Assembly: GCA_965224195.1 (NCBI GenBank)
Contig: OZ245040.1
Span: forward strand, 1,024,001-1,088,000
Direction: 5' to 3'
From: Nitrosopumilus sp.
GTDB taxonomy: Archaea > Thermoproteota > Nitrososphaeria > Nitrososphaerales > Nitrosopumilaceae
Length of the DNA: 64,000 nucleotides
Below, piece by piece: positions 1 to 64,000 of the stretch (the stretch's first letter is position 1; each line of letters starts with the position of its first letter). The notes under the pieces were generated by a model, which did not search any database, was not told the origin of the DNA, and saw nothing but the letters and a program-made list of their open reading frames with translations. Both the position numbers and the translations under genes were made by a program.

Positions 1-566
1 AGATCCTCCATATTATCCACATCCCACATTATTCTTTTCACAAATACCATTGCAACATTGAGTGTATGCTCTTTTGCGGTGTTCATATGGATTTTGTAAC
101 TGTCTTCATCATAATGGGTTTCCATCAAATCTATTGGCATTCTTGCCAATGCATTGGTCCCATCAAATCTTCTCGAAGGAACAATAATTGCAAAATTTGG
201 GTGCATCTTATAGTTTAACATGAAATCAATATCTTGAGTTTTGATAAATGGGATATCTTGAGGAAACACAATTGATGCATCAAAATTGTTTTCTAAAAGA
301 TATTTGTCCGCCAATGCTACTGCACTGTTTACGCTCTCTTCTTTTTCATCAATTATGGTGGTTGTGTTGAATTTTTTTCCAATTTCAATTGCTTTTGGTT
401 CTTTAGTTACCATTACTGTTTTTTCAATTTGTGGTGAAATTGACAAAGTGTATAAAATTTCCTCTAACATTATTTTGCATAATTCTTCTACTTGTTGTTG
501 AGATAAATCTAGACGTGTTTTAGCATTTAAGAAAGTCTTTACAGGAATAATTGCAGCTATTTTCAA
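1..566 (-). CDS. cofC: 2-phospho-L-lactate guanylyltransferase (F420 biosynthesis); 3' end runs off the window
   Basis: Manual translation from TTG at 566 gives MKIAAIIPVKTFLNAKTRL..., the CofC 'IPVK..AK.RL' N-terminus, and ...PSRRFDGTNAL. Lies directly downstream of cofD. Confidence 0.9.
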   Translation of the reverse strand, partial: MKIAAIIPVKTFLNAKTRLDLSQQQVEELCKIMLEEILYTLSISPQIEKTVMVTKEPKAIEIGKKFNTTTIIDEKEESVNSAVALADKYLLENNFDASIVFPQDIPFIKTQDIDFMLNYKMHPNFAIIVPSRRFDGTNALARMPIDLMETHYDEDSYKIHMNTAKEHTLNVAMVFVKRIMWDVDNMED

Positions 567-567
567 A

Positions 568-1488
568 TTACACGTGTACTTGTTTCAAAATGAAATTTGC
601 TAATGCGTCTTCAGCAATTTTATTTTTCATAGTAATTTTTGTTTCAAAAACTTTCATATCTAAACTCTGAATTTTCTTTACCAAAGTTTTATCCTTTGGG
701 TCCACGATGATATTTGCACATACGTCTGAATACATTTTTGCTAATCCATAAGCATTTGATTCGATTCCTGCAGCCTGCATGTATTTTGCTGCAGGCCCAC
801 TAATTGCATTATCTCCAATCAATGGGCTGACTGCAACTACCTTCTTTTTTATTTTTGATAATTCTTTTCTAATCCCTTTGATTTGAAGCATAGGTCCAAT
901 TGATGTTAGTGGATTCCCTGGTGCTAAAATTACCATATCTGCATCATGAATTGCATTTATTGCTTCAGGATTTGGACGAGCTTTATCTGCTCCGATATAT
1001 TGAATCCCTTCAATTGGATCTTTACCTCTATGTTTGACATGATATTCTTGTAAATGTAATTCTCCTTTATCTGTGGTAATCCTTGTTTCAATACTGTTAT
1101 CAGTAACTGGTATGATGTTTGCACTAACTGCAAATTTCTCACACATCCATTTTGTAATGTCACTTAGATTCTTTCCATTTTTCAACATGTTAGTTCTGAT
1201 TAAATGAGTGGCTGCATCTCTATCTCCTACTCTAAACCATGTTTCTTCCCCAAAAACTTCCATTTGACGTAAAAAGTTGAATGTATCTTTTTTCATCCCC
1301 CACCCTCTCTCTTGATCAAGTAAATCTGCTAATCCATACACTATAGTGTCAATATCTGGACAAACGTATAGTCCGTATAGCCAATAATTATCTCCAACAT
1401 TACTAATTACATTAACTTTGGATTCTTGGGCAACTAGACCTCTAACTAGCTTGACTGAACCTGTTCCACCTGCTAAGACTGTTATCAT
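568..1488 (-). CDS. cofD: 2-phospho-L-lactate transferase
   Basis: LAGGTG, CPDIDT, GDRD.ATH and PGNP.TSIGP motifs; adjacent to cofC. Confidence 0.95.
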   Translation of the reverse strand: MITVLAGGTGSVKLVRGLVAQESKVNVISNVGDNYWLYGLYVCPDIDTIVYGLADLLDQERGWGMKKDTFNFLRQMEVFGEETWFRVGDRDAATHLIRTNMLKNGKNLSDITKWMCEKFAVSANIIPVTDNSIETRITTDKGELHLQEYHVKHRGKDPIEGIQYIGADKARPNPEAINAIHDADMVILAPGNPLTSIGPMLQIKGIRKELSKIKKKVVAVSPLIGDNAISGPAAKYMQAAGIESNAYGLAKMYSDVCANIIVDPKDKTLVKKIQSLDMKVFETKITMKNKIAEDALANFILKQVHV

Positions 1489-1603
1489 ATCATATTCCTC
1501 TAAAACCGTATTTGCAGAGTTTGTTACTCAATATTACTTTTTCAAAAATTACCGATCTAGATATTTTGGATAAGTTTATTAGCGTAATTTCAGGGATTCA
1601 CTC

Positions 1604-2968
1604 GTGTCTAGGGCTGTAATATTGTCTGTTTTGCTAGCAACTCTTATTGTTGTTGGTACTAGTACTCCAGTTTGGGCAGCCCAATTAGATGCAAGAATTA
1701 ATCCTAACACTGAAACTTCTCCATTCAAAATAACATATCTAAAAACTGTCTTCATTGAATATCCAAAAGGCGGAAATCTTTTTGATGAATTACAAGGAAA
1801 AGAATGGACTGTAGGTGGAACTGCTGATTTTTCAAATCCTGGAGTTCAAGCCCTTATGGCTGAATTAAATCGTAATATTGCTAATGATGGTAGCCAAGTA
1901 CAAATTGATGACTTGAATGTAACTTATGACTATCATCTTAAATTTAGAAACATCAATACTTCAATTGATTACCGTGTACTTTTAGAGGGAACTTTGAGTA
2001 ATTATGTAATCACTGATGATGGTCAAAGATCTTTAGTTGATTTGGGTTGGAGAGCATTGTCTACAGATAAAGAAATTGTAATTGATGGCATTGAAATTAA
2101 TATTCCAATTAATATTTTAAGAGATAATGAACCAGAAGTATACACGTACTTTGCTGGAACTGAAGCAGAAGAAGTTTTAGGCAAACATCTTATCAATGCT
2201 GATTTTATTTTAGAACAACCATTAACTAACTGGCATTTTCTATTTGATCCAACTGGAATTAATGTGGATGCCGGAACTTTTGGACTAGATGATGAAATCT
2301 CTGGATTCGTTATATCTTCATGGACCATGGGTGAAAGTAGTATCAGAGAAGGTAGACAAGTTGAAAAAGTCTTTGAAGCAGAAATAATGGCTGATCAATT
2401 ATATATTGTTAGAAGTGTTCAATCATCTGATCAAGCAAACTTGTCCACTATAGGATTTGGTGCTTTAGATAGTTTAGATGGTGTTGAAATTGTAGGTGTA
2501 ACGCCAACTCCCCCGGAAGATTATATGACTACATCCACTGGTAATTTCCCTGTAATGATAATTTATGGTATGGCTGCAATAGCTGCTATTGCCGGTATTG
2601 GATTTTTCTTTATTAGTAGCAGATCTCTCAAAAATGAGTCAACCGAACAATCAGGAATTGATCCTAGTAGATTACAAGGTTATGAGACCAGTGCCTCTTC
2701 TGGTGGTTATCAAACCAATAGAGGTGAGGCTCAACTAAAAGATGATAGTGATTATCAACAAACACGAAGTCATTATGATGAACCTTCACAACAAAGTCCG
2801 CCACCACAAGCAACCCCTTCTTCTCAGGATGAAGCAGCATGTGGATGTGCAGCATCTGCTGAAATGGGTTCAGAATGTGATTGTGCAATGCAAGGTGCTT
2901 GTCTTTGTGATGGAACATGTAGATGTGGCGCAGATATCTGTAAAGAACAAGTTAAATCAATGAGTTAA
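1604..2968 (+). CDS. Single-pass membrane protein with signal peptide and Cys-rich C-terminal tail
   Basis: Hydrophobic N-terminus, TM helix VMIIYGMAAIAAIAGIGFFFI, and a tail with 9 Cys mostly in CxC pairs. Confidence 0.8.
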   Translation: MSRAVILSVLLATLIVVGTSTPVWAAQLDARINPNTETSPFKITYLKTVFIEYPKGGNLFDELQGKEWTVGGTADFSNPGVQALMAELNRNIANDGSQVQIDDLNVTYDYHLKFRNINTSIDYRVLLEGTLSNYVITDDGQRSLVDLGWRALSTDKEIVIDGIEINIPINILRDNEPEVYTYFAGTEAEEVLGKHLINADFILEQPLTNWHFLFDPTGINVDAGTFGLDDEISGFVISSWTMGESSIREGRQVEKVFEAEIMADQLYIVRSVQSSDQANLSTIGFGALDSLDGVEIVGVTPTPPEDYMTTSTGNFPVMIIYGMAAIAAIAGIGFFFISSRSLKNESTEQSGIDPSRLQGYETSASSGGYQTNRGEAQLKDDSDYQQTRSHYDEPSQQSPPPQATPSSQDEAACGCAASAEMGSECDCAMQGACLCDGTCRCGADICKEQVKSMS

Positions 2969-3082
2969 TCTTAGTCTCAATTCTTAATGTTTCCAGAAAT
3001 GGGATTATTCACGGTGTTTAATGTTTTTGTTAAAAAATTGTTTTCTCATTATTTAAAATAGTAGACATTTCATTAATTTGGT

Positions 3083-3226
3083 ATGTCTGAGAGACTTACC
3101 ATTATGCTCAATAGTGATATTGCAAAGAAACTTCGATCTTTACAGGCAAAGAAAATTAAAGAATCCTCATCCACTGTGAGTTTTTCTAGAATTGTAAATG
3201 AAGTATTAGAAAAAGGCTTAAAATAA
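3083..3226 (+). CDS. 47-aa ribbon-helix-helix-like small protein
   Basis: MSERLTIMLNSDIAKKLRSLQAKKIKESSSTVSFSRIVNEVLEKGLK has an alternating beta strand followed by two helices ('SFSRIVNEVL'). Below the ORF-track cutoff. Confidence 0.7.
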   Translation: MSERLTIMLNSDIAKKLRSLQAKKIKESSSTVSFSRIVNEVLEKGLK

Positions 3227-3228
3227 TT

Positions 3229-3328
3229 TTAGTTTTTTTCTTTTTTATGGATTGTCCTTATGTGTCTGTCTAAGTGTCCTTCTCCTGCAAGATGTTTTTT
3301 ACAATGTGGACACAATTCTTTTCACCAT
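3229..3328 (-). pseudogene. C2H2 zinc-finger micro-protein with an apparent +1 frameshift near the start (or a 28-aa TTG-started ORF)
   Basis: Reads ...LCPHCKKHLAGEGHLDRHIRTIHKKEKN*. The ATG at 3328 is out of frame by one A in a GAAAAG run. Confidence 0.55.
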
Positions 3329-3384
3329 TTTCGATATTCATACTTTTTATGAATTTCATATATTAATTACACTAAAATTAAAAA

Positions 3385-3667
3385 ATGTGTGCTGGGAGTA
3401 ACCCTCCTTCTGTTTTCACGATATTTCGCTTTGCAGCCTACCTGAACTTAGTACAGGAACTATTAGTTCTGTTTGGCTTTGCTCCATGTGGGTCGTCTTT
3501 TTCATTCCTTTTATGGAAACCTCAGGTTTTGCCATCATAGTGCGCCATATTGGATTATTTTCTGCTCCGTTGCCAACCATCTCTGATTATCTATCTCCAG
3601 ATCACATTTCCTGTATGGAGGGAGGAGTTTCCTCTGCCGTAGCAGCGTGTCGTGCTCCAGCTCACAT
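3385..3667 (-). ncRNA. rnpB: RNase P RNA (archaeal)
   Basis: Minus strand carries GAGGAAACUCC (CR-I), GCAGAAA, GGAGCAA and AACAGAAGGAGGGUUA (CR-V). The termini are complementary (GUGAGCUGG.../...CCAGCACAC). Confidence 0.93.
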
Positions 3668-3698
3668 GAATAATGTATTTTGTTATGGGATTTGAGTA

Positions 3699-4328
3699 TT
3701 ACTTTTCAGGTTTTGTGCCTATGATGAACAATGTACCGTGTTCTCTTTTCCATTTCTTTTTGTTTTTCAAATCTTTGATATTTTTTGTTTTTACATTAAA
3801 GCCTATATTTGTGAAAAATTCTTTCCACTCTTTTTTTGAATGTAAATGCATCTGGATTTTCATTATTCCTGCCCATCTTGCAGTTGCCTTGTTGTCTGTA
3901 TAAAAATCGGTGCCACAGAAAAATTGTCCTCCGGGCTTTAATGATTTGTATATTTTCTCAAGTGCAATTTCTATAGAATTTGCATAGTAAAGTGATTCCA
4001 TTGAAAAAATGAAATTAAATTTTCCTCTATATTTCATTGATTCTATATCTGTGTGGATAAATCCTTCTTTTTTACTTTCTATCTTTTTTTTAGCCTGGAT
4101 GATCATTTTTTTACTTTTATCGATACCGATGGATTTTTTACAACTCTCTACTTTTGCAATTTTTCTTACTACCCACCCATTCCCACAACCTACATCTAAA
4201 AATGTAAATGGTTTATCAAATGATATTGATTCTAAAAATTTTAAAACATTTTTTCCATGTTCTTCTTCCATAAGTTCTGCTCTTCCATTTTGAGCCCATT
4301 TGTCAAATGTTTTCCTAACTTCATCCAT
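3699..4328 (-). CDS. Class I SAM-dependent methyltransferase
   Basis: FLDVGCGNG motif I and LKPGG. Confidence 0.9.
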   Translation of the reverse strand: MDEVRKTFDKWAQNGRAELMEEEHGKNVLKFLESISFDKPFTFLDVGCGNGWVVRKIAKVESCKKSIGIDKSKKMIIQAKKKIESKKEGFIHTDIESMKYRGKFNFIFSMESLYYANSIEIALEKIYKSLKPGGQFFCGTDFYTDNKATARWAGIMKIQMHLHSKKEWKEFFTNIGFNVKTKNIKDLKNKKKWKREHGTLFIIGTKPEK

Positions 4329-4438
4329 ACTCTTTGACTATTTTGTTTCAATTATAATCTTCTTCTCACTGAGCTATACGATGAACAATTTCTTCGTATT
4401 TCTTATATTTAATTTTTAATTATTTATTTTGAATATAA

Positions 4439-4654
4439 TTGCCTGATGAATCATGTCGAAATTGTGGTGGAAGGTTGCATGAGAATACAAAATGTTCTCA
4501 ATGCTTCAAATCTAACAGTATGATCTGTAATGAATGTTCGACAATTACTCTAGTGCAATTTCATTCATTTTGTATGTCTTACCAGACCGACCAAACCAAC
4601 TCTGTGCTCCAAATTAAGTCTGGCAACCATTCAATGACGGTTGTCATGGCTTAA
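4439..4654 (+). CDS. Small multi-CxxC zinc-ribbon protein
   Basis: CRNC, CSQC, CNEC and HxxC motifs. Confidence 0.7.
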   Translation: MPDESCRNCGGRLHENTKCSQCFKSNSMICNECSTITLVQFHSFCMSYQTDQTNSVLQIKSGNHSMTVVMA

Positions 4655-4731
4655 TTTATCAAAATCATTCAAAATATTTCATATCATAGCTGCTCAAGTT
4701 TTAAGTAGGATGTGCCTCGATTTGTATTCTT

Positions 4732-7689
4732 ATGAGTCGAATACCAGTCGTTTTGAGCCTATTTGTTATACTTTTGATGCCTGTATATGCATCAGCTCAA
4801 ACTCCTGACCGAATTACAATGCTTGAAAATTTTGGTGGTTACGAGAGTGGTGAGCCTTTGTTTGTCTATGGACAAATTGCAAATCTTTTAGATGATTCTT
4901 TTTTGATCATGCAAATCATTAATCCTCAAGGAGATTTGTGTCAAATTCAACAATTAATGCCATTGTCAAATGGCGCTTTCATCACTGATGTTATTCCTTT
5001 GAAGGGTAGAATTTGCGGTATTTCTGGAGAATATGAAATAAAGTTATTCTATGGTGATTATTCAAAATCCACCACATTCACTGTTTCATCTGATTCTTTT
5101 TCAGAACCTGATAAAGAACAAATGATTTTGTCTGCACAAAACTTGATATTCTCTCACAGTGATGTAGTTGGAAAATTGTTTGACATCTCTCCTCCTATCT
5201 CTAATTCTACTTCAAATGATTTATCTCAACTAGAATCTGATTTTGTAGGTTTATGGAATGAATTCTTTGTAGATGATTTAATAATTGAAATTGATCCTTT
5301 GATTAGACCCGCCGTATCTTCATCATTAGATTCAGTCCAAAAATTATTAGATGATGATGAAGTTTCTTTTGAAATAGCAAAATCAATAGATGAAACCATT
5401 TTTGGATCTATTTTTTATTATGAAATTGGAGATAAAACTAAAGCAATTGATTTGTTAACTGATGCATTCGTAGATGTAAAAAATGTAAATCCTGAAAAAG
5501 TTACAAATCAAAGAGCCCCAACTTTTGATGAATTAGAAGAGACCCTTTTGAATTTGATGAAAAAGTCTGATACAGTAATGAGCAAATCTGTAAAAACTGA
5601 GGTTGGATTTATTTTTGCAAGAGGGACTGCTCCTGTATTTTCAGATGAAATTGGTGAACTGATCGATGTACTTTCAAAATCTCGATATCTTGATGTAGTT
5701 TCTAGAAAACAAAGTGATCTTTATCGTCTAGTCCAAAGTGATTGGGAATCCTTGAAGCCCTCTCTAATGGCAAAAGATTCTATCGATGAATTAATTTCAT
5801 CATCAATACGGGTTACAGAATTACATCAGGCAGCCATTCTTTTACGAGCATTAGACAATGTTGATGGATTCATTTCTTCTGATTCTGAAGAAAACAGCGA
5901 TCTCACAAATCTAATTCAACCTAATTGGAATGCATTAGAGCGTGATTTGGCATTAGCCAGCTCAGTAGAAGATATTCTAGAATCTGAATCAAAAATCAAT
6001 CAAATGGTCCAAGTCATAGATATCTCATCCAGAATTAGTAAGAGCGTTGAGATTTCTCAATCTGCTGGTGTGGCATCCCCGCTAGTTGATAATTGGAAAT
6101 TACTTTTAGAAAGAGCTGATGATGCCGATTCTATCGATGATATTTTAGAAATTGTTTCTGAGTTTGATCAATCAATGACTGAATTAAGAGAGAAGAGAAA
6201 TCCTTTGACAGTTTTAGAATTTCAATATAAATCTATGAAAGAAAAGGCTGAACTTCAAGCTGATTATGAAAATCTATTTTTAATTGATAATGCATTAAGG
6301 ATTTTGAACACTGCTAAACAAATGGAATCTGGAAATCCCTCAATCACTAGAATTGATAGAATCGAAGTGCTATTGAGTTGGATTAGTGATATGTCTTCAA
6401 AAATTCAAAGTGATTTAGATTCTTACAGTAAGGATGCTTACAAAATACGTGCAAGTGATATTTTACAACGTGCAAAATCTCTTGAAAATTTAGTTGAATT
6501 GAGTTTAACTAAAAATCGATTCCTTCCAAATTATATTGAATTTACTGAAACATTTAATGAACAAATTGACAATGTTCGAGATCTTGTAATTAAAAATGAT
6601 CTTGATCAAGCTGATAAATTAGTTCGTGATTTATTTGATGAATGGAGTTTAGTGTCACAAGCATATACTGATGATCCTTTAGGTTCAGATATTGGTTATA
6701 CAGCAGATGAAATCAAACGAATTGAATTCCGTAAAAAATTAGATACTTTCTCATACATGGTTTCTACTTTTTACAATACCGGATTTTCTGAACATGTTGA
6801 TAAATATAATGTCCTGATGGCTGACGCTGATCACATGATCAAATTGGCAAATTTTGTTGATGCTGAATCAAAGATTTTAGAAATTGGTGACTATCTTAGT
6901 GAATATTTGGCTCTACACAATGACAGTATTATCTACGATATTTCATTTGATGCTGAAAAAGACATTTGGGTGATTAATGGTGCTACTGAAAAATCTGTTT
7001 TTGACAGACGTGAAAACCTCTATGTTACTGTGTATAATATGGATGGAACTACACACAGCAGTCTAGAATTCACTGATACAAAACAAGGTAATTTCTTCAC
7101 TCAATGGATTGCTCCTGCTGATCCTGGACTATATGTTGTAATGTTACAATACAAAGATTCCAAAGCATCCCAAATCGTTCATGTTGAGGATAACTTTGAT
7201 TATGAATACAATGCTGCTGATTTGAGTATGGTTGATTTGGCACGTGAATTTAAAGAATTAGAATCATTTGCTGAAAAATTCGGTGGTGAGAATTATTCTG
7301 AAAACCCTCGATTTGCATCAGTAATTAATGAAATTGAATTTGCGTTCAAAGATAAAGATGCAGAAGATGTGGATAACAATCTAAAAGAATTGAAAACTAT
7401 CATTGAACGATATCTTCCAGTTAGATCTCGTGTTGCTGTGGTTGAAGCCATTTATGATGATGATAAATTGATTGTTTCTGGCGCTGTTCAAAAAACTCTT
7501 GCATTTAGAGAAGATTTGTTTGTAGATGTTTATGATCAAAGAGGTAACTTGGTTGAAGAAATTGCATTAAAGGATAATTCATCTGGGTTATTTACAGAAG
7601 TTGTTTTACGAGAATTTGATTCTGGTGTATATGTAACTCAGTTACAATATCATGATGTAATAGTGACTGACTTTTTTAATGTGAAATAA
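4732..7689 (+). CDS. Large secreted/surface protein of unknown function (985 aa)
   Basis: Signal peptide (PVYASA), repeated beta-rich modules ('G.Y...LQY.D') at both ends and an acidic helical core. Confidence 0.75.
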   Translation: MSRIPVVLSLFVILLMPVYASAQTPDRITMLENFGGYESGEPLFVYGQIANLLDDSFLIMQIINPQGDLCQIQQLMPLSNGAFITDVIPLKGRICGISGEYEIKLFYGDYSKSTTFTVSSDSFSEPDKEQMILSAQNLIFSHSDVVGKLFDISPPISNSTSNDLSQLESDFVGLWNEFFVDDLIIEIDPLIRPAVSSSLDSVQKLLDDDEVSFEIAKSIDETIFGSIFYYEIGDKTKAIDLLTDAFVDVKNVNPEKVTNQRAPTFDELEETLLNLMKKSDTVMSKSVKTEVGFIFARGTAPVFSDEIGELIDVLSKSRYLDVVSRKQSDLYRLVQSDWESLKPSLMAKDSIDELISSSIRVTELHQAAILLRALDNVDGFISSDSEENSDLTNLIQPNWNALERDLALASSVEDILESESKINQMVQVIDISSRISKSVEISQSAGVASPLVDNWKLLLERADDADSIDDILEIVSEFDQSMTELREKRNPLTVLEFQYKSMKEKAELQADYENLFLIDNALRILNTAKQMESGNPSITRIDRIEVLLSWISDMSSKIQSDLDSYSKDAYKIRASDILQRAKSLENLVELSLTKNRFLPNYIEFTETFNEQIDNVRDLVIKNDLDQADKLVRDLFDEWSLVSQAYTDDPLGSDIGYTADEIKRIEFRKKLDTFSYMVSTFYNTGFSEHVDKYNVLMADADHMIKLANFVDAESKILEIGDYLSEYLALHNDSIIYDISFDAEKDIWVINGATEKSVFDRRENLYVTVYNMDGTTHSSLEFTDTKQGNFFTQWIAPADPGLYVVMLQYKDSKASQIVHVEDNFDYEYNAADLSMVDLAREFKELESFAEKFGGENYSENPRFASVINEIEFAFKDKDAEDVDNNLKELKTIIERYLPVRSRVAVVEAIYDDDKLIVSGAVQKTLAFREDLFVDVYDQRGNLVEEIALKDNSSGLFTEVVLREFDSGVYVTQLQYHDVIVTDFFNVK

Positions 7690-8904
7690 TTATTTTTTAC
7701 CCTTTACTAAATTGAAGAGTTGTCTGACTGCTAGCTTTGGATGATGCGTTGCTAGTTTGATCATGTTTGATAAACCAAAATCTGCTTTGATAAAGTCAAT
7801 GAATTCCTCTGGTCTTAATTCTTTGATGATGTCTAGTTCTTTATCCCATTCTTCATCTGTTAGGCCAATCCACCTGTCTTGAACTTTACCTGCAGAATTA
7901 ATTTTTGACTCTATTTCTTTTCTCCAGTTTTCTTCATAAGGATAGAGTGATTTTTTGTCTGTGTTTCCTGATTTTATTGCATCTGAAGCTACTTTTCCTG
8001 CTATCCTTCCAAACTTTATCGCATATCTTATGCCTTCTAATACTAACGGGTTTGCTTGACCTGCTGAATCTCCCACTAGAATCAAATTATTGAAAACTGT
8101 TTTTCTAGACAATCCATCATTTGGAATTAACCCGTAATGAAATTCAATTTCAGTCAAATTCCCTAGTTTTTTTATTGGCCCTAACTTTTTCTCTATGATT
8201 TCTTTGAGTCTTTGAGTTGGGTCTACATTTGATTCTGGTTTCCCAACACCTACTCCAATTCTAACCGTGTTGTTCCCTAATGGAAATATCCATGCGTATC
8301 CTGTAGGGGAGTATTCTTGTCCTACCATCAACCACCATGTTTCAGAATCTACATTTTCTACTTTCATTTCGTATTCAGCTCCTGCACCAAATCTTTCCCA
8401 TTGAGGTGCAAATCCCATTGCTTTACAAACTGTTGATTGAAATCCACTTGCATCAATTACTACTTTAGCATGAAATGTTGTTTCTCCATTTGGTCCAACA
8501 CCGCTTACTCCTACAATGTCACCTTTTTCATTTTTAATTACATTTTTGATATTTGTTTTCACAAAAATATCTGCACCAATATTTTCTGCTTCGTTTGCTA
8601 ACCATCGATATGTTTTTCTTACATCTAATACTGCAGCTCTTGGAACCGTATCGCTAATTGTGACTTCGTTATTAGGAGAACAAAATGAAAAATTCTTGAT
8701 TGGATTAAAACAATCATCTGGAATTCCAAATTCCTTAATATTTTGAATCCATGTTACCCCACTGGTTCTTACAGTTTCTGCAATGGTGTTTTCTTTTTCA
8801 AGCAAGGCTACATTGATTCCCTTCTTTGCAGCAGTAAATGCGGCTGATGACCCTGCAGGCCCTCCTCCTACAATAACTAAATCATAATGATGTTCTTCTG
8901 GCAA
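7690..8904 (-). CDS. Geranylgeranyl reductase family FAD-dependent oxidoreductase
   Basis: VGGGPAGS, GYAWIFP and LVGDSAGQANPL.EGI motifs. Confidence 0.9.
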   Translation of the reverse strand: MPEEHHYDLVIVGGGPAGSSAAFTAAKKGINVALLEKENTIAETVRTSGVTWIQNIKEFGIPDDCFNPIKNFSFCSPNNEVTISDTVPRAAVLDVRKTYRWLANEAENIGADIFVKTNIKNVIKNEKGDIVGVSGVGPNGETTFHAKVVIDASGFQSTVCKAMGFAPQWERFGAGAEYEMKVENVDSETWWLMVGQEYSPTGYAWIFPLGNNTVRIGVGVGKPESNVDPTQRLKEIIEKKLGPIKKLGNLTEIEFHYGLIPNDGLSRKTVFNNLILVGDSAGQANPLVLEGIRYAIKFGRIAGKVASDAIKSGNTDKKSLYPYEENWRKEIESKINSAGKVQDRWIGLTDEEWDKELDIIKELRPEEFIDFIKADFGLSNMIKLATHHPKLAVRQLFNLVKGKK

Positions 8905-8954
8905 TTACTTTGAATGATAAATACCTAGGATATAATTTTGAGGAATGATGTTTG

Positions 8955-9164
8955 TTATTTTTTTAATACTGGAGTACCTGTTGTATCATTTTCTCTTTCT
9001 GAATCAAAAGTTTCCATGTGTGCTGGATCTCTATGCATGAAACTGTGTGTTTCTCCCTCTGTTTTTCTACAGAATTTTGAGTGAACTGTCTCTTCAATTT
9101 TTAATGTAGTTTCATTTTCGTGAAATATCCGTTTACCACAGTCTGGACATGTAAATTCAGGCAT
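8955..9164 (-). CDS. Small zinc-finger-like protein
   Basis: MPEFTCPDCG...H...C. The ATG at 9164 is preferred over the upstream TTG. Confidence 0.65.
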   Translation of the reverse strand: MPEFTCPDCGKRIFHENETTLKIEETVHSKFCRKTEGETHSFMHRDPAHMETFDSERENDTTGTPVLKK

Positions 9165-9263
9165 AAATCCCGTCAGTATCAAATCTATTTAGATGTTTCA
9201 TACTTTTGGCGAATAATTCCTTCTCAACCCAAACTTTAGATGTTTATTCATTTGTTGTAAAAC

Positions 9264-9380
9264 ATGGATGAATCTGAACTTGGATCTTTTTTCATGTGGT
9301 CTGTTATTACAGGAATTATTATGCTAGTTACTGGATTCAGCTATAGAGTATATTCTAAAAAGAACAAAATCTCTACTTGA
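9264..9380 (+). CDS. 38-aa single-TM micro-protein
   Basis: MDESELGSFFMWSVITGIIMLVTGFSYRVYSKKNKIST: one hydrophobic helix followed by basic residues. Confidence 0.5.
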   Translation: MDESELGSFFMWSVITGIIMLVTGFSYRVYSKKNKIST

Positions 9381-9399
9381 GATTATTTAAAATCTAATG

Positions 9400-10161
9400 T
9401 TATCCTTCTGAAGCTGTTTTGCCGCCATCTACATTCAAAATAGTTCCTGTAACCCAGTTTGCCTCATCAGATGCTAAATAAAGAACTGCATTTGCAACAT
9501 CTACTGGTTCTCCAACTCTTGCAAGAGGTAATCTTTCTTCTAACACTTTTCTTGCTTGAGGATCATCAAGATATGGTTTTATCATTCCTGAATTAATAAT
9601 TCCTGGATTTACACAATTACATCTTATGTTTCGTCTTGCATATTCTACTGCAATTGATTTTGTAAACATGGATATTGCAGCTTTGGTAGATGAATAAACT
9701 GCCAAGTGAACTCTTGGTATTGCTCTTTCACTTGAAATTGAGCCTACATTTACTATTGCTCCATTTTTAACATCTGACATCTTTGATAGGACTGCTTTTG
9801 TCATATGAAATACTCCTAACAAGTTTACATCAATTAGTTTTTTAATTTCAGAATCCTGCATTTCGTGAAAATGTATTGGGTCATTAATTGCTCCTGCATT
9901 ATTTACCAAAATGTCTATCTCACCATAGGTGTCCATAATCTGATTTACTGCTTGTAATACTTGGGATTCATCAGTTAAATCACATGAAATTGAGGCTGTT
10001 GATTCTTCATTACCTATCTCTTTTCTAGTTGCCTCTAATTGTTCCAAATTCCTTGCGACTAGGATTACTTTGGCTCCTTCTTCTGCAAATCTCTTGGCAA
10101 TACCTTTCCCAATATCACTTGATGCCCCTGTAACGATTACAATTTTTTCATTTAATCGCAT
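9400..10161 (-). CDS. Short-chain dehydrogenase/reductase (FabG-like)
   Basis: [17 protein letters not shown] catalytic motif and VDGG. Confidence 0.93.
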
Positions 10162-10226
10162 AATATTGCATTGTTATCATAACTTATAGAATTTTTGTTG
10201 AATTCTATTCGTGATTTTATTTGTTT

Positions 10227-11099
10227 TTATTCATTAATTTTTTTTAGATATTCTATAATTCCAGTATAATCAATGTCGCCAAATCCTTCCTTGATGGCAT
10301 TTTCATAAACCTCTTCTGCCTTATTGATCATAGGGAGTTCTACTCCAAGTGATTTTGCAGCATTTGTCATGGTGGTGATGTCTTTTTTAAGATTTGAAAG
10401 TGTGAATGTTGTATCATATTTGCCCTCTATCATTTTGTATGCCTTTTTTTCACTCATTCCTGTTTTGAAATAAGTAGAGTTTAAAATTTCTAGAAATATT
10501 TTAGGGTCGACTCCTGATTTTTTTACAAGTGTTATTCCTTCAGATAATGCCAATGCTAACATTGTGATTTGAAGATTCATGGCTAATTTTATCGAATTAG
10601 CAACTCCACTTTCTCCCAAAAAAAACACCTTGTTTGCTATGGTGTCAAACACTTCTTTACAATTTTCAAAATTCTCTTTATTTCCTGATGCCATTAAAAC
10701 TAAATCCCCTGTTATTGCCACATTTGGTCCTCCCATTACTGGAATGTCTAGTTTTGTTATTCCCGAATCGATAAATTGTTTTGAAATATTTTTTGATTCT
10801 GATGGATCAACTGTACTCATATCTGCAACAATTAGGTTTTCATGTTTTCCGTTCACAATTCCATTATTGTCAAATGAAATCTGTTTTACTGCATCTGCAT
10901 CTTTTACTATTATGATTACCAATTCTGAATTTTTTGCCACTTCTTTTGGGGATTCTACAATTGTTGCACCTTTTTCTTTTAATTCCTCTGATTTTTCTTT
11001 TGTTCTATTGTATGCTGTTACTTCATAACCTGAATCAACTAAATGCAATGCCACTGCATTACCTAACATCCCCAATCCTATGATGCCTATTTTTTTCAT
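10227..11099 (-). CDS. 3-hydroxyisobutyrate dehydrogenase / 2-hydroxy-3-oxopropionate reductase family
   Basis: GIIGLGMLG, YNRT, DMSTV, PVMGG and KLAMN. Confidence 0.9.
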   Translation of the reverse strand: MKKIGIIGLGMLGNAVALHLVDSGYEVTAYNRTKEKSEELKEKGATIVESPKEVAKNSELVIIIVKDADAVKQISFDNNGIVNGKHENLIVADMSTVDPSESKNISKQFIDSGITKLDIPVMGGPNVAITGDLVLMASGNKENFENCKEVFDTIANKVFFLGESGVANSIKLAMNLQITMLALALSEGITLVKKSGVDPKIFLEILNSTYFKTGMSEKKAYKMIEGKYDTTFTLSNLKKDITTMTNAAKSLGVELPMINKAEEVYENAIKEGFGDIDYTGIIEYLKKINE

Positions 11100-11123
11100 T
11101 TGTATTCTCCTGATATGATTCCA

Positions 11124-11510
11124 CTAATGTCTCTCTTCATTTTGAATCTCCCAGTGTTTATTTCCAAATCTTGATGCCACAAATTCTAATTGACCTATTG
11201 TTTTGTCTCCTTTTTTGACTTTAGCAAAATCAAATTTCTTCATTTTAATTATTTTCTCTCTTGGTTTGTATCCTCCTTCGATAACTTTCACTTTGAATCT
11301 TTTACTTGCTTTAATGATCATCTTTCTTGCATTCTGAACATTTCCCATCCATGAGAACATTTCAAAGTCTCCAAAATTTTCTGTAGTCACATTATAGCCG
11401 TATAATCTTGCTTCTAGTTTGATGGATTGTGATTTGGCCTGATCATTTAACCACGTGACGACTTCTTCACCGTGTCCTTTTTCTACACCAAATGTTTCTG
11501 AATCTGCCAT
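11124..11510 (-). CDS. Hypothetical protein
   Basis: 128-aa ORF filling the gap, normal composition. Confidence 0.7.
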   Translation of the reverse strand: MADSETFGVEKGHGEEVVTWLNDQAKSQSIKLEARLYGYNVTTENFGDFEMFSWMGNVQNARKMIIKASKRFKVKVIEGGYKPREKIIKMKKFDFAKVKKGDKTIGQLEFVASRFGNKHWEIQNEERH

Positions 11511-11593
11511 ATTATTACACTCATAATATTAAACCATAATAATCATTTCCAAACCCTTGTTAAACTAAAATATCGATTCAATTATGATATTTT

Positions 11594-11965
11594 ATGCTCA
11601 CAATTGACTGCAAAGATGTAGATTCTGTTAAGAATGATTTGCTTGTGTATGTGGCAGATCAAGTGATTGCAATTCCTACTTTAAAAAAACATCAGTTCAC
11701 GTTGTCCTCTTTTGATGATAATGAAATTATTGATACAACTGCAGTAATTTCTGCAATAAAGGAATTTTTAGATTCTATAGATGAGGGAAAGAATTTTGCT
11801 GTAATTTCAAATCATGATGTGATAAATATTACATCTATCTCTGGAAAAGTAATTGAAAATACTGCGCCTCAGTCTAAACATGAAATGTTTTCATGTACAC
11901 ATTGTGGTTATGTGACACAATATCAAGTTGAATTAAATGTTCATATGAAAATCCATTACATCTAA
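11594..11965 (+). CDS. Protein with a C-terminal C2H2 zinc finger
   Basis: CTHC...LNVHMKIH at the C-terminus. Confidence 0.8.
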   Translation: MLTIDCKDVDSVKNDLLVYVADQVIAIPTLKKHQFTLSSFDDNEIIDTTAVISAIKEFLDSIDEGKNFAVISNHDVINITSISGKVIENTAPQSKHEMFSCTHCGYVTQYQVELNVHMKIHYI

Positions 11966-12031
11966 TTATTTCTTATTTTTTCTAGTATCCAACTTTTTTT
12001 AATAACTGGCATTTCTGTAGCCATTGAAAAA

Positions 12032-12253
12032 TTAGTGTGAAAACCTATTTTGATATTCTAAAATGTAATTATTTGCAACTTTGGGGGTGTTGAAATTTGT
12101 CCTAATTCCGTCCATGTCAATTGAATTTCCAAGAACATCATAAATTACAATTTTGTATTGATTATGTTTTACAAAACATCTTGTAGAATACCACAGAATT
12201 CCAAGTGTTATGATAAAAAATCCTGTAATGATTTTATCAATTATTTTTATCAT
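12032..12253 (-). CDS. Hypothetical membrane protein, possibly truncated by a frameshift
   Basis: N-terminal TM. A protein-like continuation (NFSMATEMPVIKKSWILEKIRNN*) lies in another frame down to about 11962. Confidence 0.55.
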   Translation of the reverse strand: MIKIIDKIITGFFIITLGILWYSTRCFVKHNQYKIVIYDVLGNSIDMDGIRTNFNTPKVANNYILEYQNRFSH

Positions 12254-12297
12254 ATGTTGATTTTCAACAGGATCTTTATAAGCACTAATTACTCAAA

Positions 12298-12501
12298 ATG
12301 TTTGTGAAAAAACCTTTGAAGAATAATGTGTCCAAGATTTATTGTGAAAAATGTGATCTAGTTTTAGAATCTCGTGAAAAATTTGATAAACACCTTGAAA
12401 GTCATTCTTCTGGAATTGTATGTGAGGTGTGTCCAATTGATACTGCTATTGCAAAATTTGTGAATTTATTCAAAAGAAAGTCTTCACATAATTTGGAATA
12501 A
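12298..12501 (+). CDS. Small C2H2 zinc-finger protein
   Basis: CEKC...FDKHLESH plus a CEVC motif. Confidence 0.75.
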   Translation: MFVKKPLKNNVSKIYCEKCDLVLESREKFDKHLESHSSGIVCEVCPIDTAIAKFVNLFKRKSSHNLE

Positions 12502-12533
12502 GTTTTTTTAACCAATAATCTATGTTTTGAAAT

Positions 12534-13196
12534 ATGAATAAAATAGGCGTAATTATAGGTGTCATCGTTATTGCAATTATTGCTGGTGTTGTTGCATCAT
12601 TATCTGCATCTTCTTCTGAAACTGTTAATTTGGATATGGGTAGAACACATGGAACAATTTCTACTGCAATGGGTTCTCCAATATTGGGTGACCCTTCAGC
12701 TCCAATTACTATTGTAGAATTTGGTGATTACCAATGTCATCAATGTTACAATTGGTTTCACAATACAAAACCTGCAATAGTTGAAGATTATATTGAAACT
12801 GGAAAAGCAAATCTGGTGTTTGTTGATTTGGCATTTTTAGGACGTGATTCTCCAATAGCAGCTCAGGCATCTTATTGTGCAGAAGACCAAGAAATGTATT
12901 GGGAATATCATGACATTCTTTACAATTTCCAAGATTCTAAAATTGATGGAGGTTGGGCAAACTCTGAAAGACTAAAAGCATTTGCATCTAGCTTGGAACT
13001 TGGTATGGATTTGTTTAACAGTTGTCTTGATTCTGGAAAATATTCTAAACGTGTACAATACAATACTCAACAAGCAAGAGATCATGGTGTAAGGGGAACT
13101 CCTGGATTCTTTATTGTTGGACCTGATGGACAAGAGCAACTTAGTGGTGCACAACCATTCACTGTGTTCAAACAAGTATTGGACAAAATGGCTTAG
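12534..13196 (+). CDS. DsbA/BdbD-family thiol-disulfide oxidoreductase
   Basis: N-terminal anchor, EFGDYQCHQC and GVRGTP. Confidence 0.92.
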   Translation: MNKIGVIIGVIVIAIIAGVVASLSASSSETVNLDMGRTHGTISTAMGSPILGDPSAPITIVEFGDYQCHQCYNWFHNTKPAIVEDYIETGKANLVFVDLAFLGRDSPIAAQASYCAEDQEMYWEYHDILYNFQDSKIDGGWANSERLKAFASSLELGMDLFNSCLDSGKYSKRVQYNTQQARDHGVRGTPGFFIVGPDGQEQLSGAQPFTVFKQVLDKMA

Positions 13197-13682
13197 ATGA
13201 CATCTGCAATCAATCTAGTATTTTTAAATTCAAAATATCTTATCTTATCTATTGTAATTTTTTCAACCATGTTGGTTGGACTGTTAATTCTATCTGAGTA
13301 TATTTTCTTAGAGCCCTATGTTGTTAGTCATATTCCCTCTGGAACTGAATTTGGATTTGTTCTTATTGTTACGATATCTGCTTTATCTGCGCTGGTATTA
13401 CCCATGAACATATTTCGTATCAATATACTAAAAAAATCAAAACAAAAAATGGGTGGAGGTGTTTTTGGTTCAATTATTGGGGCTGCAGCCGGTGCATGTA
13501 GCTGTGGTCCAATAGGGTTTGCTGTGATCTCAACGTTTGGCTCCGTAGGGGCTACGGCAACTGCATTTCTAACCAATTATGAAATTCCAATCCGAATAAT
13601 TGCAATTGGGATACTGGCAATCACTTATTTTACAACGGTAAGATCTTTGAAAATTGAATGTAAATTTGATCCAAATTCGTAA
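13197..13682 (+). CDS. Multi-pass membrane protein with a CSC motif
   Basis: About four hydrophobic helices and GACSCG; abuts dsbA. Confidence 0.75.
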   Translation: MTSAINLVFLNSKYLILSIVIFSTMLVGLLILSEYIFLEPYVVSHIPSGTEFGFVLIVTISALSALVLPMNIFRINILKKSKQKMGGGVFGSIIGAAAGACSCGPIGFAVISTFGSVGATATAFLTNYEIPIRIIAIGILAITYFTTVRSLKIECKFDPNS

Positions 13683-13725
13683 TGTATTAGAAATTACCAA
13701 TTAGGCAAACTTTTGTAACCTTGGA

Positions 13726-13833
13726 ATGTATCTTGCAGTCAATTCAAGTATTCCTATGACAATAATGTATATCCCAATTAGGCCTAGTAGGAGAGATCCA
13801 GAAGCCGATGAAATAGAAGATGCTGAAGACTAG
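13726..13833 (+). CDS. Possible acidic micro-protein
   Basis: MYLAVNSSIPMTIMYIPIRPSRRDPEADEIEDAED*; start may be the ATG at 13756. Confidence 0.35.
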   Translation: MYLAVNSSIPMTIMYIPIRPSRRDPEADEIEDAED

Positions 13834-13912
13834 CATCAACTCCAAATTTCTACATTGATTTGATAAATTTACAAAGTCGAGATATTTATTTACCTTTTTA
13901 GGGTTTAACATA

Positions 13913-14830
13913 ATGCAGAATTGGAATTTAATTTTTGGAATTTTCATAATTTCTAGTCCAATTTTATTTGCAATGATTGCATTTCCAGACTCTATATCTT
14001 TAAGCTGGAATGAAGGGCGAGGTGGTTATTTCTTTGCATTGATCTTTGTTGTTGCTGAATCAATTGGATTAAAGATAGTAATTTCAAAGAAAAAATTACT
14101 TGCTGTGATTCCTCTAGCTTTAGCAACTATTGTTTATCTTGTTTCATTAGAATATGGTTTAAGAGATTACATTATAGAATCTGCAGAACACTTTGATGTA
14201 CAATTAATCTATTCTTGGACTTGGATGTGGGACTTTGTCGTGATGGCGATCTTCATCGTTGTCGCATTGAGTATATTCTTTGGAAAGCGTTGGATTAGAA
14301 TTGCTCCTGCTGGTCCAATATTTCTTACAGGCACTGCAATAATTCTTTCACTTGATGCCTTTTTCCCATATGATACACTTGGTCCATTACAATATGTTGT
14401 TCCATACTTTGTACAAGCAAACGTTTGGATGATCACTGCACTTGATCTTGGAACCGCAGTTGCTAAAGATAATGTAATGTTTTTGCGTGGTGATCATGGC
14501 TCAATGGCACTTCAAGTATTTTGGCCATCAGCTGGTGTTCATAGTATCATAATTTTTTCATTAGTAATTGGAGCATTCATGTTAAAACTAAACATACTGA
14601 GAACTCGCAAAATAATCTACTTTGTTTTAGGAATAATTGGAACAATCATTGTTAATCTGATTCGAATCTTTTCATTATCTTGGTATGCTCTTAAAGTCAC
14701 GACTGATCCTGTTGCTTGGGAGAAATATCACGAAATAGCAGGTGAGATAATGTTCTTGCCGTGGCTGTTTGCGTTTGTTTTGGTAGTAATTCTCATTGAA
14801 TCAAGACGTCTTAAAAAATCTGAAAAATAA
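13913..14830 (+). CDS. artG: Thaumarchaeosortase (archaeosortase/exosortase family)
   Basis: Multi-TM with WPSAGVHS (Ser replaces the family catalytic Cys, a known feature of this subfamily), N..RI and H...GE motifs. Confidence 0.88.
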   Translation: MQNWNLIFGIFIISSPILFAMIAFPDSISLSWNEGRGGYFFALIFVVAESIGLKIVISKKKLLAVIPLALATIVYLVSLEYGLRDYIIESAEHFDVQLIYSWTWMWDFVVMAIFIVVALSIFFGKRWIRIAPAGPIFLTGTAIILSLDAFFPYDTLGPLQYVVPYFVQANVWMITALDLGTAVAKDNVMFLRGDHGSMALQVFWPSAGVHSIIIFSLVIGAFMLKLNILRTRKIIYFVLGIIGTIIVNLIRIFSLSWYALKVTTDPVAWEKYHEIAGEIMFLPWLFAFVLVVILIESRRLKKSEK

Positions 14831-14838
14831 TACTATTT

Positions 14839-15933
14839 CTAAAAATAAGAAGTAATGTCACTTTGCCCTTGAATTTCTGAAAGTTCTGAGATTTTAACCC
14901 CTAGTCTTCTAATGGTGATGCTCTGATTTTCTAGTGCTTCTTTTAATAATTGGTCTGATATTTTTTCTAATTCTTCAATACTTGCAGTGGGACTTCTCAG
15001 CATTCTTGATTTTGATTTGTTTGATAAATCTGATTGTACAAAATGTATTCCAACTGATTTGAACATTTGATTATTTTTTTTAACTACTTCGTGTACCTCT
15101 TTACAAAGTTCTTTGATATTTTCAGATAAGAATTGATAATCTTTGGAATCTTGTTTTAATGTTGTAATTTTACTATATTGTATTCGTGCTTCACGTTTTT
15201 TTACTGGCTCATTATCTATTCCTCTAACTGCATTGTAGATATATGCCCCAGTCTTTCTTCCAAATTCTTTATTTAATGTAAAAATATCTATTTTTTTTAA
15301 ATCTTGAATTGTTTCTAAACTCATTTCTAAAAATCGTTCTTCAGTTTTTTTACCAATACCTGGTATGGATCTAATTTTCAATTGATCTAAAAATGTTTCA
15401 ACTTTTTCTGGAGATACTGTGGTTAAACCATCTGGTTTTTGAAAGTCTGATGCTATTTTTGAAATTAATTTATTTGGAGAAATCCCTATTGAACAACTGA
15501 GTTTTATTTTATCTCTAATGGAATTTTTTATTTGTTGTGCCAGGTGATTTGCTTTCTCAAAACTTCTTTCAACTCTCTCTGTGACATCTAGATAGGCTTC
15601 ATCTCTACCTACATATTCAAAAATATCTGCGCTTTCTTTCATTATTTCCATTGCTTTTTCTGAAACTTCAGTATAGAAATCAAAGTCCACCGGTATGAAC
15701 ACTGCATCATTTCTTTCTTCAAGTCTTTTTTTTGCAAATGCAATTGGAATTCCTGATTTAACTCCATACTTCCTAGCTGTGTAATTTGCTGTAGCAATTG
15801 CACCACTATCTCCACCTCTATCTGAATAAACACAAACACACACTGGCTTTGATTTTAGTTCTGGAGATCTGGTTTCTTCACATTGGGCATAAAAATAATC
15901 AAAATCTATGTGGAAAACTATTCTTGTTTCCAA
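14839..15933 (-). CDS. dinB: Y-family DNA polymerase IV
   Basis: HIDFDYFYAQ, ANYTARKYGV.SG, DEAYLD, KPDG and IPGIG. Confidence 0.95.
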   Translation of the reverse strand: METRIVFHIDFDYFYAQCEETRSPELKSKPVCVCVYSDRGGDSGAIATANYTARKYGVKSGIPIAFAKKRLEERNDAVFIPVDFDFYTEVSEKAMEIMKESADIFEYVGRDEAYLDVTERVERSFEKANHLAQQIKNSIRDKIKLSCSIGISPNKLISKIASDFQKPDGLTTVSPEKVETFLDQLKIRSIPGIGKKTEERFLEMSLETIQDLKKIDIFTLNKEFGRKTGAYIYNAVRGIDNEPVKKREARIQYSKITTLKQDSKDYQFLSENIKELCKEVHEVVKKNNQMFKSVGIHFVQSDLSNKSKSRMLRSPTASIEELEKISDQLLKEALENQSITIRRLGVKISELSEIQGQSDITSYF

Positions 15934-16006
15934 TAATTTGATAAAGCGTTTTGATTATTACTATATTGTGTATTCATCTAAATATTGATGAAAGAATAGT
16001 ATTATC

Positions 16007-16255
16007 ATGGAATATCCCGTCTCAGTAGATGAAAATGGTGTCAAGTTTAAACCTGAAAAAATGGAAAAGGAAAAACTCTATCATTGTATCTTCAAAAACA
16101 AGGCAATGTTGGTATTCAAGGATTCTCAAGATGTCATGAATTGCTATGAAATTGAAGAACCTGATTTAGTTGAACAAATTAGCAAATGTGATAGTGATGA
16201 CGATCTTGAAAAATTATTTGAGGACTATTTACAAGGAAAACACCTGAAAAATTAA
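16007..16255 (+). CDS. Hypothetical protein
   Basis: 82-aa ORF with ordinary composition. Confidence 0.7.
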
Positions 16256-16296
16256 ATAAAAGCGAGAGAGAAATTCGGTATAACAGGAATTTAAAA

Positions 16297-17112
16297 TTGA
16301 GCAGTAATAAAAAATCAAAAGACGCAGAAGACATCTTATCAGAATTTGGTTCTAGGGTTAAATCAGAACCTGAACCGACATCAGAACCTGAACCGACACC
16401 AGAACCTGAACCGACACCAGAACCTGAACCGACACCAGAACCTGAACCGACACCAGAACCTGAACCGACACCAGAACCTGAACCGACACCAGAACCTGAA
16501 CCGACACCAGAACCTGAACCGACACCAGAACCTGAACCGACACCAGAACCTGAACCGACACCAGAACCTGAACCGACACCAGAACCTGAACCGACACCAG
16601 AACCTGAACCGACACCAGAACCTGAACCGACACCAGAACCTGAACCGACACCAGAACCTGAACCGACACCAGAACCTGAACCGACACCAGAACCTGAACC
16701 GACACCAGAACCTGAACCAACACCAGAACCTGAACCAACACCAGAACCTGAACCAACACCAGAACCTGAACCAACACCAGAACCTGAACCAACACCAGAA
16801 CAAAGTTCAAGCAAAACTACAGATTCTCCTAAAGTTCACGAAGAACGTGATGTAATTTTTGTTGGTACAAAACCAATTATGACTTATGTTTCTGCAACAC
16901 TAACTCAACTTTCAACTAGATCCGTTGTTACTATCAAAGCAAGAGGTAAACGAATTACACAAGCTGTTGATGTTTCACAAATGATTGTAAAGCGAATGGA
17001 TTCAGTTGGATATGTAATTAGTGATGTTAGGATTTCATCTGATTCTTTAACTTCTCAAGATGGAAAACAACGTAATGTTTCCACAATGGAAATTGATATT
17101 TCAAAAAACTAG
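16297..17112 (+). CDS. alba: Alba-family nucleic-acid-binding protein with a long PEPEPT-repeat N-terminal extension
   Basis: C-terminal Alba domain ([34 protein letters not shown]). Confidence 0.9.
16363..16800 (+). repeat. 18-bp tandem repeat, about 24 copies (CCAGAACCTGAACCGACA = PEPEPT)
   Basis: Directly visible. The first two units start TCA and the last five end CCAACA. Confidence 0.98.
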
Positions 17113-17332
17113 AATAAAAAATTTAACAATAATTCTATTTGTTGTGTTATTTGTAATATTAGTAATTGGATTTATGGATGATTCTTGTAGTGTAGATAAT
17201 TTTATAATTACAAATGAAATTTCATCTTATGAAAAATCTTTAGATCCAGAACAATGTGAAAATATCCTTGATCAAATTTATTTTTATAATGATATGTGTG
17301 CATCACAAATAGAAATTTTAGATTGTGGTTAA
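17060..17332 (+). CDS. Small membrane-anchored Cys-containing protein (start uncertain)
   Basis: [17 protein letters not shown] followed by 4 Cys. Confidence 0.55.
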
Positions 17333-17949
17333 GCTAAAATATCTAGTAAAAATGTAATTCCAAAATAAACTAGTAATGAACTCAATCCAAGCATTATGAC
17401 TTTGTAGTTTCTATTTGATAATATTCGTGAGCTTTTGGATGCAAGAAATGAAATTCCCCCTAACCACACGTAATCCATCCATATGTGTAGGAAAAATACA
17501 ATTAGTATGCCCGAAAATGCCCAAATTAACATTGCATCTGAAATTAGTTTGAATCCAATAGTTAACCACCAAATAATAAAAAATGGATTCAATGCACTAA
17601 GAGCAATTCCTGTAACTAATGGGCCATGTTTTGGAATTGATGTAATGTTTTTGTTATTTTGTAATACATTTTTGATTTGAATAAATGCAAAAACAAAAAG
17701 CGTAATTGCTCCAACAATGGAAATTATTGTTCTAAATTCTGGAAATGATTCTAAAGAAAAAACTCCTATTCCTAACAAAATGACTAAAGGAAACTCTACA
17801 ATTGTATGGCCTACTGCCATTTTGATACCCGACTTTGTTCCTTCTCGTAATCCATATGATATATTTGCAGCAAATAGTGGTCCTGGTGCCATGACTCCTG
17901 ATGCTGAAATTATAATTACAATAATTGCAAATTCAAAAATCTGAGTCAT
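17329..17949 (-). CDS. LysE-family transporter
   Basis: SGVMAPGP, GH..VE and NPFFIIWW. Confidence 0.9.
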   Translation of the reverse strand: MTQIFEFAIIVIIISASGVMAPGPLFAANISYGLREGTKSGIKMAVGHTIVEFPLVILLGIGVFSLESFPEFRTIISIVGAITLFVFAFIQIKNVLQNNKNITSIPKHGPLVTGIALSALNPFFIIWWLTIGFKLISDAMLIWAFSGILIVFFLHIWMDYVWLGGISFLASKSSRILSNRNYKVIMLGLSSLLVYFGITFLLDILA

Positions 17950-17994
17950 TCCTTTTTCAATTATTCATTTCTGAAATAAATTTGATGATATTTT

Positions 17995-18708
17995 TTATCT
18001 ATACATGAAATCTTTGAGATGTTTTGACTCTTCTTGTGCTTCCTTGATTACCATTTCTGCTTTTTCTGCCTCTTTTTGCAGTGATGGAATGTCACAAGAT
18101 GCACCTGGAATTAATTTTGACATTGCCATGCATAGATTTGCACTTGATTTGAAATCTGGTCCTTCCCCTTTTGTATGGAAAATTATTACAATGACATCTT
18201 GATTTGACATACTTCCTTCGTTTAATAACATCCCTGGAATACCTGGGATAGTTCCGTGATCTAAAACTTTGAGACCTGCTTCCTTTATTTTGTTAATTGC
18301 AGAATCTGTACTTCCAATACCAATCATCTCCTCATCACCATTTGGTGACTTTATTGCAACGCTGCTGACAATTAATTTTATTTTGTGTTTTTTTGCCCAT
18401 GATAACATTGTTTTTGCAGTTATTCTATGCAGTGATTGATCTAAAGTTAGATATGATAAAAATATCCCTACTTTCAATTCTTCATTTACAAAAATTCTTG
18501 TTGGAAAATTTGGTTTTCCATTTTTAACTACACTAATTGGAGGAAATGCTTCTGAATCAATTACTCCTCCCAGTTCAAATTGTGATGTGTGAATCATTGA
18601 TTCAGTTGCAATGGCGCTGGTAAATCCTACTGAAGGAAATCCGTCTATTAGATAACCTTCTTCTAAATTTAATTTTTTAATCTCTCTAATTCTAATTTTA
18701 GGAACCAA
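17995..18708 (-). CDS. PAC2-family proteasome assembly chaperone
   Basis: LIDGFPSVG, FPP, P.RIF and GPD...S. Confidence 0.85.
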   Translation of the reverse strand: MVPKIRIREIKKLNLEEGYLIDGFPSVGFTSAIATESMIHTSQFELGGVIDSEAFPPISVVKNGKPNFPTRIFVNEELKVGIFLSYLTLDQSLHRITAKTMLSWAKKHKIKLIVSSVAIKSPNGDEEMIGIGSTDSAINKIKEAGLKVLDHGTIPGIPGMLLNEGSMSNQDVIVIIFHTKGEGPDFKSSANLCMAMSKLIPGASCDIPSLQKEAEKAEMVIKEAQEESKHLKDFMYR

Positions 18709-18750
18709 TGAATATTTTATGTATTGATCAAATAATAGCTTTTATCTAAT

Positions 18751-19692
18751 TTATTTTTTCAATTTTAAAAGTAATGCGGCATAAATGAATGGTAAAATTG
18801 TTGTTACTTCTGCATGAAGTGTTGATTGTTTTGCTATCTGTGTAACTTTTCCCCATGAAATTGCTTCTCGTACAAGTGCACCGCTTAGACTTCCATCAAA
18901 TTCTTGTGCCGTAGTGATGTAAAATGCATAGTCTAACCCTTCCCTGTATTGATTCCACCATAATGTGTGGTGTTTTGAAATTCCACCTCCAATCATGAAT
19001 GCTCCTGATTTTTCTGCTTTGAAAATTAATCCTGATAACAAATTTGCGTCTCCTACTATGTTTAATTTAAAATCAGCATGTTTCTGCGTAAATAACCAAA
19101 TTTGACTTCCGACTGCTCCATCCATAATTCCTGGAACTACTACGTCAATGTCATTTTTGTAGGCCCAGTATAGAAAAGAGTCCTCGCCAAGATGCTTTCC
19201 AATCATTTTACAAATTTCAGCTGTACTCATCTCTTTGTTTCCTTTTTGGTATTCTTCTTCTAAGAAACTTTGAATCTTTTCTTCAATTAGTGGTCCGTAA
19301 CTATCCATTGGTACTAGGACATTTCCTAATCTGTGAATGTTTTGATTTGCCAGTTCCATATCATCCATTGTGAAGGAACCTTCTTTGTAATGTGAAAAGT
19401 GTCTAGCAATATCATGATCTAATGCACCACATGTTGTAATTGCCACATCAAACCATTTGTTTTTTATCATATCTTTTATGATTCCTCTTAATCCTGTAGA
19501 TACGACCGCACCGACAAATGAAACAAACCTTAGACATTGTTTATCTGAAATCATCTCTGTTAAAATCTCCAATCCGCCTGATAGGTTTACTGACTCAAAT
19601 CCTCCTGATTGAGACAGCTCTTCAAAAATTTTTTCTATTGACATGTTTGAATCAATTTGAATATCTTTTACTGGACGGCCCGGATTTATCAT
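18751..19692 (-). CDS. dys: Deoxyhypusine synthase
   Basis: STGLR, RLGNV, GGGISKH and DGSLSGA..EAISWGK. Confidence 0.96.
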   Translation of the reverse strand: MINPGRPVKDIQIDSNMSIEKIFEELSQSGGFESVNLSGGLEILTEMISDKQCLRFVSFVGAVVSTGLRGIIKDMIKNKWFDVAITTCGALDHDIARHFSHYKEGSFTMDDMELANQNIHRLGNVLVPMDSYGPLIEEKIQSFLEEEYQKGNKEMSTAEICKMIGKHLGEDSFLYWAYKNDIDVVVPGIMDGAVGSQIWLFTQKHADFKLNIVGDANLLSGLIFKAEKSGAFMIGGGISKHHTLWWNQYREGLDYAFYITTAQEFDGSLSGALVREAISWGKVTQIAKQSTLHAEVTTILPFIYAALLLKLKK

Positions 19693-19797
19693 GATTATAC
19701 TGTATGTCTGTACTGAATATAAAATTCTGCCTTTGATGTATGGTTTTTTTCAATTGACTAGGGAAACTTTAAACCTCCCCCAAATAATGAATTTTAA

Positions 19798-20892
19798 ATG
19801 ACTGATAGAATTAAAGTTGGTTTAGTTGGTATTGGTAATTGTTTTTCAGGTTTAATTCAAGGAATTGAATATTATAGAAAAAACCCTTCTCAAGAAGTAA
19901 CGGGTATTATTCATGATAAACTAGCCGGATATGGGATTCATGACATTGACTTTGTTTGTGGATTTGATGTTGGTGAAAATAAAGTTGGTAAACTATTGCA
20001 TGAGGCAATTTATGAATATCCGAACATGGTTGATTGGATTGCAAAAGACGATTTACCAAAAAATGACGCTTTAGTTTATGAAAGTCCTGTTTTAGATGGA
20101 GTAGGTGTTTGGGTTGAAAATAGAATCAAGCCTATTGTTAGCACAAAAACAACTGAACAAATCGCTGAAGAGGTAAAAAAAGTTATCAAAGAAAAGGGAG
20201 TTGAAATCATTGTATCTTATTTGCCAGTTGGTTCTGATATGGTAACTGAATTCTGGGCTCAAATTTGTTTAGATACCAAGACTGCATTTGTAAATTGTAT
20301 TCCATCTTTTATTGCATCAGATGAGAAATGGGCTAAAAAGTTTGAAGATGCAAATGTTCCTTGTATTGGAGATGACATTAAAGGACAAGTTGGTGCTACT
20401 ATTGTACATCGAACTTTGGCTAAACTTTGTAGTGATAGGGGAACAAAAATTGAAAAAACATATCAAATCAATGTTGGAGGTAATACTGATTTCTTAAACA
20501 TGAAAGAACAAGACCGATTGGCATCTAAGAGAATTTCTAAGACTGAAAGTGTTCAGAGTCAACTAAAGGAAAGATTAGATGATGATCAAATCTATGTTGG
20601 TCCTTCAGACTTTATTCCGTTCTTAGGTAATACTAAACTAATGTTTATGAGAATTGAAGGTAGACAATGGGCAAATATTCCATATAATATGGAAGTACGT
20701 TTAGAAGTTGATGATAAAGCAAATTCTGCTGGTATTGTAATTGATGCAATCCGATTAGCAAGAATTGCTCTTGATAGGGGTGTTGGTGGTCCAATCAAAC
20801 CTGCCAGTGCATACTTGATGAAGCATCCTATAGAGCAAACCTCTGATGTTTTAGCAAAAGCTGCATGTGAAAAATTTGTTACAGGTGACTAG
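19798..20892 (+). CDS. ino1: Myo-inositol-1-phosphate synthase
   Basis: GIGNC, GDDIKGQVGAT, NVGGNTDF, KRISKT and DKANSAG. Confidence 0.96.
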   Translation: MTDRIKVGLVGIGNCFSGLIQGIEYYRKNPSQEVTGIIHDKLAGYGIHDIDFVCGFDVGENKVGKLLHEAIYEYPNMVDWIAKDDLPKNDALVYESPVLDGVGVWVENRIKPIVSTKTTEQIAEEVKKVIKEKGVEIIVSYLPVGSDMVTEFWAQICLDTKTAFVNCIPSFIASDEKWAKKFEDANVPCIGDDIKGQVGATIVHRTLAKLCSDRGTKIEKTYQINVGGNTDFLNMKEQDRLASKRISKTESVQSQLKERLDDDQIYVGPSDFIPFLGNTKLMFMRIEGRQWANIPYNMEVRLEVDDKANSAGIVIDAIRLARIALDRGVGGPIKPASAYLMKHPIEQTSDVLAKAACEKFVTGD

Positions 20893-20919
20893 TCACTGAA
20901 AATTATTAGAATCTGAAAA

Positions 20920-21003
20920 TCTTATCTTTCTATTCTTTTCATACTTGCTCAAATCAAACTCTTATCTTTCTATTCTTTTCATACTTGCTCAAATCAAACT
21001 CTT
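20920..21003 (+). repeat. Exact 40-bp tandem duplication
   Basis: CTTATCTTTCTATTCTTTTCATACTTGCTCAAATCAAACT occurs at 20921 and 20961. Confidence 0.97.
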
Positions 21004-21670
21004 TACTGATTACACATTCTCCATTTAATTTCATAACCTTAGTTGTGATTACTTTGTTATTTTCATTCAGATCTACGATGAGACTGTTTCCACCACATCG
21101 TCTGTTCTCAACATTAGCTGCTAAGATTGGGATTCTATTTTCTAATGCTCTAACTTGAACATACATTTGCCAAGGCTCAATTCCTCTCCTAACTATTCTA
21201 CTAGGAGAAAACAAAACTTGGGTTCCTTTTTTTACCAAAGTATTTGCTACTTTTGGAAATACCATATCATAGCAAATCACCACCCCGAATTTACAGGCAG
21301 TATTGAATATTTTAGTCTCATTTCCTGATTTTACATTGTCTCTTTCGTAATCAAAAGGGTGGATTTTCTCTTGCCTGTCTATGAATTCACCCTTTGGACC
21401 AATTACAGGCGATGTAATGGATGTTTTTTTCTTTGAAATATCATAAAATGCTCCTGGAATTATAGTCATGTTGAATTCTTTTGCTATTTTTTTAAATTCT
21501 AAAAACTCTAAATCAAAATCATTGATCTCATTATTTTTTAGCCATTGTTCTGGCAGGCATACAATGTCTGTGTTTCTTCTTCCTAATTTTTTAAGAATTT
21601 TTACTACGTGAGAAATTCCTTTTTGATTAGTATTTTGTGATACAGTTTGAATTAACCCTAACTTGACCAT
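20954..21670 (-). CDS. Carbon-nitrogen hydrolase (nitrilase superfamily), C-terminus clipped by the duplication
   Basis: E-K-C triad: LPEQW, EKIHP, ICYD; RALEN. Confidence 0.9.
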   Translation of the reverse strand: MVKLGLIQTVSQNTNQKGISHVVKILKKLGRRNTDIVCLPEQWLKNNEINDFDLEFLEFKKIAKEFNMTIIPGAFYDISKKKTSITSPVIGPKGEFIDRQEKIHPFDYERDNVKSGNETKIFNTACKFGVVICYDMVFPKVANTLVKKGTQVLFSPSRIVRRGIEPWQMYVQVRALENRIPILAANVENRRCGGNSLIVDLNENNKVITTKVMKLNGECVISKEFDLSKYEKNRKIRV

Positions 21671-21844
21671 GATTTTAGAATTATTTCTTAGTAATTATAG
21701 TAGGCGTAATTATGCGATCACTAATTAAAAATTATTATTTTATTTTCTACCGCTACGAAAAATATCATAACACAACAAGAAAAATTAATCAATTCTGTCA
21801 ACTAAACTTGTTAATCATCGATTATCCAACGTAATGAGAAATAA

Positions 21845-24800
21845 TTGTCATTGGTTCATGTTAAAAAAATTGAGATCTTTGGTTTTAAATCATTTGGATT
21901 TAAGAATACTACTGTACAGTTTGAACCAGGGCTAATTTCAATTTCTGGTCCAAACGGTTCTGGTAAAAGTAACATCTTAGATGCAATTCTTTTTGCAATG
22001 GGTGAAAATAAGCCCAAAGTTTTGAGAGTAGATAAACTACGATCTCTAATCCATGATGTTGAAGGTGCAAGACATGGAGCAAAAATGGCCAGATCAAGTG
22101 TTCACTTTGATAACTCTGATAGAAAAATTCCTGTAGATTCTGATGCTGTTGAAATTACAAGAGAAATGGATGCCAATGGCGAAAACACATACTATCTAAA
22201 TAAAAAGAAAACAAATCGAAGTAATATTCTTGATTTACTTGATATGGCAAATGCTGGTTTGGGTCAACTTAATGCTATACAACAAGGAACTGTAACTAGA
22301 ATATCTGAATTCACTTCAGAAGAAAAAAGAAAAACAATTGAAGATTTAATTGGACTATCCTATTTTGATGATAAAAAAGTGGAATCCGTAAAACAATTAG
22401 ATGAGGCAGATAGACGATTGGAAATTGCTCTTGCCAAAATGGGCGAAATTAAAAAGAGAATTGATGAATTAGAAGAAGAAAGAAATCAAAAATTACGCCA
22501 TGATATTTTAGAACGTGAGTTAAATCGCTATAACGCAATAGATGCGGCTAATAAAATGAAAGTTGTTACTAGTGTAAAGATCTCAAAAGAGACCACTTTG
22601 CACACTTTAACAACAGAAGTAGGAAAATTTGATGAAGAAAGAACTATTCTGAGAACAGATATTGAATCGCTTGAAACTGAAAAATCAAAATTAATGGGAG
22701 AAGCTAATAGTTACAATCAAACAAAATCTGCATTAGATACTGAAATTGCAGCTGCTATGGAACAATATGAAATTCACAATAGTGCAATATCTGCATCTCA
22801 AAAAAGAATTGAAAGAATCATTACACGAATTCCTGAATTAAAAATGGAATTAGAATCCATTGATGGTGCTAGAAATAATATTAACACTCAAATTCAAAAA
22901 ATAAAAGAATCAATACAAGAAACCAATGAAAAGAAAAACAGCATTGGAAAAGAACTAGAACTAGTAGATTCTCAAAGACAAAAAGTTTTGGCAGAACAAT
23001 CTGAAGCTGCTACTAAAAAATCTGAAATCGACGAAAAAATTAAAACACTTACTGTACAACTAAATGATACAAAATTAAAATTCTCAAAAATTCAACATGA
23101 AAAAGAACAATCTAAAAAAATTATCGAAGTCAATTCTACTAAACTATCTGAAACAGAATATGCAATTGAAGAATTAAGTATGGCAAAGTCTCAATTAGAA
23201 TCTTTAATAAAAAACAATGATGCTTCAATTGCTGAATTAAAATCTAGAATTAAAAAATTCCAAACAAAAAAATCTAATCTTATCACTGATATGGATGAAT
23301 GGGCACAAATAATTGAAAAATCTGATCAGCAAGCAACACGTTATGAATCAAAAATTAAAACTATAAAAGGGTTCATGCATGAGGATTACACTGTTGCAAA
23401 ATTAAAAGAAGATGCAGAAAGTCTTGGAATTGTAGGGTTAGTATACGAAATGATTTCATGGGATAAAAAATATGATCGTTCTGTTTTAGCGGTAAGTTCT
23501 GATTGGATTAAAGCAATTGTTGTTAATGACTTTGCCACATTACTTGGTATTGCTGAAGTTGCCAAAACCAAAAAACTTCCAAAACTCAAAATTATTCCAC
23601 TTGATGCCATTCCAAAATTCAAACTAACTATTCCAAAGGGACCTGGGGTATTGGGGGTCTTGTCTGACAATGTACGATGTGATCCTGCTTATTCTGCGCT
23701 CAAAACCTTCCTATTTGGAAACGTTGTGCTTACTGAGACTAGAGAATCTGCATACAATCTGTCTCAATCTGGTTACAAGGCAGTAACTATTGCTGGTGAG
23801 TTCTTTGAAGCCAAAGGTGGTACTGTCATAATTGATAATAATTCTAAAATTTCAAAACTCACAAAATTAATTTCTCTGAGCAGTGACATTGATGGTTTAT
23901 TCCAATCCATTAGTTTAGTCAAAAAGGTAATGTTGAATAAAAAACAAGAAATTAAAAAATTAGATAATGCTATTCAATTAAACACTGATAGACTTTCATT
24001 ATCTGAACAATCTTTGTCTTCTGCAACTGAAAATTATTCTAATTTGAAATCTAGAATTTTATCTACCCTTAACATGAAAGAACAATTGGGAAAGAGAATT
24101 TCTGATTTAACTATTAGAAATAACACAATTCAATCAGAAATTAGTACTAATGAATCTCACATTGACTCACTTAATGATAGAATTTCTATTGTTGAACAAA
24201 ACTATGCAAGTGGAGAGCAATCTAGAATTGCAAGTGAATTACAAAGAATTAATCTTAAAAAAACAGAGATTGAAAAATTACATACTACAATTATGAATGA
24301 GTATAGAGATAAAGAATCACAATTTGCCACTATGGAAACTCAAGATAATAGAGAAAAATCTCAATCTAATCGTCTTCATGAAGAAGAGGATTCTTTGAAA
24401 TTAGAACAACAAGAATTAGAAACTAAAATCATGGAACTTGAAATTCAAAAGGAATCCAAAAATGAAATACTTGTACAACTAAGAGAAAAAGAACAAGAAC
24501 TAATTTCTACATCCGGTTCATCCATTGGATGTATTAAAGAATTTGATGATAAACTCAAAGTATTATCTGAAAAAGATAAAGAATTGACTAAACAAATCAA
24601 TACAATTGAACGTCAAACTGATTCTCTTAATCGTGATCTTCGAGATTTAGTTGAAAAAGAGACTAAACTACAACAAGTTCTATCTGCATTTGGATTTGAT
24701 AAAGACATGGAAACATTTGATGTTGAACCAGTTGTACATGGATTGACTACTGAATTGTCTTCGCTAAATGCATTAAATGCCAAAGCTCCTGAAACTTATC

Positions 24801-25375
24801 TTGAAGTATCTTATGGATATCGTTCCATGTCTACAAGAAAGAATTCTCTTGAATCTGAAAGAAATTCTATTGTCAAATTCATTGAAGATATTGAAAAAGA
24901 TAAACGACAAACATTCTTGGATGCATTTGATACAGTCGATAAAGAAATCCGTTTAATTTTCAATAAAATGACTAATGGTAATGCATGGTTAGAATTACAA
25001 AATGAAGATGATATATTCAACTCTGGTATTTCATACTTGATTCAATTCCCAAATAAACCAAAAAGAGAATCTACCTCAATTAGTGGTGGTGAGAAAACAT
25101 TAGCTGCAATTGTATTTGTTCTAGCATTACAAAAATTAAAACCATCTACATTCTATCTCTTTGATGAAGTTGATGCTCACCTTGATGCACCAAACTCAGA
25201 ACGATTAGCAAAAATTTTAGAAGAACGTTCCAAGGAAAGTCAATTCATTATGGTATCTCTAAAAGACTCTGTAATTCAGAAAGCAAAATTGATCTATGGT
25301 GTATTCCCAAAGAATGGTGTCTCACATGTTATCACTTACAAAGATAAACGAATTCCTTCAATGAAAACTTCCTAG
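21845..25375 (+). CDS. smc: Chromosome segregation protein SMC
   Basis: FKSF, Walker A GPNGSGKSN, coiled coils with hinge, signature ISGGEK and Walker B FDEVDAHLD. Confidence 0.97.
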   Translation: MSLVHVKKIEIFGFKSFGFKNTTVQFEPGLISISGPNGSGKSNILDAILFAMGENKPKVLRVDKLRSLIHDVEGARHGAKMARSSVHFDNSDRKIPVDSDAVEITREMDANGENTYYLNKKKTNRSNILDLLDMANAGLGQLNAIQQGTVTRISEFTSEEKRKTIEDLIGLSYFDDKKVESVKQLDEADRRLEIALAKMGEIKKRIDELEEERNQKLRHDILERELNRYNAIDAANKMKVVTSVKISKETTLHTLTTEVGKFDEERTILRTDIESLETEKSKLMGEANSYNQTKSALDTEIAAAMEQYEIHNSAISASQKRIERIITRIPELKMELESIDGARNNINTQIQKIKESIQETNEKKNSIGKELELVDSQRQKVLAEQSEAATKKSEIDEKIKTLTVQLNDTKLKFSKIQHEKEQSKKIIEVNSTKLSETEYAIEELSMAKSQLESLIKNNDASIAELKSRIKKFQTKKSNLITDMDEWAQIIEKSDQQATRYESKIKTIKGFMHEDYTVAKLKEDAESLGIVGLVYEMISWDKKYDRSVLAVSSDWIKAIVVNDFATLLGIAEVAKTKKLPKLKIIPLDAIPKFKLTIPKGPGVLGVLSDNVRCDPAYSALKTFLFGNVVLTETRESAYNLSQSGYKAVTIAGEFFEAKGGTVIIDNNSKISKLTKLISLSSDIDGLFQSISLVKKVMLNKKQEIKKLDNAIQLNTDRLSLSEQSLSSATENYSNLKSRILSTLNMKEQLGKRISDLTIRNNTIQSEISTNESHIDSLNDRISIVEQNYASGEQSRIASELQRINLKKTEIEKLHTTIMNEYRDKESQFATMETQDNREKSQSNRLHEEEDSLKLEQQELETKIMELEIQKESKNEILVQLREKEQELISTSGSSIGCIKEFDDKLKVLSEKDKELTKQINTIERQTDSLNRDLRDLVEKETKLQQVLSAFGFDKDMETFDVEPVVHGLTTELSSLNALNAKAPETYLEVSYGYRSMSTRKNSLESERNSIVKFIEDIEKDKRQTFLDAFDTVDKEIRLIFNKMTNGNAWLELQNEDDIFNSGISYLIQFPNKPKRESTSISGGEKTLAAIVFVLALQKLKPSTFYLFDEVDAHLDAPNSERLAKILEERSKESQFIMVSLKDSVIQKAKLIYGVFPKNGVSHVITYKDKRIPSMKTS

Positions 25376-26337
25376 TCTAGTTTCACAAAACATGCTGAGT
25401 AGTGCTCTGCATTATTTTCTTCTAATGTCGGCTCTTCTATACATTTTTCAACGGCATATGGGCATCTTGCTCGAAATCTACATCCCTGATACACATCAAT
25501 ATCTAATGGGTCATTAATTCTAATTTTTCTCTCTTTGTGTAGATTGTCGGGATTAGGCTCTGAAATGGCATCAATTAATGCTTGAGTATATGGGTGTCTG
25601 GGATTTACCAACACTTGATTGATTGGTCCAATTTCAACAATTTTTCCCATATACAGAATACCTATTCTTTGACCAAAATATCTGGCAGTAGCCAAGTCAT
25701 GCGTAATATAGACAAATGAAATATTGTATTTTTTTTGTAATTCATGCATCAATTCTAACATTTCAGCCCTAATTGACACATCTAACATGGAAACTGGTTC
25801 ATCTGCCAATATCACTTTGGGTTTTAGTGCTAAAGCTCTTGCAAGTACCACTCTTTGTCTTTGTCCACCAGATAACATGTGAGGATATCTTTTTACAATT
25901 TCTTCAGCAGGTTCTAATTTTACTTCATGTAATACTTCGATTACTCTTTTTGTTCTGTCTTCTTTATTTCCAATTTTATGGATTTCAAGTGGTTCAGATA
26001 CAATGTCCCCAATCTTCATTCTAGGGTTGATGGAATCATATGGATCTTGATGTATCATTTGACAATTCATTCTAATTTTTGCTAAATTTTCTTTATTTTC
26101 ATCAATCTCTTGGTCTTCAAAAAATATTTTTCCAGAATCTGGTTGTATTGATTTAAGAATTAATTTAGCAATGGTTGATTTTCCAGAGCCTGATTCCCCA
26201 GCTAAAACAAAAACTTCCCCTTTTTTTAATGAAAATGATATGTCGTCAGTTGCTCTTACAGTTGTTGATTTTGTTCCAAACATTCCTTTTTTTGTGAAAT
26301 ATTTTTTCAAATGTTCTACTCTTAGAATTTCATTCAA
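25372..26337 (-). CDS. Oligopeptide/dipeptide ABC transporter ATP-binding subunit (OppF/DppF-like)
   Basis: GESGSGKST, LSGGQRQR, ADEPVSMLD, HPYT and GCRF..RC. Confidence 0.93.
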   Translation of the reverse strand: MNEILRVEHLKKYFTKKGMFGTKSTTVRATDDISFSLKKGEVFVLAGESGSGKSTIAKLILKSIQPDSGKIFFEDQEIDENKENLAKIRMNCQMIHQDPYDSINPRMKIGDIVSEPLEIHKIGNKEDRTKRVIEVLHEVKLEPAEEIVKRYPHMLSGGQRQRVVLARALALKPKVILADEPVSMLDVSIRAEMLELMHELQKKYNISFVYITHDLATARYFGQRIGILYMGKIVEIGPINQVLVNPRHPYTQALIDAISEPNPDNLHKERKIRINDPLDIDVYQGCRFRARCPYAVEKCIEEPTLEENNAEHYSACFVKLD

Positions 26338-26432
26338 TAGTTATTGTTGAATAAAGAAGTATATCAAGAAATATCTTTTATGCGTAAAATTTGGGATAAA
26401 GCATTTATGTTAAACAAAGACCGGTTTAATAC

Positions 26433-27455
26433 TTGAATGAAACAATCCAAAAAAATCGTGATTACAAAAAATATGTCATAGATTCAAAACTTCAATATTT
26501 CAAACCTCATGCTAGTAAAATAGAGAAAACATTTGCTGAAGAAATATCTTCAAGCTTGAATAGGAATTCTAAATTTATCACACCTAAATTTTTTTATGAT
26601 AAAAAAGGCTCTGATTTGTTTGAAAAAATCTGTACCCTTCCTGAATATTATCCTACACGAACTGAAATTTCCATTTTGAAGAATTTACAGACTGAATTAC
26701 CTTCATTTATTGATGATTCCTTTAGATTAGTTGAACTTGGTAGTGGTTCATCAGTGAAAACACGACTAGTACTTGATATTTTTACCAAAATGCAACAAAC
26801 TACAGAATATTTCCCAATTGACATCTCTGAAATTTTAACTGAAAGTTCAGAACAACTATTACAAGATTATGACAATCTTCGAATCACCGGAATTATTGAT
26901 ACATACGAAGGTGGTTTAGAATTTTTAAAAAATTATGATGATAAAAATAATCTTATTCTATTTTTAGGTTCTAGCTTTGGAAATTTTTCTCCTGCTGATG
27001 GCAAAATCTTTTTGGAAAAAATAAATTCTACAATGAAATCTGGCGATTTATTTTTAATTGGTTTGGATTTGGTAAAAGATTCACAAATTTTAGAATCTGC
27101 ATATGATGATACACAAGGTGTTACTGCAGAATTTAATCTCAATGTTCTGTCTAGAATAAATGATGAGCTTGATGCTGATTTTAATTTAAATAATTTTTCA
27201 CATTATTCTACTTACAATAAAGAGGATCAGAGAATTGAAATGTATTTGAAATCTTTAGTAAATCAGTCTGTTATAATTTCAAAATCTAATCTTTCATTAA
27301 ATTTAGAAAAAGATGAATTAATCCATACTGAATATTCTCATAAATATACTCTGGATCAAATTAAAACTCTTCTTGAAAGTACTGGATTCAAAATTAATCA
27401 TACTTGGTTAGATGAGAATACACATTTTTCATTAACCCTAGTCTCAAAAAACTAA
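26433..27455 (+). CDS. egtD: L-histidine N-alpha-methyltransferase
   Basis: PKFFYD..GS.LFE.I..LPEYYPTRTE, ELGSGS..KT, AYDD..GVTA.FN and TE.S.KY. Confidence 0.95.
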   Translation: MNETIQKNRDYKKYVIDSKLQYFKPHASKIEKTFAEEISSSLNRNSKFITPKFFYDKKGSDLFEKICTLPEYYPTRTEISILKNLQTELPSFIDDSFRLVELGSGSSVKTRLVLDIFTKMQQTTEYFPIDISEILTESSEQLLQDYDNLRITGIIDTYEGGLEFLKNYDDKNNLILFLGSSFGNFSPADGKIFLEKINSTMKSGDLFLIGLDLVKDSQILESAYDDTQGVTAEFNLNVLSRINDELDADFNLNNFSHYSTYNKEDQRIEMYLKSLVNQSVIISKSNLSLNLEKDELIHTEYSHKYTLDQIKTLLESTGFKINHTWLDENTHFSLTLVSKN

Positions 27456-28762
27456 ATATTTTCAGCACATCTGAAACCTGAGAACAACCATCTTTCATCT
27501 AGTCTGAAGAAATTTCTGTAACTTCCTCTAATTGACATCTTTGGTGTTCCAAAAGAACCTCCTCTCAAAACTTTTTGATTTGTAAACCATTTGTCATTAT
27601 ATTCGTCAAATCCTGACTTGAATCCTGGATATCCTGTATACTCTGATGATGTCCATTCCCAAACATCTCCAATCATTTGTTGACATCCTGAATTGCTTGC
27701 TCCATTTGGATATGCTCCTACTTCCAAACAGCCCCAATGATATGATTCAAGTAAATTACATTTATCATCAGTTGGTTTTTCATTTCCCCATGGGAATGTT
27801 GTTTTCTCTTGCTTGTCCTCATTCCAACAAGCGGCTTTTTCCCATTCAGCTTCAGTTGGGAGTCTTTTACCTGCCCACTTACAATATGCGTCTGCTTCAT
27901 AGAAACTTACATGACATACTGGTTCGTTTAGATTGATTTTTCTAATTCCTAAAAAGTCTCTTATGTACCATTCATCCTCAATTTTTTCCCAATACATTGG
28001 AGATTTCCATTTGTTTTCTTTGACTTTTTCCCATCCGTCTGATAACCAATATCGGTATGTCTCATATCCGCCGCTTTCCATAAATTCTAGATATTGTTTG
28101 TTTGTTACAGGAAATTTATCTATTTTGTAATCATTAAGATGGACCTTGTGTTCCGGTAATTCAATATCGTAACAAAATTCTTCTCCATTGTTTCCCATGG
28201 TGTATAATCCTCCTTTGATGTGGATTGATCTTCTTTCAATGTTTATCTGTTTTGTAATTCCATTTTTCTTTACAGGTCTGTATTGTTCTGCAAGTAAATG
28301 TTGTAAATCATACACTAAAAGTTCTTGATGTTGACATTCATGATGAAACCCTGTTATGATTAGTTTGATGGCATCTTCACTTAGTGTTTGAGTTTGAATA
28401 AATTTCTCAACTCTTTGATTTATTGTATTGAAATATTGAAAAATTTGATCAGTTGTTGGCCTTGAAACAACTCCCCTCAAACCTTTGTCATGAGGTACTC
28501 CAAATTGCTGATAATAGGAATTTAGATATTCTGAAAATTCTTTAGAGTAAAATTCATAATTTTTATCAATTTTGCTCATTATTGTTTCATAAATCCAACT
28601 TACATGTCCTAGATGCCACTTTGGTGGGCTCATGAAAAATGCAGTTTGAACTACAAAATCATCTTTTTCTAGAGTTTTTACTAATTCTAGTGTTCTACTA
28701 CGTGTCTCTTTAAACTGCTCTAGTAATGAAATTCCTGACTGCAACTCTGGATTGGAGGTCAA
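27452..28762 (-). CDS. egtB: Ergothioneine biosynthesis sulfoxide synthase
   Basis: DinB-like SPPKWHLGH and HECQHQEL Fe ligands plus an FGE-like domain (RLPTEAEWE, GDVWEWT, LRGGS); convergent with egtD. Confidence 0.92.
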   Translation of the reverse strand: MTSNPELQSGISLLEQFKETRSRTLELVKTLEKDDFVVQTAFFMSPPKWHLGHVSWIYETIMSKIDKNYEFYSKEFSEYLNSYYQQFGVPHDKGLRGVVSRPTTDQIFQYFNTINQRVEKFIQTQTLSEDAIKLIITGFHHECQHQELLVYDLQHLLAEQYRPVKKNGITKQINIERRSIHIKGGLYTMGNNGEEFCYDIELPEHKVHLNDYKIDKFPVTNKQYLEFMESGGYETYRYWLSDGWEKVKENKWKSPMYWEKIEDEWYIRDFLGIRKINLNEPVCHVSFYEADAYCKWAGKRLPTEAEWEKAACWNEDKQEKTTFPWGNEKPTDDKCNLLESYHWGCLEVGAYPNGASNSGCQQMIGDVWEWTSSEYTGYPGFKSGFDEYNDKWFTNQKVLRGGSFGTPKMSIRGSYRNFFRLDERWLFSGFRCAENI

Positions 28763-28970
28763 TATTGGAAAATTATGTTTTTTCTATTTTTATGTTTGTA
28801 GGTACTTTTACTGTGGGATATTCTCCCATCGGGTTTTGTCAGATCAGTTCAACACCCTGCCCTTTTGTTATTATACCATCCAAAATATTGCCCAAAAAAG
28901 GTTCAAGCCTTTACGGAATTGCACTCATGAGTAGAACACTTTATGAATGTCTGATTTGGAGAAAAAGAAA

Positions 28971-29654
28971 ATGAAAACTAGGCTTTTGATAATTTTACTT
29001 GTATTTGAAATGATGGCAATTGTAGGATTTATGCTTTCTGCATCTACGACGAAGATGTTGTTGGTTATCGCGGATGGTTAATTGATGGCAATTGTAGGAT
29101 TTTCTATGCTTTCTGCATCAGGACTGTCTTGTGGTATTCCTCTTTTTACAGAATCCTATGAAAGACATGACTTGCTATTACATGGAAAACTTGTTGAAAA
29201 AAACATTCCAGATTTCCTGTCCAACAAACACACTACTCTAATCTTTGATACAATCAAAGTGTACAAAGGAGAGTTTAGTAGCTCATTTACGATAAAAGCT
29301 GATCTTTCTTGGGATGATTACTATAGAGAGAGCGAAGAGTACATCTTGTTTGCAGATAAAGATGGAGATAACTATCTCAGAGAACTGTGTGTACCTGATT
29401 ATTTGGCATCTCCATCTATAGTTAAATTTCTTGATGATAATTCTTTTAAAACTTCAGAGGCTTATTTCTTGTATCTTCTGCTTCCAGAAGATGAATTAGA
29501 AGATGTTCACACTAGAATGAGTCTTTATACTGATTTGAACCGTGCTGAGAGACATAATGGTACTCCTTATCTGATTTATGCTAGCATTCTTGTCTTGATT
29601 GGAACAGGGATTTACTTTTTAGTGTATTTTCTAAAAAAGAGAATTAGAAAATGA
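28971..29654 (+). pseudogene. Secreted, C-terminally anchored TIMP/NTR-like-domain protein interrupted by a duplication/insertion with an in-frame TAA
   Basis: MKTRLLIILL... (28971-29081) is in frame with ORF 29082-29654 (LSCG..., F...KVYKG, EEYILFA...C, then TM and KKRIRK). Re-initiation at 29082/29085 could still give a product. Confidence 0.6.
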
Positions 29655-29896
29655 AAACATCTACTAAATTATCTTATCTGGGATTGATAGTGGCAACTAT
29701 CATGTTTTTTTATGGAATACTAGGAATAATTTCGGGGTTAGCGCCATTAATTATTGTGGGAATACCTTATGGGTTGGATGATATACAATTTATCGGAATT
29801 GCGATTCAGAATCTATTATCTGGCATAGTTCTTGTAATTCCTGGAATTGTACTGTATTGGAAATCTAAACTAATTAAGGAATTTTTAAGAAAATGA
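29651..29896 (+). CDS. Small two-TM membrane protein (MKT start, RK end)
   Basis: Two hydrophobic segments, bounded by junction motifs. Confidence 0.7.
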   Translation: MKTSTKLSYLGLIVATIMFFYGILGIISGLAPLIIVGIPYGLDDIQFIGIAIQNLLSGIVLVIPGIVLYWKSKLIKEFLRK

Positions 29897-29965
29897 AAAC
29901 TAGACATTCTCATTAGGGGTTTTATCTAATTGGTTCGAGTCTCTGAATTTTATTCAGTAATAATT

Positions 29966-31420
29966 CTAGTATCCTCTTGCAAAGACTGGAACTGAAACAC
30001 TTTGTTCCTGACAATAGATGCATTTTTGGTTTGTATTTTCACTTCCAAATGGTATAACTCTGATTTCTGCTCCTGTTTCTTCTTTAATTTTTTCTTCACA
30101 TTCTAATTTTCCGCACCAAGGTGAATTGAAGAAACCACCTTTCTCAATTTTTGATTTAAAATTAGAATAATCAGAAATTTCTAGAGTGTTGTTTTCAGCT
30201 TCTTCTTTGGCTTTTTTTAGCATCTCTGCTTGGATTTCATCTAATATTGTGAGTATTTCCTCAGTTTCTGTAAAACTTAAACTAATTTTTTCAAGATTGT
30301 ATCTTTTTGCAACTATTATGCTATTTTTTTCAATGTCTTTGGGGCCTATCTCTATTCTTAATGGAACTCCCTTCATCTCCCAATCATTAAATTTGTAACC
30401 TGGGGATAATCCCTCTCTTTCATCTACATGTACTCTGATGTCTTTTGATTCTAATTCATTTTTGATTTCTTCTACTTTTGGAAGAACTGTTTCTTTCCCA
30501 TCATCATTTCTATAAATGGGAACGATTACTACTTGCATTGGAGCTACCTTTGGTGGTAAAACTAATCCCTTATCATCTCCATGTGCCATGATCATGGCTC
30601 CGATTAATCTCCAAGAGACTCCCCATGATGTTTGCCAAGCAAAATGCTCTACATTATCTTTGTCTGCAAATTTAACTTCAAATGGTTTTGAAAAGTTTTG
30701 ACCTAGGAAGTGGGAAGTTCCCATCTGTAATGCTTTTCCATCTGGCATGATTGATTCCATCGTAGTGGTATATACTGCTCCAACAAATTTTTCTTTTTCA
30801 CTTTTTTTGCCTGTTGTAACTGGAATTGCTAGTTCTTCTTCAACTGTATTTTTGTAAATATCTAAAATCTTCATTACTTCTTTTTCTGCTTCTTCTTGAG
30901 TGCTGTGGACTGTATGTCCTTCTTGCCATAAAAATTCTGAAGTTCTAAGGAATGGTTTTGTTGCTTTAATTTCTGCTCTCAAGGCAGTGTTCCAAAAGTT
31001 AATTTTTAATGGTAAATCTCTCCAGCTTTGAATCCATTTTGAATACAAAGTATATGCTAATGTCTCAGATGTTGGTCTTAATGCCAATCTATCTCCAATT
31101 TCATTAGTTCCTGAATGAGTTACCCAAAACACTTCTGGGTTGAATCCTGCAAAATGTTTTTGTTCTTTACCTAACAGTGATTCTGGAATTAGTATTGGTA
31201 AAAATCCATTTCTAATACCATTTCTTGAAAATTTCTTGTCAAATGTGCTTCTTAGGGATTCCCAAATTGAATATCCGTCTGGTCTGAGGACGATTAATCC
31301 TTTAACTGGGGCGTAATCTGCAAGTTTTGCCTTTAGAACTACTTGTGTGTACCATTCACTAAAATCATCATTCTTTGAAACTGTAATTCCTACGTCTTCT
31401 TTACCCAAACTAGAATTCAT
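29966..31420 (-). CDS. proS: Proline--tRNA ligase (archaeal/eukaryotic type)
   Basis: RPTSET, FLRTSEFLWQEGHT, QTSWGVSWR and C-terminal FARGY. Confidence 0.97.
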   Translation of the reverse strand: MNSSLGKEDVGITVSKNDDFSEWYTQVVLKAKLADYAPVKGLIVLRPDGYSIWESLRSTFDKKFSRNGIRNGFLPILIPESLLGKEQKHFAGFNPEVFWVTHSGTNEIGDRLALRPTSETLAYTLYSKWIQSWRDLPLKINFWNTALRAEIKATKPFLRTSEFLWQEGHTVHSTQEEAEKEVMKILDIYKNTVEEELAIPVTTGKKSEKEKFVGAVYTTTMESIMPDGKALQMGTSHFLGQNFSKPFEVKFADKDNVEHFAWQTSWGVSWRLIGAMIMAHGDDKGLVLPPKVAPMQVVIVPIYRNDDGKETVLPKVEEIKNELESKDIRVHVDEREGLSPGYKFNDWEMKGVPLRIEIGPKDIEKNSIIVAKRYNLEKISLSFTETEEILTILDEIQAEMLKKAKEEAENNTLEISDYSNFKSKIEKGGFFNSPWCGKLECEEKIKEETGAEIRVIPFGSENTNQKCIYCQEQSVSVPVFARGY

Positions 31421-31547
31421 TGAATTAATTTAACTAATGAGCCTTTCGTGATGATTTTTATTTTAAAAACATCAGGATTCCAATCTGATCATCAAAATTT
31501 GCCAAAACTTGGTTGGAACCACAGCACTTTGATCACGGCAATTATAA

Positions 31548-32694
31548 ATGACAGTCCTGTTTTGTGCTGTTATGTTTGGAAAGGATATTTCCAATGTCTC
31601 ATATGATGATATTAAATCTCTTTTGGACAGCAAAATCCCTGAGAGTGATATTTTGGACTACAAGAGTAAAATGATGGATGATCAAAAACTAGTCAAACAT
31701 GTATGTGCATTTGCCAATACTCGTGGAGGGGATATTGTTTTTGGAATAAAAGAATCTGGCCATGGCGGACATCCCATAGAAATCAATGGACTGGATGCCT
31801 TTAATTTCAACAAGGAAAGACTGGAACAAATTATTCTGTCTAACATTGTGCCAAGATTGGATGTAAAGATAAAATCAATACCTATACCTGATTCTCAAAA
31901 AGTTGTTCTAGTTATTCAGGTGCCCCCTAGCTATCTAAAGCCACATCAAAGTAATTACTCTAAAAAAATTCTACAAGCGCTTTCAATTCGAGTCCGCTGA
32001 GATGACAGAAAATGAGGTTTCAGATTCTTACAGAAGCAGATTCTCTAATTACAAACAAGTCAATCAGTACATCAATGATTCACTTGTGGATGTTAAAAAT
32101 GATGAAATAACTCTCAACATACTTGTAATTCCATCTAACATTGAACATCGCATGATTGATGCATCAGATACTAACGAATTAGAAAAATTGAAATCAGTCA
32201 GATTACCTACCTCTGGTGGAATTAGTGGTTTTCCAAATTGGTCTCTTGGACCATCTTCTCGCGGATTCAAATCAAAATCTACTGATAAACCACTTGAGGA
32301 GTTAGAGATTCATAGGAATAGCTGTGTTCAGTTTGTCGGGCATTATAATCGGCTGCAAGACGGCCATGTGGCACTTCCATATACAAGAGTTGCAGACAGA
32401 TTACTACAAGTGTTAGAATTTTCATATGGTGTTTTGTCTGATCACAATTATTATGGTGATGTAAAAATTGTTATGAGTGCCAGGTGTTTGTCTGGAGTTG
32501 TGCTTCCTGAAAAATATTATGTATCCTCTGCATTAGACAAGCTTGATGCTAAGATTGAAAGAGAGTTTTCATTATCTTATGTTGGTGAGAAGTACGAGCA
32601 GATTGCAGCATCTGTAATGGATGAGCTTTTTAATCATTTTGGAATTCTCAAATGTAATTTGTTTGATGAACAGGGAAATTATTTAGAGAAATAA
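31548..32694 (+). pseudogene. Schlafen/AlbA_2-domain protein split by a +1 frameshift in an A7 run
   Basis: ESDILDYK and CAFANTRGGDIVFGI. Removing one A at 31962-31968 gives ...PHQSNYSKKFYKRFQFESAEMTENEV..., joining ORFs 31548 and 32002. Confidence 0.85.
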
Positions 32695-32969
32695 GACACA
32701 AAAACTATATGTCATTTCACATTATGGAAATGAGAATAATCCTCAGCGACACTACATGCAATTAGTCTGGCACATTTTTGCAATACTGATTTTACAAAAT
32801 GGTTGGGCTCTACTCAAGCCATTTGATATCAGAAAAGTGCCAAGACGTACAGCAGAGAAGCAATGTCAGTTATTCTGCCCCGCATTAGATGCTTTTGATT
32901 GCATTAGACAATGGACCACTGTATCAATGGTTGTTATACAACTCCACTGTAAAACAACATTAATTAGGC

Positions 32970-32980
32970 GGGGGGGGGGG
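32970..32980 (+). repeat. G11 homopolymer 11 nt upstream of a surface-protein start
   Basis: Directly visible; very unusual in this AT-rich sequence. Confidence 0.95.
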
Positions 32981-32991
32981 AGAACAAATTA

Positions 32992-35541
32992 GTGAAATTC
33001 GTTTTAATGCTAACCATTTTTGCAGTATCTGTCATGTCATTGCATGGCGTTGCAGTGGCAGATAATGATAATCGTGTCCAAAATATTTCCGTAGAGCGCA
33101 GCAGCACCAATGTCCCCAGTGCAGTATTAAGCTGGGACACACAAGAGGGCATCAAGCAGTACAACATAAAGTACAAGTGCAGCGGTGATGATAAAGAAAA
33201 CTTGAGGGTGCCAGGCAACCAGTCCTCATACACATTTGATGTATATGCTGACCAATCATGCAAAATTAACATCAGATCAATTAGTGATAATGGCGAGAAA
33301 TCAGACAATGTTAAGATAATCTTGGCAAGTGGAGAACCAACAGGTGAGATAGCAGAGGATGTCAAGAAATCCACTGGAGAGATAGCAGAGGATGTCAAGG
33401 ACTTTACCACTCGTAGTGGTAATGCACCTGCTGACAATACCCCGCCAACATTAGAGTCAGCAGCACTGGATGAGAAGACAGGAGTTTTGGCAATAACTTT
33501 TGATGAGACAATAGCAAACGAGGGCTTTGACTTGTCTACTGCTGACTATAAACGCAAATTCTCAGTACGTTCACAGGACGGCACTCCAGAAGGCGTGGCA
33601 TTTAACCCAGACGGAACAAAGATGTTTGTTGTAGGTTATGATACTGAAAAAATCTACGAATATGCATTAACTACTCCCTTTGACTTATCCTCCTCCTCCT
33701 ATGCAAATAGATCTTTCCCAGTAGGTTCACAGGACAACTCTCCAAAGGGTGTAGCATTTAACCCAGATGGAACAAAGATGTTTGTTATAGGTGGTGAATA
33801 TGAGGAGATCCACGAGTACGCATTAACTACTCCATTTGACGTATCCTCCTCCTCCTATACAAAGAGATCTTTCCCAGTAGGTTCAGAGGACAACACTCCA
33901 AGGGATGTAGCATTCAACCCTGCTGGAACAAAGATGTTTGTTGCAGGTTATGCCAGTGAGACGATCATCGAGTACACATTATCTACTGCCTTTAACGTAT
34001 CTACTGCCTCCTATACAGACACTTTTGACGTATCTTCACAGGACACGGAACCAGAAGGCGTGGCATTTAACCCAGACGGAACAAAGATGTTTGTTGTAGG
34101 TGATCAACGTGATCGTGTCTACGAGTACACATTAACCACTCCATTTGACTTATCCAATGTCTCCTATGCACACCATTTCTCAGTAGGTACAGATGACAAT
34201 TTTCCAACAGGCGTGGCATTCAACCCTGCTGGAACAAAGATGTTTGTTGTAGGTGCTGACAGTAATAATGTCTACGAGTATGCATTAACCACTCCAGTTG
34301 ACCTGTCCAAACTGCTCATCAGTGAGTCAGCAAGTGTTAATGGTACCGGCACGGCACTGACTGGTGCCAGCATTGAAACTGTCGGCAACAGCACTTCAAT
34401 AGAGATCAAGCTTACTGCACCTCAATTACAGTCAGTAATTGCATTGACTAACCCAGAATTGGACATCCTAGAAGCGGCAGTATCTGATGTTTCAGGTAAT
34501 GAAATTCTCGCAGCACCAAACAATGGCATTACAGTAACTAACATTGCAGTAACTAACAGTGTAGCACCACCACCACTTGCTGCGCCAACTGGCCTTTCAG
34601 TGTATGCAACTGAAACAACTGCCACATTATACTGGGATGCGCCTATAGTAGAGGCCAACACTGCCTACACATCTGACAAGATACGTTATACCGTCAGTGT
34701 TCATGATGGTACTAGTGGTACTCATTTGCCTAGATTTGATGATACAATATCTGATGGCATTACTGCATCATATACTGTATATGGTTTAATTCCTGGCAAA
34801 ACATACACTTTCTCGCTTGTTGCATATGTTAATGTAAATAATGTGAAATCTACTTCTACTACTGTACTTTATGACTTTAAGGCCACATCTCCATCTGTCC
34901 CCGCATCTAGTCTAATTATTCCAAGCCACCCAGTAATTACTTTAAAGGAAACAGTATCACCTACCCAGGTCAAATTCACAATTGAAAGGCCTGTAAACGT
35001 AAATCCTGACGATATAGCATATTATGTTTTACAGTATGCCTGCGGCTCTGGTGCTAAAGAATATAGCTATAGCACTATTGGCGCCAAGACACATTTCAAT
35101 CCTAATGCTGAGATACGTGTAATACCTGATAGATTAGGTGTTGGCCAGTATACGACTAGTGACGTAGGAGTAGCTGGAAATATCGACTCTTGTACCTTTG
35201 AGGTTGCCACTCAGCTTGACAATGGCATACGATCTAGTGGTTGGCATTCATTTACTGTAGATGATGTTACACCAAAGAATACGCAATTAGCTGCTACAAT
35301 GCATGGCAGTGATGCAATCAAGGTGTTATTTCCTCAGATAGACAGTGACTCATATCATTATGTTCTGTCTTGGGGCAATGGTTCAAAGACGTTTAAAAAT
35401 ATCAGTCCAGACTCATACATAATTAAAGACGTTATTCCTGGAAATACATATACTATTGTACTCACTCTATACAATTTTGATTACACGGTATATTCCACTA
35501 CTTCTATTGAATTTACAGTACCTGCTGATAACACCAACTAA
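32992..35541 (+). CDS. Secreted surface protein with FN3-like domains and five beta-propeller-type repeats
   Basis: Signal peptide, 5x 'VAFNP[DA]GTKMFV.G....YEY.L.T.FD.S' and FN3 motifs (APTGL...LYW, YTVYGLIPGKTYTF). Higher GC than the flanks. Confidence 0.85.
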   Translation: MKFVLMLTIFAVSVMSLHGVAVADNDNRVQNISVERSSTNVPSAVLSWDTQEGIKQYNIKYKCSGDDKENLRVPGNQSSYTFDVYADQSCKINIRSISDNGEKSDNVKIILASGEPTGEIAEDVKKSTGEIAEDVKDFTTRSGNAPADNTPPTLESAALDEKTGVLAITFDETIANEGFDLSTADYKRKFSVRSQDGTPEGVAFNPDGTKMFVVGYDTEKIYEYALTTPFDLSSSSYANRSFPVGSQDNSPKGVAFNPDGTKMFVIGGEYEEIHEYALTTPFDVSSSSYTKRSFPVGSEDNTPRDVAFNPAGTKMFVAGYASETIIEYTLSTAFNVSTASYTDTFDVSSQDTEPEGVAFNPDGTKMFVVGDQRDRVYEYTLTTPFDLSNVSYAHHFSVGTDDNFPTGVAFNPAGTKMFVVGADSNNVYEYALTTPVDLSKLLISESASVNGTGTALTGASIETVGNSTSIEIKLTAPQLQSVIALTNPELDILEAAVSDVSGNEILAAPNNGITVTNIAVTNSVAPPPLAAPTGLSVYATETTATLYWDAPIVEANTAYTSDKIRYTVSVHDGTSGTHLPRFDDTISDGITASYTVYGLIPGKTYTFSLVAYVNVNNVKSTSTTVLYDFKATSPSVPASSLIIPSHPVITLKETVSPTQVKFTIERPVNVNPDDIAYYVLQYACGSGAKEYSYSTIGAKTHFNPNAEIRVIPDRLGVGQYTTSDVGVAGNIDSCTFEVATQLDNGIRSSGWHSFTVDDVTPKNTQLAATMHGSDAIKVLFPQIDSDSYHYVLSWGNGSKTFKNISPDSYIIKDVIPGNTYTIVLTLYNFDYTVYSTTSIEFTVPADNTN

Positions 35542-35756
35542 AATTAGAGTCAGCCACACTAGATGGACAATCTTATCAATGATCCCTGAAACTAAATGGA
35601 AACGTAATTTTTCTAGAAAATTTAAAAAGAATTTCCTATTCACATTACCTCTTGATCAGAAAATCATATGGAATGCAACAACTAAAATCTGTAATGGTGA
35701 TGAACCAATTAATGTTTATCCTCATGATGCACAATGTGTTGTTGGGGAGTTAGATC

Positions 35757-36544
35757 TTGAGCCTCAATACAGTCATTATTGTTGGCTGTGTTGTTGCCGT
35801 GATGATTCTGTCAACAGTCCCAGATGGTTTTGCTTTAAAGAATTTTTGTTATTTTACTATACTTGAAAAGACATCTAATAGCAACTTGATATGTGCCAAA
35901 GAAAATGCTACCATAAAACTAATTGAGCGGGGATGGGGTACATTATCTGAGAAACTGCAAGAAAAGCCCAAATATCCAGACAAAGAAGATATTATTACAA
36001 TTCCAAATAACTTGGAGATTGAAAAACTATATCATAAGATCTTAAAATACGAAGATGCAATCACCAATCTAAAGGACCAGCTTAATGATGATGATTTAAA
36101 AATAAGCAATTTTGATAGAATCATCTCCAATCAGGATGGAACTATTTCCTATCTAAAACAAGAGATAACACATCTAGAGTCTGAGATTATATTCCTAAAG
36201 GACCAGCTTGATGATGATTTAAAAATAAGCAATTTTGATAGAATCATCTCCAATCAGGATGGAACTATTTCCTATCTAAAACAAGAGATAACACATCTAG
36301 AGTCTGAGATTATATTCCTAAAGGACCAGCTTGATGCGGCCCTAGATTATACAACTACAAGTGGAACTATATCACACACAAGCCCAATTCACTAGTATGT
36401 AATGAATCATACCCTGACTTTTGTATCCCTTCATTACCACCAGACTTGGATTGTAAAGACATTACACAAAAACGATTCACAGTATTACAGTCTGATCCAC
36501 ATAGGTTTGATGGGGATAAAGATGGCATAGGCTGTGAACGATAA
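35757..36544 (+). pseudogene. Secreted coiled-coil protein with a C-terminal excalibur-like Ca-binding domain, split at a (CA)4 run
   Basis: ORF 35757-36395 (signal peptide, KLIERGWG motif). CNESYPDFCIPSLPPDLDCKDI...DPHRFDGDKDGIGCER* is encoded at 36398-36544 in another frame. Confidence 0.75.
36087..36336 (+). repeat. Exact 123-bp (41-aa) tandem duplication
   Basis: DDDLKISNFDRIISNQDGTISYLKQEITHLESEIIFLKDQL is repeated, with copies starting at 36087 and 36210. Confidence 0.95.
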
Positions 36545-36588
36545 TTTTTAGAAGGGTATTATCTGAAATACCTTTTAAAATTGCTTTG

Positions 36589-36879
36589 TTATTTGATTGG
36601 GTCGCCTTTACACAGTACTTCGCCCATAACTCTGCTTTGGAAATTTGGACATACGAAACACTGAACAAATTGAATATCTTCTTTGAAAACTGGACATTTT
36701 ACAAATTCTTGTTTCATTTTTTTGAGCATTTTTGGACTGACTCCTTTGAGTTTCAATTTTCCTTTATCATCCATTAAACCTACATCTTTTAGCTTTTCTT
36801 TGAGTTCGGCAGGGAATTTTACTTTATCTTCAGTCGATTCAATTTTTACATCATATTTGCGTTCTAACTCGTCTGCCAT
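36589..36879 (-). CDS. Hypothetical Cys-containing protein
   Basis: 96 aa with CP...CFVCPNF...LC. Confidence 0.75.
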   Translation of the reverse strand: MADELERKYDVKIESTEDKVKFPAELKEKLKDVGLMDDKGKLKLKGVSPKMLKKMKQEFVKCPVFKEDIQFVQCFVCPNFQSRVMGEVLCKGDPIK

Positions 36880-37743
36880 ACTTAGTATGATATACTCGGT
36901 GATTTATTACTAGCGTTTTTTAGATCTAAAAAAAGTTTAAACTTTAATATAATTAGGATCGCTGATTGGCGAACTTTAATGAAATACCTCTAAACTATGT
37001 TTAGCAATTTATACGTGATATTTAACAAAAATTCGAACTCTAACATGCTTATGTTTGATTTTGATCTATGTTTTTTAAAAAGTGATAATTAGGATGTGAT
37101 TTGTGCAAAAATCCAACCTATACAAATAATTACTTTATTTGAGTTAGTACATACACAGTACATCACTGTATTAGACTAAAAGGCAGGAGTAGAAGAGACC
37201 GGTAAATCCCAATATTGGATTGTTACGATTCGCCGTAAACTTCAACAAACCACCATGGTGCTTTTTATTATTTATTGGAATTCTAAACTCTTCTTACTTC
37301 CTGAATAGTGTTAGATGAATAAAGGTATAAACTATCTGTCCGTTTTTCTCAAAACTTCAGTTCAATAAAATTGACAACGGTACAATGTACATAGTAATGG
37401 TGTTGGATGTTGCCATGAATTTCATATTGGTTTAACCTTGTAACAGTTAACGATGATCGTAATGTCTGAAACTGATCAAAAAGTTTTCAAAAATGATCGG
37501 AACTAGTTTTTCATTTACGATATTCAGACAACATAAGGTGACTTGCACTTTGGACATTTGTCATCAAATGGTTTATCTTTGAAACATCATTCACCATGTT
37601 TCATGTTTTACTGATTGGTTCAAATGGATATTTTTGTTTAATTTGATATTTTTTCATTAAAATTCACCTGATCGTACCCATTAAAGTTCGCTAACAAACA
37701 AAAGTAAATATAATTAGCGATTTTTTTCCAAATCAGAAAACTA

Positions 37744-38394
37744 TTGTTAGCTATTTTTGATGTCGAGGGAGTTTTGTATGATGAAGAATATCTCCCTATT
37801 CTTGCAGAAAAACTCAACAAAGAAGCTGAAATTTGGGAAATTACAAAACAAGGAATTCAAGGAAAAATTAACTGGGAAGAAGGATTGCGAACTAGAGTTG
37901 CATCTTTAAAGGGTCTTGATGAAAAAACTTGTCAAGAAGTGTCTGATGCATTACCTATCATGACTGGTGCAAAAGAGGCATGTAGAGCATTAAAAGCAGC
38001 AGGATGGAAAATCATGGCAGTATCTGGTGGTTTTTCCTTGATGATGCACAGATTAAAAAAAGAATTGGATCTTGATTATGTTTTTTCAAATGAATTAATT
38101 TTCAAAGATGGTAAACTAGACGGTGTTACAATTAACGTTGATTCTGATAAATCAAAATCTGCAAAAATAAAAATTGAAGAATGGGGTGAGAAAAAAGAAG
38201 ACATAATTTGTGTCGTAGATGGTGCAAATGATATAAAATTATTTGATGTTTGTGGATTGGGAATTGCATATCGTGCTCAAGATATTGTAAAAGACTTGGC
38301 TACTACAACTTTGGAAGAAAAAGATCTCTCTAAAATTATTGATATTATCAACAAACACTATAAACTTGAATTAAAAGCTGCAACCCCTGCATAA
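37744..38394 (+). CDS. serB: Phosphoserine phosphatase (HAD IB)
   Basis: FDVEGVL, EIT..G.QG, VSGGF and DGAND. Confidence 0.85.
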   Translation: MLAIFDVEGVLYDEEYLPILAEKLNKEAEIWEITKQGIQGKINWEEGLRTRVASLKGLDEKTCQEVSDALPIMTGAKEACRALKAAGWKIMAVSGGFSLMMHRLKKELDLDYVFSNELIFKDGKLDGVTINVDSDKSKSAKIKIEEWGEKKEDIICVVDGANDIKLFDVCGLGIAYRAQDIVKDLATTTLEEKDLSKIIDIINKHYKLELKAATPA

Positions 38395-38428
38395 ACAATT
38401 TTTTAGTCCTCTACTTGAGATACACTAC

Positions 38429-39154
38429 TTGCAAATTATCCCTATTCATGTTGAAAAAGAGATCGAACCATCTGATGATATCTCTGATATTATTCTAAAA
38501 TCTGAAAAATTAAACGATGGAGACATTCTGGTAATCGCACAAAAAATAATCTCTAAACAAGAAGGTCGATTGATTGATTTGTCAACTGTGACTCCTTCTT
38601 TGTTGGCTGATGGTATTGGTTCTAAATATCAAAAGGATCCTAAAATAATTGAATTGATTTTATCTGAGTCAAAACAAATTGTAAGAATGAAAAATGGAAT
38701 TTTGATAGTTGAAACCAATCAAGGTTTTATTTGTGCAAATGCTGGAATTGACGAAAGTAACATCAAAGAGGGATATGCAACTTTATTACCTGTAAATTCT
38801 GATACTTCTGCACAAAGAATTAGAAAGAAAATATTAGAGCAATCAAACAAAAATGTGGCAGTAATAATTTCTGATACTTTTGGTCGACCTTTTAGAATGG
38901 GGCAAACTAATCATGCAATTGGAGTGTCTGGATTAAATCCAATTTTAGATTATCAGGGCACTTTGGATTCTTTTAATAAAATTTTACGAGTTACTGAAAT
39001 TGCTATTGCCGATGAACTTACATCTGCATCTGAATTAGTTATGGGCAAATCTTTGAAATGCCCATTTGCAATAATTCGTGACTATTCATTTAAGGTTGAA
39101 GACCATACAATTGATGAATTAATTCGTCCTGAACATGAAGACCTTTTTAGATAA
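38429..39154 (+). CDS. cofE: Coenzyme F420-0:L-glutamate ligase
   Basis: KIISKQEG, CANAGIDESN, SDTFGRPFR.G and DLFR. Confidence 0.95.
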   Translation: MQIIPIHVEKEIEPSDDISDIILKSEKLNDGDILVIAQKIISKQEGRLIDLSTVTPSLLADGIGSKYQKDPKIIELILSESKQIVRMKNGILIVETNQGFICANAGIDESNIKEGYATLLPVNSDTSAQRIRKKILEQSNKNVAVIISDTFGRPFRMGQTNHAIGVSGLNPILDYQGTLDSFNKILRVTEIAIADELTSASELVMGKSLKCPFAIIRDYSFKVEDHTIDELIRPEHEDLFR

Positions 39155-39270
39155 TATTTTTTAAAATTTCATTTTTTAGTAAAATAGGACAAGCTAAACT
39201 CGATGAGCTTGCTGTATAGCACAATCTATGTTGATACAGTTCATATAACGAATTAAATCTCTATTCTGTA

Positions 39271-40071
39271 TTGTCACGTGCACTAAATGAAATTATAATT
39301 AACAAACAAGGCGTTCATGATCACTTTTCAACTGTTGCCTCAAAGTACAAAAATATACGAACCCTTGACACAAAACCTATCGTACATATCAAAAATCAGA
39401 TAAATAAAAAATCCAAAATCAATATGGCTGATGTTGGTTGCGGTGATGGGCGATATTCAATAGAGTTTTTGAAACAATTTGAAGACCAATGCTACTTGCA
39501 TTGTATTGATTACAACGAAAACATGTTAAAATCATTACAGAATCACCTTACAGAGCAAAACATTACAAACTTTTGTACAAGGCAGGGTGATGCAAATAGA
39601 CTACCATTAGATAATGATTCGATGGACTGCATTGTCACTTTTAATGCAATACATCACTTTGATGTTCCAAAATTTCTCTCTGAATCGCTAAGAGTACTTA
39701 ACGAAAATGGACATCTATTCATCTATACCCGATTAAGGAGTCAAAATTCTAGAAATATCTGGGGAAAACACTTTCCATCATTTGCAGAAACTGAAACTCG
39801 TCTGTATGAAATAGAGGAATTAAAGCGACACATCTCAGAGGCAGATATGAAAATCCACTCTACCAAAGTGTTTGAGTATTCTAGAACATCCAATCTAGAT
39901 AGACTAGTCCACCAAGCAGAAAATAATCATTATTCTACATTTGCACTATATGATGAAAGTGCATTCGATAGATCTCTGATAATATTCAAACAAAACATCA
40001 AAAATACTTTTGATGATTTAGAGCAAATCAAATGGATTGATGAGAATATTTTGATAGAAATTCGAAAATAA
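39271..40071 (+). CDS. Class I SAM-dependent methyltransferase
   Basis: ADVGCGDG, GDANRLP and AIHHF. Confidence 0.9.
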   Translation: MSRALNEIIINKQGVHDHFSTVASKYKNIRTLDTKPIVHIKNQINKKSKINMADVGCGDGRYSIEFLKQFEDQCYLHCIDYNENMLKSLQNHLTEQNITNFCTRQGDANRLPLDNDSMDCIVTFNAIHHFDVPKFLSESLRVLNENGHLFIYTRLRSQNSRNIWGKHFPSFAETETRLYEIEELKRHISEADMKIHSTKVFEYSRTSNLDRLVHQAENNHYSTFALYDESAFDRSLIIFKQNIKNTFDDLEQIKWIDENILIEIRK

Positions 40072-40086
40072 TTGCAAAATCCTTTG

Positions 40087-40100
40087 TTAGCTAATACTAA
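40087..40100. promoter_or_regulatory. Candidate operator TTAG-N6-CTAA upstream of tusA and cysteine synthase
   Basis: TTAGCTAATACTAA; same geometry as the site at 44794-44807. Confidence 0.35.
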
Positions 40101-40158
40101 TCTTAAAGTTAAACTCGAATAGCTTTTAATATGACAATTTGGCCTTTAGGAATTATTA

Positions 40159-40395
40159 ATGTCTGAATCCGCTGAAAAAAAATTAGATGCAACAGGATTA
40201 TTTTGTCCTGAACCTGTGTTTAGAACAAAAATTGAAATTGAAAGAATGCAAGTAGGTGAAACCATTATTGTATCTGCTGATGATCCAGCAGCCGAAGATG
40301 ATATTTCAAGATGGGTTACAAGAAGTGGCCATGAACTATTAGACATGTCCAAAGACGGTGAAACTATAACATTCAAAATTAAAAAGGTGAAATAA
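40159..40395 (+). CDS. tusA: TusA-family sulfur carrier
   Basis: LDATGLFCPEP and DDPAA..DI..W. Confidence 0.92.
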   Translation: MSESAEKKLDATGLFCPEPVFRTKIEIERMQVGETIIVSADDPAAEDDISRWVTRSGHELLDMSKDGETITFKIKKVK

Positions 40396-40403
40396 TCCTA
40401 ATT

Positions 40404-41396
40404 ATGACTATTGTTACTGATACAGATGTTTTGAATCGTGTAGGTAACACTCCTCTAGTAAATTTGGATTCTCTTTCTCATGATAATACAGAATATTTTG
40501 CAAAATTAGAAGGTCATAATCCATTTGGTTCTGTCAAAGATAGAGCCGCATATTACATGATTAAAGATGGTGAAGAAAAAGGAATTTTAAAAAAAGGAAA
40601 AAGTATTATCATTGAACCAACTTCAGGTAACACTGGAATTGCTTTAACTGGAATTGCAAATATCTTAGGTTACAAAGTAGAGATTGTTATTCCTGAAAAA
40701 GTAAGTAATGAAACTAAAGATATCATAAGAAAGCTAGGGGCTAAAGTGTTTGAAACTAGTGATGATTTGTGTCCCAAAGTAGGTGCTGGAACTGATCAAA
40801 GTATTGCACTTGCCACATCCATTGCATCATCTAGACCTGAAACATATTATTCTCCAAATCAATATGCAAATGAAGCCAATTTCAAAGGACATTATGTTGG
40901 AACTGGGCCTGAAATTTGGAAGCAAACTGAGGGTAAAGTAACTCATTTCTTTACTGGTGTTGGTACTGGAGGTACCATTACAGGAATAGGTGCATATCTT
41001 AAAGAAAAAAATCCTGATGTTAAAATAATTGGATGTCAACCACAACAAAATCACTTAATTCAAGGATGGAGAAATTTTGAAGAATCTGCAAAACCTGATT
41101 TATTTTTAAAACGCGAAAATGTTGTAGATGATTGGATATCTGTTGATAATGATGAAGCATTTTCAGTTGTAAAAGATGTGTTTGCTAAAGACAAACTCTT
41201 GATCAGTCCATCTTCTGCTGCAGTATATGCATGCATGAAAAAATACACTATTGAAGGAGATGCATGTGTTGTAGGAATTTTTGCTGATGATGGACGTAAA
41301 TTCAAAAGTGTTTATGCAACTCAAAATGTTATGACTGAAGAAGAGTTTGATAATTGCCTTAAAGATGCAAAACACATGTCTGAATTAGCATACTAG
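40404..41396 (+). CDS. PLP-dependent cysteine synthase family protein
   Basis: GNTPL, NPFGSVKDR, PTSGNTG and GVGTGGT. Confidence 0.92.
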   Translation: MTIVTDTDVLNRVGNTPLVNLDSLSHDNTEYFAKLEGHNPFGSVKDRAAYYMIKDGEEKGILKKGKSIIIEPTSGNTGIALTGIANILGYKVEIVIPEKVSNETKDIIRKLGAKVFETSDDLCPKVGAGTDQSIALATSIASSRPETYYSPNQYANEANFKGHYVGTGPEIWKQTEGKVTHFFTGVGTGGTITGIGAYLKEKNPDVKIIGCQPQQNHLIQGWRNFEESAKPDLFLKRENVVDDWISVDNDEAFSVVKDVFAKDKLLISPSSAAVYACMKKYTIEGDACVVGIFADDGRKFKSVYATQNVMTEEEFDNCLKDAKHMSELAY

Positions 41397-41870
41397 TTAT
41401 TCAAGAATACTTTTCAAATGTTTTTCATAAAATTCTCTAAATGATCCATTCATGTCCATTTCATGTCGTAAACATTCGTTACTTTGTTCTGTAATTTGAT
41501 TTTTAATTTCTCTACTCCATAGACTTTGCTGTCTATCTTTAGAATCAATTATTGTTGGGTTTTCTTTAATTTTCTCCATGGTCTCTGACAATGTGGTACT
41601 TAATTGTCTGAATTTACTAATACGTAAAAGAAATCTTTGTGCTTCTTCTTTGTTTACTAAATCTATCATGGCATGAACCTGATTATAATATCCCAAACCT
41701 TTTTCATTATATTTTTTAAAATCCTCCATTCTTTTGTTCCAATATTCTTTAGTTACTTTTTCTTCAATTTTATAACTGAATTGTATTTCCCCTAATTCCA
41801 TTCCTAATTTAGCTAGTTTATTGCTGTGTTCTTTAGCTGATTTTTTTAGATTTTCTGGATCTTGACTCAA
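41397..41870 (-). CDS. Hypothetical helical protein
   Basis: 157-aa ORF in an operon-like run with trxB. Confidence 0.7.
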   Translation of the reverse strand: MSQDPENLKKSAKEHSNKLAKLGMELGEIQFSYKIEEKVTKEYWNKRMEDFKKYNEKGLGYYNQVHAMIDLVNKEEAQRFLLRISKFRQLSTTLSETMEKIKENPTIIDSKDRQQSLWSREIKNQITEQSNECLRHEMDMNGSFREFYEKHLKSILE

Positions 41871-41903
41871 TACTTTTTGGTTCTCTCATACACAATAAAG
41901 AGT

Positions 41904-42119
41904 TTAGATTTTTGATTCATTCCATTTTTTCTCAAATTCTTTCGAATAATCTGACATACATGTCTCACAGAATGAATCCCACTCGGTAATTCCTAATTTT
42001 TCAAAATACTTTACAGACCAATTGTATGAAGGTAATTTTCTGTATTGAAATTGTTGAATAGTGTAGATGTCTTTTTGATGAAATTTATTCAGGCATTTTT
42101 TGCATTGAGCATTTTTCAT
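41904..42119 (-). CDS. Small CxxC...CxxC protein
   Basis: CKKC...CETC; overlaps the trxB stop. Confidence 0.7.
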   Translation of the reverse strand: MKNAQCKKCLNKFHQKDIYTIQQFQYRKLPSYNWSVKYFEKLGITEWDSFCETCMSDYSKEFEKKWNESKI

Positions 42120-43123
42120 TACTTCTTATCTGCAGTTTCAGTAAGATATTCATCTACATCAATTGCTGCCATGCATCCAAAGGAAGCAGCAGTAATTGCT
42201 TGTCGATAGGTTCTATCATGTACATCCCCTGCAGCAAAAATTCCTTCCATGTTGGTATGAGTTTTATTTTTTAATACAATATAGCCTTCATCATCTAAAT
42301 CAATTTGACTTTTGAACAATTGTGTATTTGGATCATGACCAATTGCAACAAACAATCCTCCTGCATCATGTGTTGTTTCTTCATTTGTTTTTAGATTTTT
42401 CAAAACTACTTGTTGTATTTTTTGATCACCCTTGATAGAAGTAACTGCAGAATCAAAATGGAATTTTATTTTTTCGTTGTTAAATGCTCTTTCTTGCATA
42501 ATTTTACTTGCACGTAATTCCCCTCGTCTATGAATTAGATGAACATTTGATGCAAATTTTGTAAGAAATGTTGCTTCTTCAATTGCAGAATCACCGCCAC
42601 CTACAACAACAATTTCTTGGTTTCTAAAGAAAGGACCATCACACGTTGCACAATATGATACGCCTTTTCCACTGAAGGTTTCTTCGCCTTCGACACCTAG
42701 TTTTCTTGGATTAGCTCCTGTCGCAATAATTACTGCACGACCTTCAAATTCTTCTGATGCTGTTAGAACTTTGAATGGTTTACGTCTAAAATCTACATCC
42801 ACTACTACATCATCAATAATGGTAGTCCCCATTTTTTGTGATTGTTTTCTCATATCAATCATCAAATCAGGCCCCATTATCCCATTTTCAAATCCAGGAT
42901 AGTTTTCAACTTCTGTGGTGTTGACTAGTTGTCCTCCTGGAAGTAATCCTGATAAAATTAAAGTGTCATAACCTGCTCTAGAACAATAAATTCCTGCAGT
43001 GTATCCGGATGGACCTGCACCAATAATAATTACATCATATTTTGTTTTTGTTTTATCTGATATTTTGATTTCATCATCTCTTGTTTCAAGAACTGCTGAA
43101 CCTGCATCTCCTGCCGACATCAT
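42119..43123 (-). CDS. trxB: Thioredoxin reductase
   Basis: GAGPSG, ENYPGF, CATCDG, GGGDSA and AGDV. Confidence 0.97.
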   Translation of the reverse strand: MMSAGDAGSAVLETRDDEIKISDKTKTKYDVIIIGAGPSGYTAGIYCSRAGYDTLILSGLLPGGQLVNTTEVENYPGFENGIMGPDLMIDMRKQSQKMGTTIIDDVVVDVDFRRKPFKVLTASEEFEGRAVIIATGANPRKLGVEGEETFSGKGVSYCATCDGPFFRNQEIVVVGGGDSAIEEATFLTKFASNVHLIHRRGELRASKIMQERAFNNEKIKFHFDSAVTSIKGDQKIQQVVLKNLKTNEETTHDAGGLFVAIGHDPNTQLFKSQIDLDDEGYIVLKNKTHTNMEGIFAAGDVHDRTYRQAITAASFGCMAAIDVDEYLTETADKK

Positions 43124-43142
43124 AATGTTAATGGTCTTAATT

Positions 43143-43895
43143 TCAATAATTTAAGTGAATATCTTGATGTTTGGCACATAGTTTTTTGTTTTCAATTTGT
43201 GAGCAAAACAAATCTTTTTGCCAATGAGCATTGAATAACCTACATTCTTTATTTTCACAAAATGCATCTCCTGTAGTATAATACATGATGGCTTGTAACA
43301 CGTACCCTTCTGCAATGTCACTTAATCTTGAATCATGATATTCTAAAAATTCACCTTTGTATTTTTCTTTAATTTTTTCTATCTTTTCTTCTGAAAAATT
43401 TGTCATTAAATCTAAATAGTATTGTTTAGGTTTTGCTGGAGCTTCTATTATTCCAGTTGTTGAAATTATTGTGGGATTTGAACTAATTAATGCTCTAGCA
43501 TGATATCTAAAATCATCATTATCAAATGTCGCAGTAAGCTTGTTTGTAAAAATTATGTGTAATATGTTATCTATATCTGAAATATTTTCTGCAATAATGT
43601 TTTGTAATTCAAACCCATCATACAAAGTCATTATATCTTGGTCAGATGTATCTTTGTTTTCTTTTTCAATTTGAATTTCTTCTTGTGTTGGAATGTGTTT
43701 TTTAAATTGTTTTTTTAAATCAAAAATTCGGGTTGACGCTATTTCTTCAAATATTTTATCTTCTAAACTTTCAAAAAAATTACTTTTTACCTCAACTTTG
43801 ATTTGAAACGTATTTGTAATGAACTGTTTTATTTTTTCTATCTGAATCTCAGTAACTGCAGGTTCATTATATAGGATTATTTTAGAAATCTTCAC
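43143..43895 (-). CDS. Archaeal hypothetical protein, putative metallopeptidase-like
   Basis: RYHAR, GIIEAPAKP and C....CRLFNAHWQ...C..H. Confidence 0.7.
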   Translation of the reverse strand: MKISKIILYNEPAVTEIQIEKIKQFITNTFQIKVEVKSNFFESLEDKIFEEIASTRIFDLKKQFKKHIPTQEEIQIEKENKDTSDQDIMTLYDGFELQNIIAENISDIDNILHIIFTNKLTATFDNDDFRYHARALISSNPTIISTTGIIEAPAKPKQYYLDLMTNFSEEKIEKIKEKYKGEFLEYHDSRLSDIAEGYVLQAIMYYTTGDAFCENKECRLFNAHWQKDLFCSQIENKKLCAKHQDIHLNY

Positions 43896-43918
43896 TAAAG
43901 AGAGATTATCTTAATTGC

Positions 43919-44737
43919 TTATCTTTCTAACTCTTTGATTTTTTGTGCTGTGATCTCTGCTGCTCTCTTTCCAGAGTATAACATGGAGCCAAAAGTTGGT
44001 CCCATTCTTGCTAATCCGTGAGTTTCAGTTACTGACATTCCAGCTGCAATTAATCCTGGGTATACTTCTCCTGTTTTGTGAACTACGTGTTCTTCACCAT
44101 CGTTGACATGCATTGGTTCCATTCCTTTCCATTTTACTAATCCTCTATCTACAAGTCTTTTTACAGCAATTGAATCATGACCTGATGCATCTATGATTAT
44201 TTTTGCTTCAAGTGCGATTGGATCAACACAAGTAATGTTGCGTGGTAATGCTGAAACTGGCATCCAGTTGACAACAATCCCTGCAACTCTTCCGTTTTTC
44301 AAAACCAAGTCATCAAACTTTGTTAATTGTAAGAATTTTACTCCTGCATCGCATGCTGCTGCAATTAATTTTGATACTGCATGAGGTCCTGGTGTTAAGT
44401 ATAATCCATCTGCAACTTTTTTGTATGGCACTCCAAGTTCATCCCATATTTTCTGTGCTGGCTCTCTAACTGTAACTGGATTCATCATGTATCCTCCTAA
44501 CCAATAACCGCCACCTAGGTAGTTGTTTTGTTCAATAACTAAAACTTTGTAACCCATGTTAGATAGTTCTCTACTAGCTGTTAATCCTGCAGGGCCTGCA
44601 CCAATAATGATGACATCTGATTCTGCTCTGTCAACTAATACATCATGAAATTCATTTGCTATTGCACGTGTAATTTCAACTTCACGTACATCTGTAAAAA
44701 TTTTCTCAGATTGTTCTGCAACTGTTGCTTCTTGCAT
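43919..44737 (-). CDS. thi4: Thiazole synthase Thi4 (Cys-type)
   Basis: GAGPAGL, GGGYWLGG, ITCVDP and RMGPTFG.M..SG. Start taken at the ATG at 44737. Confidence 0.94.
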   Translation of the reverse strand: MQEATVAEQSEKIFTDVREVEITRAIANEFHDVLVDRAESDVIIIGAGPAGLTASRELSNMGYKVLVIEQNNYLGGGYWLGGYMMNPVTVREPAQKIWDELGVPYKKVADGLYLTPGPHAVSKLIAAACDAGVKFLQLTKFDDLVLKNGRVAGIVVNWMPVSALPRNITCVDPIALEAKIIIDASGHDSIAVKRLVDRGLVKWKGMEPMHVNDGEEHVVHKTGEVYPGLIAAGMSVTETHGLARMGPTFGSMLYSGKRAAEITAQKIKELER

Positions 44738-44787
44738 GAAGACACCCAGTTTCCTGAACAATTAATACTTTCCCACATCTAATTTCT

Positions 44788-44813
44788 AAAAAATTAGGTG
44801 ATACTAATTTTTT
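44788..44813. promoter_or_regulatory. Palindrome AAAAAATTAG-N6-CTAATTTTTT between divergent thi4 and sulfite reductase
   Basis: Perfect 10-bp inverted repeat with a 6-nt spacer. Confidence 0.5.
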
Positions 44814-44927
44814 CAAATATTTCCTTCTTCATAGATATAGGAAAATTTTGTACTTTGATGAAAATATCTCTCCTAAAACCTCCAAATTTCAAAAATTTAT
44901 ATCCAAACTAAAAGAAATTTCTTTGTA

Positions 44928-46739
44928 TTGACCGTATCAGATCTTAAACAATCTCCACCTGATTCTGTAAAATCCAAAATAAATTGGTCTAGAATTGAGG
45001 AGGCAGATGATTTTGCAAATACTGTAAAGTTATTCCGTCAAGGAAAATACGACGAAGCTAGTTTTAGACGATATAGACTTCAGCACGGCGCATATGGAAC
45101 TAGAATGACTAGTGACTATGCAATGGTTCGAATCAAGCTTCCAGCTGGTGAAATTTATCCTGATCAAATTGAAAAAATATCTCAACTAAGTGAACAATAC
45201 TCTATAGGAAGTGCACACTTTTCCACTAGAGAAAACATTCAACTGCATTGGGTAGTTCTTGAAGATGTTTCTGAAGTATTCCGAGGTTTAGCTGAAGTTG
45301 GATTGACATCTAGAGAAGCATGTGGAAATTCTGTAAGAAATGTAATGTGTAGTCCTTTGTCTGGTGTTTGTCCTGATGAAGAATTTGATGCAACTTCATA
45401 TGCACTTGCAACTGCAAGATTCTTTTTGAGAAATCCTATGGCTCAAAACCTTCCTCGTAAATTTAAATTCAATTTTACTTGTTGTGAAAAACATGGAATG
45501 GTAAGAATGGTTGATGTGGGATTGATTCCACAAATTAGAGAAATTGATGGAACTATTCAAAAAGGATTCAAAATTTTCCTCGGCGGTGGTTTGGGAAATA
45601 GATCTTTTGTTGGACATCAGTTAGAAGAATTTACTCCTGAAGAGGATTTACTTTACACATCAATTGCTGTTGTACGAATCTTTGATAGAATGGGTGATAG
45701 AAAAAATCTTGCTCGAAACAGAATGAGGTACTTGGTAAATGATATGGGTTGGGATAAATTCCAAAATCTTGTATTCAAAGAAAGAGCTGTAGTTCGAGCC
45801 ACACAGTCAGTTGTCACTCAACTAAAAGTTGATCATACTCCAGATGTTATCAAAAGACCAATTCAAATTTCTGATGAGAATGGTGGTGAAACAATTCCTG
45901 ATGGATATGCTAGATGGCTCAAAACCAACACGGTAAAGCAAACACAAGAAGAATATCGTTCAGTATTTCTTACACTTGAAGCAGGTGACATTGCTGCAAG
46001 CCAACTGCATGGATTGGCTGATATCATTCGCAACTTTTCATCTGAAGGTAAGGGCAGATCTGGATTTTCACAAAATATTGCTCTACGATACGTACATGAG
46101 GATGATTTACCACGTCTGTATTCTAAATTACTTGAGACCGGATTGGCAAAATCAGGCGCCTTAACTATGACTGCACCTATTGGTTGCTCTGGAACTACCT
46201 CTTGTAATCTGGCATTAACTAATTCACATAGATTGGCAAAAGAAATCCAAAGAAAATTCCTAGAACTAAAACTAGATGAAGATGATGACCTTAGTGATTC
46301 TTCAATTAAGATTAGTGGATGTCCTAATTCCTGTGGACAACATGGAATTGCAACTTTGGGATTTTTTGGTGGTGGTGGACGTGTTGGAAAAGACATGTAT
46401 GCAAATTACCAAATGTCCATTGGTGGACGTTCTGATGGTGATACGGTGTTGGGACAAACCCTAGTTAGAGTTCCTGCAAAAAGAGTAATTCCAGTAATTC
46501 TAAAGATAATTGAAATTTTCAAAGCAAATAAGGTATCTGATGACACATTGAAATCTTGGGTTCATAGAGTTGTAAATGGAAATGAAGATTCAGAAATTAA
46601 ATCAATTGTTGATATTAAAAAAATTCTGGAACCCTTAATTCTTCCACCAACAATAGATGAAGATCCAGACTTTTATCTGGATTATGGAGATGACTCTAGT
46701 TATCACACAAAGACTGGAAAGGGTGAATGTGCTGCTTGA
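44928..46739 (+). CDS. sir: Ferredoxin-dependent sulfite/nitrite reductase (siroheme), probably assimilatory sulfite reductase
   Basis: STRENIQLH, LPRKFK, CSGTTSC and SGCPNSCGQH cluster/siroheme ligands; sulfur-gene context. Confidence 0.88.
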   Translation: MTVSDLKQSPPDSVKSKINWSRIEEADDFANTVKLFRQGKYDEASFRRYRLQHGAYGTRMTSDYAMVRIKLPAGEIYPDQIEKISQLSEQYSIGSAHFSTRENIQLHWVVLEDVSEVFRGLAEVGLTSREACGNSVRNVMCSPLSGVCPDEEFDATSYALATARFFLRNPMAQNLPRKFKFNFTCCEKHGMVRMVDVGLIPQIREIDGTIQKGFKIFLGGGLGNRSFVGHQLEEFTPEEDLLYTSIAVVRIFDRMGDRKNLARNRMRYLVNDMGWDKFQNLVFKERAVVRATQSVVTQLKVDHTPDVIKRPIQISDENGGETIPDGYARWLKTNTVKQTQEEYRSVFLTLEAGDIAASQLHGLADIIRNFSSEGKGRSGFSQNIALRYVHEDDLPRLYSKLLETGLAKSGALTMTAPIGCSGTTSCNLALTNSHRLAKEIQRKFLELKLDEDDDLSDSSIKISGCPNSCGQHGIATLGFFGGGGRVGKDMYANYQMSIGGRSDGDTVLGQTLVRVPAKRVIPVILKIIEIFKANKVSDDTLKSWVHRVVNGNEDSEIKSIVDIKKILEPLILPPTIDEDPDFYLDYGDDSSYHTKTGKGECAA

Positions 46740-47533
46740 CAGACCCTGTCAAAATTACAACTGATGTAGACTCTTTACGTTCTGAAATCCGTGACAAAAG
46801 TGTTAGAGTAATTGATGTTAGACGAGAAGCTGATTACAAACAAGACCACATTCCAACTGCTGTAAATTTACCTCTTGCAAATTTATTGTCTGATGATAGT
46901 CCTGAACGTGTTTTGAAATTAGTAAATTCTATGGGAATTGATGATGAAACCCCTGTTGTAGTTTATGATGATACATTTGGTGCTTTGGCATCAAGAGTTG
47001 CATGGACTTTGGAATATTTGGGACATTCAGATGTAACTTTGTTAGAATCCACATACAGTCATTGGAAATCTCTTGGATTGGAAAATGATTCTACTACTCC
47101 TGAAATTCAAAGTAAGGAACACTCTATGAAATTAAAACCCGATATTTTAGCAACTTCAGATTATTTGGAAACTGCCAAAACCCGAGACGATGTGATTCTA
47201 ATCGATAACAGAGAGAGATTGAATTTTCTTGAACAGCATATTCCTGGAGCTATCAGCTTACCTTATCGTACTTTGGCTTCAAATGATAAAATTTTACGCT
47301 CAAAAGAGGATATGAAACGATTATTGGATAACCGGGGAGTTACCGGAGATTCTGAAATTATCACTTATTGTGGTAGTGTGGGTACACTTTCAGGTTTGGC
47401 ATATTATGCACTAAAATCTGCTGGGTTATCTAATGCAAAACTGTACGTTCGTTCTTTCAAAGAATGGAAAAATCTTCAAAAACCGACTGAAAAACAAGAA
47501 GATGCTAGTTACTGGGATTTATCTGCAGAATAA
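46736..47533 (+). CDS. Tandem-domain rhodanese/thiosulfate sulfurtransferase
   Basis: IDVR...HIPTA, HIPGA and active-site YCGSVGT. TTG start overlaps the sir stop. Confidence 0.92.
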   Translation: MTDPVKITTDVDSLRSEIRDKSVRVIDVRREADYKQDHIPTAVNLPLANLLSDDSPERVLKLVNSMGIDDETPVVVYDDTFGALASRVAWTLEYLGHSDVTLLESTYSHWKSLGLENDSTTPEIQSKEHSMKLKPDILATSDYLETAKTRDDVILIDNRERLNFLEQHIPGAISLPYRTLASNDKILRSKEDMKRLLDNRGVTGDSEIITYCGSVGTLSGLAYYALKSAGLSNAKLYVRSFKEWKNLQKPTEKQEDASYWDLSAE

Positions 47534-48655
47534 TTAAGAAATCTGCTCTCTGAGTTTTTTCGTTACAGTCCCTTCGATGTTATCAAAGAGAACAATCATT
47601 TTTTCTTTGTTGTCAATTATGTAATCTACTCCTCTATCTTTTAGTCTAATTTTCCATAATCTAATTTCTCTATGTTGCTCAAAGAAAGTTTCAATCATTT
47701 GCTCACCTGATTTTGTTGGGTCGATGAATTCTTCAAAGAGCTCCATCGTTTTATCAATGTCTTCTTCTTCTATTGATTCTTTAACTGATTGAATAGCTTG
47801 ACTAAGTTCTTTCAAATTTTTAACTGGTCGTGGCAATGTTTTCTTTGTAATTCCAAAGAGTCCTTTCTTTTCTTTGCCTAGTTTTTCTGCAATGTTGTCT
47901 GCAAGATCATATATTGGAATTTTACTTAGGCCATCACGTTTTTCATTTTGAACAATTAGCCCTTTCTCTAATAATTTTCTCAAAGCAGTTTCTGCATCAA
48001 CTCTATCTAGAAATGTTGTCCATACAATTGCGCCTATCGTGTGATACCCTTGTCTGACTGATTCTAAAACTACAACCTCTTCGATTCTTTTGAACCCTTC
48101 TTCAATTTTGACATTTACAAAATCTTTATCTCTGATTGATCTTCTTGCATTTTTAACATCAATTTCTATAGAGCGCTTCAAAGCTTCAAGTGATTCTGGA
48201 ACTTGATTTAGTAATGATAAGAAACATGCTTGATTGTACCATGCCATTCCATATGTTGGGTCTGACTCAATTGCTTTCTGTGCTGCATCTAGAGCTTGAG
48301 CATACTTTTTCTGTTCATAGTGTACTAGTGCTTTAAGATTCCAGGCTTCTGGATTTGTAACATCAATTTCTAAAATTTTATCATAAACTTGCAATGCTTC
48401 TGGAAATTCTTCTAGGTGGAATCTAGCATATCCTAATTTCATCAATACTTCCACACTTTTTGGTTCTATTCGTAATGCCTGTTCAAACATCTCAATGGCG
48501 TCTTCTAGCTTTTCATCTGCCATCAAATTGATGCCTTTTTTGTATAATTTTTTTAAATTGTAATCTATGTCTACTAAACTTCTCTCTTGTGGGATTGTTT
48601 TTTCAATTTTTATTTCTTCTTTGTCCTTTGATTTTCTCCCGAATGGTTTCTTCAC
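47534..48655 (-). CDS. TPR-repeat protein with a wHTH-like segment
   Basis: Several TPR motifs (AWNLKA, AWYNQAC) followed by 'LRKLLEKGLIV'. Confidence 0.85.
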   Translation of the reverse strand: MKKPFGRKSKDKEEIKIEKTIPQERSLVDIDYNLKKLYKKGINLMADEKLEDAIEMFEQALRIEPKSVEVLMKLGYARFHLEEFPEALQVYDKILEIDVTNPEAWNLKALVHYEQKKYAQALDAAQKAIESDPTYGMAWYNQACFLSLLNQVPESLEALKRSIEIDVKNARRSIRDKDFVNVKIEEGFKRIEEVVVLESVRQGYHTIGAIVWTTFLDRVDAETALRKLLEKGLIVQNEKRDGLSKIPIYDLADNIAEKLGKEKKGLFGITKKTLPRPVKNLKELSQAIQSVKESIEEEDIDKTMELFEEFIDPTKSGEQMIETFFEQHREIRLWKIRLKDRGVDYIIDNKEKMIVLFDNIEGTVTKKLREQIS

Positions 48656-48759
48656 AGCTCAAATAGGCATTTTATCTAGATAAATACCAATCTTAATTGA
48701 GCCTAATGCTGACCGTATTTGATTTGAAATAGAACTTTGCGATCTAAATATAGAAATAC

Positions 48760-50415
48760 TTGAAATACCCACAAACGTTTGTGTCATCTCAGCCACGTTT
48801 AGAGATTCAAGGGCAGGCACCATTCAAACAATCTGGTGTTTATGAAGCTCAAATTGCAGTCACTGATAGTAAACCATCAGATGATGATATTCGTTCAAAA
48901 CAATTTTCAACTTTATGGCGAGGTAACTTTCATCTTAGAGTAAAAGATGGATTATTTTCTGAAACTCTAGGCTCTCCTGCTAATCCACTTCCATCCTCAA
49001 TTACTAATCTTGATAGAGTTTGGATTGTTGTTACTGATTTATTTTCTTCATTGCACACTGTATTTTATGTTCCTTTATCTAATTCATCATCACAACCTGA
49101 AATAAAAACTGAAACAAAAATTGAAACAAAACCTCAAACAAAAACAAATGTTGATAATCAAAAACCTACGCGCTCTTCAAAAACAAATGTTGTTGGTGCC
49201 GCCGGTCCGTCTGGTGACAAAGGTCCATCTGGTCAACCTGGTTCTGCAGGTGACAAAGGACCAATCGGTTCACCTGGACAACAAGGACCAATGGGAGTTA
49301 AAGGTCCTGAAGGTCCTAAAGGTCAATCTGGTGACAAGGGAGCAACTGGTGACAAAGGTTCTGCAGGTGACAAAGGAATTTCTGGCCCTAAAGGATTAAC
49401 TGGGGATAAAGGAATTACTGGTGATAAAGGCGATAAGGGTGACAAAGGAATTACTGGCTCTCCTGGTGACAAAGGAGAAAAAGGTTCCACTGGATTAATT
49501 GGTGACAAAGGGCTATCTGGATTAAAAGGTCCACTTGGTGACAAAGGAGAAAAAGGTTCCACTGGATTAATTGGTGACAAAGGTTCTTCTGGATTGCGTG
49601 GTGTCCCTGGTGACAAAGGAGATGATGGTCCACAAGGTGTAGTAGGCGATAAAGGATTAACTGGTTCAACAGGAGTACCTGGAGAAAAAGGTCCAACTGG
49701 ATTGTCTGGTGTACAAGGAGAAAAAGGAATTCAAGGCGGTCCAGGTCCTATTGGAGAAAAAGGTCCACTCGGTTCCGGTGGTGACAAAGGTCCACTTGGT
49801 CCACCTGGTCCACATGGCGATAAAGGATTAACTGGTCCAACTGGTCCTATTGGAGAAAAAGGTCTTATCGGTCCGCCCGGACCAATGGGAGAAAAAGGAA
49901 ACAAAGGTCCTGAAGGTCCTATTGGAGAAAAAGGTCCACAAGGTCCACAAGGTCCTGCAGGGTCTAAAGGATTAACTGGAGTTCCTGGTCCGCAAGGAGA
50001 AAAAGGTGACAAAGGTTCTATTGGCCTTATTGGAGAAAAAGGTCAAACTGGTCCACTAGGAGTACCTGGAGAAAAAGGTCCACAAGGTCCACAAGGCTCT
50101 CAAGGTGAACGTGGAACAACTGGTCCATCAGGAGAAAAAGGTCCACAAGGTCCACAAGGAATTCAAGGTCCACAAGGTGAACGTGGTCCAACTGGTCCTA
50201 TTGGATCAATTGGTGAACAAGGTCCTGTAGGAGGGCAAGGTCCTGTAGGTCCAGCCGGTCCAAGAGGTCCACCAGGTTCGCCTGGAGAAAAAGGCCCTTC
50301 TGGTGGAATGTCAACAGAACAAAAAGCACTCTTCAAAGATTTACTAGAAATGTTAACAAACAAAAATGTAATCTCTACTGAAGATCAAATTAAATTGATG
50401 AGTTATCTTTATTGA
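48760..50415 (+). CDS. Collagen-like protein
   Basis: About 125 consecutive Gly-X-Y triplets ([12 protein letters not shown]) between globular ends. Confidence 0.95.
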
Positions 50416-50714
50416 GAAATTTAATTTTTAATTAATTATTTTAACAATTCATTTTTGGAATCAGGATTTGTAAATGATTTCTTTTTCTTTATTTTATTGT
50501 TAACTTCATTTAGAATATTTTCTTTCTCTTTTTTTAACATCTTTATCATTTTATCTATATTATTTACAGACATGTTGTGTAATGTTTTGAAAAAATAAAT
50601 ACAATATTGATCATGATTTTTTTAATTAAATGTTCTACAGTTAACACTGTTTTAAAATTTGAAAAATGAAAACAATTCGTCGTCTTTAAGACGATTGTTA
50701 ATTTATCAACGAGA

Positions 50715-50966
50715 TTATCGTCTTTTAGCTGCTTTTCTCTTTGGAGCTGCTTTGCGTTTAGTTGCTGCTTTTCTCTTTGGAGCTGCTTTTCTCTTTGGAG
50801 CTGCTTTTCTCTTTGGAGCTGCTTTTCTCTTTGGAGCTGCTTTTCTCTTTGGAGCTGCTTTTCTCTTTGGAGCTGCTTTTCTCTTTGGAGCTGCTTTTCT
50901 CTTTGGAGCTGCTTTTCTCTTTGGAGCTGCTTTTCTCTTTGGAGCTGCTTTTCGTTTAGCTGCCAT
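50715..50966 (-). CDS. Histone H1-like basic repeat protein (KRKAAP)n
   Basis: 83 aa with about 13 KRKAAP units encoded by an 18-bp tandem repeat. This is the only frame whose start and stop fit the repeat. Confidence 0.8.
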   Translation of the reverse strand: MAAKRKAAPKRKAAPKRKAAPKRKAAPKRKAAPKRKAAPKRKAAPKRKAAPKRKAAPKRKAAPKRKAATKRKAAPKRKAAKRR

Positions 50967-51262
50967 TGATGAACCGACAATTTCATCGTTTTTCAGTGGT
51001 TAAACTAAAGAAATTTACACAATTTGATTACAAATTGTCAAGTAATTTTATTTGGATTTTTTTCATTTTGATCGTAAAATTTCTAATTATTTCTTTTTCA
51101 AACTATTTTTTCAGCCTCAAGATCAATTGTTTTTCTAAAATTTTTCATTTGCAAGGTATTTTGGTCGTAATATTACTTGTTTTTTTTAAAATTGTTTTTT
51201 GTAGTTTCTTTTTAATTTTTTTACAAAAATTTATGCTGCAATTTTTTCAGATCTATTTTTGA

Positions 51263-52372
51263 TTATGCACCATGTCTTTTGATGATTGTCAGCACATCTT
51301 CGTCAATCATTACATGATTCAAACCAACACGCTGTCCTCCAAACTTCACACTCTTTCCCCAAATCAATCCGTATCTGAATTCTCGTTTTAATCTTCGATG
51401 TAACTTATTACAAATGTCTTCTACGGTATCTCCTTCTCTTGCAATAAGTGGATCAACGAAATCTGCCTCACCTCCTTTTGGTTTCAAGTAAATTCTAATG
51501 AATTTTAATTTTTCATAGATTTTTTCTTTAAGAAGTTCAATATTGACATCAGAGTTTGCAGATACTTCAATTACATCTGCTTTAATTTTTGTTTTCAAAT
51601 TTTTTAGAAATACCTCGTCAACTAGATCAATTTTGTTTAGAATGGTTATTGCTTTAGAATAACTAATGTTCCCTGCAATGTGGTCTGCTAATTGTTCTGA
51701 TGTAATATCTTCTCTAACTACAACACGTGCACTAACCAAACCATAAAGATGTAAAATATCTTTGAGATGTTTTTCAGTGATTTTTGTCATCTTTACTTGT
51801 TGTGCAACTGCAATTCCGCCCATTGCTGCTTTTTCAATTGTAATGTTTGGCGGTAATTGATTTAGTCTAATTCCAATGTTTCCTAATTCCGTCGTTAGGA
51901 CATCTTCGTGGTATGGTTGGAATACATCCAACACTAGTAATACAAGATCTGCAGTTCTTGCAACTGATAAAATTCTCTTCCCTAATCCTTTACCTGAGGA
52001 TGCCCCTTTGATAATTCCTGGAAGGTCTAATACCTGGATATTGGCACCTCTATACTCCATCATTCCTGGAACTACTGTTAGTGTGGTAAACTGAAATGCT
52101 CCTACTGTAGATTTTGCACTAGTCATTTTGTTCAACAATGTGGATTTTCCTACACTTGGCAATCCGATGAAAACAACTGTGGCATCTCCACTCCGCCTGA
52201 CATCAAACCCATCTTGTTTCATACCCGATTTTTTGGCAACTTCTGACTCTTGCTCTCTTTTGAGTTTGGCAATTTTTGCTTTGAGTAATCCTATGTGATG
52301 TTCTGTAGCTTTGTTGATCTGAGTCTTTGCCATTTCATCTTGAATGGATTTGATTTTTTCAGGAATTCCCAA
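51263..52372 (-). CDS. DRG/OBG-family GTPase with a TGS domain
   Basis: NKATEHH, GLPSVGKST, FTTLT, DLPG, NKID and C-terminal TGS. Confidence 0.95.
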   Translation of the reverse strand: MGIPEKIKSIQDEMAKTQINKATEHHIGLLKAKIAKLKREQESEVAKKSGMKQDGFDVRRSGDATVVFIGLPSVGKSTLLNKMTSAKSTVGAFQFTTLTVVPGMMEYRGANIQVLDLPGIIKGASSGKGLGKRILSVARTADLVLLVLDVFQPYHEDVLTTELGNIGIRLNQLPPNITIEKAAMGGIAVAQQVKMTKITEKHLKDILHLYGLVSARVVVREDITSEQLADHIAGNISYSKAITILNKIDLVDEVFLKNLKTKIKADVIEVSANSDVNIELLKEKIYEKLKFIRIYLKPKGGEADFVDPLIAREGDTVEDICNKLHRRLKREFRYGLIWGKSVKFGGQRVGLNHVMIDEDVLTIIKRHGA

Positions 52373-52462
52373 TAGTGTTCACTCCTTTTCACTTTCTTTT
52401 CAAATAAAACCGTATAACTTGCACTTAGTAGCAAATATTATTCGGTTCAAAAAACGATTCTT

Positions 52463-53158
52463 ATGAAAAAGAGAACATTTGCAGTAGATATTGATGGAAC
52501 TATCACCGAAAATGGTGGGGGTAGAATTCATCTTGATGCTCTTGATGCATTACGTCGATTAACTAACATGGGACACGATGTGATTTTTGTAACTGGGAGG
52601 TCTTCAGTTGAAGGATATTTGCTATCTGTTTTTGGCGGGACCACAAAAATTGCAGTTGGTGAGAATGGTGGTTGCATTACAACTGATTCTGATGAACATG
52701 TCTTACTTGGAAATATGGCTGAATGCAAAAAAGCATTTGAAATAATTAAAGACAATATTGCCAATGTTAAAGAAAAACATGTTTTTCCTAGAATGACTGA
52801 AGTTGTTTTGGAGAGAACATTTGATTTAGAATTGGCAAGAAAATTACTAAAAGAAAAAAATATTTCAGTTGAGATATCTGATAGTCAATATGCATACCAC
52901 ATTAATTCCCCTGGAATTGACAAGGGAACAGGATTTACTAAAATTATGGAAAAATTATCTATTTCTACTGATGATGTAATTGCAATTGGGGATAGTGCGA
53001 CTGATACTCCATTGTTCAGAGTTGCAAAAACAAGTATAGCCTTAGGTAATGCATCCGATCAAGTAAAGTCTGAGGCAACTATGGTTGTAACAGCTCATGC
53101 CGGAGATGGGGTTCTTGAGGCATTAGATAAATTAGCGCCTACTATATCTGAGAAATAG
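52463..53158 (+). CDS. Phosphoglycolate phosphatase (HAD IIB)
   Basis: DIDGTIT, TGR, ENGG, KG.G and GDS.TD. Confidence 0.9.
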   Translation: MKKRTFAVDIDGTITENGGGRIHLDALDALRRLTNMGHDVIFVTGRSSVEGYLLSVFGGTTKIAVGENGGCITTDSDEHVLLGNMAECKKAFEIIKDNIANVKEKHVFPRMTEVVLERTFDLELARKLLKEKNISVEISDSQYAYHINSPGIDKGTGFTKIMEKLSISTDDVIAIGDSATDTPLFRVAKTSIALGNASDQVKSEATMVVTAHAGDGVLEALDKLAPTISEK

Positions 53159-53160
53159 AT

Positions 53161-55047
53161 ATGACTTTCAAATCCATTCTTGATGAAATTGAAAATAACT
53201 TGAATAAAATATTGTCTGATCTATCTATATCTGATGTAGAGTTCTCTGTAGAACCTGCAAAACCTGGATTTGGTGATGTCAGTTCTAATGTTTCATTTTT
53301 ACTTGCCAAATCTCTAAAAAAAAGCCCAAAAGAAATTGCGGAAATACTTTCTGAAAAATATTCTTCATGTACTAGTACACTTGTTTTAAAATCAGAACCA
53401 CATCCATCTGGATATCTTAATTTTATTGCAAACTGGAATAAACTTAATCAATTGATTCTATCTGAATCATACCTTGATACATGCGGTGATGTTGAACTTG
53501 GTAATGGTTCTAGCATTGTAGTGGAGCACACTAGTGTTAATCCAAACAAGGCACTACACATTGGGCATATTAGAAATATTATAGTTGGTGATACTGTATC
53601 GAGAATTTTGGAGAAAGCAGGTTACAAAGTAAATGTGCTAAATTATATTGATGATTCAGGATTACAGGTAGCCGATATCATAGTTGGATTCAAACACTTT
53701 GGATATGCAGAAGAGCCCCCAGATGGAAAAAAGTTTGATCATTACTGTGGTGATGATGTTTATGTTAAAACTACTGAAAAATATGAGGCCGATTCTAGTT
53801 TAGAGGAAATTAGAAAAAATGTTCTCAAGGAACTTGAAGATGGGACTTCTGAAACTGCACAGTTTGGTGATAAAATAACTCGACGAGTATTGGCAGGACA
53901 ACTAGAAACTTGTTGGAATTTTGGAGTAACTTACGATTGTCTAAACTTTGAATCACAAATTATTCGCTCAGGGTTGTGGCGTGGAATATTTGAAAAACTC
54001 AAAGAAATGAAATTAGTTGAATTTGAAAATGATGGAAAGAATGCTGGGTGCTGGGTTATTCGTGGTGATGGTAAAGAAGAAGACAAAGTGATAGTTCGTA
54101 GTAATGAGACTGCCACATACATTGCAAAAGACATTCCGTATGCTGCTTGGAAACTTGGGTTACTAGAGGATCCCTTTAACTATGAAAAATATGAAAAAGA
54201 ACAAACATCCTCTCGAGTTTTGTGGCAAACTACTTTAAAAGAAACTGATAAAATTTCTAAAGATTTTACAGGTGAAAAAGTTGTTACTGTAATTGACTCA
54301 CGTCAGGCTAATTTACAAAAAATTATCACAACTCTGATGGATAAATTCAAGTCTGTACCAGATGCATATAATCATCTGGGATATGAGTCTGTGACTCTGA
54401 GTTCTGACACTGCAAAAACTTTGGGACTTGAAACTGATGGCAAACAAGCTCAAATGTCTGGTAGAAAAGGACTGTATGTTTCAGCTGATTCAGTATATGG
54501 TATTCTTAAAGATAAAACAAAAGAAGAAACTAAAAAAAGGCATCCTGAAATGGATGATTCTGAAATTGAAACAATTGCACATTCAGTATCTGTTGGTACC
54601 ATTCGATATGAGATGATTAAACAAGATTTGGATAAAATAATTACATTTGATTTAACAAAGTCTCTTAGCTTGGAAGGGGATACATCACCATACATCCAAT
54701 ACACTCATGCAAGGGCATCAAGAATCTTGGAAAAATCTGGTCGCATTCCAACTATTGATGTTGATTTCACTTTATTGAAGGAAAAATCTGAACTTGATTT
54801 AATTAAAAATATTGGTCTCTTCAATCTACACGTTCGAGATGCTGCAAATAACCTATCTCCCAAAGTAATTGCAAGATATTGTTACGATTTGGCAGTTTCA
54901 TTCAATTCATTTTATGAAAAATCCAAAGTCCTTGAATTGGGAAATGTGGAATTGGAGAATTCTCGTCTATGTTTGGTAAATTCATTTAAAATTGTTTTAG
55001 AAAAGGCTCTGGATCTTTTAGGAATTCAATCTCCTGATAGAATGTAA
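53161..55047 (+). CDS. argS: Arginine--tRNA ligase
   Basis: EHTSVNPNKALHIGHIRN, MSGRKG, YIQYTHAR and C-terminal PDRM. Confidence 0.97.
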   Translation: MTFKSILDEIENNLNKILSDLSISDVEFSVEPAKPGFGDVSSNVSFLLAKSLKKSPKEIAEILSEKYSSCTSTLVLKSEPHPSGYLNFIANWNKLNQLILSESYLDTCGDVELGNGSSIVVEHTSVNPNKALHIGHIRNIIVGDTVSRILEKAGYKVNVLNYIDDSGLQVADIIVGFKHFGYAEEPPDGKKFDHYCGDDVYVKTTEKYEADSSLEEIRKNVLKELEDGTSETAQFGDKITRRVLAGQLETCWNFGVTYDCLNFESQIIRSGLWRGIFEKLKEMKLVEFENDGKNAGCWVIRGDGKEEDKVIVRSNETATYIAKDIPYAAWKLGLLEDPFNYEKYEKEQTSSRVLWQTTLKETDKISKDFTGEKVVTVIDSRQANLQKIITTLMDKFKSVPDAYNHLGYESVTLSSDTAKTLGLETDGKQAQMSGRKGLYVSADSVYGILKDKTKEETKKRHPEMDDSEIETIAHSVSVGTIRYEMIKQDLDKIITFDLTKSLSLEGDTSPYIQYTHARASRILEKSGRIPTIDVDFTLLKEKSELDLIKNIGLFNLHVRDAANNLSPKVIARYCYDLAVSFNSFYEKSKVLELGNVELENSRLCLVNSFKIVLEKALDLLGIQSPDRM

Positions 55048-55130
55048 TGTCCTAGGAAGAAAACTAGTCTCTCCCTAGGGACATCCTACTGAGCCGAAGC
55101 CCTATAGAATATCTTGGCGTGCAAACCAAT
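55048..55130 (-). ncRNA. Candidate structured RNA (two hairpins, one with a cUUCGg loop)
   Basis: Minus strand CUAUAGGGC-UUCG-GCUCAGUAGG, then UGUCCCUAGGGAGA...UCUUCCUAGGACA. GC-rich in an AT-rich gap. Confidence 0.4.
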
Positions 55131-55268
55131 TATTGACTGTGATTTGTTTTAAATCAATAAACTTTACTTTACAAAAATTATTTGAGAATTGAATTGTTAT
55201 GTAAAATATCTGTTAATACACAAATTTTATTATTTTAAAAAAATCATTTAGTTTTTACAATACTGTAT

Positions 55269-55390
55269 TGGTTGGTTGTTGCGTGATTCCAAAAATCGCG
55301 ATTACCAAATCGGGTAGTCGAAACGCAATTATGAAGAATGGATTCTCTCCAATCTTCATGAGATTGGAAGAGCCTCTTCAGTTCTTTCAA
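55269..55390 (+). ncRNA. Candidate structured RNA (multi-stem); strand uncertain
   Basis: TTGCGT/ACGCAA closes two internal hairpins; then a TCCAATCT/AGATTGGA hairpin. Confidence 0.35.
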
Positions 55391-55566
55391 TCTCGCTTTT
55401 GATAAATTTAAAAATATTTTGAATTCTTGAACAAATTTCTTACTTTCATAAAATATATGATTTTAAATACGTATACTTGATTTATTATCATCTTGTTATT
55501 TCTTTATCAAACAGACACTTGTTAATTTCATAATCTATAAAAATTAGAGATGGGCATGGGAACAAA

Positions 55567-56160
55567 ATGACATCTCTGATTGTAGTTGATGATAATGAAG
55601 ATATTGTATATTCAATGTCTGAACTTTTAAAAATTTATGGAATTAATGTAGTTGGCAAAGGTTACAATGGATTGGAAGGTGTAGAACTATACAACGATCT
55701 TCATCCTGATGTAGTTTTACTTGATTTGATGATGCCAGAACATGATGGATTATACGCATTAAAAGAAATTAGAAAAATTAATCCAAAAAGTATCATACTA
55801 ATTGTCACTGGAGGGGGATCCCCATCAATGAATGATGAGGTAGAAACTTTGCAGCCTAACAAAATCATCTACAAACCAATTGATGTAAATACTTTGATTG
55901 AAACAATTATGGAGGAAACAAACACCACAATGCCATTTAAAATCCAATATTCATTCAAAGATGATCCAAAATCATACACTTGTGTAATGACTCATGATCA
56001 ATACAAAAATCTCAAAGAATTACCTATACTGCAAGAATGTAAAATTGTAAAAAATGATGCGGAAAACATTGAAGCATACAAACAAGAAATGCAAAAGGCG
56101 TTAAACTTGGCAGCCAAAAATGACCTGACTCATATTCAAAAATTATCTCGACTAGCTTGA
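55567..56160 (+). CDS. Orphan response regulator (receiver domain plus C-terminal extension)
   Basis: VVDDN, LLDLMMPEHDG, VTG and KP. Confidence 0.92.
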   Translation: MTSLIVVDDNEDIVYSMSELLKIYGINVVGKGYNGLEGVELYNDLHPDVVLLDLMMPEHDGLYALKEIRKINPKSIILIVTGGGSPSMNDEVETLQPNKIIYKPIDVNTLIETIMEETNTTMPFKIQYSFKDDPKSYTCVMTHDQYKNLKELPILQECKIVKNDAENIEAYKQEMQKALNLAAKNDLTHIQKLSRLA

Positions 56161-56161
56161 T

Positions 56162-56461
56162 CTATTTTCTTGGTCTTCGTTTAGGGTTCTTTTCATAGTA
56201 TTTCTCAACATTGTCATTCCATTCTTTGGTTTCTGCAAGACGAGAACTGGCATGTGGTCTTTTACCGTTGTTTGAGAGTACTGTGCTGTTGTTTTCATAG
56301 AATTTATCTGTCTCATTAATCAGAATATCTAGAAATTCTGATGCCCCTTTGGCTTCTTCACTTTTGGGGTCTCTGTGAGTTAGAATGGACTTTGCAAGTG
56401 TCTCAATTTTTGCTATTTTGATTCTGTATTCACTTAATACTCTGTGATCAAAGGAAATCAT
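56162..56461 (-). CDS. Hypothetical protein
   Basis: 99-aa ORF. Confidence 0.7.
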   Translation of the reverse strand: MISFDHRVLSEYRIKIAKIETLAKSILTHRDPKSEEAKGASEFLDILINETDKFYENNSTVLSNNGKRPHASSRLAETKEWNDNVEKYYEKNPKRRPRK

Positions 56462-56506
56462 TTCATTTTTGCTCCATTTTACTAGTGTATGTTCATTTCG
56501 GTCTTC

Positions 56507-57040
56507 TTATCCGTACATTGATTTGTCAATTGTTGCATCTGCAGTGTTGTTTTGAGCTGAAAATCCACTAAAATTAGAGCGAAGTATTTTTTGAACATGT
56601 CCTGACACTCTTGCTACATTGTCCCATGTATTGTGAAATGAAATTCTATCTAATGACTGCTCATCTACATGGGAAAAAATTGCCAATCCTGCGATATTTT
56701 CTCCATCTTTAATCCATTGATGACCTACTCCACATGTCGTACAGATCTCACTAATCTCCATTATTGCTTTAGAGAATGATTGATTTTTCATTACTAATAA
56801 TTTTGAATCTTGGGGTGGGAATCGCATATTCACATTAACATGAACTCTATCTTCACGATTTGTATTTTTACTAACAATGACATTACTCCCTACATGAAAC
56901 TGCCAATCAATTATTTTGCTTTTTTCTTTAATTTTTTCAGTTTGATCTTCATATTTGATATTTGTAACTTTGATGAATTCTTCAACTAACTCTTTCATTT
57001 CTTGAGGTGTTTTTGCCATGAGTCTGTTTATTCCTTGCAT
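56507..57040 (-). CDS. Hypothetical protein (start probably at 57019)
   Basis: Long ORF with ordinary composition. Confidence 0.7.
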   Translation of the reverse strand: MQGINRLMAKTPQEMKELVEEFIKVTNIKYEDQTEKIKEKSKIIDWQFHVGSNVIVSKNTNREDRVHVNVNMRFPPQDSKLLVMKNQSFSKAIMEISEICTTCGVGHQWIKDGENIAGLAIFSHVDEQSLDRISFHNTWDNVARVSGHVQKILRSNFSGFSAQNNTADATIDKSMYG

Positions 57041-57068
57041 GATATATCCATGTTATAGAAAAAAAGAA

Positions 57069-57206
57069 TTAATGGCTGTGTCCACAACCACAAGAGTCAT
57101 GTCCGCCATGACCTTCTGATTCTTTACCTGCACATTTGGAACATTTCTCTGCTCCTGTTGGGGAGAAGAAACCAATTCCACATGATATACATTTTTGATT
57201 TGACAT
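57069..57206 (-). CDS. 45-aa Cys/His-rich metal-binding micro-protein
   Basis: MSNQKCISCGIGFFSPTGAEKCSKCAGKESEGHGGHDSCGCGHSH*. Confidence 0.75.
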   Translation of the reverse strand: MSNQKCISCGIGFFSPTGAEKCSKCAGKESEGHGGHDSCGCGHSH

Positions 57207-57295
57207 AATGAGAGTAAAAAATTGCCGTATTTAATTAATACGCATTATTTAGGCTGGGGATGAAAATAATAAAGTTCAGAATAATTTAGTAATTA

Positions 57296-57613
57296 TTAGG
57301 TTTTTTGAAATACTCTGTATTCTCCGATAATAGAGTTACACTTGTGACAAGTATATTGCCCTCTTTCTATCAAAGTTAATCCATCTGTAACTGCTTCGTT
57401 TGGCTGTTCTTCAATTTGTATTTGAGTAGGACCCTCAAACTCTGAATTACATTGTTTGCAAAAATATTTTGACATTTTTGCAGTATCTAGTTTTTCAAGT
57501 GATGCCAAAAAATGCTTATCTATATTTGGAACAAGTTTTGATTTTGTTACTTGCTCATCAGTAAGATCTGCATTAATCCATCCACCTGATCCGGCTAGTT
57601 GAATTTCTGTCAA
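57296..57613 (-). CDS. Zinc-ribbon hypothetical protein
   Basis: CKQC...CHKC. Confidence 0.75.
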   Translation of the reverse strand: MTEIQLAGSGGWINADLTDEQVTKSKLVPNIDKHFLASLEKLDTAKMSKYFCKQCNSEFEGPTQIQIEEQPNEAVTDGLTLIERGQYTCHKCNSIIGEYRVFQKT

Positions 57614-58054
57614 TATAATATCATACCTTGGTTGGTTTTAAAATACTGTTTGAACTAGAGATGTTTTATTCCTACCCTGGAAAAAAAGTCAGTTTCCTTT
57701 ACTATGGAGATTCTGAAATGTATTAACTAGTTTATGTGAGCAATGGGCTCTTCCAGCTAACACCGCGAGATGTCTCTGACTCATTGAATCTCTTACGTCT
57801 ATGTTTTTGTTAAAAAACCAGAATCAAAAATAATTACTTTTAGGTTAAATTTCTAAACGTCCGATCAAAAAAACCATGCGTAGTTGTTTTAGAATTTCTT
57901 TATTCTCATTATACAAAAAATATCTTCATTATTCGGCAATATTCATCAAATTTGAGGAAATCAGATAGAACCCGTTGTAATAATCATCAGCACTTGACTC
58001 TAATTTTTGAGGTAAATAACACTTTGAATTATGCTGTTATGATACTTTTTTCAT

Positions 58055-58282
58055 CTAGTTCATTACTCCATTATTATCTTTAGAGTCTGATTCTACTATT
58101 GCTTTGATTTGAGATGTATCCTCACAGTTTTTTCTAAATCCAATATTATGTTGTAAAATTTTGACCATACCGTATCGTTTGTAACTGCTAGTTGATTCAT
58201 CATATTCTTTGTCATGTTTTGTTAAAATCACCGCCTTTACTTTTTTCTTGCATGTTTTACAATAAACAGAAATCTCATTCAT
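58055..58282 (-). CDS. Small hypothetical protein (CxxC)
   Basis: YCKTCKK...H...C. Confidence 0.65.
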   Translation of the reverse strand: MNEISVYCKTCKKKVKAVILTKHDKEYDESTSSYKRYGMVKILQHNIGFRKNCEDTSQIKAIVESDSKDNNGVMN

Positions 58283-58325
58283 AACTTTTCTGAATTATTT
58301 GTAAACTTAAGGTTATTGGAATGGT

Positions 58326-58523
58326 TTACTCTATACCCTTCTCTAACTTTATTTTCCTAATAACTTCTTGAACCAATTCTTCATCTTTTATAACTAATTC
58401 TTGCAGTTTCTCCTTGTATTCTTTATCGCCCCATTTATCTTGACTAAACATTTCTTTGACTAAATTCACAATTTTAGATTTATTTCTCTGATGATCACGT
58501 TTGGTAATTTCGGCATCTTCCAT
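58326..58523 (-). CDS. Small hypothetical protein
   Basis: MEDAEITKRDH...; the internal ATG avoids overlap with the divergent ORF. Confidence 0.6.
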   Translation of the reverse strand: MEDAEITKRDHQRNKSKIVNLVKEMFSQDKWGDKEYKEKLQELVIKDEELVQEVIRKIKLEKGIE

Positions 58524-58582
58524 GACTTGTATCAAATAATTATGAATTTTAAGCGTATTGATTTTTTTAGTAGAACTGTAAA

Positions 58583-58783
58583 ATGACATCATTGAATTTC
58601 AACTGTATCTTTGTCTCTTGTAATTTCAAACGAAATAATATTGATGAGGCAGAATTTTTAAAACATTTGAGTGAGGAACATCATGATGAAATTCTGGAAA
58701 TTTCAAAAAAAGAGAATATTCCAATCAAAATGACAGAAATGATTGTGGTAACAAACTCTACAGTGTTCATTAATTCTGGATAA
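58583..58783 (+). CDS. Small C2H2-like zinc-binding protein
   Basis: CIFVSC...FLKHLSEEH. Confidence 0.65.
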   Translation: MTSLNFNCIFVSCNFKRNNIDEAEFLKHLSEEHHDEILEISKKENIPIKMTEMIVVTNSTVFINSG

Positions 58784-58811
58784 TTGATACCAGGCTGAGT
58801 TTAGAATCTAA

Positions 58812-58919
58812 TTACCTGCCTGTAACATAGACAATATACAATATTGACGAGGCAATAACTGAAATTCCAATAATTATTGCTAGTTCTTTTGTTGAAAACA
58901 CACTTGTTCTAACACTCAC
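58812..58919 (-). CDS. 35-aa single-TM micro-protein
   Basis: MSVRTSVFSTKELAIIIGISVIASSILYIVYVTGR* (GTG start). Confidence 0.45.
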   Translation of the reverse strand: MSVRTSVFSTKELAIIIGISVIASSILYIVYVTGR

Positions 58920-59029
58920 AAATTCTCTATGAGAATTCTAAACTTAAGCTTATTGATAGTGTATTCACTATGGGTAAAAAAATCAAGATCGACCAGTAGA
59001 TTCTTATCTAAAATTTTGAGGAAAAATAT

Positions 59030-59953
59030 ATGGTTATAATTAAGAATAATTCTCCTGTGTTATTCTTCTATAACAATTCAAAAAAATGGTTAACTAAAAT
59101 TTCAAAAAAAGAATCCTTTCACACTCACATTGGTGTAATCAAACACTCTGATGCAATTGGCAAAGAATATGGTTCTAGATTGATGACAAACAAGGAAAAA
59201 TACGTCTATCTTTTGGAGCCGACAATGTATGATTATGTGATGAAAATCCAACATGGAACTCAAATCGTGTATCCTAAAGATATTGGATACATTATTGCAA
59301 GAGCTGGAATTGGCGATGGACAAAAAATCTTAGAGATTGGAACTGGTAGTGGTTCATTGACATCATTTGTAGCCAGTGTTGTAAAACCACGTGGACATGT
59401 GTATACATTTGATGTAGATGAAAACTTTATGAAAATTGCTGAGAAAAATATCAAAAAAGCCGGAGTTTCAAAGTATGTCACTCAACATAATTTTGATTTA
59501 AAAACTGCTAAAAAAATGCCTTTGGAGGAAATGGATATGGCAATAATTGATTTAGGTGATCCTTGGGTTGTAATTCCTCAAGTTAGAAAGATGTTGAAGG
59601 GCAGTGGAACTATGTTTGCGATTTGTCCTACAATGAACCAATTAGAAAAATTGACCATGGCTCTAGTTGAAAATGAATTTACTGATATTGAATCCACTGA
59701 ACATATTATCCGAACCATTGAAGCTAGAGAGGGAAAAACAAGACATTCCTTCCAAGGAATTGGTCATACTACCTATCTTTGCTTTGCAAGAAAGGCCTTT
59801 TTTGGTAAAAAAACTCGAAAATCTGGAGTAACTCTAAAAGTTTCAGAAACTTCAAAGAAAACCCCTTCAAAAACAGTTAAAAAAACTAGCACAAAAACCG
59901 CAAAAAAAGATAGTACAAAAACAACAAAAAAGACAACCAAAAAAACTGCCTAG
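59030..59953 (+). CDS. trmI: tRNA (adenine-N1)-methyltransferase
   Basis: TQIVYPKD, LEIGTGSGSLT, DLGDPW and GHTTYL; K/T-rich C-terminal tail. Confidence 0.93.
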   Translation: MVIIKNNSPVLFFYNNSKKWLTKISKKESFHTHIGVIKHSDAIGKEYGSRLMTNKEKYVYLLEPTMYDYVMKIQHGTQIVYPKDIGYIIARAGIGDGQKILEIGTGSGSLTSFVASVVKPRGHVYTFDVDENFMKIAEKNIKKAGVSKYVTQHNFDLKTAKKMPLEEMDMAIIDLGDPWVVIPQVRKMLKGSGTMFAICPTMNQLEKLTMALVENEFTDIESTEHIIRTIEAREGKTRHSFQGIGHTTYLCFARKAFFGKKTRKSGVTLKVSETSKKTPSKTVKKTSTKTAKKDSTKTTKKTTKKTA

Positions 59954-60010
59954 TCGTTCCTTGATACTTTAAAACAAGATTTATTCATCTATTTTTTTAG
60001 AGTATGTGAT

Positions 60011-60874
60011 ATGGTAAGAAAGAATCTAACTACAGCAATGGTTAGGAAATTCATTCCCCCCCGAAAATCAAAATCTCGAAAAGGTGAGAATGGGATTGTT
60101 CTAGTTGTTGGTGGAAGTTACATTTACCATGGTGCACCAATCCTATCTTCACTTGCTGCATTGAAATGCGGTACTGATCTAGTTTACACATCTGTTCCAA
60201 AAGTCAACGTTACTCCAACTCGTGCAGTTTCTCCAAATTTGATTGTAATTCCTCTAGTTGATCAAAAACTGACATTAGGTGCAGCAAACAAATTGATTGG
60301 CGCTTTACCACGTAATTTATATTCAGCAACAATTGGAATGGGTCTTGCAATTCAAGAAAAAAACTCATTGTTACATTTTGTAAAATCTTTACTTGATAGA
60401 GATGTTAGATTATCCTTAGATGCCAGTGCGTTAATTCCTGATGTTTTACCATTATTAGCAAACAAGAATGTTGTAGTAACTCCACATGTAGGGGAATTCA
60501 AAAGATTGTTTGGGGATGTACCGCCAAACACAAAAAATGAACGAATTCGTCTTGTAGAGTCTAAAGCAAAAGAGTTTGGAATCACTGTCCTACTAAAAGG
60601 TGCAACTGATATTGTATCAAATGGTACTACTACCTATCTTAATGAGAAAAAAACTCCTGCGATGACAGTTGGTGGAACTGGTGACGTTTTATCGGGATTA
60701 GTAGCCGGATTATTATCAAATAATAGAAATTCTTTGGAATCTGCCGCCGCCGCAACATTCATCAACGGATTGGCAGGGAAAGCCGCCCAAAAACGATTAG
60801 GATTACACATGACCTCAATGGATCTTTTAGATGAAATTCCATCTGCAATGAAGCCTTTTGACAAAATAGTGTGA
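60011..60874 (+). CDS. nnrD: ADP-dependent NAD(P)H-hydrate dehydratase
   Basis: SRKGENG.VLVVGGS..Y.GAP, LDASAL, TPHVGEF and GGTGDVLSG. Confidence 0.94.
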   Translation: MVRKNLTTAMVRKFIPPRKSKSRKGENGIVLVVGGSYIYHGAPILSSLAALKCGTDLVYTSVPKVNVTPTRAVSPNLIVIPLVDQKLTLGAANKLIGALPRNLYSATIGMGLAIQEKNSLLHFVKSLLDRDVRLSLDASALIPDVLPLLANKNVVVTPHVGEFKRLFGDVPPNTKNERIRLVESKAKEFGITVLLKGATDIVSNGTTTYLNEKKTPAMTVGGTGDVLSGLVAGLLSNNRNSLESAAAATFINGLAGKAAQKRLGLHMTSMDLLDEIPSAMKPFDKIV

Positions 60875-62232
60875 GTAAAATGATTCCAACAAAACATGTA
60901 GATTCTCACATGGATGAACTTGTTTCAGATTTACAAATGCTAATTCGTCAACCTAGTGTTTCTGCAAAAAATGAAGGAATTGAAAAATGTGCAACCTTGG
61001 TTAAAAAATTACTAAAAAAATCTGGAGTCAAATCCGAAATTTTACGGTTAAAGAAAGACGTTGCACCAATTGTATTTGGTGAGATAAAATCAAAACAAAA
61101 TCCTAAAAAAACTCTAATGTTTTACAACCATTATGATGTTCAACCTGCCGAACCCTTTGATTTGTGGGATGATCCTCCATTTAGTGGTACAAAGAAAGGA
61201 AACAAAATCTTTGGACGTGGTGCAACTGATGACAAAGGTGAATTAATCACTCGAATCAAAGCAGTCGATGCTTGTTTGAAAACAACAGGTGATGTACCTT
61301 GTAACATAAAATTTGTAATTGAAGGTGAAGAGGAAACTGGTAGTGCTCACATTGAAGAATATCTAAAAAAATACAAAAAGAAATTTTCATGCGATGGAGT
61401 GATATGGGAATTTGGATACGTTGATGCAAAAAATAGACCAATCATTGGATTGGGAATGAAAGGACTGCTCTTTGTTGAATTATCCGTAAAAGAATCAATT
61501 CGAGATGCACATTCAAGCTTGGCAGTATTAATTAAAAATCCTGCATGGCGATTAATTGAGGCTGTAAACACATTGAGAAACTCTAATGGTAAGGTCCTCA
61601 TCAAAGACTGGTACAAGGAAGTATCATCTTTTTCAAAAAATGATTTAAAACTGATTCAAAATGAACCATTTGATGAAAATGTATTCAAAAAAGAATTTGG
61701 AATAAATTCATTTGTAGGTAACAAGAAAGGAATGGATGCAAAAAAAGCTCTAGTTGGAGGGGCTACCTGTAACATTGCAGGGTTTGTTTCAGGATACACT
61801 GGAGATGGTGCAAAAACTGTTCTTCCTGGCAGTGCTCTTGTGAAAATAGATTTTAGATTAATTCCTAAAATGGATCCTAAAAAACAAGTTTTACGATTAA
61901 AAAACCACTTAAAATCAAAAGGATTCTCTGATGTTGGCATCAAAGTTTACCATGGCGAGGCAGCTGCTAGAACTGATTCTTCTCATCCTTTTGTATCCCA
62001 AGTAAAAAATGCTGCAGACAAGTCATTTGGTAAATCCATTCTCAATGTTTCAAATGCTGGTACTGGTCCAATGTATCCCTTTGTTGAAATTCTAAATGCT
62101 CCTTGCATATCTGTTGGAAGTACATACATGTTTTCACGAATTCATTCACCAAATGAATTTGCAAGAATTGATTTGTTAAAGAAAACTACAAAGTGCATGT
62201 GTGAGATAATGGGTAATTTTGGAAATTCTTAG
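60871..62232 (+). CDS. M20-family metallopeptidase/deacylase
   Basis: HYDVQP, GRGATDDKG, EGEEE and HSPNE. Confidence 0.93.
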   Translation: MSKMIPTKHVDSHMDELVSDLQMLIRQPSVSAKNEGIEKCATLVKKLLKKSGVKSEILRLKKDVAPIVFGEIKSKQNPKKTLMFYNHYDVQPAEPFDLWDDPPFSGTKKGNKIFGRGATDDKGELITRIKAVDACLKTTGDVPCNIKFVIEGEEETGSAHIEEYLKKYKKKFSCDGVIWEFGYVDAKNRPIIGLGMKGLLFVELSVKESIRDAHSSLAVLIKNPAWRLIEAVNTLRNSNGKVLIKDWYKEVSSFSKNDLKLIQNEPFDENVFKKEFGINSFVGNKKGMDAKKALVGGATCNIAGFVSGYTGDGAKTVLPGSALVKIDFRLIPKMDPKKQVLRLKNHLKSKGFSDVGIKVYHGEAAARTDSSHPFVSQVKNAADKSFGKSILNVSNAGTGPMYPFVEILNAPCISVGSTYMFSRIHSPNEFARIDLLKKTTKCMCEIMGNFGNS

Positions 62233-62234
62233 TA

Positions 62235-63300
62235 GATGAGTTGTGCAACTAGTCCAATTTGAGCATAATCTCAACATTTTCTAATCATAAGATCCAAAGC
62301 TAAGGCTGAATTATTTTCAATTCATGTTTAATTGCACAAAACTGGCAAAAAAACCAAAGCAATTCCTGTCAATAGCAGGACTAACCGTTCCACAGTTTGA
62401 TTCCCCATACAAAGAAACAAAGAAAAATTGCAAAACTGCAGAACAAAAGGGACTGTCCAAAAACAGAGAAAGAGACATTGGTGCAGGACACAAGTTTGAC
62501 TTGTCCTTCAAAGACAGAATTCTAATGTTTTTCATGTACTACAGAATGTACACAACATATGACATGCCAGGGATGACATTTGATTTGGACAGACCAAACG
62601 TAATGAGAAACATCGGATGTTTGGAGCCTGCAGTGAAGCAGTCCATATAATTGCTGCCAAAAAATATGCAGACTCAAAAAAGATTAACGGCATGCAGGAA
62701 CTGCAGGAATTCTTTCCGGAATTAGTTGCAATCACTGATGGCACAGAACAGCCCATCCCAAGACCAAAAAACAAAAAGAAAAGAAAGGCACGCCATTCAG
62801 GCAAAAAGAAAAAGCATGCAGTACAAAATCAAGTCGCCATAAATCCTGATGGGATAACAGTCCACAAATCTGCACATTCGCCTGGCAGCCATCATGATTA
62901 CGGAATTTACAAATCAAGGCATCCAACATTGTCTGAAGGGTTGCTGCAGTCTTATGATCCTGGATATTTGGGGATGGAAAAGGACTTTCCAGAACAGGCA
63001 AGTGTTTTGCCATGCAAAAAAAAGAAAGGAAAAAAATTGACTGTTGCTCAAAAGGAGTGGAACAAGATGCAGTCAAAAATTAGAATAAAAGTTGGACGTG
63101 TCATTGCACAAATCAGGCAATTTCGGATAAATCGCGATGTGTTTAGAAACAAATTATGCAGATATGATGTGATAAGTGAAGTTGTTTGCGGGACTGTCAG
63201 TTTCAAGATTAAATGGAAAGAAGAATTCATTGCAATTCCATAAAATTAAGAATTAAATGACAGAAAAGTTAGATTTTTGCTTGTAATTGCGCAACTCATC
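62235..63300 (+). mobile_element. IS5-family (ISL2/IS1381-like) insertion sequence, decayed
   Basis: Terminal inverted repeats GATGAGTTG[T/C]GCAA[C/T]TA at both ends, flanked by TA (62233-34 and 63301-02). Sits between two convergent stop codons. Confidence 0.9.
62324..63243 (+). pseudogene. Frameshifted DDE transposase (HTH plus DDE_Tnp_4-like)
   Basis: Two overlapping ORFs. DGTEQPIPRP, SGKKKKH, HD and D.GY.G are present, but the 'R..VE' Glu reads RIKVGR. Confidence 0.85.
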
Positions 63301-63716
63301 TAGTGTAGGCATCTAGGTATTTTTTTGATAACTTGAGCAAGTGATATTCTACCTGGTCCCACTATCATGATTACAAGTGCTACTGCAAGTAAAATCAAAT
63401 CCAATTCTATTCCTTCTTTTCCTGTGATGCTTGATGCTCCTTTGACCATGAAAATTGCGCCAAGCATAATAATGGAAATCAATGCTGCAGATAATCTGCT
63501 TAGAACTCCAATAATTAGTAAAATTCCTGGAACTAGTTCTGCTAATGCAATTGGAATTTGTAATTCTGCAGGCAATCCCATGTTTGGCAAATTCTCTGCA
63601 AATCCTGAACTGAATTTTGAGATTCCATGAAGAATAAAGATCACACCAATTGCAGATCTTAAACCCATGAACACTACATCATTTAGAATCTTCTCTCGAA
63701 TTTCAGCAGAGGTCAT
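63300..63716 (-). CDS. DoxX-family membrane protein
   Basis: LR..IG.IFI.HG..K, AELV.G.LL..G...R and GPG..SL. True start is MTSAEIREK at 63716. Confidence 0.9.
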   Translation of the reverse strand: MTSAEIREKILNDVVFMGLRSAIGVIFILHGISKFSSGFAENLPNMGLPAELQIPIALAELVPGILLIIGVLSRLSAALISIIMLGAIFMVKGASSITGKEGIELDLILLAVALVIMIVGPGRISLAQVIKKIPRCLH

Positions 63717-63810
63717 GAGATTACCTTGAATTTTCAGTATAATTATTTTGCCCACAAATTGTACGTCAAATGTAGAAAGCCCTTTATTATGCGGCAAAAT
63801 TATTTGAAAT

Positions 63811-64000
63811 ATGTCAATGTATATGCCAGGAGCAACTGCTGTTGGAATTACTTTTGATGGTGGTATAGTTCTCGCAAGTGAGAAAAGGATCGCATTTGGA
63901 AACTTTTTGGTAAGTAAATCTACAAAGAAAACATTCCCTATCACTAACAAAGTCGGTGCAACTTGTGCTGGTCTAGTAGCTGACATGCAAATTCTATCTT
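63811..64000 (+). CDS. psmB: Proteasome beta subunit (partial, runs off the window)
   Basis: MSMYMPGATAVGITFDGGIVLASEKRIAFGNFLVSKSTKKTFPITNKVGATCAGLVADMQIL. Confidence 0.92.
   Translation, partial: MSMYMPGATAVGITFDGGIVLASEKRIAFGNFLVSKSTKKTFPITNKVGATCAGLVADMQILS

Follow-up and report, generated by a model that had tools for sequence, protein, structure and literature searches.

A Stop–Start Leader Module Repeated at the Gene Joints of Cassette-Like Arrays of Predicted Exported Proteins in Nitrosopumilus

The Array between egtB and proS

The stretch of DNA analysed here (hereafter the window) comprises 64,000 nucleotides of a Nitrosopumilus genome of 2.07 Mb (G000) and carries, between two genes encoded on the minus strand, a strain-specific insert of ~1.15 kb (28810..29963). 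The flanking genes are an EgtB-like gene (27452..28762; Pfam FGE-sulfatase, 5.5e-53, and DinB_2, 5.9e-07), which starts at 28762, and the prolyl-tRNA synthetase gene proS (29966..31420; Pfam ProRS-C_1, tRNA-synt_2b and HGTP_anticodon), which stops at 29966; an EgtD-like methyltransferase is also recognized by Pfam among the neighboring genes. An earlier, sequence-only reading of this DNA had placed a cassette-like gene array between egtB and proS, and both gene identities are upheld by these matches. The whole array lies on the plus strand within the insert and is a minimal two-gene example of its kind, consisting of a promoter-type module, a TIMP/NTR-like protein, an 81-aa protein and a terminal stub.

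The joints of the array were recognized from a 13-mer, AGAAAATGAAAAC. A motif scan of the window found all three exact copies that had been reported, on the plus strand at 28966-28978, 29646-29658 and 29888-29900, and a fourth copy with one mismatch at 32565 on the minus strand. Copies 1 and 3 are 91% identical over 22 nt (28965-28986 vs. 29887-29908), and copies 1 and 2 are 90% identical over 20 nt. Copy 1 belongs to the array-first form of the junction (TTGGAGAAAAAGAAA-ATG-AAA-ACT-AGG-CTT-TTG-ATA-ATT; 28956..28994, plus strand), with its ATG at 28971, and gene 1 in fact begins there; the same stretch is found again in relatives, in clusters. About 30 nt 5′ of this first ATG lies a promoter-like box, AACACTTTATGA (28934..28945, plus strand), a candidate BRE/TATA element. 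In relatives, an (A/C)CTT(T)ATGA box is found about -30 to -37 before array-first genes, and also before genes that lack the module. The sequence-only reading saw no convincing gene ahead of copy 1, and rightly so: ORF 28726-28974, which ends in ...WRKRK* at copy 1, runs across the edge of the insert and shares nucleotides with the start of egtB, and was rejected as a gene.

Gene 1 (28971..29654, plus strand) encodes a predicted signal peptide or anchor (MKTRLLIILLVF...), an NTR-like ectodomain, and a TM helix followed by a basic tail (...KKRIRK*). In the assembly it is interrupted by a 72-nt segment (29011..29082, plus strand), an imperfect partial duplication plus filler with direct repeats at 29008-29030 and 29080-29102, whose in-frame TAA (29079-29081) accounts for the apparent 36-codon ORF at copy 1. 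This segment is missing from the contigs of three of four public runs (X1, X2 and X4; two studies), in which 29010 is joined to 29083. The ectodomain is predicted to form a TIMP/NTR-like OB-fold that opens at a conserved LSC motif, and this motif and a second Cys are invariant across seven homologues. Its AlphaFold model (pLDDT 73, pTM 0.64) was matched by Foldseek to the NTR domain of PCOLCE1 (E 1.0e-4, TM 0.65 by target) and to TIMP-1/2 (E 1.4e-4 to 5e-4), as well as to agrin NtA. As modeled, the ectodomain fits a TIMP/NTR module, with an OB-fold and an N-terminal cysteine that would stand at the start of the mature chain. Gene 1 has no match in Pfam or NCBIfam; in NCBIfam, neither gene 1 nor gene 2 had a match that reached or approached a cut-off, nor did either match a C-terminal sorting-domain model. 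Homologues of gene 1 are present in five genomes at 50–57% identity and bear either the leader module described below or other N-termini. The C-terminal TM-anchor module (29565..29654, plus strand) is shared by other small proteins independently of the ectodomain: it has 84% nucleotide identity with G021:522237-522330, part of another gene, and the anchor alone finds matches of 65–76% amino acid identity in G146, G139, G126 and G166.

At copy 2 (29646..29658, plus strand), gene 1 ends in a TGA (29652-29654) that overlaps the start codon of gene 2 (ATG at 29651) as ATGA. Gene 2 (29651..29896, plus strand) encodes an 81-aa hydrophobic membrane protein of no known family, ending in ...EFLRK*. Its sole homologue among the genomes searched lies in G017 (86% nucleotide, 72% amino acid identity), where the homology is confined to the stretch between -12 relative to the ATG and +6 after the stop, with different genes on either side. 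A metagenome scan with gene 2 returned 596 pattern matches, none of them confirmed, and tblastn of G000 for paralogues of either gene found nothing beyond chance. Copy 3 (29888..29916, plus strand) supplies the TGA of gene 2 and then, as had been described, only the 7-codon stub MKTRHSH* (29893-29916), so that the claim that a junction gives both an upstream TGA and a downstream ATG is true at copies 2 and 3. The stub is the remnant of a lost downstream cassette; in G017, the counterpart of this joint leads into a full 217-aa gene.

The Insert Edges and a Dispersed Repeat

In 15 loci of the same genus, the interval from egtB start to proS stop is a short spacer without a junction. Four genomes hold a different gene of ~120 aa at this site, and the closest relative (G015; flanks 91–92% identical) holds an unrelated, larger insert. 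The edges of the insert in the window lie ~156 nt upstream of copy 1 and ~60 nt downstream of copy 3. Thus two expectations of the sequence-only reading failed, namely that presence/absence breakpoints would fall within the motif and that empty sites would retain one junction.

Each end of the insert carries a copy of a dispersed ~42-nt repeat (consensus AATTCTC-nCAA-GGGG-AATTGTCTGATTAGTTCAA-n-TCTCT). The left copy (28819..28860, plus strand), matched by nhmmer and a covariance model, lies 9 nt within the left edge; the right copy (29905..29947, plus strand) is joined directly to the stub and lies 16 nt within the right edge. This repeat is present in eight copies in G000 and in one to eight copies in 27 of 61 genus genomes. 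The fusion of module to repeat is seen again at G000:C1:908896, and in three loci of relatives (L031, L036 and L042) a copy of the repeat comes after the final gene of the array. No copy was found in the empty egtB-proS sites of the 15 relatives. Its consensus folds into a 4-bp stem only, with a covariation term of -0.04. Rfam searches of 28600-30100 (E ≤ 10) gave seven matches, every one far under its gathering score, and a tRNA scan of the window found none. The T-loop-like GGTTCGAGTC within the repeat was considered as a tRNA fragment and rejected, as no flanking stem pairing was found by eye and the tRNA scan was empty. The segment between repeat copies at 908.9–909.7 kb of G000, which carries a GNAT gene, gained no support as a mobile unit: homologues of the GNAT gene, with matches over about positions 333-841 of L061, turned up in many of 100 other genus genomes, and 78 of the 100 matched some part of the 1.4-kb query.

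A Leader Module Shared across the Genus

The repeated junction is genuine, cassette-like and far above chance. That an A-rich ATGA overlap should recur by chance is made somewhat plausible by the AT-rich composition of G000 (33.6% G+C) and by its preference for AGA, AAA and ACT as codons; chance is nevertheless refuted by three lines of evidence, and its probability is negligible. When one mismatch is allowed, the window holds four copies against a shuffle mean of 0.77, a count attained by 1 of 100 shuffles. At the 105 long ATGA gene overlaps of G000, where the sequence-only reading had proposed a test for enrichment, the motif occurs once, at copy 2, against 0.011 exact matches expected from position-wise frequencies. 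Across the genus, the 16-mer used to select modules has, at one mismatch or fewer, 367 clustered matches in 67 of 121 genomes, and the reversed 16-mer gives about 80 by hand count. The contrast is sharpest in individual genomes (34 matches vs. 1 in G021, 29 vs. 0 in G125, 24 vs. 2 in G126). Moreover, the conserved sequence runs 20–30 nt past the 13-mer, further than chance recurrence of an overlap would account for. G000 itself has just five exact 13-mers, three of them inside the window.

The 13-mer forms the central part of a conserved leader module of approximate sequence (GGAG)AAAAAGAAA-ATG-AAA-ACT-AGR-CTT-TTG-ATA-AT, which encodes MKTRLLII or MKTRYKI, the predicted opening of a signal peptide or membrane anchor. 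Its enrichment is restricted to the family of the window, other families of the order being at control level. Outside the selecting 16-mer, conservation extends to codon choice: Leu5 is CTT in 21 of 31 modules (genome share 0.20), Leu6 is TTG in 44 of 53 (0.17) and Ile7 is ATA in 46 of 67 (0.25). A stop is present in each frame around the module ATG (TAG-AAA-ATG, ATGA and ATGAAAACTAG), so that upstream proteins end in ...RKRK* or ...ENEN* and an upstream ORF in any frame ends at most 11 nt from the next start. Among 86 module-headed ORFs of at least 40 aa, 75 are preceded by an open frame of at least 60 codons that ends between -30 and +20 of the ATG, and 59 of these 75 end on the module's own stops (28 at ATGA, 17 at +8 and 14 at -6).

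In relatives, unrelated, predicted exported proteins are encoded in head-to-tail arrays that are headed by the module. First genes of arrays have a promoter-like box ahead, and internal genes overlap the preceding stop. Three statements of the sequence-only reading are borne out by these arrays: unrelated genes are chained cassette-like by the same joint, in long arrays in relatives; n units carry n+1 junctions, an extra stub joint closing the arrays; and MKTR... starts and ...RKRK ends, said there to be common in Nitrosopumilus, are common in the relatives examined. Stubs below 40 aa make up 29 of 115 module matches, several of them at array ends. Above Pfam cut-offs, the 77 module proteins searched include Serpin (1.3e-115), Metallophos, DUF6438 and SNase, and when the first 28 residues are cut off, BLAST sorts 80 module proteins into 40 groups, of which 29 have a single member. 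The starts of the serpin, DUF6438 and gene 1 are near-identical across about 24 nt. All 80 module proteins of at least 60 aa have a hydrophobic stretch at residues 4–30, and 18 of the 80 have a C-terminal TM helix with a basic tail. No published description of the leader module was found in the literature searched, where the strings MKTRLL and MKTRYK had no match; the accessible part of a preprint on the flexible islands of ammonia-oxidizing archaea makes no mention of cassettes, recombination or an integrase.

Cassette Content and Order between Species

All cassette comparisons were made between species. Among 88 inter-genome homologous pairs with both neighbors available, 82 share neither neighbor, six share one and none shares both. 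In seven of 14 inspected pairs, homology runs from -4 to -16 of the ATG through +1 to +14 past the stop. The earlier proposal of junction-bounded cassettes of variable content therefore agrees with cross-species homology that runs from junction to junction. HSP ends fall at -20 to +25 of a module ATG in 27 of 98 cases, compared with 3.2% for random positions, i.e., an 8.6-fold enrichment. The other 71 ends lie away from any module, and some homology breakpoints lie inside genes. Selection for intact genes in compact, overlapping arrays would alone drive surviving breakpoints to gene boundaries.

Modules from one genome are no more alike than modules from different genomes (27.84 mismatches against 27.71, counted across 61 columns; a difference attained by 328 of 500 permutations), which gives no general sign of gene conversion. 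One hint of gene conversion is the AGT variant of codon 3, found in seven of 17 modules of G021 and in one of 98 elsewhere.

Recombinases and the Structure of the Joints

An integron-like recombination mechanism, as proposed by the sequence-only reading, is not borne out. At E ≤ 1e-4, none of the 114 non-module ORFs of at least 90 aa in 16 array loci matched recombinase, resolvase or transposase families. The window was said to hold no recombinase, and none of the seven tyrosine-recombinase (PF00589) matches of G000 falls there, the nearest lying about 208 kb off. Weak integrase-like matches occur in G000 8–13 kb from the repeat copies at 535 kb and 1806–1812 kb. The sequence-only reading had advised a look for co-occurring recombinases: module and PF00589 counts correlate across 121 genomes (Spearman 0.45, with genome size, completeness and relatedness uncontrolled), and no recombinase was found beside the arrays. 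The complete genome G048 carries eight modules and no PF00589 match, and G125 carries 29 modules and one.

No attC-like hairpin or inverted repeats were found at the three joints of the window. In 71-nt windows, the folding of joint DNA relative to shuffles gave z values of +1.39, -1.33 and +0.71 on the plus strand and +1.31, -1.64 and +0.31 on the minus strand; for copy 1, 193 of 200 shuffles fold at least equally well. The junctions are unstructured as single strands, which fits a translation-initiation region. A look for circular cassettes in reads had also been advised; over 27400-31500, contigs of the four public runs, which drop rare variants, have no excision joint at the junctions, and their sole joint is the skip of the 72-nt segment.

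A Probable Coupling and Export Module Open to Recombination

We consider it probable, at about 0.6, that the repeated sequence couples translation and supplies an export leader, and that its recurrence allows cassettes to be shuffled by homologous recombination. The module comprises an A-rich, unstructured, putative initiation region, often after GGAG, an ATG and ~8 codons of a predicted signal peptide or anchor. The genes that it heads form a large set with rapid turnover, are predicted to encode exported proteins and stand one behind another in the same direction within the flexible part of the family's genomes. The stop–start geometry of the module would provide termination-reinitiation coupling to the next cassette. 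Since the same ~25–45 nt recur at every joint, homology-driven recombination could duplicate, delete, swap or import whole cassettes, and recombined cassettes would leave both neighbors translatable. A dedicated integrase would not be required.

Selection could instead act on the module for its function only, as nucleotides of the mRNA 5′ end with no part in recombination, for example if an unstructured 5′ end initiates translation very efficiently, or if a regulator or small RNA acts on it to control the secretome in concert; the cassette pattern would then reflect selection for intact genes in the compact operons of a hypervariable island. The weak folding of copy 1, the equal likeness of modules within and between genomes, the many homology ends off modules and an insert that was not brought in through the module are all consistent with this account, which we nonetheless consider unlikely. 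One leader precedes unrelated folds (serpin, metallophosphoesterase, DUF6438, TIMP-like), which implies many separate joinings and hence recombination at or near the module. The mixed N-termini of gene 1 homologues, the enrichment of homology ends at modules and the frequency of stubs also argue for recombination. Furthermore, the module is rare in G000, a genome that must export many proteins, so that translation or secretion at large does not need it.

A site-specific cassette system is a third account: a recombinase encoded elsewhere would act on the joint or on the ~42-nt repeat, much as IntI acts on attC in integrons and Xer1 on sites within the conserved 5′ regions of the vpma/vsp genes of mycoplasmas. 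The n+1 geometry, the junction-bounded homology, the uncontrolled correlation with PF00589 counts, the two direct 42-nt repeats so close to the insert edges and the weak integrase-like matches near other copies of that repeat all point this way, and a precedent is provided by vpma, whose recombination sites lie between -1 and -72 in the conserved 5′ regions (PMC2268961). Yet neither the array loci nor the window encodes a recognizable recombinase, G048 and G125 combine many modules with no or one PF00589 match, the joints lack inverted repeats and hairpins, and the 42-nt repeat has a minimal stem with nearly no covariation. Moreover, the empty sites of the 15 relatives hold neither joint nor repeat, and excision joints are absent from run contigs, which drop rare variants. 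It is accordingly improbable in our judgment that the joint, alone or in combination with the 42-nt repeat, is a true site at which an unlinked, unrecognized recombinase inserts, excises and reorders cassettes. Were it one, the system would be a functional analogue of the integron whose attachment site also stops translation in all three frames, restarts it and opens the export signal.

If the coupling-and-leader reading is correct, an abundant archaeal group assembles and reshuffles its repertoire of exported proteins from cassettes with one universal joint. This repertoire covers predicted protease inhibitors (serpins and TIMP-like proteins), nucleases and phosphoesterases, and the turnover of strain-specific surface and secreted functions would be explained without integrons or transposons. 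The 16-mer is a simple sequence tag by which such islands can be located, and the module is a predicted natural coupling-plus-leader element for expression work where genetic tools are lacking.

Comparison with Known Systems

Integrons are arrays of co-oriented, unrelated small genes with a repeat at each boundary, n+1 boundaries, strain-specific content and variable order. They carry an adjacent intI gene and attC sites, which are 3′ non-coding, imperfect inverted repeats that fold as single-stranded hairpins; their promoterless cassettes share a promoter at the array head and are excised as circles, and an empty integron keeps one site. The present arrays share the co-oriented, unrelated small genes, the boundary repeat, the n+1 joints, the strain-specific content and an order that varies by genome. 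Unlike attC, however, their repeat lies at the 5′ end of each gene and is coding, as it holds the start codon and the signal peptide; the joint has no hairpin, the arrays have no adjacent intI and the cassettes overlap translationally. The resemblance is thus best read as one of outcome, not of mechanism.

Conotoxins and similar products combine a conserved signal sequence with a hypervariable mature part of common ancestry. Leader conservation at the nucleotide level ahead of rapidly diverging exported products is common to conotoxin superfamilies and the present arrays. On the other hand, conotoxin mature parts share an ancestor, whereas the cargos found here include different established families.

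Termination-reinitiation at ATGA overlaps is reported to couple the translation of neighboring genes in archaea and bacteria (PMC6728339, PMC10666635). In the present arrays, this -4 overlap occurs more often than any other joint (28 of 75), and copies 2 and 3 of the window are of this type; stops at -6, +1 or +8 relative to the ATG account for 59 of 75 joints. Different gene pairs ordinarily have overlaps of different sequence, whereas the present arrays use a fixed module at many pairs and a stop in every frame.

The vpma/vsp genes of mycoplasmas form multigene clusters for variable surface proteins and have highly conserved 5′ untranslated and signal-peptide coding regions ahead of mature parts without significant homology; vpma recombination has been mapped within the conserved part, between -1 and -72 relative to the start (PMC2268961). 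As in vpma/vsp (and vsa), a conserved 5′ and signal-peptide region precedes otherwise unrelated genes in the present arrays. The vpma/vsp loci carry their own tyrosine recombinase gene (Xer1, Mbr or HvsR), whereas none was found in the array loci. DNA inversion moves a single promoter in vpma/vsp and one gene is expressed at a time, while the present genes are co-oriented and overlap from stop to start, which would favor co-expression. Finally, vpma/vsp products are lipoproteins of one broad family, whereas the present cargo spans unrelated folds, and the joint described here also ends the upstream gene in all three frames.

Organization of the Array Between egtB and proS

The array between egtB (27452-28762) and proS (29966-31420) lies on the plus strand, opposite to these two flanking genes, and contains the 13-mer joint AGAAAATGAAAAC in three exact plus-strand copies at 28966, 29646, and 29888. 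Copies 1 and 3 are 91% alike over 22 nt, and copies 1 and 2 are 90% alike over 20 nt. Gene 1 opens with the ATG at 28971, in copy 1, and is broken in the assembly by a 72-nt segment (29011-29082, plus strand), an imperfect partial duplication whose in-frame TAA splits it. Four public sequencing runs were compared over this segment: in X1 and X2, both from one study, and in X4, from a second, contigs join 29010 straight to 29083, leaving gene 1 intact (MKTRLLIILLVFEMMAIVGFSMLSASGLSCGIP…), and X5 has no contig there. Since the best-matching runs may be the sample behind the assembly, this stretch must be a variant present in a minority or else an artefact of assembly.

Gene 1 consists of a leader, an ectodomain and a C-terminal transmembrane (TM) helix with a basic tail. 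The ectodomain model (pLDDT 73) matches NTR/TIMP folds, i.e., the NTR domain of PCOLCE1, TIMP-1/2 and agrin NtA (E 1e-4 to 1e-3), and LSC is invariant at the predicted mature N-terminus. Homologues of this ectodomain (50-57%) occur in five genomes behind N-termini that are either of the module type or of another, and the anchor recurs without the ectodomain in other small proteins; gene 1 is a mosaic. Gene 2 (29651-29896, plus strand) codes for an 81-aa membrane protein that falls in no known family; copy 3 provides its stop and opens a 7-codon stub. Beside the insert, at 26433-28762, an EgtD-like methyltransferase (Methyltransf_33, 8.2e-106) is convergent with the EgtB-like gene, forming an ergothioneine-type pair.

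A Leader Module Conserved at the Nucleotide Level

With at most one mismatch, the window holds four motif matches against a shuffle mean of 0.77, a number reached by 1 of 100 shuffles, and the whole genome (2.07 Mb, 33.6% G+C) holds five exact copies, three of them inside the window. Among its 105 ATGA junctions between long open frames, one matches, namely the gene 1/gene 2 joint, vs. 0.011 predicted from position-wise frequencies; the motif is thus not a by-product of A-rich overlaps. Short pieces of the insert recur, clustered, in relatives. These clusters are head-to-tail arrays in which successive genes open with (GGAG)AAAAAGAAA-ATG-AAA-ACT-AGR, followed by CTT-TTG-ATA-AT or TAC-AAA-AT, a longer conserved leader around the joint referred to here as the module. 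A 16-mer tag of the module (at most one mismatch) gave 367 matches in 67 of 121 genus genomes, the reversed 16-mer giving about 80 (hand count, genus genomes); some of these genomes carry 24-34 copies vs. 0-2 control matches, and many complete ones carry zero. Across an order-wide sample of 201 genomes, enrichment was confined to the family of the window, two other genera of which reach 9 and 17 copies, and other families stayed at control level. The few other module-headed ORFs of the window's genome (C1:1445242-1450093 and 690121-690839) show decay for the most part: in one, 61 aa remain of a family that measures 279-357 aa in relatives, others are stubs of 30 and 46 aa, and two small genes at 690 kb are apparently intact.

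Module matches with at most two mismatches and an intact ATG were surveyed in this genome and 16 array loci. They number 115, of which 86 head ORFs of at least 40 aa and 29 are stubs. In 75 of the 86, an upstream open frame of at least 60 codons ends within -30 to +20 of the module ATG; 59 of these frames end on the module's own stops, at the TGA of ATGA (28), the TAG of ATGAAAACTAG (17, one being TAA) or the TAG of TAG-AAA-ATG (14, one being TAA). The recurrent ends …RKRK-stop (TGG-AGA-AAA-AGA-AAA-TGA) and …ENEN-stop (GAA-AAT-GAA-AAC-TAG) arise because the module stops upstream frames; the WRKRK endings that the sequence-only reading called common do recur, and they correspond to the module's +1 frame. 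Where a TM helix comes before such a tail, the tail also serves as a positive-inside anchor, and 18 of 80 module proteins combine this C-terminal helix with the basic tail. Residues 4-30 include a hydrophobic stretch in every one of the 80 module proteins of at least 60 aa. Codons counted outside the 16-mer used for selection depart far from genome usage (Leu5 as CTT in 21/31, usage 0.20; Leu6 as TTG in 44/53, usage 0.17; Ile7 as ATA in 46/67, usage 0.25), so the likeness is at the nucleotide level and is not signal-peptide convergence.

Two large arrays of one relative (G125) are edged by a TFIIB paralogue and a TBP gene (L043:131-886, L045:2499-3071); a dedicated initiation factor might read the promoter-like CTTTATGA-type box. 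In another relative, G021 (L032-L034), codon 3 is AGT (MKSR...) in 7/17 module matches vs. 1/98 elsewhere, ahead of different cargos, the sole hint of within-genome spread or conversion.

Unrelated Cargo Behaving as Cassettes

Once their first 28 residues were cut off, the 80 module proteins fell into 40 BLAST groups, 29 of them singletons and the largest holding 24 proteins linked by common domains. Pfam searches on 77 module proteins returned plainly distinct families, Serpin (1.3e-115), Metallophos, DUF6438 and SNase, and no match for 68. A serpin, a DUF6438 protein and gene 1 have near-identical starts over about 24 nt, and the module of a second serpin is kept but has TTG where the ATG would stand. 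The cargo is unrelated, and the leader is the same DNA.

Among 293 ORFs called in 22 loci, 88 inter-genome homologous pairs had both neighbours (22 further pairs at locus edges fall outside this set): 82 share neither neighbour, six share one and none shares both, a pattern that extends to protein identities as high as 96%. At the nucleotide level, the start of homology in 7 of 14 pairs lies at the ATG or -4 to -16 ahead of it, and the end lies +1 to +14 past the stop, within the next module; for gene 2 and its counterpart in G017, it runs from -12 to +6. In two of the 14 it starts from a promoter-type region at about -48, and other inspected pairs have breakpoints within genes. For HSPs of at least 200 nt, 27/98 ends lie within -20 to +25 of a module ATG, compared with 3.2% of random positions, i.e., an enrichment and not exclusivity. 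Several arrays close with a stub giving the stop of the last gene, as does the one in the window. Both the cassette-like unit joined by a repeated junction and the extra terminal junction of the sequence-only reading are upheld.

Recombination Machinery and the Insertion Site

The integron-like mechanism attached to that reading fares less well. No integrase, resolvase or transposase family matched any of 114 other ORFs of at least 90 aa at the 16 array loci, the neighbours there being housekeeping genes (ArgRS, topoisomerase IB, TFIIB, TBP, PNP), and on either strand the joints show no excess of folding over shuffles. The window's genome has seven tyrosine recombinase (PF00589) matches, none in the window. 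Counts of modules and of PF00589 matches do correlate across 121 genomes (rho 0.45, a raw value without control for genome size, completeness or kinship), with clear exceptions in one relative with eight modules and no match (G048) and another with 29 modules and one match (G125). A recombinase encoded elsewhere is therefore unlikely to act on the arrays.

Integrase-like matches of the window's genome, some weak, lie at C1 548710, 1798593, 2032675, and 2040907, 8-13 kb from copies of a 42-nt repeat (535 kb, 1806-1812 kb) and close to position 2030938, where a module look-alike starts with TTG; integrated elements may account for them. Array loci of relatives also encode a topoisomerase IB of eukaryote type and a domain resembling AmoB, which fits an ammonia-oxidising thaumarchaeon.

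An empty site with one junction and indel breakpoints in the motif had been anticipated, and neither was found at this locus. In fifteen same-genus loci, a short spacer devoid of joint or other array part separates the start of egtB from the stop of proS. The window insert extends from about 28810 to 29963, its left edge ~156 nt ahead of copy 1 and its right edge ~60 nt beyond copy 3, so the indel at this locus did not use the joint. Four genomes (L015, L016/L039, L019, L021) carry a different gene of ~120 aa in the spacer, and the closest relative (flanks 91-92% identical; L002, L038) an unrelated larger insert at which its assembly breaks, leaving two contigs. The spacer is thus an apparent hotspot of strain-specific insertion.

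Two direct copies of the ~42-nt repeat (consensus AATTCTC..GGGG..GATTrGTTCAA..TCTCT) bound the insert on the plus strand, one at 28819-28860, 9 nt inside the left edge, and the other at 29905-29947, 16 nt inside the right edge and fused to the stub. The genome holds eight copies, the other six at C1 535500, 908908, 909682, 1806382, 1807692, and 1811934; 27 of 61 genus genomes hold 1-8, and in three relatives the repeat comes after the final gene of an array. Hardly any secondary structure is conserved in it, and it is absent from the empty proS-egtB sites and from the other inserts there. Its role could be that of a 3′-end signal or a regulatory site, or it could be left over from mobile DNA. 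Around 28899-28915 there is a third, partial look-alike (GGTTCAAGCCTTTACGG). At C1:908850-908950 (L061, about 250-350), a promoter-type module (ACTTTATGACTATCACAAATAAAGAAAATGAAAACTAGA) is fused directly to the repeat, with the fusion point seen in window copy 3; this “empty” unit has downstream of it a GNAT acetyltransferase gene that is widely conserved.

Proposed Function and Known Analogues

The joint is best read as a module for translational coupling that also supplies an export leader. In archaea, ATGA overlaps are known to support termination-reinitiation (PMC6728339, PMC10666635). The repeated module would give homologous recombination a handle by which cassettes could be stacked, swapped and deleted. 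No description of the archaeal module was found in the literature searched. Among known systems, the mycoplasma vpma/vsp loci come nearest to it: there, conserved 5′ UTR and signal-peptide regions precede unrelated mature parts and contain the recombination sites (PMC2268961); on the other hand, vpma/vsp differ in that the Xer1 recombinase, encoded within the locus, drives inversions that move the promoter.
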